Below are positions 1 through 30,559 of a DNA stretch of 30,559 nucleotides, piece after piece; position 1 is the first letter of the stretch, and the number at the start of each line of letters is the position of its first letter. A program made the translations under genes and the position numbers. This DNA comes from a virus (taxonomy: Duplodnaviria > Caudoviricetes): IMG/VR virus record IMGVR_UViG_3300016472_000106, positions 1-30,559 of that record. One strand, 5' to 3'. The notes beneath the pieces are model-generated. The model did no database searches. It was given only the letters and a program-made list of their open reading frames with translations, and had not been told where the DNA came from.

Positions 1-306
1 GAGTTTGCAGCACCCAAGGCCGCTGTAGAGCCTAAAACGGTCACAGTTGAGCCCGTTGTGGACGACCTACCGGCAGACTGGTTTGAGCCGAAGAAGCCAA
101 CGGAGGCCACCACAGAGCCTTCTAAGCGGATTCAGCCAACCTATTACGACGTGAGCAAATTACCAGAGGAGCAAAGGCCAAAGGCGAGAAACTACCTCAA
201 GGATTGCGAGGCGAAACACATATGCGACGACATCTGGAGAGCGCCGATCAAGCTGGAACGACTTACACAATGTATAACAGAGGACACAATCGATGCAAAA
301 AACTAA
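1..306 (+). CDS. 5'-truncated phage protein (C-terminal part), possibly the tail of a recombination/ssDNA-annealing protein
   Basis: Frame 1 is open from base 1 (EFAAPKAAVEPKTVTVEPVVDDLPADWFE...), so the ORF extends past the window edge. It has a Pro/Glu-rich linker. The function is inferred only from context near SSB-like genes. Confidence 0.55.
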   Translation, partial: EFAAPKAAVEPKTVTVEPVVDDLPADWFEPKKPTEATTEPSKRIQPTYYDVSKLPEEQRPKARNYLKDCEAKHICDDIWRAPIKLERLTQCITEDTIDAKN

Positions 307-484
307 AAAAAAGTCAGACGCATGTCGGCCTGGGTATTGCCGGTTCACCGCTATTATAGATCAGCGGGTAGCTAGCAACATTCGGGCAGAAGCTAGGCAA
401 AGAGGCGTATTCTTAGCCGATTTAGTTAACGGAATTTTAGATCAATGGCATAAAAAACATGGAACGACTGGTAAAAATTCTTGA
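293..484 (+). CDS. Small putative DNA-binding protein (ribbon-helix-helix-like)
   Basis: RFTAIIDQRVASNIRAEARQRGVFLADLVNGILDQW fits a strand-helix-G-helix RHH pattern; overlaps the previous ORF. Confidence 0.5.
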   Translation: MQKTKKKSDACRPGYCRFTAIIDQRVASNIRAEARQRGVFLADLVNGILDQWHKKHGTTGKNS

Positions 485-614
485 AGAAATAATTGAGAGC
501 TTTGGTAACTCGGAGAAGCTATCAGCGTTTGAGCTGGGGCAACTCGACGGGCTACGTTGGGCAATCGATGTGGTTTATGAGTTGAAAAAAAACCCGCCAG
601 CCGGTGAAAGCTGA
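459..614 (+). CDS. Hypothetical 51-aa protein (not in ORF track)
   Basis: Hand translation: MERLVKILEEIIESFGNSEKLSAFELGQLDGLRWAIDVVYELKKNPPAGES*. It fills the gap co-directionally. Confidence 0.55.
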   Translation: MERLVKILEEIIESFGNSEKLSAFELGQLDGLRWAIDVVYELKKNPPAGES

Positions 615-618
615 CGGG
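585..618 (-). terminator. Rho-independent terminator-like hairpin on the minus strand
   Basis: Minus strand reads CCCGUCAGC-UUUCACCG-GCUGGCGGG followed by U8; the stem has one G.U pair. Confidence 0.55.
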
Positions 619-675
619 CCTAACTAGGAGGCCCACGAACGGGGCTTCCTAGTACTTTATACTGGAGACGAATTT

Positions 676-984
676 ATGGCAACACGAATAGGAGCGTTTA
701 AAGCCAAAACAAGTCAGTTAGTTATCTGGCAAACACCCGACCAAATCACGTTTTCGTTTCAAAAATGTTACCGTGATAAACGTACTGGGCAGTGGCGGGA
801 AACAAAAACAATTTACAGCGACGAACTACAAAGCATCGCCGACATGTTCACACGGGCCGCAGAGTGGGCAAGAAAGCGAGATTGTGGGCAAACCTTACCC
901 AAAGGGTTTGTGCACGTAGACAACGTAGCTGAGGCAATTTTAGACAAAATAAAGGAGCGTTATGAAACCAATTCACACGATTAA
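676..984 (+). CDS. Putative ssDNA-binding protein (PC4/Whirly-like fold), paralog 1
   Basis: LVIW...FSFQKCYRDKRTGQWRETKTIYSDEL aligns with the next ORF. SD GGAG lies upstream. Confidence 0.55.
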   Translation: MATRIGAFKAKTSQLVIWQTPDQITFSFQKCYRDKRTGQWRETKTIYSDELQSIADMFTRAAEWARKRDCGQTLPKGFVHVDNVAEAILDKIKERYETNSHD

Positions 985-1255
985 GGACAAGGGGCTATCC
1001 GTAGCAATCTGGGAAACCAGAAACGGCGGTTATAGTTTCAGTATCTCAAAGCGTTACAAAGACAAACAAACTGACGAGTGGCGGGATAGCAAATACCTAT
1101 TCAAAGCCGATGTCGAAACACTCATTATACAACTACAAGCGGCGTTAGAGTTTGAGAAAGAAAAGACTGGGCAAAGTTCAAACCCCGTCTCGCAAAAAGC
1201 ATCTAACACCACCGAGGTATTCGATGCCATAGATGTGGACGACCTACCATTCTAG
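962..1255 (+). CDS. Putative ssDNA-binding protein with acidic SSB-type tail, paralog 2
   Basis: VAIW...SFSISKRYKDKQTDEWRDSKYLFKADV, ending in DVDDLPF like the SSB-Ct DDIPF motif. SD AAGGAG. Confidence 0.7.
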   Translation: MKPIHTIKDKGLSVAIWETRNGGYSFSISKRYKDKQTDEWRDSKYLFKADVETLIIQLQAALEFEKEKTGQSSNPVSQKASNTTEVFDAIDVDDLPF

Positions 1256-1262
1256 GAGCGCC

Positions 1263-1517
1263 GTGAAAATATACTCTCTGCATCAAATCACAGACGGCAA
1301 GTGGGACGTGTGTTTACACATTCGTGAGAAAAACGACTATGTGCACACGTTTGTTTCTCGGCCTGATATTCGTGACATTGTAAATCAAAACTACGAGTGT
1401 ACCGCTGAGGAATTGGCTAAAATACTCTTAACAACTGTACTGGATTGCGAATCTGTTTCGGTGAAATTACTTTGCGGTCCTGGTGTTTACATGGAGAAAG
1501 AAAATGCCACTAACTAA
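1263..1517 (+). CDS. Hypothetical protein
   Basis: GTG at 1263 follows AGGAG and is in frame with track ORF 1233..1517. Confidence 0.6.
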   Translation: MKIYSLHQITDGKWDVCLHIREKNDYVHTFVSRPDIRDIVNQNYECTAEELAKILLTTVLDCESVSVKLLCGPGVYMEKENATN

Positions 1518-1650
1518 AAAAGGTGTTCGTATTCGTGAAGCGATGCAGAAGTATTACGGCGAGGATAAAGGCCAAGACGTTTTCTATGCGTCAATAAACA
1601 AAGGCAAAATCAAAGGCGCTGAGAAAAAGAAAAAGGAAAAGAAAAAATGA
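1504..1650 (+). CDS. Small basic conserved phage protein, 48 aa (not in ORF track)
   Basis: MPLTKKGVRIREAMQKYYGEDKGQDVFYASINKGKIKGAEKKKKEKKK*. Resembles the recurrent phage 'MPLTKKG...YG...VFYAS.NKG' peptide (recalled, not searched). GGAG SD and ATGA overlap with the next gene. Confidence 0.75.
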   Translation: MPLTKKGVRIREAMQKYYGEDKGQDVFYASINKGKIKGAEKKKKEKKK

Positions 1651-1859
1651 AAACACCTGAAGAGATGGCGGAGGAGTATTGTGACAGTAAGCAGCTAAGT
1701 TACGTCGAGCGATTGGTGATTATTAAAGGCTTCCTTGCTGGCTACCAAGCCGCAAAGGACAACCAAGAATACCTTATGAACGAGATGAGTATATTAAGAA
1801 GTCGTTTAGATATTGCGGAAAAGCTGAGCCAGTTGGTCGATGAAGAAAAAGAGCAATAA
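1647..1859 (+). CDS. Hypothetical protein, MKTPEEMAE family
   Basis: ATGA-coupled start; N-terminus identical to the gene at 1994; contains GFLAGYQAA. Confidence 0.7.
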   Translation: MKTPEEMAEEYCDSKQLSYVERLVIIKGFLAGYQAAKDNQEYLMNEMSILRSRLDIAEKLSQLVDEEKEQ

Positions 1860-2007
1860 AAAACCTAAAACAAAAGAGGACGTGTACTTTTCTTATGTAC
1901 GCCGTGGAGATGATCGTTGCTATGCCCAATGGCGAGCCGACGAATGGGAAAAGCGACAAGCACAAAAAAAGATGGAAGGATTGGAGGTCAACAATGAAAA
2001 CACCTGA
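1840..2007 (+). CDS. Hypothetical basic 55-aa protein (not in ORF track)
   Basis: MKKKSNKKPKTKEDVYFSYVRRGDDRCYAQWRADEWEKRQAQKKMEGLEVNNENT*. It bridges the two MKTPEE genes with short overlaps. Confidence 0.5.
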   Translation: MKKKSNKKPKTKEDVYFSYVRRGDDRCYAQWRADEWEKRQAQKKMEGLEVNNENT

Positions 2008-2305
2008 AGAGATGGCGGAAAAGTATTTGGATCAAGACAAAGTAGCTTCCGCTGCAATAAATCGTGACGCAGAAGATTTAGTCAAAGATGCGTTTATCAA
2101 TGGCTACAAAGCGGCACAGCGGTGGATCAGCGTTAAAGACAGGCTGCCGGAGTATACACCAATGGTGTTGGCTATGTGTACTGATGGTTATGAGTTGGCT
2201 TACTATGGCATGTACGGACAGGGCTGGACTAATACGCTAGGCACTGAGCATCTGAATGTTACGCATTGGCATCCGCTACCAGCACCGCCGAAGGAAGAGA
2301 AATGA
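1994..2305 (+). CDS. DUF551-domain phage protein with MKTPEEMAE N-terminus
   Basis: WISVKDRLPE...VTHWHPLPAPP is the DUF551 signature. GGAGG SD precedes ATG 1994. Confidence 0.8.
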   Translation: MKTPEEMAEKYLDQDKVASAAINRDAEDLVKDAFINGYKAAQRWISVKDRLPEYTPMVLAMCTDGYELAYYGMYGQGWTNTLGTEHLNVTHWHPLPAPPKEEK

Positions 2306-2562
2306 TGTTTATAGATGATATTGATGAAGACCAACTTTCAATACAGGCTTGGGCTTTTGTTGATAAACACGGCTGGATTGGACAAATTGAAGCGCCGTAT
2401 GAAGTACGCGACGCGCTGTATAAAGGTTTCTATGCTGGATATAAGCAAGCGCGAAAAGATGAAAAAGAAATGTATGCGGCGGCTAAACAGTTAATTGAAG
2501 AAACGCATAGAAAGCAGCGATATAAAGATATGGCTGCAATTTACAAAAAGGAGGAGAAGTGA
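2302..2562 (+). CDS. Hypothetical protein
   Basis: ATGA overlap with the DUF551 gene stop; contains KGFYAGYKQA. Confidence 0.65.
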   Translation: MMFIDDIDEDQLSIQAWAFVDKHGWIGQIEAPYEVRDALYKGFYAGYKQARKDEKEMYAAAKQLIEETHRKQRYKDMAAIYKKEEK

Positions 2563-2780
2563 ACAAGAAAGCATTAGAGATTACAAAAAAACTAGAGCAA
2601 ATGATTTATGCGGCAGGACATTACTATACATTAAAGGTCGAGCCAGACGAAGATCAGCAATTTAATAGAATACTAGCATTTGCAACTGGTTACACTATTG
2701 CAATTCAAGACATAATTGAAGGTCGTGTAAATATAAATATACAACCGGTCGATTGGTTAGGAGAAAAACAAGAAAAATGA
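2559..2780 (+). CDS. Hypothetical protein
   Basis: GTGA overlap; AGGAGG-like SD. Confidence 0.65.
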   Translation: MNKKALEITKKLEQMIYAAGHYYTLKVEPDEDQQFNRILAFATGYTIAIQDIIEGRVNINIQPVDWLGEKQEK

Positions 2781-2992
2781 GCGAAGAATGGAATAAACGC
2801 AATCATTGCAACACAAATAATTTGTGGGTGTGGATACAAGAACAAGCAAGGAGAATAGAAAATCAATTAATTGATTCACAACATTATGATGCACAAGGTA
2901 TTAGCGCCATGTTGTTAGGTCGTCGAGAAATGCTTACTTGTTTATGCGATTGGCTTAAAGCAAATGAAATTAAAATAGAGCAAGAAAAATGA
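2777..2992 (+). CDS. Hypothetical protein
   Basis: ATGA overlap at 2777; AGGAG upstream. Confidence 0.6.
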   Translation: MSEEWNKRNHCNTNNLWVWIQEQARRIENQLIDSQHYDAQGISAMLLGRREMLTCLCDWLKANEIKIEQEK

Positions 2993-3621
2993 ACGCAGAC
3001 ATACCACCGCTTAAAATATGGCTGCACACACCTAAGCTCACAGACGATCCAACCTGGCCCATCACCAACCCTGAAACACAACCAACAGAAGAAGCATACG
3101 CCTTTGCAATCCAATCCTACAAAGGCCGAGCGCTCCAGTTCCATTGCTTGTTACAAAGCGGTGCCCACTTCCGTCATATACCGCTTCACTGGCTCAGGCA
3201 CACGCCAATCCCGTGCGATGTGACGTACGCCCTGCCCGACTTACAACTGTGGGACTGTTTCAGCTATAAGCCTGTTGTGACCGTATTTGATATGTTGCGT
3301 GACTATCAATGTGATGCCATCCTCAAAGACAAAACGAGGGTAAATGCAAAGTATTGGTTTAGCATTGATTGGTTGCCTGACACTGACATTCAGTCTGGTT
3401 TCCTGCTCCAGCCCGACCAAAACAAACTGGCGCACGTCGTATTGCTTGCTAACGGACAAATCGCAGCTTTGCCTACCAACAGAATTGCTTTCAAAGACGC
3501 CTTCTATATTGGAAATCAACCAAAACCCGAAACACGAGGGTATAGAACAATCGCTTCCGTTTGGTCGGCTGAGGATTGTAACCGATGGTCAGTAGCCGAT
3601 AAGGATGAGGTATTTTACTAA
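2989..3621 (+). CDS. Conserved phage hypothetical protein
   Basis: 210 aa with motifs GRALQFHCLLQSGA, QLWDCFSY, FSIDW and NGQIAALPTNRI that I recall from uncharacterised phage proteins; coupled start. Confidence 0.7.
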   Translation: MNADIPPLKIWLHTPKLTDDPTWPITNPETQPTEEAYAFAIQSYKGRALQFHCLLQSGAHFRHIPLHWLRHTPIPCDVTYALPDLQLWDCFSYKPVVTVFDMLRDYQCDAILKDKTRVNAKYWFSIDWLPDTDIQSGFLLQPDQNKLAHVVLLANGQIAALPTNRIAFKDAFYIGNQPKPETRGYRTIASVWSAEDCNRWSVADKDEVFY

Positions 3622-4022
3622 TGAAAGCATTTAATAAATTGAAGAAAAAAAACGTCCCATTTGAAACAATTTTGGGATTAACTTTCAATGCAATAGAAGT
3701 TCAAGACGATCAAATTGATTTTGCAACCAACACAGGAAGGCATTTTATTATGTATCATCAGCGTGATTGTTGCGAGGAAGTCTATGTAGAAAGCGTAGTT
3801 GGTGATGTTTCCGATTTACTTGATTCCCCAATTTTAATTGCTGAAATGAGCACTAATTGTGACAATCCAAAAGATAAAGATGATAAAAGTCATACATGGA
3901 CTTTTTACAAAATAGCTACAATCAAAGGTTATGTTGATTTGCGTTGGTATGGAAATAGCAACGGATATTACAGCGAAGAAGTTGATTTTTGTGAATATGT
4001 AATTGAAGAAGAAGAATGGTAA
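3621..4022 (+). CDS. Conserved phage hypothetical protein (HxxDCCE / SNGYY motif family)
   Basis: MYHQRDCCEEVY...TWTFYKIATIKGYVDLRWYGNSNGYYSE; TAATG coupling. Confidence 0.75.
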   Translation: MKAFNKLKKKNVPFETILGLTFNAIEVQDDQIDFATNTGRHFIMYHQRDCCEEVYVESVVGDVSDLLDSPILIAEMSTNCDNPKDKDDKSHTWTFYKIATIKGYVDLRWYGNSNGYYSEEVDFCEYVIEEEEW

Positions 4023-4324
4023 ACTCACGAGCAAAAGGTGCGCGAGCCGAACGAGAGTTAGCTAACAAGCTAAAAGAGTGCGGATACCAAGCTCATCGTA
4101 CACAACAATTTTGCGGCAAAGCTGGCAACTCCGACGTAGAGTGCCATGAGCTTGCTCATTACCACATCGAATGCAAAATGGTACAAGCACTAAACGTGGA
4201 TAAAGCAATGGACCAAGCAACAAGAGATTGTGGCGATAGAACTCCGGTAGTTATCCACAGGAAAAACAACCGGCCCTGGCTGGTGACAACTTATTTAGAA
4301 GATTGGTTAAAACTGCAAAAGTGA
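4016..4324 (+). CDS. Holliday junction resolvase-like PD-(D/E)XK nuclease
   Basis: NSRAKGARAERE...SDV...HIECK...PVVIHR..R.W matches Hjc-like phage resolvases. Confidence 0.85.
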   Translation: MVNSRAKGARAERELANKLKECGYQAHRTQQFCGKAGNSDVECHELAHYHIECKMVQALNVDKAMDQATRDCGDRTPVVIHRKNNRPWLVTTYLEDWLKLQK

Positions 4325-4800
4325 AAGAACTTATCCCCATGTTTGCCACAGAAGAGCACCAACCAGACATCCCTGAACGTACCCTATGGCTTGCAGTTAT
4401 GGAGCGAGCACTGAAAGACTATTGCTTCTTCTTTGAACGCTGGGAACGATACCTTCACATTCAAAGCTACAACAACAAGAAAAAGATTTGGAAAGAAAAC
4501 TCACCAGAGTTTAATAAGAAAACTATGATTGAATTTAACCGGCTCCACAGCTTTATATTCTCAACCGAAGCTAAACCCTACAATGTGACCTATATCACAC
4601 ACATGCTATACGATAACGACATAGCCGAGAAACTAAGAGAGGTGGCAACTGAGCAAATCAATCACCACCTCGCCGACCAAGAAAACAAAGGGAAGTTTCT
4701 TGATATTGTTACGGCTATTCGTGAAAAGCTAAATAGCTTTGAAAAGCCGACAACTAAAAACACTCACAAGTTTAAACGCTTTAGAGTGGAATCGCTTTAG
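4321..4800 (+). CDS. Hypothetical protein
   Basis: GTG overlapping the resolvase stop; PERTLWLAVMERALKD helix; converges tail-to-tail with the late operon. Confidence 0.65.
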   Translation: MKELIPMFATEEHQPDIPERTLWLAVMERALKDYCFFFERWERYLHIQSYNNKKKIWKENSPEFNKKTMIEFNRLHSFIFSTEAKPYNVTYITHMLYDNDIAEKLREVATEQINHHLADQENKGKFLDIVTAIREKLNSFEKPTTKNTHKFKRFRVESL

Positions 4801-4982
4801 CGTTTCTTCTTGTCAAACAACGACCAAGCCTGAGAAATACCGTAAAGCACAGCGCCACCAACTACAGGCTCAGCAGCTTTAACAAGGTTATCGGCATCAC
4901 CTTCAGCAACTCCAATAGCCAGCAAGCTACCAGCCGCAAGGGTTAGCAAATGTCGGACGATGGATGCGACAAAGAACGGCAT
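4797..4982 (-). CDS. Putative holin
   Basis: 61 aa with two hydrophobic segments, an SIVRHLLTLAAG motif and a basic C-tail (WSLFDKKKR); at the end of the late operon; GGAG SD. Confidence 0.7.
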   Translation of the reverse strand: MPFFVASIVRHLLTLAAGSLLAIGVAEGDADNLVKAAEPVVGGAVLYGISQAWSLFDKKKR

Positions 4983-5761
4983 GTTTTTCTCCCAATTCTA
5001 TACAGTTCACTTTTGTTGGTGCGACAATTCCGCTCTATTGGGTCTTGAAACCGTAGTGAAGGGTCCAAACAATTAAGTTTAGGCTCCCAATAAAACCGAA
5101 TGTCGCACTGTCGAGTCTGGCGGTAATACTGCTTCAAATCAACTTCTTTCCCATCCTCGCCGTCTAGGTCAGCTATACACGGGGCAGATAGTTTAGGATT
5201 GCTTCCGTGTTTTTCGCAGATGGTGTTGGGCAAGCATTTTTTACGCAAAGGATTGTCCACAATGTTACACCCAGGCAAATAACGAGGTAGAAAAGAATTA
5301 AGTACTCGTCTTGCAGCACCCGATAAATCACATTCCAAACACGCCGACACATAACACTGTAGATTCCCTTTTGACTGTTCAAGTCGCCGTTTAAATCGTT
5401 TCACTACAGCCAAGTACTTGCGAATAATCCTACTGTTGCGGCGAACTACTTTACGACTTGCAGACTCCACCGTCTCGCCAGCTAAAACCTCTTGCGGTCC
5501 ACATCGCCTATTCCGTAAACAAGGCGAGTTAATAAAGTGCACCCTAATGACTTTATCTTTAAGGCTTCGTAAAAGCTCGTCAGCGCATTTACAGGCCCGA
5601 CCAAAGGATTGCTCTAGCCAGCCTGTTATAATCGTATCCTGGCCCTTCCAGGTGGCTTTAACGGCCTTGCAATCCCATGTTGGGTTGCACAACCCAATGT
5701 AACTTACCCCTTGAGCTTGTGCCGTTGCCATAAATGCTAACAGCACAATCAAGATTCTCAT
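4943..5761 (-). CDS. Secreted Cys-rich protein in the lysis cassette
   Basis: Sec signal MRILIVLLAFMATAQA|Q; 18 Cys in 272 aa. Confidence 0.7.
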   Translation of the reverse strand: MRILIVLLAFMATAQAQGVSYIGLCNPTWDCKAVKATWKGQDTIITGWLEQSFGRACKCADELLRSLKDKVIRVHFINSPCLRNRRCGPQEVLAGETVESASRKVVRRNSRIIRKYLAVVKRFKRRLEQSKGNLQCYVSACLECDLSGAARRVLNSFLPRYLPGCNIVDNPLRKKCLPNTICEKHGSNPKLSAPCIADLDGEDGKEVDLKQYYRQTRQCDIRFYWEPKLNCLDPSLRFQDPIERNCRTNKSELYRIGRKTCRSLSHPSSDIC

Positions 5762-6003
5762 TTACGCTCCGTTAGCCTATCTATCTTAGACTCGATGCGT
5801 TGCAACCTATCTTTCATGGATTGCAATTCATTCCTTACAACGGACACTTCCATTGTTAAATGATATTTGGTTTCTTCCAATTCGTGTAAACTATTTTTAA
5901 CAGAGCGATAGTCCATGCCAACTATAGACACGACTACTCCAATTAACGCTTTAATGCCTAAATCAAACCAGTATTTTAATTGTGTAAAATCTTGATCGGT
6001 CAA
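5758..6003 (-). CDS. Single-TM plus coiled-coil membrane protein (holin/antiholin-like)
   Basis: LGIKALIGVVVSIVGM hydrophobic segment followed by heptads ending RIESKIDRL. Confidence 0.6.
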   Translation of the reverse strand: MTDQDFTQLKYWFDLGIKALIGVVVSIVGMDYRSVKNSLHELEETKYHLTMEVSVVRNELQSMKDRLQRIESKIDRLTERK

Positions 6004-6416
6004 TGTACACGGCCCCCACCATAAGCATCAATTACTATTAACTGAGCTTCAGGAGCGTTCCCCATTCGATCCATAAACTGCAAAAAAGCGGAGCGACTGG
6101 CTAGGACGGCTGACTCATAACCAAGTTTGCCATATTGCATACCTAATAGGATACACCCATTTGTATTCTTGTGGGTGTTGCCAGCGTGAAACAAAATATG
6201 GTCCCGCTCAGGTACATCCATAACCTGATAGGTAGTTCCAAACTTTGGGCTACGATGTAACTTAACTTTGTACTTACCTTGCGGAATACACGACACCATT
6301 CGCTCGTTATTGCGCCAAGCATCCTCTAGCGTTACAAAACACGGCTCATCATCAATGCACAATACGCCTAGTGTTGCGCCGTTAAACTCCGACACTCGCA
6401 CTAGACGTAATTGCAT
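6000..6416 (-). CDS. DUF5675-family protein, putative endolysin (L,D-transpeptidase-like His/Cys motif)
   Basis: TLEDAW...SCIPQGKYKV...ILFHAGN...TNGCILLG; lies between the tail fibre and the holins. Confidence 0.75.
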   Translation of the reverse strand: MQLRLVRVSEFNGATLGVLCIDDEPCFVTLEDAWRNNERMVSCIPQGKYKVKLHRSPKFGTTYQVMDVPERDHILFHAGNTHKNTNGCILLGMQYGKLGYESAVLASRSAFLQFMDRMGNAPEAQLIVIDAYGGGRVH

Positions 6417-7528
6417 TATGCCTCTAAAGCCGCTACACGAGCTTCTAGTTCAATTATTCGATTTACCAACTCTTGAAATCCTTTGACTAAACGAGCTTCG
6501 TTTTTGCCCATCCCTGTTAAAGTGTAATATCCGTTTGAATCTTGACCAACCAAATCTGGGTAAACATTTATTACCTCTTGAGCAATAAAACCTATTTGGT
6601 GACCAGAGCCATCTTTGTAATCAAACTCGACAGGTCGCAAAGCCATTAATGCTGCTGATTGTGACGGCAAATCAGTAATGTTGTCTTTTAACCGCTCATC
6701 GGAAAACGTGCCAAATGCAGCTTGTGATGCGCCATTAGCGTTAATTTGCCCTGAACCAGTTGCTACATTGTTAATGTAAAATCGTGCAAAAAGTTGCGAA
6801 ACGGTACTGTTGTTATCAAATTTACTTATTACGAAAGCGGCATTTGCTACATCACCAGCAACTTCACTCCGACACGAAATTGTTGCTTTTGTTGTGCTAA
6901 CACCTTGGACATCTAAACGGGCATCCGGCGTTCCTTCGTTTATTCCAATAAAACCATTTGCACCGATTCTTAATCTTTCCAATTGAGTTGCCGAAGCATC
7001 CGGCGTAGTACGGAAAACTAAATTACCTGGCATGTCGTTAGTTGCGCCAGGAGTACCATCTACAAAACTTACAATGTCAGCGCCAGCATCATAACTTGTG
7101 CCGTTGGCCCCATAAAATTGAACGGCACCTAGCACATCGCCGTTTTGAACTATTGTATTTGTTCCAACAGTCGCACCACGAGATTTGCGTATGCCTACAA
7201 CTCCACCATTTACATCATTTGAAAAACGAGTAACCGTCCAGAATGGACTTGTGCTTTGTATGTCAACGCCAGCTTGAACTTGACCCAAAGTTACCGCATC
7301 AGTTGAAACGGCGGCATTATCAACATTAGTGATTTTATTCCCACCAAGGTTAAGGTCGTTGGTCATTGAATTCTGACCATTCTTGTTCAAACAAGCATCA
7401 ATACCATTTTGAAAGTCTACATCTTGGTCGTCATGCCGCCCAGCCTCAATACCAATGTTAGCAGCCGCATCCGCCGTCCAACCACCTGCACCATTCCACT
7501 TAGTATAATTTCCACCTGACCACGGCAT
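6416..7528 (-). CDS. Tail fibre/spike with C-terminal intramolecular chaperone (peptidase S74)
   Basis: SDERLKDNI...LRPVEFDY...GFIAQEV and a terminal coiled coil; N-terminal podovirus-type anchor; GFIGINEGTPDARLDV fibre motif. Confidence 0.88.
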   Translation of the reverse strand: MPWSGGNYTKWNGAGGWTADAAANIGIEAGRHDDQDVDFQNGIDACLNKNGQNSMTNDLNLGGNKITNVDNAAVSTDAVTLGQVQAGVDIQSTSPFWTVTRFSNDVNGGVVGIRKSRGATVGTNTIVQNGDVLGAVQFYGANGTSYDAGADIVSFVDGTPGATNDMPGNLVFRTTPDASATQLERLRIGANGFIGINEGTPDARLDVQGVSTTKATISCRSEVAGDVANAAFVISKFDNNSTVSQLFARFYINNVATGSGQINANGASQAAFGTFSDERLKDNITDLPSQSAALMALRPVEFDYKDGSGHQIGFIAQEVINVYPDLVGQDSNGYYTLTGMGKNEARLVKGFQELVNRIIELEARVAALEA

Positions 7529-7539
7529 AGCGTTCTCCC

Positions 7540-9459
7540 TTACGTTAATTGATTCAAAACTTTGCTAACATACGATTGTGTTTCATCCGGCACTGAAGCG
7601 TACCGCAACATGTTCTCGTATGTTGGTTTTATCTTGCGTTTCTCAAGTCGATCTAAAGCACGACGAACAGAACCTGGTCCCCAGTTGTAAGCGGCCAGCG
7701 CTAACTTTCTGTCATTAAATTGATTAAGCAATCGTTTCAAATAACGGCTACCACCTTCGATGTTTTGCGTTGGGTCATCTATATCAACCCCTAACTCTTT
7801 TGCAGTGCCTGGCATTAACTGAGCAGGACCACGAGCGCCTTTATTGCTAACTGCATTGGCTTTTCCACCAGACTCAGTTTGTACAACAGCACGCATTAAA
7901 TCTTCTGGTGCGTATTTATCACCCACCGGTAAACTTACATCCTGTTTACCAATGCGAATCGTTGGCGTTGGAGTAGCAAATGGTTGGCTACGAATTTGAT
8001 TTAATTCGTTTTGAAGTAGATTTATTTGTTGATCAATATCGGGTTCCGCAGGTGCCTCAGCGGCCATATTTTGTGCTGGTGTTTCTGTTTCTGGAGCTGC
8101 CGCCATACCAGCACGGCCTAATGCGCCACCAGCATCAAGTCCACTAGCACCCAGTGCTTTTGCTAATGATGCAGTTCCCCGCAATCCACGGCCTACTATG
8201 TTTTGACCAGTAGGAGTTGATAACGCCCGTAAAGTTAAAGCACCTAAAAGTCCCCGCTTTAAGTTGCCAGTAGCAGCGCCAATAATTGCGCCACCAGCTA
8301 AACCAGCTCCACCAGTTGTGTTAAGCAACCGCTGCGCTGCGCCAATGTCAAAATCGCCACCAGAAACTTTAAAATTACGAGTTACAATAGGCTCAACTAC
8401 TACTAAATCTTGTTTCTTTTTATTTAAATCTTTGACTTCTGGAGCATACTTTTCAATATGCTCTTTCATGTCTCTATATAGAGTACGCCAAAATCCAGCA
8501 TCAGATAATGGAGAGTTTTTCCAACTTTCACCAACTATTTTTTTTTGCTGGTTCAGATACGTTAAACTGCCTTGCCCTTCACGAACTAATGAACTTTGCT
8601 TGTTTGCCAAATAAGCCAAATAAGAATCGACCTCTGCCGAATCGATGTTATTTTTAATATAATTGAGAGTATTCTCAAAAGTAGGTGGTGGTATTGGCCC
8701 AACCTGAGCCTGTGTTGATTTTAATACAGATTGAATAGCATCTTCTGTGCTTTCTTTGGCTGCTTGTAAATTAGCATACATATCACCAGGATCGCGGCTT
8801 GTTCCTAGCGTTTTGTTTTTGATAAGGTTGTCAACACTTTCTTTTAATTGCGTACTAAATTCACCGTCTACGGTTTCAATTACAGCATTTTTTGCGTTTT
8901 TGTAATCGGCTTTGCTAATACCTAACGCCCTTCGTTGTAATCCAAGGCCCGCTTCTTCTAGTTTAGGACCGACCGCTTTAGCGCTTTTTGTTAATACTGC
9001 TGGGCCAGCCAATGCGCCTACCAATCCAGCATATTGAGATTCAGGAGCTACAGCTTCAGCCCCCTTCATGCCAAGATAAGAAGCTAAACCTGTTCCGGCT
9101 TGGCTTATTAATTTAGCTTTAGACAAAGGAGATGGCGACACAAAGCTAAGTATTTCTTGCGGCATTGTATCTGGACGAACTCCAAGTTCAGCCGCTGCTT
9201 CTTCTTTTGCTTTTTGCAATTCTTTGGTTAATGCAAAATACCGAGTAGTTTCTGGATCGGCACCTAACGCTCTAGCTAAACCAGTAAATGGTAAAGACAA
9301 CACATCAATAGTTCCTGCTCCAGCAGTTGCCAATGCCGCAGGTATGTCAAAGACAGCTTGACCTCCACTGTATGCAGCAGGTTCTGTCGGCGTAGGCATA
9401 GCCCGCAAACTTTGCAATTCTGCTTGGATGGCAGCTATCTGTGCGTCAACCTCATCCAT
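7540..9459 (-). CDS. Internal virion/ejection protein with C-terminal lytic transglycosylase (SLT)
   Basis: QTESGG, AVSNKGARGPAQLMPGTA and LALAAYNWGPG are SLT motifs; Gly/Ala-rich hydrophobic segments. Confidence 0.85.
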   Translation of the reverse strand: MDEVDAQIAAIQAELQSLRAMPTPTEPAAYSGGQAVFDIPAALATAGAGTIDVLSLPFTGLARALGADPETTRYFALTKELQKAKEEAAAELGVRPDTMPQEILSFVSPSPLSKAKLISQAGTGLASYLGMKGAEAVAPESQYAGLVGALAGPAVLTKSAKAVGPKLEEAGLGLQRRALGISKADYKNAKNAVIETVDGEFSTQLKESVDNLIKNKTLGTSRDPGDMYANLQAAKESTEDAIQSVLKSTQAQVGPIPPPTFENTLNYIKNNIDSAEVDSYLAYLANKQSSLVREGQGSLTYLNQQKKIVGESWKNSPLSDAGFWRTLYRDMKEHIEKYAPEVKDLNKKKQDLVVVEPIVTRNFKVSGGDFDIGAAQRLLNTTGGAGLAGGAIIGAATGNLKRGLLGALTLRALSTPTGQNIVGRGLRGTASLAKALGASGLDAGGALGRAGMAAAPETETPAQNMAAEAPAEPDIDQQINLLQNELNQIRSQPFATPTPTIRIGKQDVSLPVGDKYAPEDLMRAVVQTESGGKANAVSNKGARGPAQLMPGTAKELGVDIDDPTQNIEGGSRYLKRLLNQFNDRKLALAAYNWGPGSVRRALDRLEKRKIKPTYENMLRYASVPDETQSYVSKVLNQLT

Positions 9460-10517
9460 TATTGTATGCCTCGTTTTGCTTTTTCGGCAGCCAACTCAGC
9501 TTGCAACTTTTTCAAAATTTCCAGTTTAGGATCAACTGCTGCTCCCACGGTTTGTTCTTGTTTTTGCAACGTGCGTCCAACTTTTAATTTTTCAGCAAGG
9601 CGGTTTGCAATAGAATCAGTTCCAGAAATAAAACCAACTACTGGGAGTTGTGGCCCTAAAACAGCACTTTCTTGTTGGGCTAAATCTAAATCACTTAATT
9701 GTGATGTTTGACCAGAAACACGAGCTAGGGCTGCTAATGAACCTTTTAATTTACTGTACGCAAGTTCTGCCGGAGAATTTGGCACATTCTTTGCAATTTG
9801 AAATTCTGGACCAGTCATTTTTAAATTGCGAAATGTTTGTTCCAAATCTTCAACGGTACTAAATGCCGCTCGTTGAGCTTTAGCACTTTCTGTTCCTGCT
9901 TGCGCTCTTTGACGTTTAATATCTTCGACATACACTTCACGACTTTGTTCTGGAGTTAATCCAGGAATTAGTGGCACCTCGCCAAATTGAGATGGTTGAA
10001 ACAAACTTGCAAATTCACTTGGAATTCGTCCAGCTTGAACTCCAGAAAGCAATACCGATTGTTTTAGTTTATTTTTAGCTACTTCTTGACCTAGTGGACT
10101 AAGTTCAAAAGTTGCTGCTGTTTCAAGTTCAGCTAACTTTTCCGCTAGTTTCGCTTGACGTTGCATCTTTTGTGCTGTTAACGCTGTTGCAAGAGTACTT
10201 AAGCCACCCTGAAACTCAGTTGGAGCTTCGGCAATAAAGCTGGTGCGCTGTTCTGGTGTTTCTAACTGAATTAAAGCGTTGGCTAATTGAGATGCTTGCA
10301 GATTGCGTTCAGCGGCTTCTTGACGAGCTTGATAGCCAAGCAAACCTTGTACCAAGGCACCGCCCAAAGCAATACCGATGTTAGTGCCACGGTCGCCGTA
10401 CACAGGGTCAATAAGCTCTGGCAAAGACTTACCCAAAGCTTGTTGACCAATGCCCCAATAGGTTTCACTGGGGGATTGCTGCATACCCTGTAATGCGCTC
10501 AATATCTCGTCGGCCAT
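9459..10517 (-). CDS. Putative internal virion/ejection protein
   Basis: Helical, A/Q/L-rich, with glycine zipper GIALGGALVQGLLG; between the nozzle and the SLT protein. Confidence 0.6.
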   Translation of the reverse strand: MADEILSALQGMQQSPSETYWGIGQQALGKSLPELIDPVYGDRGTNIGIALGGALVQGLLGYQARQEAAERNLQASQLANALIQLETPEQRTSFIAEAPTEFQGGLSTLATALTAQKMQRQAKLAEKLAELETAATFELSPLGQEVAKNKLKQSVLLSGVQAGRIPSEFASLFQPSQFGEVPLIPGLTPEQSREVYVEDIKRQRAQAGTESAKAQRAAFSTVEDLEQTFRNLKMTGPEFQIAKNVPNSPAELAYSKLKGSLAALARVSGQTSQLSDLDLAQQESAVLGPQLPVVGFISGTDSIANRLAEKLKVGRTLQKQEQTVGAAVDPKLEILKKLQAELAAEKAKRGIQ

Positions 10518-10520
10518 TGT

Positions 10521-11255
10521 TTATCCTTGTGTTAATCGCTGTCCTGTTCCCATAGCAGCACCCTGCAAAAATGCTCGCCCAGCTTCTGAATAAGGATCAG
10601 GTCGTGGCTGTTCACCACCTTGTGGGTAACGACTTAAAAACTCTTGTTCCATATACCGGTCAAACATGCCTGGTTGTGGGGCTCCTCCGCCACCACCTCC
10701 GCCGCCTCGTGGTTGATTTTTTATCTCCCACTTACGCTGCTGGTTTTGCATGTACTGCAAATAAGGGTCTTGGTATTGCTGCCAGATTTGACCTGGTGCC
10801 AGCGCTCCCTTTAATGCTTGATCGTACATAGTTTCCTGTACGCCGTAAGCTGCTTTCTCGGCAGCTGACATTGCTTCTTGACGAGCTAAATCTTGGCGTT
10901 GAGTGTTGGCTCTGCGTAGGTAATCAGCAGCCTCACTTGTTGGATCTAAACCACGCTCTACAATCTGGCGCTCAACATCCTGGGTTTGACGACCAAACTC
11001 TTCTTGGTTGCGTCGGTTAAACTCAGCCATTACGTTTTCTCTAGCACGTCCAACCTCAGCCCCGTATACAGGTTCGTACTGAGCTTGAAAGGTTCTAGGG
11101 TCAAACTGCTGTGACTGCTGTGCAAACTGGTTGTACATCTGCTGGGCATTTTTAACCATGCCACGAGCGCCACGAGCTTCTCGTCTTGCAGCTCGTTTTT
11201 CGGCTCGGCGTTCAGCTCGCTTAGGGTCTTTTCTCATTGCGGTTTTTCTAGCCAT
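10521..11255 (-). CDS. Putative internal virion (pilot-like) protein
   Basis: Arg-rich N-terminus, Q-rich body and a G8 tract; position after the nozzle gene. Confidence 0.55.
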   Translation of the reverse strand: MARKTAMRKDPKRAERRAEKRAARREARGARGMVKNAQQMYNQFAQQSQQFDPRTFQAQYEPVYGAEVGRARENVMAEFNRRNQEEFGRQTQDVERQIVERGLDPTSEAADYLRRANTQRQDLARQEAMSAAEKAAYGVQETMYDQALKGALAPGQIWQQYQDPYLQYMQNQQRKWEIKNQPRGGGGGGGGAPQPGMFDRYMEQEFLSRYPQGGEQPRPDPYSEAGRAFLQGAAMGTGQRLTQG

Positions 11256-11257
11256 AT

Positions 11258-12817
11258 TTATACCTGTCCACCTAAATCAAATCGTATTTCAAATCCCAAA
11301 ATCTTTAATGTCGAATTAAGCAAACTTCCGTTGCACCGAACAGCAGCACAATGCCCCTGACCCTTAGTAGCAAATCTATCAAAAATGTACTCGGTAGACG
11401 ACGACCAACTTGAGCCCCATGGCACATAGCCAGAACCGCCTGTAGTCGACCCAGGAGCGCTCCAGGGCGTGAAAATACCGGAACTTGTAGTTAGGGTAGG
11501 GATGGTAGCTTGACGCTTAAAATCGGTGTCTAGGCCCAACGCAAGGGTTAAGCCACGTCTACCCTCAAACAACGGTCGAATGTCTTTAAAGGCTTTATAG
11601 TTGCCACGACTATTGTAGTAACTAAAAGCACCCCTATATTGGAACTGAATAGATTCACCAACTCCAGATACACAGGCGTCACATTGGCCAGATTCACCCT
11701 TCCACACAGCACCATCATCACTGCCGTAATATGGTAACTCGTTAAATAAACAGCTGCTTAACGCATGAGCATCGTTATGCAAACGAAATATAGTCCAACC
11801 TTTAGTGTCAATGGAGTATACCAAAAAGTACCCACCCGCTCCGCTGCTTGGTATGCTGATATACACGCGGCGACCCTGTGGCCAAAAAAAGCCAGCCCAT
11901 TGATGGTCAAAGCTAACAGTATTAGCGGCGGTAGAAATGATTGGATTAATGTTTCTAGACAATGCCAGTAATGCCGCTTCTGGGTCACTGGTAAACAAAG
12001 CTGAAACAGGGATGATTCCCTGTTTTGTTATAATCCAAACATCATTGTTAACCCGAACAAATGCTCGGTAGCCAAGCGGCTTTCCAATGTAATACTTAGC
12101 TACTATTCCCCACGTCGTAGGATCGCCAGCATACGTGCCAGTATAGAAAACAATTTCACCTTCAGACGAGCAAGCATAGAAATAGTCTTGAACGGTAACA
12201 CTAGCGCTATTGCTAAAACTACCGATACCAACCAAATAACCGCCACGGCTAAAAACGTAACCGAAATCAAAAGAGGTGAGAGCAGGGGCTCCGCCAGTTC
12301 CGGTAACTTGAAGGCCGCCATACCAAACCTTAGTTGTATTTGCTTCTACAAAATAAAGCCGTTCTTTATAAACGCAAACATTGATAAGGTCAGCAATGTT
12401 TACGCCAGTAAAAGTTACATCGGTTGTTGTAGTGCCATTGTAAACTTGAGTATTGTCGGCACCGTTACAAAAATATATGCGACCAGCAAACTGAGTGGTT
12501 TGCCATTCTCCACTTGTCGGCGTAGTAGTGCCTGTTATGTCAGTTTCAACACCAGCCGTGTTGATGCTGTATATTTTTGTTTCGGTACACGCAATCAATT
12601 CTAATGTGCCATCAGCTTGATTGTATGGTACTAAAGTTTCAATAGGATCGGTTATGTCAGCGTTAAACTGCTCATAACCAAGACGAACAGTTGGAGCATT
12701 AGCCCCTGGGAATATGTTTACCAGCTCCAACGCAAAAGTTGGTTCCATTTGGTCGATGGGGCTTACCACGTCCAAGCCGCCATAAGGAGGCGGCATTGTG
12801 AAACCTTCTAATGCCAT
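11258..12817 (-). CDS. Tail nozzle / packaged-DNA stabilisation protein (P22 gp10-like beta-propeller)
   Basis: PPPYGGLD N-terminus, beta-rich repeats (YKERLYF, GEIVFYTG..P, IGKPLG.R), 519 aa. Confidence 0.75.
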   Translation of the reverse strand: MALEGFTMPPPYGGLDVVSPIDQMEPTFALELVNIFPGANAPTVRLGYEQFNADITDPIETLVPYNQADGTLELIACTETKIYSINTAGVETDITGTTTPTSGEWQTTQFAGRIYFCNGADNTQVYNGTTTTDVTFTGVNIADLINVCVYKERLYFVEANTTKVWYGGLQVTGTGGAPALTSFDFGYVFSRGGYLVGIGSFSNSASVTVQDYFYACSSEGEIVFYTGTYAGDPTTWGIVAKYYIGKPLGYRAFVRVNNDVWIITKQGIIPVSALFTSDPEAALLALSRNINPIISTAANTVSFDHQWAGFFWPQGRRVYISIPSSGAGGYFLVYSIDTKGWTIFRLHNDAHALSSCLFNELPYYGSDDGAVWKGESGQCDACVSGVGESIQFQYRGAFSYYNSRGNYKAFKDIRPLFEGRRGLTLALGLDTDFKRQATIPTLTTSSGIFTPWSAPGSTTGGSGYVPWGSSWSSSTEYIFDRFATKGQGHCAAVRCNGSLLNSTLKILGFEIRFDLGGQV

Positions 12818-12820
12818 ACA

Positions 12821-13594
12821 TTAAAACATCTTACGAATTCGTCGACCAACTGATTCGGCTCTGCGTCTTGGATCATAAGCAGTCCGTGGATCTAATGCGG
12901 TTTTAGTCATATCCCACGTTCCTTCTGCTTGTCGTCCAAAATAGTTGCCAACGCCTTGATTTGGCCTACCTTGCTCAACGTCAGCTGGTTTTCCATATAG
13001 TTCGTAAGCCTCTTGCATTGCTTGTTGTTGCTTGTTGTAAACACGCTCTGCTTGCTCACGGGTGCCATATACACCAGGACTTAATCTGTAACGGCCACCT
13101 TGATTAGCTGACGGTTGAAACTGGTTTTCAAATGACATTATTGGACGCTGACCTTGCCAACCGGTATCATTGTTTGCACCCATTGTTCTTCCTAAACCAT
13201 CTTGAATGTCACTAGGTGGCATGTTTACCCGATCAAGGAATTTATCGCCGGCATCCTCTGCCACTGAACCCCAAAATCGATCGATGGCGCGCCTCCCGTA
13301 TCGACCTGGATCAACATTTGCGCCACCTCTAAATCCTTCAGAAGCCGGACGTCTATCTACAAAATCATAATCGCCTTCTCTTTGTGGTCGAGGAATAGGA
13401 TAAGGAACAAACTGGCCTAACTGTTGACCAATCATGTCAGCTCTATCACGCCCATCACCACGACGTGCCATTGGTCGGCCACGTTGATTCGTAAGCTGAC
13501 CGCCTTGATTGCGGTAAACACCAGGACTTACACGCACCAATCCGGCTCGTGGGTCTTGTCGCATTGCTCCTCGTAGTTGATCGCCTCGTGCCAT
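12821..13594 (-). CDS. Low-complexity R/G/Q-rich protein with two R(V/L)SPGVY motifs, probably virion-internal
   Basis: Translation; tightly packed in the late operon. Confidence 0.6.
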   Translation of the reverse strand: MARGDQLRGAMRQDPRAGLVRVSPGVYRNQGGQLTNQRGRPMARRGDGRDRADMIGQQLGQFVPYPIPRPQREGDYDFVDRRPASEGFRGGANVDPGRYGRRAIDRFWGSVAEDAGDKFLDRVNMPPSDIQDGLGRTMGANNDTGWQGQRPIMSFENQFQPSANQGGRYRLSPGVYGTREQAERVYNKQQQAMQEAYELYGKPADVEQGRPNQGVGNYFGRQAEGTWDMTKTALDPRTAYDPRRRAESVGRRIRKMF

Positions 13595-13595
13595 A

Positions 13596-15206
13596 CTATT
13601 TTTCCTTTTTCATGTTTTTCTCTAGTGAACGCCGCATTGCACTTTCTCGCCCCACACGTCCAGATGAATCCATGTACATGCCAGGTGAAACTCGTGCTAA
13701 CTCACCTTTTTTCGGTCGAGCCACTTTTTCTTGAGTTGGCGTAGTAACATTTGGTCCAGCTTGACCAGTAAGTTGTGCTGCGCCAGTCAAATACTTATCG
13801 TACATTTGTTGGTTAATACGATTATCAGCCATCGCTTCGTCTAGTTTAGTTTTAACCATGTCGTATGTAATTCCTTGTTGTTTTGCAAAATGTTGCATGT
13901 TTTGCAAAGCAATAGTCGGATCATCTCCAGCATTACTTACAGCACCTTTCGCATACCAAGCTGCAATGTCAGAAGCCTTTTGACCAACGAAACCGTATGA
14001 CGCAGCTAGCGCATCAGCAGCAGGTACAGCAGCGTTCCAAGCATTAGGAGTTTCGGCTGCAATTTTATCGATGTTGCTCCATTTTAAGGTTGAACCATCT
14101 TTGCCAAAATCATATTTAGAACCGTCAGCTAAAGTGCCTTGAAATTTGTCGTCAAGAATTTGACCTTCTTGCAAAACGCCACGGATGTTATCTCGCATCA
14201 TTTGCGCTTTATTTTTAGAACTGCCAGTCCAAGAACCAACGGCACCCGCCAAACCGCCAACTGCAGCCCCGATTGCAGCGCCAATTCCAGTTCCAACTAC
14301 TGGAACAAAAGATCCAATACTACCACCTATAAGAGCGCCTGACGTTGCTCCTCCAACCACGCCAGTTTGAGTTCGCTTGGAACCTGCCGCCATATCGCTC
14401 ATGGCTTCAGCGGTTTTATATCCTTGATATGCTCCTGCAACTGCTCCCAAATATGGAGCCGCGCCCGCTAATGTTTGCTGTCCAGCAAATTGAACTCCAG
14501 CATTTCCTAATGCGCTAGCACCTAAACTTGCAGCGGTTGCACCAGAAATACCGGCACCAACCATGTCGTCAGATTTATATGATTTATATGCTTGGTATGC
14601 GGCTAAAAGCGATAACGCTCCAGTTCCTACTGCATCCCAGTTAACAGACTGCATAAATCCAGCATCGTTTGCTGCTTCGGCTGGTAATGTTTGTGGTCCA
14701 GCAGGTGTTTCTACTGTGACCATAGTACCGCCCTGTGCAGAAGTTCCTACGCCCTCCATGCCTTGTGGCACTGGTTGACCAGCAGCTACAGTTCCGTTTT
14801 GAGGAACGCTCATGACTTGGTCTAATGCAGGTGTTGGTGCGTAACCTGCTCCACCAGCTTTGGCAGCTTGTACCGCACCGGATTGACCAGCTTGGTTTGC
14901 AGCATTTTGAACAACTTGCTCGGTCGTTTTAGCGCCGGTTGCACTATCAATCCAACCATCAATTTTATTATAAATAAATCGACCAGCAATCAGCCCAGCA
15001 ACAGCCCCACCAGTTTGAGCAAGGCCACTTGTTTGACTTGCTTTAGCTTCTTCTCGCTTTCGTTGCTCAGGAGTTTTGCCGCCGCCAAAACGTTGATCCA
15101 CCATTTGCATAGCTTGGCCTTGCGGAACCTTATTCTGCATAAGCCAATAGTAATAAGCTCTAGGATCACGCTGTGTAATTGCTGGTTCTTGTCCGTTCAT
15201 ATCCAC
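13596..15206 (-). CDS. Gly/Ala-rich putative membrane-penetrating ejection protein
   Basis: Long glycine zipper GALIGGSIGSFVPVVGTGIGAAIGAAVGGLAGAVG; C-terminal RVSPGMY motif. Confidence 0.6.
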   Translation of the reverse strand: MDMNGQEPAITQRDPRAYYYWLMQNKVPQGQAMQMVDQRFGGGKTPEQRKREEAKASQTSGLAQTGGAVAGLIAGRFIYNKIDGWIDSATGAKTTEQVVQNAANQAGQSGAVQAAKAGGAGYAPTPALDQVMSVPQNGTVAAGQPVPQGMEGVGTSAQGGTMVTVETPAGPQTLPAEAANDAGFMQSVNWDAVGTGALSLLAAYQAYKSYKSDDMVGAGISGATAASLGASALGNAGVQFAGQQTLAGAAPYLGAVAGAYQGYKTAEAMSDMAAGSKRTQTGVVGGATSGALIGGSIGSFVPVVGTGIGAAIGAAVGGLAGAVGSWTGSSKNKAQMMRDNIRGVLQEGQILDDKFQGTLADGSKYDFGKDGSTLKWSNIDKIAAETPNAWNAAVPAADALAASYGFVGQKASDIAAWYAKGAVSNAGDDPTIALQNMQHFAKQQGITYDMVKTKLDEAMADNRINQQMYDKYLTGAAQLTGQAGPNVTTPTQEKVARPKKGELARVSPGMYMDSSGRVGRESAMRRSLEKNMKKEK

Positions 15207-16060
15207 GTTCCAAATACGGCTACGCCACTTCTTGCAAACATCTCGCCACGATTCATCATTCCGGCATAAACAATTTTACTTGGATTATCCCGACTGAATT
15301 CCTCGTGTAACTGTTGGTCAAACTTAGGCACAATTGTGCTTAGCCCATGCATTTGAGCAAACAGTTCTTTTACGCCTTGCTCCACCAAACTTTCATTAAA
15401 CAAACTTACGTCTGTATTGGCCAAGAATCGCTGATATGGGCCGTTGTAATAGTCCCATGTCACACCACCATCCGACACCGAACCGCTCGTATGCGTTGGC
15501 GCTGTGGCTCCTGTAGTGCCACCTGCGGTTGTAAGATAGTAATTGCCGTTGTTGAAGGTATAGGTGTTAGCAGCGTACACCTGTCCTTGCTCCCACTGTT
15601 GCGGTCGCACAGAACGATCAGCAATATACTCAAATATAAGAATGTTGCCGTTGTTGGTTGCGCTCGGTGTAGGGTAAATCAACAATTGATTATTGCTTAC
15701 ACCACGAATTTGAAAGCGTTGATATACAGTAGTGGTAAGGCCAAATCCAATAGCCTCAGCATATTCTTGCTCGGTCATTGGCCCTATTACGCGCCACCGA
15801 GTGCTGCTATTCCAAAAGGTACTATACTGATACCAAGAGAAGGCGGCAGGGAGTGCATAAGTTCCCTGGCCGCCAACTAAGGTAATACTTCCCGACGCAT
15901 AACATTTAGGCCACGGATATGCCTCAAAGATGTCTTTGTTTATGCGCTGCGTCATAGCCAGCAATTGTTTCGTTGTAACTTCAGTTGAACCAATTACATT
16001 AGATTCAACAGTGTATCCGCACTCCTGAGCTACATTAGAAACAATTGTTGCTAAACTCAT
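15197..16060 (-). CDS. Head-tail adaptor (tail tubular A / P22 gp4-like) with inserted small beta module
   Basis: LVGGQGTYALP, LLIYPTPS and FEY adaptor-type motifs; insert W....Y......NNGNYY....GTTGATAPTH...DGGVTW.Y. Confidence 0.7.
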   Translation of the reverse strand: MSLATIVSNVAQECGYTVESNVIGSTEVTTKQLLAMTQRINKDIFEAYPWPKCYASGSITLVGGQGTYALPAAFSWYQYSTFWNSSTRWRVIGPMTEQEYAEAIGFGLTTTVYQRFQIRGVSNNQLLIYPTPSATNNGNILIFEYIADRSVRPQQWEQGQVYAANTYTFNNGNYYLTTAGGTTGATAPTHTSGSVSDGGVTWDYYNGPYQRFLANTDVSLFNESLVEQGVKELFAQMHGLSTIVPKFDQQLHEEFSRDNPSKIVYAGMMNRGEMFARSGVAVFGTWI

Positions 16061-16746
16061 GCTTTTCTTGGTCTACCTCGTTTAGCAGGTTTAAGGTCAA
16101 GGTCGTCCGACAAATCCTCTTCGACAGTTGCTATTGGAGCAAGCTGAGATGGGATCACCTCCTTTCTATAAGAACGCAAGTCAGTTCCCTCATTGGCTTC
16201 GATTCGTTGTAACAACAACTCAACTTTCTCTTCCAATGATTGACGCAACTTGGTTTCTTGCTCCAGTTGCTGACGCAATTTGGACACGTCATTCTGTGAC
16301 GAATTGGCAGCATCAAGCCAATCCTGAGCCAGCTTAACGAACTTGCTCAACGGTCCAATTTTACGCCGAATTTCATCATTTGCGGCTGCAAGCTGTTCCA
16401 CAGTCCTAAAACCAAGGTATTGCAGTTCCCGCATTGCTGAAGCTGTCATTGGCGGCCACTCCTGAAGTGGGGTGCCGCTTTCCACAGGCTGATTACCCGC
16501 AGTAAATGCTGCGTACAACTCTGGGTAATCTTGCATATCCTGTGGTTCGATCTTTCTAACGGTTTCATCCCCACCTGGCCATTGAATGGAAATGGAAGGA
16601 ATTTCGTCAAATATAGGACGGCCAGCTTGAAGTGATTTCATACGGTTCTCATTAACCGCATTAAAAAACTTTATGTTAGCGCCCTGATAGCGTTTTCTTG
16701 GTTGGGATTGTCCATTCATAATGGACTGCCAATCTATTTGTGCCAT
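16057..16746 (-). CDS. Conserved phage protein (head-tail region)
   Basis: GRPIFDE, GTPLQEWP and GFRTVEQLA motifs, a coiled coil and a C-terminal KRGRPRK; AAGGAG SD. Confidence 0.7.
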   Translation of the reverse strand: MAQIDWQSIMNGQSQPRKRYQGANIKFFNAVNENRMKSLQAGRPIFDEIPSISIQWPGGDETVRKIEPQDMQDYPELYAAFTAGNQPVESGTPLQEWPPMTASAMRELQYLGFRTVEQLAAANDEIRRKIGPLSKFVKLAQDWLDAANSSQNDVSKLRQQLEQETKLRQSLEEKVELLLQRIEANEGTDLRSYRKEVIPSQLAPIATVEEDLSDDLDLKPAKRGRPRKA

Positions 16747-16793
16747 GTATAATCTCCTTATAATAAGGGTTAACCTTATTAAAAGTTATAGCA

Positions 16794-17102
16794 CTACCCC
16801 TCTATAACCAACAATTCCTCTAAAGGACCGCCGCTTGTTTGATATGCAGTTATTGCCCCAGTTGGTACAAATTCAAAATAATTTGCATATTGAGCACCAG
16901 TTCCGAATGGCAATACTGGGTTTGCAGTGCTTGGTGTTACGCTAGTTATTGTTGCGCCATCCAAACTTATTGCAAACGTATTTGAACCAATGTTTGTTAT
17001 ACTAAGATAACGACGGTAAGGATTTGCAGCTAGAATTGTAGTGCTTGTTGAGCTAGGCACATTTGGAATAGTTGTTACAACTGCGCCACCAAAACTTGTC
17101 AT
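16794..17102 (-). CDS. Small beta-rich structural protein
   Basis: ILAANPYRRYLSITN motif; T/S/G-rich; GAGG SD. Confidence 0.6.
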   Translation of the reverse strand: MTSFGGAVVTTIPNVPSSTSTTILAANPYRRYLSITNIGSNTFAISLDGATITSVTPSTANPVLPFGTGAQYANYFEFVPTGAITAYQTSGGPLEELLVIEG

Positions 17103-17112
17103 AAAGCCTCGT

Positions 17113-17138
17113 AAAAAAGGGTGCTGTACAAGCCACCC
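17113..17138 (-). terminator. Rho-independent terminator
   Basis: Minus strand: GGGTG/CACCC-closed imperfect stem followed by T6, just after the stop of the 17145 gene. Confidence 0.65.
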
Positions 17139-17144
17139 TGTAAG

Positions 17145-17549
17145 TTATGCTTCCTTAGCCAATACGAATACCAACCAGTTTGTGGCTGTTTGTCGTACCG
17201 CTACGTTACCCGCAGCAGCTGCAATAGTAACAGCAGCACCAGCAGAGCCACCGTTAATTGTCCCAGTTGCGGAAACAGGGTAAAGGTTTAGTGCGTTAGC
17301 GCCGTTGTTTTGCACGAAAACAATAGATCCAATGGGAGCATCAGGAAGTTTTACACCAGTTCCAGAAGCTGTAGTTCCGACTACGTTTACAAACGCAGTA
17401 AGTGCCAAAGCATCGGTAATGGCAGATCCTGTTGCAGTCAATGTTCCACTTGCTGAACGTGCTGGAGCTGAGGAAACTGTCTGAGAATTAAGCACACTGG
17501 CTTGTTCCGGCGGCATCCCCAAACCAATCAAATCAGTTAAAAGTGACAT
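17145..17549 (-). CDS. Small structural protein (head decoration/fibre-like)
   Basis: GTGVKLP...GSIVFVQNNGANALNLYP...TING; A/T/G-rich. Confidence 0.6.
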   Translation of the reverse strand: MSLLTDLIGLGMPPEQASVLNSQTVSSAPARSASGTLTATGSAITDALALTAFVNVVGTTASGTGVKLPDAPIGSIVFVQNNGANALNLYPVSATGTINGGSAGAAVTIAAAAGNVAVRQTATNWLVFVLAKEA

Positions 17550-17560
17550 AGAATCCTTTT

Positions 17561-17584
17561 AAAAAAGGGGGGATTTCTCCCCCC
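17561..17584 (-). terminator. Rho-independent terminator after the capsid and decoration genes
   Basis: Minus strand: GGGGGGA-GAAA-TCCCCCC followed by T6. Confidence 0.8.
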
Positions 17585-17590
17585 ATTAGT

Positions 17591-18070
17591 TTACACTCCC
17601 ATTGGAGCCGTCGAAGCAAGTTCCACAGCCTGTGTGCCGGTTGTACCAGCCAAACCGTACACATGGTTGATTTTGTCAGTTGCAGTAGCATCGTCGGCGC
17701 ATCCTGCCGTTGAAGTGGTATACAAAGCATTTCCAGCAACATATCCGGTAAGGATTTTGCCTTTAATGCCAACACCAACTCCACCACCCATTGCACCACC
17801 AATCCATACCCAAAGGTATTCGTCATCAGCCGCAGCTACCTGAGCTACACCGATTTGAATTGGCCCTGCAATTGCATCCGTTGCTTCAGCAGCCTGGCCA
17901 GCGGAAGTTATTTTTACAAAAGCATATTGAGCTATTGCCCCATCAGCTTGAACAAAAACAAATTCTCCTTCCGTTGAGCTTCCAACATCAGTCAACTTAG
18001 CTGGTAGTGGTCCTTCGGACCCAGTCCATGTACGAGTGTAATTAACACCAAATGATCCTGAATGTGACAT
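17591..18070 (-). CDS. Capsid decoration/cement protein
   Basis: Directly after the MCP; GEFVFVQA, IGVAQVA, YLWVWIGG and LYTTSTAG.ADD; GAGGA SD. Confidence 0.7.
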   Translation of the reverse strand: MSHSGSFGVNYTRTWTGSEGPLPAKLTDVGSSTEGEFVFVQADGAIAQYAFVKITSAGQAAEATDAIAGPIQIGVAQVAAADDEYLWVWIGGAMGGGVGVGIKGKILTGYVAGNALYTTSTAGCADDATATDKINHVYGLAGTTGTQAVELASTAPMGV

Positions 18071-18089
18071 ATTCTGTTTCCTCCTCTAA

Positions 18090-19046
18090 TTAAGCGTAAA
18101 TTACAGCTTGTAGAGCTGGAGCAGAGCAGCACAAGTTTCCTTCAACGATAATAACCGTGAAGAAAGCGTCCTGATCAACTGGTCGAGCCATCTCTGGAGC
18201 GAGCGGCTTAAAGTCAGCCCCACGCACCATATCCATTGTCCAATACTTCGTATTGAGCAAACGGCAGCTGTTAGTCTCAAGAACCGACGAGCCATAACCA
18301 CCATCGAATACAAAGTCGCATCCGTCATAGCTAAGTACACGGAAACCAGCGACAGCCTTCTTTGTCGGAAGCTGAATACGCTGAATTGCCGTAAGTGAGC
18401 TATGAAGAAACTTCCAAGCTGTACGATCCATCAAACCAAGGTCCGGCTGCTCATCGCCTCGGACAATCTGGCTGATTGTATCAGTGATTGTCTCTTGTAC
18501 GTTTGAAGCCGAAAGAGTGGTGTTGACGGCAAGATTTCGTGCCCAAAGGTTAGTACCACGGTCAATAGTTCCGTATGTACCTGACGACGGCGAAGTCGAA
18601 ACAGCTTTCTTAATACCATCAAACTCAAGTCCACCAGAACCAGTTCCATCGCCACGAAGCGAGGTTGATACTGTGTTTTTGAGTCGGGCAATAGCTGCCT
18701 TCATCTTCATCTCAGCCAAATCAATCAACTGAGCCTGGTCACGGTTAGCACGACGCTCACGACCCGAAATTGCTACAGGCTCATAAACCTGCTTAATTCC
18801 AAATCGGAAAGCCGTTGCATCCTCAATAGCGTTCAAATTGAACGAGCTAAAGCCGGAATAAAAGCCACCCTGAGCGTCATCATTGTACATGATGGGCTTG
18901 CGAAGCTCATATCCACCGGAAAATTTACGAATAAGACCCTGATCGTCCAACGAAGCCAAAAGCGGATTGTGATGAAGAATCTCATCCGCAATAGCGTCCG
19001 ACTGGTCGAAAAGGGTCGTGACGATTGCCTCTTCTAAGTTTGCCAT
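18090..19046 (-). CDS. Major capsid protein (HK97 fold)
   Basis: 318 aa after the scaffold; IADEI..HNPLL, GGYELRKPIMY and GDGTG...DGI motifs typical of this MCP class. Confidence 0.85.
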   Translation of the reverse strand: MANLEEAIVTTLFDQSDAIADEILHHNPLLASLDDQGLIRKFSGGYELRKPIMYNDDAQGGFYSGFSSFNLNAIEDATAFRFGIKQVYEPVAISGRERRANRDQAQLIDLAEMKMKAAIARLKNTVSTSLRGDGTGSGGLEFDGIKKAVSTSPSSGTYGTIDRGTNLWARNLAVNTTLSASNVQETITDTISQIVRGDEQPDLGLMDRTAWKFLHSSLTAIQRIQLPTKKAVAGFRVLSYDGCDFVFDGGYGSSVLETNSCRLLNTKYWTMDMVRGADFKPLAPEMARPVDQDAFFTVIIVEGNLCCSAPALQAVIYA

Positions 19047-19087
19047 TTGTTATCCTTAACTTGTTTAAGCGGGATAACCTGTAAACT

Positions 19088-20134
19088 TTAATCGTCCCCA
19101 ATAAAGCGACGACGTAGGTTCTCCCGCAAGTCTTTTATTTCTAGCCTGGGAGTCCCACTGCCTGGGGAGCCAGATATGGACCGTGATGCTGCCTTTGCTT
19201 GCTGCGCCACAGCTTGTTTCTGTTCGATCATCGGTTTTGCAGTCATTTGACGAACAAGACTGGAGTAAACCGGATTGCCATTTATAACGTAGTTATACGC
19301 CGTCTCTAGGATTTCTTCAGGAGAGTTGTAACGTCCTGTTCCCTTCAACGCCGACACTATCGGGGCCATTTCAGATTCGATTTGCGAAGCTGTTTCTGGG
19401 TCCCTGAACACTGGCTTTGAGTTCATAAACGACTCTACAACCCTTTGGTTAAAGTACTCAACGGCTTTTTGTTCCTGTTGTTGCATGACCGCTTGCATAC
19501 GCTCTTCGGCGATACGCTCGGCATCTTCTCTTGTCAGGTAGTTTTGTTGAGGCTGATATTGCGGCTCATAGCCATTTTCTGGTTGGTAATTTACCAGTTG
19601 GTTAATATCAACGCCGTATGCCTCTAGCCATTCCCTAGCGGTTTCTACAGGGTTATTTTGCATAGCCCTATCCCAAGCTATGGATCGCCTAGCTACGTCA
19701 CTGAGTGCTATACCTTCCTTGGCATAGTCCGTTTCATATTGTTTTATAACGTCGTATATTTGAGCCGTGTTTCGTCGTTGTTCTTCAAGCTCGGCCATTT
19801 TGCGGCTATAATCGGACCTAGTTTCATAAGCTCGACGATTGAGGTAACTTTGAAGCACATGAGCGTTATCCGGTGTAGGATTAAGAAATGCAGCTTTTTC
19901 TTCCGCTCGCATATCCGCAGGTGGCAAAAGAACTGGCCTATCAACGGGAGCAGCAACTTGAACTTCATTACTAACTTCTTGCTGGGTTTCGGGTTCGGCT
20001 TTTACCTGTGTTTGGGTTTCGCCGCTTTGTTCCAAATGCTGACTAAGTGCTTCTCGTATGCTCGGTCCCTTATTTTCTGAATCGTTACGTTCTACCGAAA
20101 CCTCAGTGTCCTCTACCTGGTAGTTATCTTCCAT
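19088..20134 (-). CDS. Capsid scaffolding protein
   Basis: Acidic, helical and Q-rich, with LETAY and a basic C-terminus (AKAASRSISGSP...LRENLRRRF); directly upstream of the MCP. Confidence 0.75.
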   Translation of the reverse strand: MEDNYQVEDTEVSVERNDSENKGPSIREALSQHLEQSGETQTQVKAEPETQQEVSNEVQVAAPVDRPVLLPPADMRAEEKAAFLNPTPDNAHVLQSYLNRRAYETRSDYSRKMAELEEQRRNTAQIYDVIKQYETDYAKEGIALSDVARRSIAWDRAMQNNPVETAREWLEAYGVDINQLVNYQPENGYEPQYQPQQNYLTREDAERIAEERMQAVMQQQEQKAVEYFNQRVVESFMNSKPVFRDPETASQIESEMAPIVSALKGTGRYNSPEEILETAYNYVINGNPVYSSLVRQMTAKPMIEQKQAVAQQAKAASRSISGSPGSGTPRLEIKDLRENLRRRFIGDD

Positions 20135-20444
20135 TGTTCCACCTTTCTATCATTTGTTGTTTTAACCTGGAGACTAGCTCACGCTCGGATCGTCCTGACT
20201 CTCGGTCAGGGGTGTACCCTTTATCGTAAGCATCTCCAACCTCAATAGCACCAGCAGCTTTATAAGCCGCTCGTAGCTTTGATTTACTGGTGTAAACCTC
20301 GTTAGGATTCAATGGATTTCGAGTCGGCGGCATTTCATCTTGAATAAATAAATCCCTAGCGTTGGGACTTGTTCGTTCAACTTGTTCAACCGGAACGACT
20401 TTTTGTTTAACTGGACAATACTGAAACAATTTATATTTACTCAT
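20124..20444 (-). CDS. Conserved phage head-region protein
   Basis: FIQDEMPPTRNP...YTSKSKLRAAYKAAGAIEVG motif. Confidence 0.65.
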   Translation of the reverse strand: MSKYKLFQYCPVKQKVVPVEQVERTSPNARDLFIQDEMPPTRNPLNPNEVYTSKSKLRAAYKAAGAIEVGDAYDKGYTPDRESGRSERELVSRLKQQMIERWNNGR

Positions 20445-21076
20445 ACTTCATCCATTGTCGCTAACAATAACAACGCTTGAATACGTTTGCGTTTATTGCT
20501 TCTAAATTCTGGGGCTACTTGCAAAACTAAATCTTCAAACTTTTGTTTTGCCGTTTTTTTCTTTTTGTTGCGTTTTTGTTCTGCATCGTGTCGACGTTTT
20601 TTTAAAATTTGCGCCGCTATATTTTGTTCATATATTTCGTTTTCCTGTCGTTCTCGTTTTTTATAATTATCGAGAATATCACTTGTATCAATATCCCCGC
20701 CTTCTCTTATTACAGTTGGAGGATAAAATACTTGTGTTGAAGCAATAGGGTTTAAAACAATAACGGCAGGACCACTTAAAACGGTCGGCGTGTAAACGAC
20801 TGTTGATACGTTCCACGCTGGTAAGTTAACGGTAGCATCATTTGTTTGTGTTGCAGCAGGTTGAAAAACTGTTGATGTTGGCCCTAACAGTGCCAAATCA
20901 ATTGTCAAAGTTGTTTGTGTTAATGACGGAACAAATACTGTTGATGTGGGGCCAATAAGTGGCAAAACAGTAGTACTTATTGTTTCAAGTGGAACAAATG
21001 GGAAAAATTCACTAACTGTGTATGTATTAGTGTAAGACCAATTTAATCCATTTTGAAATGAAACACCAAATGCCAT
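20441..21076 (-). CDS. Bipartite protein: Thr/Pro repeat stalk plus basic helical C-terminus
   Basis: Four imperfect ~25-aa repeats (L..IGPTSTVF.P) then a K/R-rich helix ending LLLATMDEV. Confidence 0.6.
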   Translation of the reverse strand: MAFGVSFQNGLNWSYTNTYTVSEFFPFVPLETISTTVLPLIGPTSTVFVPSLTQTTLTIDLALLGPTSTVFQPAATQTNDATVNLPAWNVSTVVYTPTVLSGPAVIVLNPIASTQVFYPPTVIREGGDIDTSDILDNYKKRERQENEIYEQNIAAQILKKRRHDAEQKRNKKKKTAKQKFEDLVLQVAPEFRSNKRKRIQALLLLATMDEV

Positions 21077-21885
21077 TATCCTTCCAATTCAATGATTGAT
21101 TGTGTCACTGCTGCATTGCTGTAATTTGCATAAACAAGCGATGAAACAACACTTCCACTGGTTGCAATCGCAGGAAGCGTTGATACTATGTTTAAACCAC
21201 TTCCACCAATGATATCGTATACCCCAGCGCCAGCAACAATAGTTTGATTTATTGTGACTTCTTCGTACATGTAAACTTCTGCTGCGCCAGCTGTTGCGGC
21301 TGTGTCTACACGAATTTGAATAATATCTCGTGCGGCATTTGCATTATTTAAAGGTAAAAAATAACACGAACCAATTACTGAAAGTGGAACAGTAATGGAT
21401 ATTGTGCCAACTACGTTAGCCCCATCTTGGTCTACAAAACCAACGCCGCCAGTTGCTGTTTGTAATCTAATAATTGGTGGCGTTCCAGTCAGTGCAGTTG
21501 TAATTTTTATAAACGGTAAATACGCTTGAGGTTGACTAATTGTGTTTAATTCATCTCGTAATAACGGGAAAACTGCTGCGTCATGTGTGAACCCGTTACC
21601 AATAGCTGAAAAATTTAAAGTACCAATTTTATAAATTAATGCGATAGTGCCACCTCTGGCTACCGTATTTGTACTTTGCAAACTTACAATGGGAGATCCG
21701 CCGGCAGATAAACTTTGCAAAGTATTAGGCCATGTAGAGCCAATACTGTTGCCTATTAATTGAAATGAAAAAAACCCAGTTGTTCCAGTAGCAGCGGTAG
21801 TAGCCGTAGTGGTGCTGCTAAGGTTTAGACACCACCGGCAACCACTTTGAGCCAATCCTTGATATATGTTTGCTAAAGTTGTCAT
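21076..21885 (-). CDS. Beta-rich structural protein, paralog C
   Basis: Start MTTLANIY via TAATG overlap; FVDQDG, FLPL and RDIIQI motifs. Confidence 0.7.
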   Translation of the reverse strand: MTTLANIYQGLAQSGCRWCLNLSSTTTATTAATGTTGFFSFQLIGNSIGSTWPNTLQSLSAGGSPIVSLQSTNTVARGGTIALIYKIGTLNFSAIGNGFTHDAAVFPLLRDELNTISQPQAYLPFIKITTALTGTPPIIRLQTATGGVGFVDQDGANVVGTISITVPLSVIGSCYFLPLNNANAARDIIQIRVDTAATAGAAEVYMYEEVTINQTIVAGAGVYDIIGGSGLNIVSTLPAIATSGSVVSSLVYANYSNAAVTQSIIELEG

Positions 21886-22667
21886 TAAGTAGGTTCCGGT
21901 ATAAAACTTATATTTATTACAGCATCGCAAGTTGCATTGTTAAACAATCTGTAAAAACCCAAAGTTTCGTTTGGTATTGCTAAATATGGAATTTGAAAAT
22001 TACTTAAAAAATTAGTTCCATGTAGAGAGCCATTGTTGAAACAGACATGCAAAGGCAACACCCCATACACGTCAATTATACCGCTTGAGCCTGTTGAAAT
22101 AGTCATTCCAGTAACGTCACGAACTCCTATAGCACCGCCGGTAAAAAGAGGTTGTAGATGAAAAGCGCTTTGTGCTGTTGCGTTTGTTGGAATTATTGGA
22201 GTAACGATTTGTCCAGCGGTTCCTGAATCGTCTGTGAAAGTAATCGTAAGCGTAGGTGTAGTTGCGGCAATAGTTGTTCTAATAACAGCAAAACATAAAC
22301 CTGCCGCCGTTTGTATACTTGTTCCTCGAACCGTTTTTAATGGCATTGTTACACCATTTGTAAAAACTCCGGTTGCAAGATTTAAGGAACCAAGTAAGTA
22401 ATCCAACCCGACAATCATTCCGGTGCCGGTGTCTTCGTTAAACATGTTAATGTTTGTAGCAATAAACCCGCTGACGTTTGCGCCAACACTTGGAATTGTT
22501 GGTGTTAAATCTAATTTTTGTACCGTTACACCTCCACTTGCAATGGTAGCAGCTGTTGTGGTTGCGACAATTCGAGGCGCATACAAACGGTTTAAATTGC
22601 CATAGCTTGCGGAGGTAGCAAGCATAACATTTATATTTGGTTGCGATCCCGTAAGATTTGCGGTCAT
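21885..22667 (-). CDS. Beta-rich structural protein, paralog B
   Basis: LGSLNLATGVFT.G..MP, ITFTDDSG and GVRDVTGMT motifs. Confidence 0.7.
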   Translation of the reverse strand: MTANLTGSQPNINVMLATSASYGNLNRLYAPRIVATTTAATIASGGVTVQKLDLTPTIPSVGANVSGFIATNINMFNEDTGTGMIVGLDYLLGSLNLATGVFTNGVTMPLKTVRGTSIQTAAGLCFAVIRTTIAATTPTLTITFTDDSGTAGQIVTPIIPTNATAQSAFHLQPLFTGGAIGVRDVTGMTISTGSSGIIDVYGVLPLHVCFNNGSLHGTNFLSNFQIPYLAIPNETLGFYRLFNNATCDAVINISFIPEPT

Positions 22668-23440
22668 GGTTGCTCGCCAATAAAATATAAAGTTCCTTGT
22701 ACTCGACGGGCTACGTTATTTAACGTAAGCAATCCTAATTGATCGCCTGTTTGCAATAGTGGTGGTGTTGGTTTTTCTGTTAGAAAATTTAATTGTGAAG
22801 GCGTAGCTGTAACTCTTGATTCTTGGCTAAATGTGCCAAATGGGCAAAAACCAAAAAATCCTATCGTGCCACTTGCAACTCCACCACCTGCAACAGTCAC
22901 ATTTGTTATATCTCTTACACCGTCATCGCCTGAAGCCAAGCGAAGAAATCCGCACGTCCCTGTTGTTGCTCCAGTTGTAAAAGTAAATGCTGGTGCAGCG
23001 GACCCCACGTTGCCGTCTTGATCTGTGTATTGAACTGTTGTTGAAACCGCACCAGATGTTAATGTTAAAGCGCTTAAAGCAAACATGCAAACCGCAGAAG
23101 ACGCTGTGCGAGTTACATTTCCTTCTGTTACAGTTGGCATGGCGTTTCCGGTGTCAAAAATGCCAGTCCCGTAATTGTAAGCACCTAAGTAAGTAAACTT
23201 TCCTAATATACTTGGAATAATTGTTGAAGAACGACACGTTGCGTTAACTAATCTTAATCCCGCTACGCCAGCAGGGTATGAGCCAATTGTTGCAATGGCG
23301 GCCAATTGGAAACGCAGCAATTGTCCGCTAAAAATGGTCGCTCCGGTATTTGCAATAATATCCGACGAATAATGGATTTGTTTTACATAACCGTTTGATA
23401 ATCTATCGATGTATTGATCAAATGTTTGAAGATTGGCCAT
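22664..23440 (-). CDS. Beta-rich structural protein, paralog A
   Basis: Likely start MANLQ; LGAYNYGTGIF..G..MP, QYTDQDGN and FLRLASGDDGVRDIT motifs. Confidence 0.7.
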   Translation of the reverse strand: MANLQTFDQYIDRLSNGYVKQIHYSSDIIANTGATIFSGQLLRFQLAAIATIGSYPAGVAGLRLVNATCRSSTIIPSILGKFTYLGAYNYGTGIFDTGNAMPTVTEGNVTRTASSAVCMFALSALTLTSGAVSTTVQYTDQDGNVGSAAPAFTFTTGATTGTCGFLRLASGDDGVRDITNVTVAGGGVASGTIGFFGFCPFGTFSQESRVTATPSQLNFLTEKPTPPLLQTGDQLGLLTLNNVARRVQGTLYFIGEQP

Positions 23441-23642
23441 AAGAATCAATCATTTGATTAAAAGTATATATGTTTTCATCAAGTTGAAACGTGTGATTTA
23501 AATTGCACTGTTTATGAGTAGATAAATCACCTTCGTTGATTTTAATAATTTCATCGCACAGTGGGCATTTAACCAATTTCCAACTACCAATTAACGGACG
23601 AGCCGGTATTGATGCTTGCTGTGTTGCCGGTTTTATAATCAT
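23418..23642 (-). CDS. Small zinc-ribbon-like protein
   Basis: CPLC...CNLNH; ATGA-coupled to the upstream gene. Confidence 0.55.
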   Translation of the reverse strand: MIIKPATQQASIPARPLIGSWKLVKCPLCDEIIKINEGDLSTHKQCNLNHTFQLDENIYTFNQMIDSYGQSSNI

Positions 23643-24079
23643 AGAGCAAAAATGCCAGAGGCATTAAATTGAACTGTTATATTTCCACCATTTGGAGTAA
23701 CGGGTAATCCGCTTGAACCAACATCAATGTAAGCAATTAAAGGACTGGTTGCGGACACACCAGTGCTTTTGTAAATAATTAACGCTTCTACATCAACGCC
23801 GGAAATTGCTGTAAAAACTGCATCCTCAGCATCAAACACTCCGTTCGTAACTGTTTTAGTGGTGAATGTATAAATACCACTTGGGCCACCAACTAAAGCT
23901 GAAGAAGCTGCCGACCAAAATTCATCATTGGTGTTGTATGTATAAACTCCAACGTCGATAAGAGCGATGTTAATTGTATTGGTAAGTAAATCAATCGGCG
24001 TTCCAGTTGATAATGACGAAGCACCAATAAGTTTTTGTTTAAATTTGGGGTATAGTTGGTTTCCAAACGGATACGGCAT
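23639..24079 (-). CDS. Small structural protein (appendage base/connector-like)
   Basis: IDL..NTINIAL, GVFDAED, LIIYK, PLIAYID and TPNGGNITVQFNASGIF form a recurrent phage structural motif set. Confidence 0.7.
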   Translation of the reverse strand: MPYPFGNQLYPKFKQKLIGASSLSTGTPIDLLTNTINIALIDVGVYTYNTNDEFWSAASSALVGGPSGIYTFTTKTVTNGVFDAEDAVFTAISGVDVEALIIYKSTGVSATSPLIAYIDVGSSGLPVTPNGGNITVQFNASGIFAL

Positions 24080-24080
24080 A

Positions 24081-26612
24081 TTAATCTTGCTCCTCTATTT
24101 CAATTGCAACTGGATTTCCTAAATCATCTGAAATAATTGTTCCTTTACGTTTACGTTTTGGAACAATCGGCGTTTGCATACGCTTTTCAATTGCTTCCAT
24201 ACCAACTCGCATACGTTCAAGTTGTTGTTCACTGGCAAGGCGACGTTCTTCTAGTAATTTTTCCGCCTCGCTCAGTCGTATTCTCATACGCTCAAGCTCA
24301 AGTTTTTGTAACTCAAGAACTTGAGTCATGCGGTTGTTTTCTTGGTTAATAGCATGTTTGTACTCATCGCTATTTGACCCAGCATCGACTTTTGCCATTT
24401 GAACAGTAAGTTGTTGTGCTTTAATTTGCACCTCTTGTTCAGCTAGGGCTAATTCGTTTTGTTTGACGTATTCTTCAAATTGTTGTTTTTGTACAAGCAA
24501 CTGAGTTTCAAGTTGATCACGTTGAGCTTTGAGCTGCTGGTCTTGCATAGCCAGCAAGTTCTTCTCGTGATTGTCTTGCATTTCCATCTGCGTAGCTTGA
24601 ATACGAGCTTGCGCTTCAATTTGAGCAATCTGCATACGAGCTTGCATTTCTTGCATAATAGGATCTGGAGGTGGTGGTTGTTTGGCCGCTTCTTCTTTTG
24701 CTTTAGCAATTTCACCAATCTGAGAGAAAGCTCGCATAAAGATAGCATCAAGCTCTTTACCGCCTTTAAATCGTTTGATCATGTTTTGGAAAAACGCCAT
24801 ACCGAACTCAAGTAGTGGCGGATACTCTTGAATAAGACTGTTCATTTGATTGAAAAACTCACCAGCCGTTGTAATGAGTGCCATTCCTTCTTGCTGGTCT
24901 TGAGACTGGTCAATAGCCACCATTGAGTCAGAAGCAATTTGAATTCGATAGTTGCGTTCCTTGTCATTTCGGATGATGCCAATTAGTTCCGCCTTGATTT
25001 GCTCCATAACCATCTGAGGGTCCATAGGAGGTGGCAACGATGCTTGGTACTCCTGCATCATAGCTTCCTGTTGCTCAGGCGGCATGTTTGGATCTATCTC
25101 CGGTGGAGGTGGTGGAGTTGGTTGCGGCGGTATCATTGGCGCAAGCAACTGATCAGCATCGGCTATGTCTAGGATGCGTTGGTCATCAAACTGCGACGCA
25201 ATAATCGTACCAAGTTTGCCGATACCGTCCGATATAAACTTAGCAAACATGTTCTGTCGAACAATTAAGCCAAGTGATGACCACTGATTTTCAAGCCGAT
25301 TCGCTGTGGCTGATTTGTACTGTTCAGATGTGCCACGAAGCAGGTCAGAGATTTTAAGTGTTTCGTACAATTGTTGTAGAGCCGTCTGTCGAGCGCCTTG
25401 GAGCGTTTGTAGTGCGTTAACGTATGGCTCAATAGGCATGAACTCAATTGAGTTTGAAAGGCCACCACGGGCTTTATACGACGGCCAGTTGATAGCTGGG
25501 ATAAGTCGTAAGTCGCCGCTAATGAGTTGCTCAACTTGATTACCAATAGCCGAATCGTAAATACCGTTAGTGCGAATGGTTTGAGTAACGGCGTGAATAC
25601 GAGTTGTGAGCCTTTCAATTTCTAAGATTTGGTCTTTGACGTGGGCATAATCTGAGACAGGGATGACCGAATCTGGGTCAGTGCTTTGAGCAATGACGGA
25701 ACAAGGATAGAATCCTTCGTATTTGATTGGTGGCTCTGAGGATTGGATGATAGTTTTACTTCCGGCCTTTTGAACCCAAAAGACTTTATTTGCTTCTTCA
25801 CACCACACCTCCCACAATTCGGCTTTGCCTTCGTACTTGTCTCTGTCTTGGTTAATTTCTTTCTTTTGAACTTCTGGGTAGGAGTCGTAGCTCAAGTCGT
25901 TACTTACATCTCGGCCAAACATTTGCTCGGCCTGATAGCGTGACATAAACGCACGTCGTGCTCTCCACTCTATCTCTGATTCGTTGCGAGCATCGGAACA
26001 GAGGTAGTCGTTATACTGCACGACATCAAGAATAGCTCGCTCATCAGTTTTAGCTTCAACTTCAACTGAAACAAGAACTACACCGCCTGGACCTTTTTTA
26101 GCTTTCGATGTGTCGCCGTTAAAAGGATTGCCATCCACATCAATTAAACCATTTGGTGTTTGGAGCAAGGCGATTTCTTGAAAGATAGTTTCAATTTTTG
26201 GTAAATATCGTGACCAAAGAACGCCTTGGCCAGTAAGCAAAAACTGCAAACCTGAATTATAGCCAACCTGATAAAAATCAAAGCCACAATCCATCTGGTA
26301 TTGAATGTTACGCTCAAGAACTACAGCGGCCATTTCGTGCATGGTGCTGCCCATTCGTTTGCGAAGTAGTACTTCGGCTCGTGGTGTTGAGCTAAAGTAA
26401 GCAGGAAGCAAAGTGTTATTGCAATACCACCAAACGTTTAACCGGCGTTCAAGATCCCGTAAAAAACCTACGTCCTTTTGTGCGTTATAAATGCGGATTG
26501 ATTCTTCTGCGACCTCAATAAATTTTTTACGTCGTTCTTCGGCTGCACCAAGCTGTGATTTCCAGTAACGTGTGGAGAAGCGTTTAATGGTTTGTTTAGC
26601 ATCAATTTTCAT
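24081..26612 (-). CDS. Portal protein (P22-like, long C-terminal coiled-coil barrel)
   Basis: 843 aa directly after TerL; ISDLLRG.S...SATA, a Pro-rich linker and an extended Q/E-rich coiled coil. Confidence 0.85.
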   Translation of the reverse strand: MKIDAKQTIKRFSTRYWKSQLGAAEERRKKFIEVAEESIRIYNAQKDVGFLRDLERRLNVWWYCNNTLLPAYFSSTPRAEVLLRKRMGSTMHEMAAVVLERNIQYQMDCGFDFYQVGYNSGLQFLLTGQGVLWSRYLPKIETIFQEIALLQTPNGLIDVDGNPFNGDTSKAKKGPGGVVLVSVEVEAKTDERAILDVVQYNDYLCSDARNESEIEWRARRAFMSRYQAEQMFGRDVSNDLSYDSYPEVQKKEINQDRDKYEGKAELWEVWCEEANKVFWVQKAGSKTIIQSSEPPIKYEGFYPCSVIAQSTDPDSVIPVSDYAHVKDQILEIERLTTRIHAVTQTIRTNGIYDSAIGNQVEQLISGDLRLIPAINWPSYKARGGLSNSIEFMPIEPYVNALQTLQGARQTALQQLYETLKISDLLRGTSEQYKSATANRLENQWSSLGLIVRQNMFAKFISDGIGKLGTIIASQFDDQRILDIADADQLLAPMIPPQPTPPPPPEIDPNMPPEQQEAMMQEYQASLPPPMDPQMVMEQIKAELIGIIRNDKERNYRIQIASDSMVAIDQSQDQQEGMALITTAGEFFNQMNSLIQEYPPLLEFGMAFFQNMIKRFKGGKELDAIFMRAFSQIGEIAKAKEEAAKQPPPPDPIMQEMQARMQIAQIEAQARIQATQMEMQDNHEKNLLAMQDQQLKAQRDQLETQLLVQKQQFEEYVKQNELALAEQEVQIKAQQLTVQMAKVDAGSNSDEYKHAINQENNRMTQVLELQKLELERMRIRLSEAEKLLEERRLASEQQLERMRVGMEAIEKRMQTPIVPKRKRKGTIISDDLGNPVAIEIEEQD

Positions 26613-28021
26613 AGGCGTGGTCTTTTGGCTTCCTGTCGCATTTTAGCTATATACGCTTCTATCCTGATTACACCTTTGTTAAAAACAGTTGCCGGTTGTT
26701 GCCATTGGCTGTCAATAAGTCGTTCTTTACACAAGTATCTCAATGCGTCACAGGCGTGGTCATTTCCCTCTGTGTCTGCATCTTCCGGTTTGCGTTTATC
26801 AATAGCTAAAGCTGGTAATGTTTCTAACAGGTACGGGCAGTTAGCGAAAATATACAACAAAGGTGGCTTGCTAACCAACCTCTGACGTATTTGAGACCAA
26901 CCGGACAGTCGGTCATTGTCGGCGTGTTTCCAGTTTGGGTGCTTATAGCCAGCAAAGACTTCGTGGAATTGGTCGGCAATACTTGGGCCGCCTTCGTTCT
27001 TAAAAATGCTAGGATCGGCTACAGCTACTGGATGTTCTCCCACACTTGCGGCGGCAATTCGTTGAGCTTGAGTTTTGTTATCGATTCCTTTTCCCCACAT
27101 TTCTCGATAAATGATGATAGCTCCTTTTGGATACGGTACTTCATTACCGCTGTCATCACGTCCAGAACTAACAGCACCCCACACAGCAGCAAAAGGGGAA
27201 CGATAGCCCCAATCATAACCCAAGTAGCGGGGCCAATGTTTTGGGACATTGAATGGAGCAATGATATGCTTAGAACTAAACTCAGGAAAATAACTACCCT
27301 CATGGATTTCAAAGTCTCCTTCTAGCCAAGCCCGCACAAGTTCAGGACTACCAACCATGTGCAAGCGATTAATATACTCTGGGTCTTTTGCTAACAGTAT
27401 TTGATTATCGTGCACTCTGGATGGAATGTAGATGTAATCAAACGAACTTCCGTTAGGCAGTTTTTTTGTTAAAACCTGCATACCCTTTGGTGCTGGTTTA
27501 ACAAATAACTCCTTTAGCCAGGTATGACCTATACCACCTGGGTTAAAGGTAAGAATAACCTGGCCACCACCTTTACCTCGGAGTGCACCGAACAGCTTCC
27601 AAATAGGGGATGGGTCAGCGTAGTTGCCCGCCTCTTCTACAGCGGCATGACTTAAATTTTGACCCTGATACTTTTCTGCATCATCGTCATTAGCTAGCGG
27701 CCTAAACCTGAGTCGACCACCGTTAACAAAGGTAAACTGCTTTTTCTGATCTTGCCAATGCGCCCGCAAAGGCAAGTAAATCTGTTTAGCACGTTCAATT
27801 AAGTCATCGGCCTGGGGTAATTCTTTACGAAAGAATATAGCGTTAAAATCCGGCCCAAGCTGTTCTTGAGCCAACGCAAACTTACCCAACACCCCATCAG
27901 TTTTACCGCCACCACGAGCCCCACCGTAACCTATAAGCGTGATTGGGCAGTGAACCAAAGCCTCTTGAGGACCGATTTGAGGGCACCATACAATCTGCTC
28001 ATTTAGATTGTACTCATCCAT
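26609..28021 (-). CDS. terL: Terminase large subunit
   Basis: Walker A GGARGGGKT, Walker B AAVEEA, motif TFNPGG, nuclease GYDWG and DHACDALRY. Confidence 0.95.
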   Translation of the reverse strand: MDEYNLNEQIVWCPQIGPQEALVHCPITLIGYGGARGGGKTDGVLGKFALAQEQLGPDFNAIFFRKELPQADDLIERAKQIYLPLRAHWQDQKKQFTFVNGGRLRFRPLANDDDAEKYQGQNLSHAAVEEAGNYADPSPIWKLFGALRGKGGGQVILTFNPGGIGHTWLKELFVKPAPKGMQVLTKKLPNGSSFDYIYIPSRVHDNQILLAKDPEYINRLHMVGSPELVRAWLEGDFEIHEGSYFPEFSSKHIIAPFNVPKHWPRYLGYDWGYRSPFAAVWGAVSSGRDDSGNEVPYPKGAIIIYREMWGKGIDNKTQAQRIAAASVGEHPVAVADPSIFKNEGGPSIADQFHEVFAGYKHPNWKHADNDRLSGWSQIRQRLVSKPPLLYIFANCPYLLETLPALAIDKRKPEDADTEGNDHACDALRYLCKERLIDSQWQQPATVFNKGVIRIEAYIAKMRQEAKRPRL

Positions 28022-28190
28022 TACTGACCATTACCGCATTATCGCCATAAATGCGCTCAACATTACACTTAGGATTCTGGCAATAAAAGTAACGGCCACT
28101 ATTATCCGCCGTAGACAGGGTACTTACATGCCCACAACACGGGCAACGCTGAGTCTCACCCTCTTCCTTGCAACTATGCTCTACTCCCAT
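28014..28190 (-). CDS. 58-aa zinc-ribbon protein (not in ORF track)
   Basis: MGVEHSCKEEGETQRCPCCGHVSTLSTADNSGRYFYCQNPKCNVERIYGDNAVMVSNG*; overlaps the terL start. Confidence 0.6.
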   Translation of the reverse strand: MGVEHSCKEEGETQRCPCCGHVSTLSTADNSGRYFYCQNPKCNVERIYGDNAVMVSNG

Positions 28191-28360
28191 AACCGACGAT
28201 AAGCCTCTTCAGTACTTAAATTAATCTCTAAAGCTACAAACTGACGACACATTCCACAAATTACAGTGTCCAAGCCAGTTGTAACAACACCAATTATCTT
28301 ACACCGAGGACATTGATAATAAACTTGTCTAGCTAACCTCTTAATTTTCCTACGTTTCAC
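28181..28360 (-). CDS. 59-aa CxxC-CxxC zinc-ribbon protein (not in ORF track)
   Basis: GTG start; MKRRKIKRLARQVYYQCPRCKIIGVVTTGLDTVICGMCRQFVALEINLSTEEAYRRLWE*. Confidence 0.55.
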   Translation of the reverse strand: MKRRKIKRLARQVYYQCPRCKIIGVVTTGLDTVICGMCRQFVALEINLSTEEAYRRLWE

Positions 28361-28491
28361 AAAAAAGTTACAAAAAAGTAAAAAAGTTTTGAATAAAATG
28401 AAACTAAATTCGTCTTGTATTTATTTAGTTTAGGTTTCGTATAGATTACGCTTAGTTACCCTTACTCTACCTATCACGGACTCGTGGGAGT

Positions 28492-28956
28492 CTACTCTAC
28501 CTCCGAATCATTCTTGATGTATTTCTGAATAAACTCTTCTTTGCTCAACGGCTTACCACTAACAACACTCCTAACCTCGCCGCTAATCTCAATCTGGTGA
28601 GCCTCACTCCAACCTAACTTAGTCTTTATAAGATGTAACAAGATAGGCGTGTTCCCATTCATAGCCTCAGCCACAGCTACACTCGCTAAACCCTTCTGCA
28701 TATCAGTCTGGCCCTCAAGGAACTCAGCCATATAATACTTCTCAAGGATGTATACGCTTATCCTTGCCCCTAAAGCGACCTGACCCTTACCCAACCCCAT
28801 CCTAGCTAAATCTCGCACCTGTAGGGCAAGCTGCTCGTCCTTAACGTGCCACCTAGTCTGAGGTACATCCCGCATTACAGGAGGCAAAATTTCCAGATTT
28901 TTTATATCAGCAACAACCTCCGGCAACGCTTCCGTTTTAAACTCGTCATCTTTCAT
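28492..28956 (-). CDS. terS: Terminase small subunit
   Basis: HTH-like N-part, AMNGN...L.HL.KTKLGW.E motif; upstream of terL; AGGAG SD. Confidence 0.8.
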   Translation of the reverse strand: MKDDEFKTEALPEVVADIKNLEILPPVMRDVPQTRWHVKDEQLALQVRDLARMGLGKGQVALGARISVYILEKYYMAEFLEGQTDMQKGLASVAVAEAMNGNTPILLHLIKTKLGWSEAHQIEISGEVRSVVSGKPLSKEEFIQKYIKNDSEVE

Positions 28957-29143
28957 AAAAACTAGCTCCTAATAGAACAATGGTTGATTATAGTTTGAGA
29001 ATTTTTAGTGAGAGGTTGGATATATATGTAACCGGTACTCGACGATTTTCAAAATAGAAAAGTTTTGGAAAAGTTATCGCAAGGTTATGACGTAAGTAGC
29101 TGATATCTGGAATGGATTTAGGAATCAAAGGTATATTTCCCTT

Positions 29144-29171
29144 GCGCCCGATAACTGACATTATCGGTCAA
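29144..29171. other. dif/Xer-like tyrosine-recombinase site
   Basis: GCGCCCGATAA-CTGACA-TTATCGGTCAA: 11-6-11 layout, ATAA-N6-TTAT core, 7-bp perfect inverted repeat. Confidence 0.5.
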
Positions 29172-29181
29172 TTTATTATAA

Positions 29182-29391
29182 CTATGCGATGTCGTTGAGC
29201 AATTCGGTGAACTCCTCTGTCGTCATACCGCTCGCTTGTAGCAACGCCAGTATCTCGCACATGTGATACATGCGCTTGCATCTCTCTCTATACCTTAGTG
29301 CTACCGGCGATATACCTATCAGCTCGCCAAATGCGACTCTCGTAAGTCCTAAGCGCTTCCGTATTGCTTGATACAAGTTACCCTTTGACAT
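29182..29391 (-). CDS. XRE/Cro-like HTH transcriptional regulator (69 aa)
   Basis: IRKRLGLTRVAFGELIGISPVALRYRE. Start placed at MSKGN because the track's extension overlaps the divergent promoter. Confidence 0.8.
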   Translation of the reverse strand: MSKGNLYQAIRKRLGLTRVAFGELIGISPVALRYRERCKRMYHMCEILALLQASGMTTEEFTELLNDIA

Positions 29392-29520
29392 AGGCAGGGT
29401 ATGATAGTGTCCGACCTTAATCCTAGCGTTAGGTCGCTTGTGTAGTTTGTTATGGTGTTGGCTGACATTAGGCCACATACCCAACCCTGCACTTTTTTCC
29501 CGATCCTTGTCAAATCCCTC

Positions 29521-29548
29521 TTGCGTATCCGACAGGAACCAGTATAGT
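29521..29548 (+). promoter_or_regulatory. Sigma70-like promoter of the early operon
   Basis: TTGCGT-16 nt-TATAGT. Predicted +1 near 29555 coincides with hairpin ATGAGTCG-AAT-CGGCTCAT. Confidence 0.55.
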
Positions 29549-29573
29549 GCGGTCATGAGTCGAATCGGCTCAT

Positions 29574-29593
29574 ACTAACTAACTAACTAACTA
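29574..29593 (+). repeat. (ACTA)5 tract before RBS
   Basis: Directly visible; recurs at 29844 and 30543. Confidence 0.9.
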
Positions 29594-29603
29594 GGGAAAA
29601 TAT

Positions 29604-29795
29604 ATGAAACTAAAAGACATTCAAGAGAAGTATGCGTTCATAGCTACGATCAATCGTAGCAACTCAAGTTATGGTAACTATGCTGTGAGACTCAAGATGC
29701 CCGTAAATCATATAGAATTCTTTTTTCGCTTACCTGAAATAGTCAAGTTTCTGGATAGTCACGTTAAAGATTTACGATCGGGCAATTGTTTATAG
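29604..29795 (+). CDS. Hypothetical early protein
   Basis: 63 aa; AGGGA SD after the ACTA tract; the stop abuts the ribozyme. Confidence 0.7.
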   Translation: MKLKDIQEKYAFIATINRSNSSYGNYAVRLKMPVNHIEFFFRLPEIVKFLDSHVKDLRSGNCL

Positions 29796-29845
29796 GTCGA
29801 AACTCCCTTTGGGGAGTCTAGGCGTTATGCGCCTACTGATGAGAC
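29796..29845 (+). ncRNA. Type II hammerhead self-cleaving ribozyme
   Basis: GTC-GAAA-CTCCC(TTTG)GGGAG-TC|-TAGGCG(TTATG)CGCCTA-CTGATGA-GAC. Complete catalytic core, three stems, GUC cleavage after 29818. Confidence 0.92.
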
Positions 29846-29859
29846 TAACTAACTAACTA
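29844..29859 (+). repeat. (ACTA)4 tract before RBS
   Basis: Begins within stem II of the hammerhead; followed by GCGAGG and ATG 29870. Confidence 0.9.
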
Positions 29860-29869
29860 GCGAGGCAAT

Positions 29870-30232
29870 ATGCATAAAAAAATTGAACAGATTGTACAAG
29901 AACATATCGAAGTACCTGAGGATATCAGACGACTAGCGAGCATGGCTACTATGGATTTATTGTGGGGTCCGATAGGACTCGACGATGATTGGGAGGTAGA
30001 AAACTATCAAGATTTCCAATCGGCCTGTAAACGGATTTCAGATTGGATCGACACATTGCCGGGGGAAATGTGGGTGGATGTCGATTGCGAGTTTGTTATG
30101 TATTCCGAGCCGACTTCCGAAGAAGTTGATGGAGAAGTTGTCGAGCCATGCTGGGAGTCAATTTACTATGTTCAAGGTCGAAGTGACGTAGTCGAGATGG
30201 TTTTGAATCACTATTTATGCGGGTATGTATAG
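29870..30232 (+). CDS. Highly acidic hypothetical early protein
   Basis: 120 aa, D/E- and W-rich; GAGG SD. Confidence 0.75.
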   Translation: MHKKIEQIVQEHIEVPEDIRRLASMATMDLLWGPIGLDDDWEVENYQDFQSACKRISDWIDTLPGEMWVDVDCEFVMYSEPTSEEVDGEVVEPCWESIYYVQGRSDVVEMVLNHYLCGYV

Positions 30233-30245
30233 ACTAAACCTACTC

Positions 30246-30306
30246 TACTGGATACAGTACAACACAGAGAGCCCTAACGGGCTCTCGATGCTGAACTGAA
30301 TCAGCA
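30246..30306 (+). other. Intergenic structured element (long imperfect hairpin)
   Basis: GAGAGCCC-TAAC-GGGCTCTC core, extendable to about 30248/30304. Confidence 0.6.
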
Positions 30307-30323
30307 ATAACTATGGAGATATT

Positions 30324-30539
30324 ATGGAGACAATTACACACAATCGCAAAACGATTACACCGAATGGCCAAGCATACCTCGATGCGAGCACCAAGTACGG
30401 CTATCACTATACCACACTAGCAACCGATGAGACGGGCAATGAATACCGATTAATCTGGTTAGTCACCGACGAAACTCTTATGTTTGAGGCCGATGAATGT
30501 TGCGATTGGTCACAACCTGACTACGTAGTCCCACAATAA
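30324..30539 (+). CDS. Acidic hypothetical early protein
   Basis: 71 aa; DETGNEYRLIW...CDWSQPD; GGAG SD. Confidence 0.75.
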   Translation: METITHNRKTITPNGQAYLDASTKYGYHYTTLATDETGNEYRLIWLVTDETLMFEADECCDWSQPDYVVPQ

Positions 30540-30542
30540 CCA

Positions 30543-30554
30543 ACTAACTAACTA
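30543..30554 (+). repeat. (ACTA)3 tract before the RBS (CGGAG) of a gene beyond the window
   Basis: Directly visible at the window end. Confidence 0.85.
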
Positions 30555-30559
30555 CGGAG

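Follow-up and report, generated by a model that had tools for sequence, protein, structure and literature searches.

The window, meaning the whole stretch of 30,559 nt that was analysed, is a single virus record and represents a nearly complete phage genome. Its minus strand carries the terminase, portal, major capsid and tail genes, and its plus strand carries the early arm, which begins near 29550, is interrupted by the contig end and continues from position 1 within a gene. The region 29555-30559 is the window's variable early-gene array. Since an identical copy of the second gene of this array is recorded on a 33,448-nt contig, about 2.9 kb of the genome may be missing.

Three small genes lie in the array on the plus strand, gene 1 (63 aa, 29604..29795), gene 2 (120 aa, 29870..30232) and gene 3 (71 aa, 30324..30539), and the start codon of a fourth falls outside the contig end. 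None of the three has a protein family match, which leaves the label of host-takeover genes, given to them in an earlier sequence-only reading of this DNA, unsupported. Homologues of gene 1 with 81-84% identity are present in two related loci (L055 and L056; L-numbers denote related loci and X-numbers metagenomic runs) behind different upstream elements, and a homologue of gene 2 (68%) lies in L024 without a hammerhead. Gene 2 has four database relatives, none of them named; as bait in viral contigs it retrieved no relatives, and structure and feature searches with it returned nothing usable. The look-alike clusters of gene 3 are all hypothetical phage or bacterial proteins. Of the 112 protein clusters formed by the early-arm genes that lie upstream of RecT, 76 are singletons (the 112 clusters comprise 220 genes, including a conserved block and 33 genes of uncertain position), and the small genes that are shared vary in order and upstream module among relatives.

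The gene entered at position 1 (1..306, plus strand) encodes the C-terminal part of a RecT/Bet single-strand-annealing recombinase, with 56% identity over 78 aa to a protein of L030 that matches Pfam RecT at E 6.5e-28 and TIGR01913 Bet above the cut-off. No integrase match was found among the window proteins scanned. The early arms of L036, L067 and L070 have a different protein family (cluster 15) where others have RecT, possibly an alternative recombinase, and two tRNA genes lie in the early arm of L024 (863-1449, minus strand). Divergent from the array is an HTH (XRE-like) regulator gene (29182..29556, minus strand; Pfam HTH_3/HTH_31 weak, below cut-off), the true start of which is probably internal to this reading frame; in most family loci the alignment with its relatives starts only at residue 25-59. 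This divergent gene is conserved and faces the cassette array in most relatives. Short TGT-NN-ACA palindromes lie over early promoter hexamers in L006, L016, L023, L030, L052, L056 and L058 and at 30247-30258 of the window, and could be operators to which the divergent HTH protein binds.

IMG/VR contains 244 relatives of the terminase, of which the analysis covered the best 80. The metagenomic runs in which at least half of the region's words occur are of freshwater origin; no RNA run was among those listed for this stretch, the one guessed to be RNA being probably DNA and covering little of the region. The best cultured match reaches 42%. Two short MAG contigs match the terminase, one of 2.5 kb in an Oligoflexales MAG (82%) and one of 6.7 kb in the MAG of an unnamed bacterium (79%); either may be misbinned, and they provide a weak host hint (L215, L214).

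Leader tracts and RNA elements of the array

Directly 5' of a Shine-Dalgarno (SD)-like purine block, ACTA units precede each of the four gene starts, numbering five, four, one and three from site 1 to site 4. The tracts lie on the plus strand at 29574-29593 (site 1), 29844-29859 (site 2) and 30542-30554 (site 4, spanning 30542..30559 together with the SD of the fourth gene), all three of them G-free, and the single unit before the SD of site 3 lies at 30308-30313 on the same strand. The 12-mer ACTA pattern has seven matches in the window against 0.13 expected, a number reached by none of 100 shuffles, so that the tracts noticed in the sequence-only reading are real and far beyond chance. That reading placed the tract nowhere else in the window, which is correct for runs of at least 12 nt (no other period-4 run of that length is present either), but a two-unit run also occurs at 1509, within the first codons of a small early gene. 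The small basic ORF of fewer than 60 aa that contains it (1506-1650) has similar counterparts in several relatives (cluster 14). Site 3 had likewise been read as a repeat, and ACTA does stand before its SD, but as a single unit only.

The first unit of the array begins with a putative sigma70-type early promoter (29521..29548, plus strand; -35 at 29521, -10 at 29543, 16-nt spacer). The predicted +1 near 29555 is the exact start of an 8-bp hairpin found by folding (29555..29573, plus strand), which would be the 5' terminus of the primary transcript and is followed immediately by the tract. The promoter was read from the letters and is below the scan threshold; promoter-like sites are present at two of the four units, both under this threshold, and the promoter/terminator scan of the window did not rise above chance and gave no plus-strand terminator in the array. 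Many of 52 non-redundant relatives have similar promoter-hairpin-leader units ahead of their cassette genes. In L024 an ACTA run, at about 3359 nt upstream of the terminase, is located inside a promoter spacer and not before an SD.

The hammerhead core is characterized by CUGANGA, GAAA and a UH triplet. All of these are present in a compact type II hammerhead ribozyme between genes 1 and 2 (29795..29846, plus strand), identified by descriptor search, fold and covariation, in which GUC at 29816-29818 is the triplet and the cut is predicted after C29818. Loops close off stems I and III and stem II is open, and the 3' strand of stem II extends into the first ACUA unit of site 2. In an alignment of 17 rows, which retains the mis-cut, non-hammerhead sequence of L115, 95.9% of the cells are paired and 11 of 16 pairs show compensatory change, with slid controls at 48% or below. 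Both the 5' hairpin at site 1 and the hammerhead at site 2 that had been proposed from the letters are borne out.

At the gathering threshold Rfam gave no family in the window, where SNORD29 was matched by chance at E 8.9, and no hammerhead family in 18 related loci, where two tRNAs only were found. Eight of the 18 loci (L045, L052, L094, L103, L107, L110, L142 and L171) hold descriptor-perfect hammerheads, and the gathering threshold missed every compact hammerhead in the loci tested. A pattern scan of 17 of the 64 parts of IMG/VR gave at least 120 hammerhead loci and an estimate of about 470 stretches holding one; by this one pattern, phages commonly carry a compact type II hammerhead whose loop I has 5 nt (L094-L213). 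Scan and family loci together comprise 142 distinct hammerheads, 140 of which have enough flank, and in 119 of these 140 an SD-like motif, an ATG and an open frame follow within 55 nt downstream. The spacers between hammerhead and SD are about 50% A and 11% G. An ACTA run of at least 12 nt is present in two of the 140 loci, and others have AACC, AAAC, CA or ATCAA repeats. A hammerhead followed by an A/C-rich leader and an SD is a common phage layout, in line with PMC3088659.

A pseudoknot between loop I and the 3' tail is described as frequent in type II hammerheads (PMC3088659), and the ACUA tail might be such a pairing partner of loop I from which role the tract has spread. The first unit overlaps stem II, and the potential pairing amounts to 3 bp in the window and to 4 bp in L001 and L045. 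Pairings of at least 4 bp are, however, possible in 25 of 140 hammerheads against 19.9 +/- 3.9 with permuted tails, and three of the four window tracts are without a hammerhead. The pseudoknot role of the tract was rejected on the basis of this lack of enrichment across 140 compact hammerheads, and as an origin of the tract it is scarcely credible. Loop I begins with U in 120 of 142 hammerheads, and A stands at the fifth position of the tail in 112 of them. In the window this A ends the first ACUA unit, suggesting that the repeat could naturally have been seeded by the ribozyme tail. A 5-bp match also exists between loop I of the hammerhead and the start of gene 2.

Between genes 2 and 3 lies a two-state hairpin, here termed element B (30251..30306, plus strand), which is identified by fold (z -6.6), covariation and model matches. 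The long hairpin that the sequence-only reading placed at site 3 is present and is larger than claimed, with a stem of about 20 bp (30251-30302) that has an invariant ACA/GAU internal loop, and with an alternative fold in which the 3' strand forms a 6-bp hairpin (30289-30306). Fifteen aligned family copies stand ahead of different genes, up to three per genome. In the alignment of these 15 sequences 91.9% of the cells are paired and 18 of 19 pairs show compensatory change, with none of 500 shuffles as high and slid controls at 46% or below, a margin that is partly built in as the structure was drawn from the same aligned sequences. The alternative hairpin of 5-7 bp with downstream sequence has a z below -1.5 in 14 of 18 distinct copies, and the long stem is the minimum-energy fold of the uncut RNA in six of the seven copies folded, L048 being a mixed form.

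The element B model has 21 matches in 72 family sources; 15 of these matches are training rows, and the three weakest have E values of 0.0002, 0.18 and 0.22. No match was obtained in 80 hammerhead loci of other phages or in G001, and one weak match was obtained in G002 (E 0.25). Outside the family the hairpin is present in none of 114 distinct pattern matches from 10 of 64 parts scanned, and Rfam does not match the element in the window or in the 18 related loci. Another long intergenic hairpin is repeated before ACTA tracts in L084 (1195-1250 and after 1683) and L086 (after 2871) and gave no match to the model of element B. Early genes of the window are also separated, at 593-666, by two strong hairpins in tandem (z -3.4), with an AACTA-GGAG motif buried in the second stem and similar letters before genes in L030 and L024.

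By analogy with T7, element B is likely an RNase III-type cut site. A cut in its loop is predicted to yield a 5'-capped downstream message, as in the first two modules. A second promoter-like site (30230..30258, plus strand; 17-nt spacer, 8/12 consensus matches) overlaps the stop of gene 2 and the 5' arm of element B, with the same layout in L024 and L021, and element B may therefore have its own transcription start.

At site 4 the tract begins 2 nt past the stop codon of gene 3 in a direct stop-to-leader junction, and the segment folds no better than shuffles (z 0.1), with no structured element in front. This type of bare junction is also found in L006, L013, L029 and L086. Structured RNA had been claimed at all four gene starts, which is true of sites 1-3 but not of site 4; the pairing of a standard leader with processing-type RNA elements is nevertheless supported.

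The ACUA leader across genes and phages

The association of the tract with early SDs is also seen across the family. AACTA stands directly before the SD in 30 of 187 genes of the variable region, against 4 of 90 among the conserved early genes and 1 of 218 among the late ones (mechanical gene calls), with Fisher p values of 4e-10 and 0.006 for the group contrasts, in which the rows, being family genes, are non-independent samples. Among 26 distinct family runs of at least 10 nt, 21 lie on the early strand before an SD. Runs of at least 12 nt precede only 6 of the 187 variable-region genes, and none of the 218 late genes has a run of at least 8 nt. The number of units varies from 1 to 6 across relatives, and at site 1 from 3 to 5 at contig level, in agreement with the copy-number variation that had been anticipated.

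The unit recurs in pure form before unrelated genes, and all 10 IMG/VR matches to three units followed by CGGAG belong to this phage family by contig or protein matches. Both observations would be expected if a specific RNA-binding protein, from phage or host, bound the tract and thereby regulated all cassette genes together; that the tract is an RNA-binding-protein site was one proposal of the sequence-only reading. Mixed ACCA/ACTA leaders and single-unit leaders are, however, found at the same position in the family, and leaders of the four-periodic ACHA type are found ahead of AGGAG in 67 distinct contexts across viruses, with the all-C form most frequent (11) and the all-T form absent. No evidence for a dedicated protein was found and no candidate was identified among the proteins of the window, with the reservation on genome completeness made above, and we regard this explanation as quite improbable. 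Three phage loci lacking a family protein match also carry 4-6 ACTA units and GAG with an ATG triplet 7-9 nt on. The ACUA tract is one lineage's version of a general A/C-rich leader.

It had also been claimed that each tract puts UAA stops in all three frames, and the tract could then be an insulator coupling termination to re-initiation at the next SD. Stops in three frames are found at sites 1 and 2 only, site 3 having them in one frame and site 4 in two. In L084 and L086 the tract does supply the stop of the upstream gene, and the same letters precede an RBS region in cloning primers, with no purpose given (PMC11915791). These two loci are, however, the only such cases among the 21 family tracts before early SDs, since the upstream gene has an earlier stop of its own at 13 and no upstream gene is called at 6. 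Furthermore, the longest tracts, of five and six units, stand before the opening gene of the array, and no gene is called upstream of them. Insulation as the main role of the tract was largely rejected on these grounds and is very improbable.

The predicted openness of the tracts is matched by 1% of random tracts at site 1, 5% at site 2 and 11% at site 3 (n=150), the last being not exceptional. The accessibility from SD to AUG in folding models does not gain from the tract, since random tracts are equally good in 24%, 85% and 83% of cases, and a separate set of folds gave a similar picture. A role of the ACUA tract in opening the SD is on this basis unsupported. An open tract that brings no gain in SD accessibility fits a standby site, which acts without a change of RBS structure (PMC5934652). 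The sequence features of standby sites and C/A-rich enhancers, that is a single-stranded, A/C-rich stretch of about 16-18 nt 5' of the SD, are found at sites 1 and 2, and site 3 is short.

Gene replacement and a proposed mechanism

Of 21 listed runs, eight were compared with the region, all as short, low-depth metagenomic contigs with one contig per junction, and swaps of genes that break at the tracts, as the sequence-only reading had suspected, were found in them. An X4 contig is identical to the window over 29393-29589 (197 nt) and then, after four units, has a different SD and gene. Contigs from X2 and X6 switch in the same way after three units at site 1, and those of X6 diverge also at 29855 and 30313. 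Site 2 has three units followed by other genes in strains and in L052 and L316-L318, and at site 3 the strains diverge immediately past the single ACTA unit. In the first set of runs all six loose ends behind a junction lie in or at a tract; one of the six, a match of 33 nt to the hammerhead only, probably stems from a different phage. Among the eight such ends listed for the second set, six lie in a tract or just past the SD, and the remaining two are an adapter and an end 11 nt into gene 1. One contig (X10) keeps the hammerhead with its tract, element B and tract 4, but carries replacements for gene 2 (284 nt in place of 371) and gene 3 (240 in place of 218). A further replacement is located not in the array but in the HTH region (29292-29486).

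As replacements must end near gene starts, what these data show is that an SD moves together with its gene, and a tract together with the module upstream of it. A module common in full to donor and recipient does not allow the crossover to be assigned to the tract as opposed to the promoter or hammerhead. The one case that locates the crossover in the tract itself is X7, in which gene 2 stands behind a different upstream element joined within the tract, the loose letters looking like the 3' part of element B. Back-joints of excised circles were not seen among the rows listed from the eight runs, in contigs that drop rare forms. The minimal exact pairing of Red-beta is reported to be 23-27 bp, and Rad52-like recombinases act on short and diverged homology (PMC3945230). 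The tracts of the window, with 6-20 nt, are below that minimum, and a tract with a few flanking bases is therefore borderline but plausible as a substrate.

The slots and processing modules may be real and the expanded tract nonetheless a neutral microsatellite, grown by slippage in a spacer that tolerates G-free sequence. A single unit would then suffice, and crossovers would occur in the longer shared modules. This is suggested by the range of one to six units across relatives with only one at site 3, by the AACC, AAAC, CA or ATCAA repeats that other phages carry at the same position, and by the absence of a gain in SD accessibility; the small number of family genes with long tracts also implies that the expansion may be neutral. 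A neutral origin is harder to reconcile with the near confinement of long runs to early SDs, with the four to six units before GAG and ATG in loci that lack a family protein match, and with the module switch of X7 inside the tract. It is an unlikely explanation that nevertheless deserves to be taken seriously.

The reading that we favour, and consider probable though far from settled, is that strains swap small genes between shared modules of the array, with the ACUA tract likely acting as a ribosome-landing leader and likely also as a crossover joint. Each module would give the downstream message a hairpin at its 5' end, at site 1 by the start of transcription, at site 2 by self-cleavage of the hammerhead, and at site 3 either by refolding after a cut that is likely of RNase III type or by a promoter of its own, and the gene at site 4 would simply be co-transcribed. 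The G-free single-stranded stretch behind the hairpin could then allow the 30S subunit to load beside the SD. The tract has probably grown by slippage from the single AACUA leader unit found throughout the family. Because all modules end in an ACUA unit, RecT/Bet would swap genes and modules in register, and an incoming gene would arrive already expressible.

One may speculate further that the array is an integrase-free cassette system in which the ACUA joint is both a ribosome-loading site and the preferred RecT crossover, the repeat length tunes expression and swap rate, and element B is a new two-state processing switch, possibly self-cleaving, that can replace the hammerhead. If true, any gene would be plug-compatible with any of several RNA-cutting modules. 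We regard this extended version as rather unlikely.

Relation to known cassette systems

The sequence-only reading held that the combination may be undescribed. Its general layout is largely described (PMC3088659, PMC2839356, PMC5934652), but neither the ACUA form of the leader nor element B was found in Rfam or in a search of largely open literature that took in PMC3088659 and PMC5737381. The parts of the array are thus individually familiar, and what is added is a covarying RNA motif, element B, that is absent from Rfam, together with a common compact type II hammerhead that Rfam misses. Equivalent slots are taken by a hammerhead, by a two-state hairpin, by a promoter hairpin or by a bare junction, all of them ending in an ACUA leader. 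This arrangement offers a natural test set for two ideas, first that such elements give each accessory gene a protected 5' end, and second that shared leaders channel recombination so that new genes arrive expressible. The reason for self-cleaving ribozymes between small phage genes is still open (PMC6765202).

The C/A-rich standby sites of Sterk et al. 2018 resemble the leaders of the window in being single-stranded A/C-rich repeats just 5' of the SD. Translation is increased by CA-repeat tails, most strongly at a length of 16-18 nt, which matches the 16-20-nt tracts at sites 1 and 2 (PMC5934652). The tails described there are, however, synthetic CA or AU dinucleotides placed in E. coli ahead of a sequestered RBS, and the window has ACUA. 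SAS/ESAS of cluster K mycobacteriophages are likewise repeated motifs right upstream of the starts of unrelated genes, sometimes with an upstream inverted repeat (PMC3203893). As described, SAS is a fixed, G-rich, SD-like 13-mer and ESAS stays with the same gene family across genomes, whereas the motif of the window is G-free, variable in length, placed upstream of the SD and changes its partner genes.

The closest parallel in the exchange of genes is found in the PeSL (promoter-early stem-loop) cassettes of the T4-type phages RB49 and phi1 (Arbiol et al. 2010, PMC2839356). In both systems repeated intergenic units begin at the stop codon of the upstream gene, take in a promoter and a stem-loop and end at the SD, flank variable ORFans and contain the crossovers, and in the window gene replacements do break within repeated stop-to-SD units that flank variable ORFans. 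PeSLs are described as one promoter-terminator family of about 100 bp, in contrast to the three unrelated module types and bare junctions of the window that share a short ACUA leader. Two of these modules resemble RNA cut sites and not terminators, and the phage is one of about 33 kb that encodes RecT. A strong sigma70 promoter and a terminator stem-loop with about 100 bp in common were not found in each unit, the units sharing only the ACTA tract, and the array was for this reason not classed as PeSL.

Clustered type II hammerheads that flank single prophage genes were reported by Perreault et al. 2011 and proposed to cut long transcripts into gene-length pieces (PMC3088659). The window hammerhead has the same type II topology and intact core and the same location between small variable genes. 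It differs from that description in standing as a single hammerhead in this part of the array, in the lack of support for a loop I pseudoknot, in not being detected by Rfam and in having a tail expanded into the ACUA tract. Element B, with an intergenic stem of about two helical turns and an internal loop, resembles in turn the RNase III signals between the early genes of T7, in which internal loops can restrict cleavage to one strand and the upstream product of a single cut retains a protective hairpin at its 3' end (PMC3867540, PMC1540722). Relative to these published signals, the loop of element B is a symmetric and invariant ACA/GAU, and its conserved alternative hairpin is predicted to cap the 5' end of the downstream message instead. 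Taken together, the array is a variation on the known cassette logic of phages, as represented by PeSLs, clustered hammerheads and the RNase III sites of T7.

Follow-up and report, generated by a model that had tools for sequence, protein, structure and literature searches.

The type II hammerhead ribozymes surveyed by Perreault in 2011 are the closest described relatives of the RNA element considered here. They are very common in bacteria and flank variable genes of prophages; of 18 consensus hammerheads, 14 showed activity, and those clustered in phages underwent cleavage both in vitro and in E. coli (PMC3088659). The same text proposes that they process long phage transcripts into gene-length mRNAs (PMC3088659). 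In two reviews, the role of self-cleaving ribozymes in prokaryotes, phages included, is called open or largely elusive (PMC6155905, PMC6765202).

The window, meaning the whole stretch of 30,559 nucleotides analysed here, comes from a tailed phage (IMG/VR record IMGVR_UViG_3300016472_000106). Like the ribozymes of Perreault and of Rfam family RF02276, the hammerhead near its right end has an open stem II, the same core, an intergenic position in a phage, and small variable genes on its flanks. Unlike them, it appears to lack the pseudoknot between loop I and the 3' tail, its loop I is a pentaloop rather than one of 10-12 nt, its stem II has 4 bp rather than about 3 bp, and RF02276 does not detect it. 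The class, its context, and the idea of mRNA processing are already in Perreault 2011 (PMC3088659), so the original prediction overstated the novelty of the locus. What is useful in it is a blind spot of Rfam, a covarying contact made of a single pair, and swaps of the element ahead of or behind matched genes. No account of the compact type II subtype, the reciprocal covariation, or the exchange of hammerheads for RNase III sites came up in a literature search that covered few subscription papers; passages of PMC10085705 and PMC13725137 add nothing further on the compact subtype.

The hammerhead and its genomic setting

The virus record is linear and 91% complete (CheckV). The sequencing runs that contain its DNA are labelled as freshwater metagenomes, with no RNA run among those listed, and the phage is uncultivated. 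The best match of its terminase among cultured phages is 42%. An 82% terminase match lies on a 2.5-kb contig of an Oligoflexales MAG (L237, match 1-1203), a contig that may be mis-binned, and it gives a weak hint of Oligoflexales as the host. The minus strand carries the genes for the terminase, the portal, the major head protein, and a lytic tail protein. A series of small plus-strand genes without known family occupies the right end and diverges from a gene with weak helix-turn-helix matches (Table 1), and this layout suggests that the operon with the hammerhead is an early one. A direct search for relatives of the downstream gene gave none in viral contigs and one in metagenome contigs. The operon promoter is probably near 29486-29570, in a block (29486-29585) that is retained in relatives; a search of the plus strand for a sigma-70 promoter found none. 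Short CTGT..ACAG near-palindromes recur around likely promoters of plus-strand operons in L133 (around 3713-3755 and 6285-6330) and likewise in promoter-like regions of L151, L159, and L191, and it is possible that they are operators for the divergent helix-turn-helix protein. At the other end of the window, a 38-nt direct repeat (1643-1680 and 1990-2027, 92% identical) encodes the same short N-terminal-like peptide in two adjacent plus-strand genes.

The hammerhead is followed by a (TAAC)n repeat, further copies of which lie at 29574-29593 and 30537-30554. The pattern has seven matches in three clusters, against 0.13 expected, and it is a general leader; two of its three sites in the window have no hammerhead. 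These leaders stand ahead of ribosome sites and give stop codons in all three frames. They are also points of gene exchange among relatives, and the contig itself terminates within the 30537-30554 copy.

Table 1. Genes and RNA features around the hammerhead, in window coordinates
Feature	Position	Strand	Remark
Divergent helix-turn-helix gene (weak matches)	29182..29556	-	
Upstream gene, 63 aa, no family	29604..29795	+	stop codon overlaps stem II
Compact (pentaloop) type II hammerhead ribozyme	29794..29846	+	predicted cut C29818/U29819
A 5'-adjacent to stem II (11.5)	29794	+	predicted partner of U29825 (1.7)
Stem II, 4 bp, open end	29795..29798 with 29843-29846	+	98.6% of cells paired, 35 relatives
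GAAA core, stem III, and C17	29799..29818	+	GAAA 29799-802
Stem I, 6 bp, pentaloop 29825-29	29819..29835	+	TAGGCG 29819-24 / CGCCTA 29830-35
CUGAUGA catalytic core	29836..29842	+	
(TAAC)n leader and ribosome-binding region	29844..29869	+	repeat itself 29844-29859
Downstream gene, 120 aa, acidic, no family	29870..30232	+	3 homologues at 59-68%
Long hairpin, second RNA element	30254..30306	+	z -4.99; 38 nt before next ATG
Third gene, 71 aa, no family	30324..30539	+	other gene in its place in co-occurring variant

The original prediction of a type II hammerhead with a complete conserved core, on the sense strand of a phage operon, agrees with the sequence, and its parts lie where it had placed them: GTC 29796-98 with GAC 29843-45, GAAA 29799-802, CTCCC 29803-07 with GGGAG 29812-16, TAGGCG with CGCCTA, and CTGATGA. 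The element has the CUGANGA core, the GAAA, and the UH triplet with an A15.1-U16.1 pair that define the class (U16.1 is 29817 and C17 is 29818). It is also permuted as a type II, with loops closing stems I and III and an open stem II that carries the 5' and 3' ends. Stem III has 6 bp (29802-07 / 29812-17) and a loop at 29808-11, the letters 29809-11 of which vary in relatives. The fourth pair of stem II is G29795.U29846, which a change of G29795>A turns into A-U in a relative. The element was said to start directly after the upstream stop; the two are indeed adjacent, but the TAG (29793-95) overlaps the foot of stem II. The cut is predicted after 29818, as before, and the downstream piece would open with a hairpin 51 nt before the AUG (ATG 29870). 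One metagenome contig matches 29450-30308 with 0 differences, and a contig from a different study matches 29779-30322 with 2.

Could the match be due to chance, or be a dead relic that no longer cleaves? A descriptor for hammerhead types I-III has its sole match at this site in the 30,559 bases on both strands, and none of 300 dinucleotide shuffles gives any hammerhead, even with looser stem lengths. Folded at minimum energy, 29785-29870 takes on the topology of a hammerhead, with a weak stem II (pairing probability just 0.36-0.38). The energy of this fold is unremarkable (z -1.18), as a relic's might be, and a relic would also agree with the outcome of the Infernal search that had been proposed as a check: the Rfam Hammerhead_II model (RF02276) has no match in the window at the gathering score (37 bits) or at E values up to 10. 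In addition, 4 of the 18 consensus hammerheads of Perreault were inactive (PMC3088659). However, the Rfam model misses all 25 compact copies tested, and the relatives keep an intact core and compensated stems. Compensatory stem changes are found in the orthologue L133, and 13 of 16 pairs have two-sided changes in 35 other copies (preselected for pairing); in stem I this holds for 6 of 6 pairs, which are 100% paired in the 35 relatives. A model, R1, scores the window element at 71.4 bits (E ~6e-20). It was trained on 35 other compact copies, all of them with a stem III that is short and neither L180 nor the orthologue L133 among them, and the training set was collected by a pattern from this element, so the score confirms the subtype and not independence. 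The element is a real type II hammerhead and very probably active, and a chance match or a dead relic is extremely improbable.

Two subtypes and the probable contact joining stems I and II

A core pattern from this element, scanned over 6 of the 64 parts of IMG/VR, gave 132 loci (about 1300 stretches are estimated overall), and in 130 of these the descriptor accepts a structure. Sorted by how long stem-loop I is, the 165 distinct copies comprise 103 long ones (20-25 nt), 57 compact ones (17 nt, the window's own copy included), and 5 others. The compact architecture combines a stem I of 6 bp with a pentaloop and a stem II of 4 bp (56 of 57). A Shine-Dalgarno sequence and an ATG lie downstream of 143 of the 165 hammerheads, at a median of 56 nt from the cut. 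In 20 loci chosen to include both kinds, RF02276, the consensus of which is the long kind, detects 14 of 22 long copies and 0 of 25 compact ones. Since compact copies make up about one third of the collection (57/165), Rfam-based tallies of the ribozymes in phages are probably underestimates. Some phage contigs (L044-L048) carry at least six consecutive type II hammerheads, one ahead of nearly every small gene, and L047 has at least eight compact copies.

In the natural hammerheads, stems I and II are held together by a tertiary contact, and two candidates can be considered for this one. The first is the pairing, put forward in the original prediction, of GUUA at the boundary of stem I and loop I with UAAC of the downstream repeat, which the active fold would need if it followed the Perreault/Rfam type II consensus. 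The letters are complementary, and the pairing is possible both in the window and in the orthologue L133. A pseudoknot of loop I with the tail is also present in most type II hammerheads of PMC3088659. The 103 long-loop copies collected here have it as well, with a mean of 4.9 bp against 3.0 bp permuted, a value that 0 of 1000 permutations reach. In the compact copies, however, the pairing is not conserved. It is possible in only 7 of 57, and 40.7% of cells are paired over the 35 relatives. There is no excess over permutation, with 2.33 bp observed and 2.36 bp permuted for an 8-nt tail (633 of 1000 permutations reach the observed value) and 346 of 1000 reaching it for an 18-nt tail. The pairing would also use G29824, the closing base of stem I; contigs of two runs with the same downstream gene carry A29827>T; and the TAAC repeat stands just as well ahead of two hammerhead-free places in the window. 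The element is not counted with the pseudoknotted type II consensus, which has at least 4 bp between loop I and the 3' tail, and an active fold that depends on this pseudoknot is very improbable. A different pairing, of loop I with the region of the start codon, seemed possible in the window and in L133. Over 48 compact copies it is weak (43 of 1000 permutations reach it with standard pairs, 285 of 1000 with G.U), and it was rejected.

The second candidate, and the one preferred here, is that stems I and II are docked by the single contact U29825-A29794, as the covariation of the two positions suggests. The search pattern fixed neither position 1.7 nor position 11.5 (11.5 being five bases before GAAA). 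Among the compact copies, 54 of 57 have U1.7 with A11.5 and the remaining 3 have A1.7 with U11.5 (Fisher p 3e-5), and the U1.7:A11.5 pair is kept in 35 of 35 relatives. A prospective scan of IMG/VR for copies with a 17-nt stem-loop I and without A at 11.5 gave 41 distinct matches, 31 of which fold; three of the 31 were already known. Position 1.7 is A in 30 of them, opposite U11.5 in 28, C in one, and G in one, and the lone exception is U:U. The folding filter removed ten matches, namely eight long-loop copies out of register and two compact near-misses, and these two are also U11.5/A1.7. The A1.7:U11.5 copies share other letters and, from their sequences, may descend from few ancestors or events. 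[quoted passage not shown]

Contacts of this kind are known in other hammerheads. A Hoogsteen contact of U1.7 with an A of loop II occurs in types I and III (O'Rourke et al., as given in PMC11875169). Figure S5 of Perreault 2011 tallies U..A loop contacts for all three types (PMC3088659), which means that type II copies without a pseudoknot were foreseen there. As in the Schistosoma and sTRSV ribozymes, the U is unpaired and seven bases past the cut, and the A immediately adjoins a stem II of 4 bp, on the strand leading to GAAA. Unlike in those ribozymes, the A is in an open 5' arm and not in a tetraloop, and the reciprocal A1.7:U11.5 occurs naturally, in 28 of the 31 copies without the A. The reciprocal covariation of U:A and A:U is natural evidence that one base pair can be the contact that links stem I to stem II. 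In L238-L281, the copies of a reciprocal sub-subtype have a U before stem II, a loop I of A-N-N-N-A, and a U after stem II; a second contact may join the last base of the loop to the base that follows stem II.

A second RNA element, the CA/GA hairpin

The long hairpin behind the downstream gene has a lower stem of about 11 bp (30254-64/30289-99), a 2x2 loop of CA/GA, and an 8-bp upper stem (30267-74/30279-86), and part of it can form an alternative hairpin (30289-30306). In the window copy, 3 of the 11 lower-stem positions are mismatched, and this stem is absent from the fold of a wider context. In contigs of the runs X6, X9, and X10, the upper stem is rewritten with every pair kept. The hairpin recurs across the clade, as a lower stem of about 11 bp, a 2x2 loop, and an upper stem of 8-11 bp, located 27-43 nt before an ATG. 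Across 17 copies, 18 of 19 pairs have two-sided changes and 91.6% of cells are paired (11 + 2 + 8 positions). The 3' arm, which would be the 3' product of a cut, is predicted to refold as a 5' hairpin in 16 of the 17.

Copies are found in L139 (4271, 4606, and 4920), L159 (6608 and 7597), and L191 (2925 and 3691), all on the minus strand, and in others. Hairpins with other loop letters (GA/CA, GA/GA, and others) have the same length and the alternative 3' hairpin; they occur, again on the minus strand, in L170 (1953), L172 (1172), L173 (4064), L175 (164), and L198 (6723 and 7074). An initial pattern for the element gave three matches in which the structure is not evident, and Rfam has no match to the window element or to three of the L139 copies. 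A terminator-like match on the minus strand (30267-86) turned out to be the upper stem of this element, and a role as terminator was set aside because the hairpin copies precede ribosome sites on the sense strand.

The RNase III processing sites of phage T7 lie between its early genes. The hairpin is like them in having about 21 helix positions with a central 2x2 mismatch, in being intergenic and near a ribosome site, and in that a cut in it would leave terminal hairpins. It is unlike them in that the letters CA/GA are strongly kept, the alternative fold of the 3' arm is conserved, and there is no Rfam family. Substrates of RNase III are about 22 bp long and single cuts in them can leave stabilising hairpins, and the determinants in the proximal and distal boxes are described as degenerate, according to PMC3867540. 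The duplex here has the length of such a site (about two helical turns, with central mismatches tolerated), and by its modelled geometry the hairpin would be an RNase III-like site.

Another reading is that the CA/GA hairpin is itself a self-cleaving RNA of an undescribed class, so that the shuffled-cassette operon of this clade would use two interchangeable self-cutting insulators. Sharing slots with hammerheads was a clue to twister, twister sister, pistol, and hatchet (PMC6765202), and the core A-CA/GA-U does not vary among the 17 aligned copies, which had been selected for CA/GA, or among the 12 of 12 copies (one subfamily) that a search leaving the loop free brought up. In a wider set of loop-free descriptor matches, enriched for the same subfamily, the loop is CA/GA in 25 of 38, with a few clear variants such as GA/CA. 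The element is nonetheless a simple hairpin in which few bases are conserved, and its loop has variants, which makes a new self-cleaving class decidedly unlikely.

Exchange of elements and proposed processing of the message

In the contigs of relatives, three intergenic blocks are kept (29486-29585, ~29790-29855, and ~30240-30313) and the genes adjacent to them change, by gene-sized replacements between leaders. L133, L186, and L187, the terminases of which are 86% identical to that of the window, have an orthologous hammerhead at the same position, with different neighbour genes and a compensated stem I. The same genes are also found with different elements. Behind a homologue of the upstream gene there is a hammerhead (the window and X7), a hairpin (L191, protein 81% identical), or nothing (L190). 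Ahead of a homologue of the downstream gene there is a hammerhead (X4, X6, and X7), the 3' half of a hairpin (X8 and X9, a swap that rests on a 30-letter loose end), or nothing (L159 and L219). The runs X8-X10 have small word shares and were used only for matching contig pieces. Another gene, 71% identical between the two contigs, has a hairpin ahead of it in L139 and, in L180, a hammerhead of the compact subtype. A loose regex also gave two "hammerheads", one in L139 and one in L162, that were dropped for lack of stems. The stretch upstream of the terminase is 4 kb or longer in 29 of 80 terminase relatives, and of these 3 have a hammerhead (two identical), 12 a hairpin, 2 both, and 16 neither; the filters behind these counts were strict and some of the stretches may be non-syntenic.

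Such rarity of the hammerhead in the clade also fits a recent, near-neutral arrival, and one could consider the ribozyme a passenger: carried along in cassettes of leader and gene when these recombine at their (TAAC)n-SD sequences, it would cut RNA with little effect on the phage. The patchy distribution (3 of 29 relatives), the same genes without any element in L159, L190, and L219, and the exchange of genes at leaders all point this way. A passenger, on the other hand, would not be expected to keep its stems through compensatory changes or its constant position before an SD and ATG across unrelated phages, nor would an unrelated structure be expected in the same slot before the same genes. 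A mere passenger is rather unlikely.

The preferred reading, which is held to be probable, is that the hammerhead splits the message into hairpin-ended pieces, that it is optional and interchangeable with the RNase III-like site, and that it raises the lifetime of the downstream message. The ribozyme would fold during transcription, dock through U29825-A29794, and cut after C29818. The upstream piece would then end at its 3' side in stem III with a cyclic phosphate, and the downstream piece would begin with a 5'-OH and stem I, followed by the A/C-rich (TAAC)n leader and the ribosome site. The pieces would part because merely 4 bp of stem II join them after the cut. In this way each gene cassette would get protected ends of its own regardless of the gene upstream, and the lifetime of the downstream message would most likely be raised. 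At the hairpin of 30254-30306, the RNase III of the host would bring about the same outcome, and the released 3' arm is predicted to refold as a 5' hairpin. Since the hairpin fits the length of an RNase III substrate and would leave the same types of ends, the hammerhead may be a substitute that is independent of the host. The same genes occur without any element, which suggests that the device tunes expression rather than enabling it.

In hosts with RNase E, 5'-OH ends and terminal hairpins slow the decay of RNA. The engineered RiboJ works in a like manner, in that a hammerhead cut before the ribosome-binding site strips the upstream context and leaves a 5' hairpin; it is synthetic, derived from sTRSV with an added hairpin, so the analogy is one of working and not of family. 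With this hammerhead and hairpin before the ribosome-binding site, mRNA went up about twofold and protein two- to tenfold (PMC6206723). The 5'-OH product of the glmS ribozyme is degraded, by contrast (PMC6765202), so the sign of the effect depends on the host. Unmasking of the ribosome site by the cut is not predicted, either for the hammerhead (SD/AUG accessibility 0.49-0.51 uncut and 0.42 cut) or for the hairpin (0.57 to 0.54), and this idea was rejected.

The glmS precedent (PMC6765202, as above) also lends itself to the opposite reading, in which the ribozyme is active but its cut lowers or gates expression, either by starting decay of the downstream piece or by occurring only when the upstream stop is free of ribosomes, which would couple the cut to the translation of the upstream gene. 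The upstream stop overlaps A29794 and G29795. Across the survey, 99 of 159 hammerheads have the end of the upstream open frame no more than 5 nt from GAAA, a number that is 41.7 +/- 4.5 in the control. That closeness is a trait of the long-loop copies (77 of 99), whereas only 19 of 55 compact ones have it, and tight intergenic packing accounts for the adjacency. Decay is countered by the strong SD and unstructured leader past the cut in 143 of 165 copies and by the hairpin with which the product starts. A cut that lowers or gates expression is unlikely. Returning to the protective reading, one gene is found in nature with a hammerhead, an RNase III-like hairpin, or no element ahead of it, so that the idea of processing can be tested three ways. 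At 53 nt, the compact ribozymes could be of use as small insulators of expression.

Spacers of a third kind are seen in L236. In the intergenic gaps about 3330-3800 bases upstream of its terminase, a short hairpin rich in GC, then TTTA and a ribosome site, is repeated ahead of three small genes.
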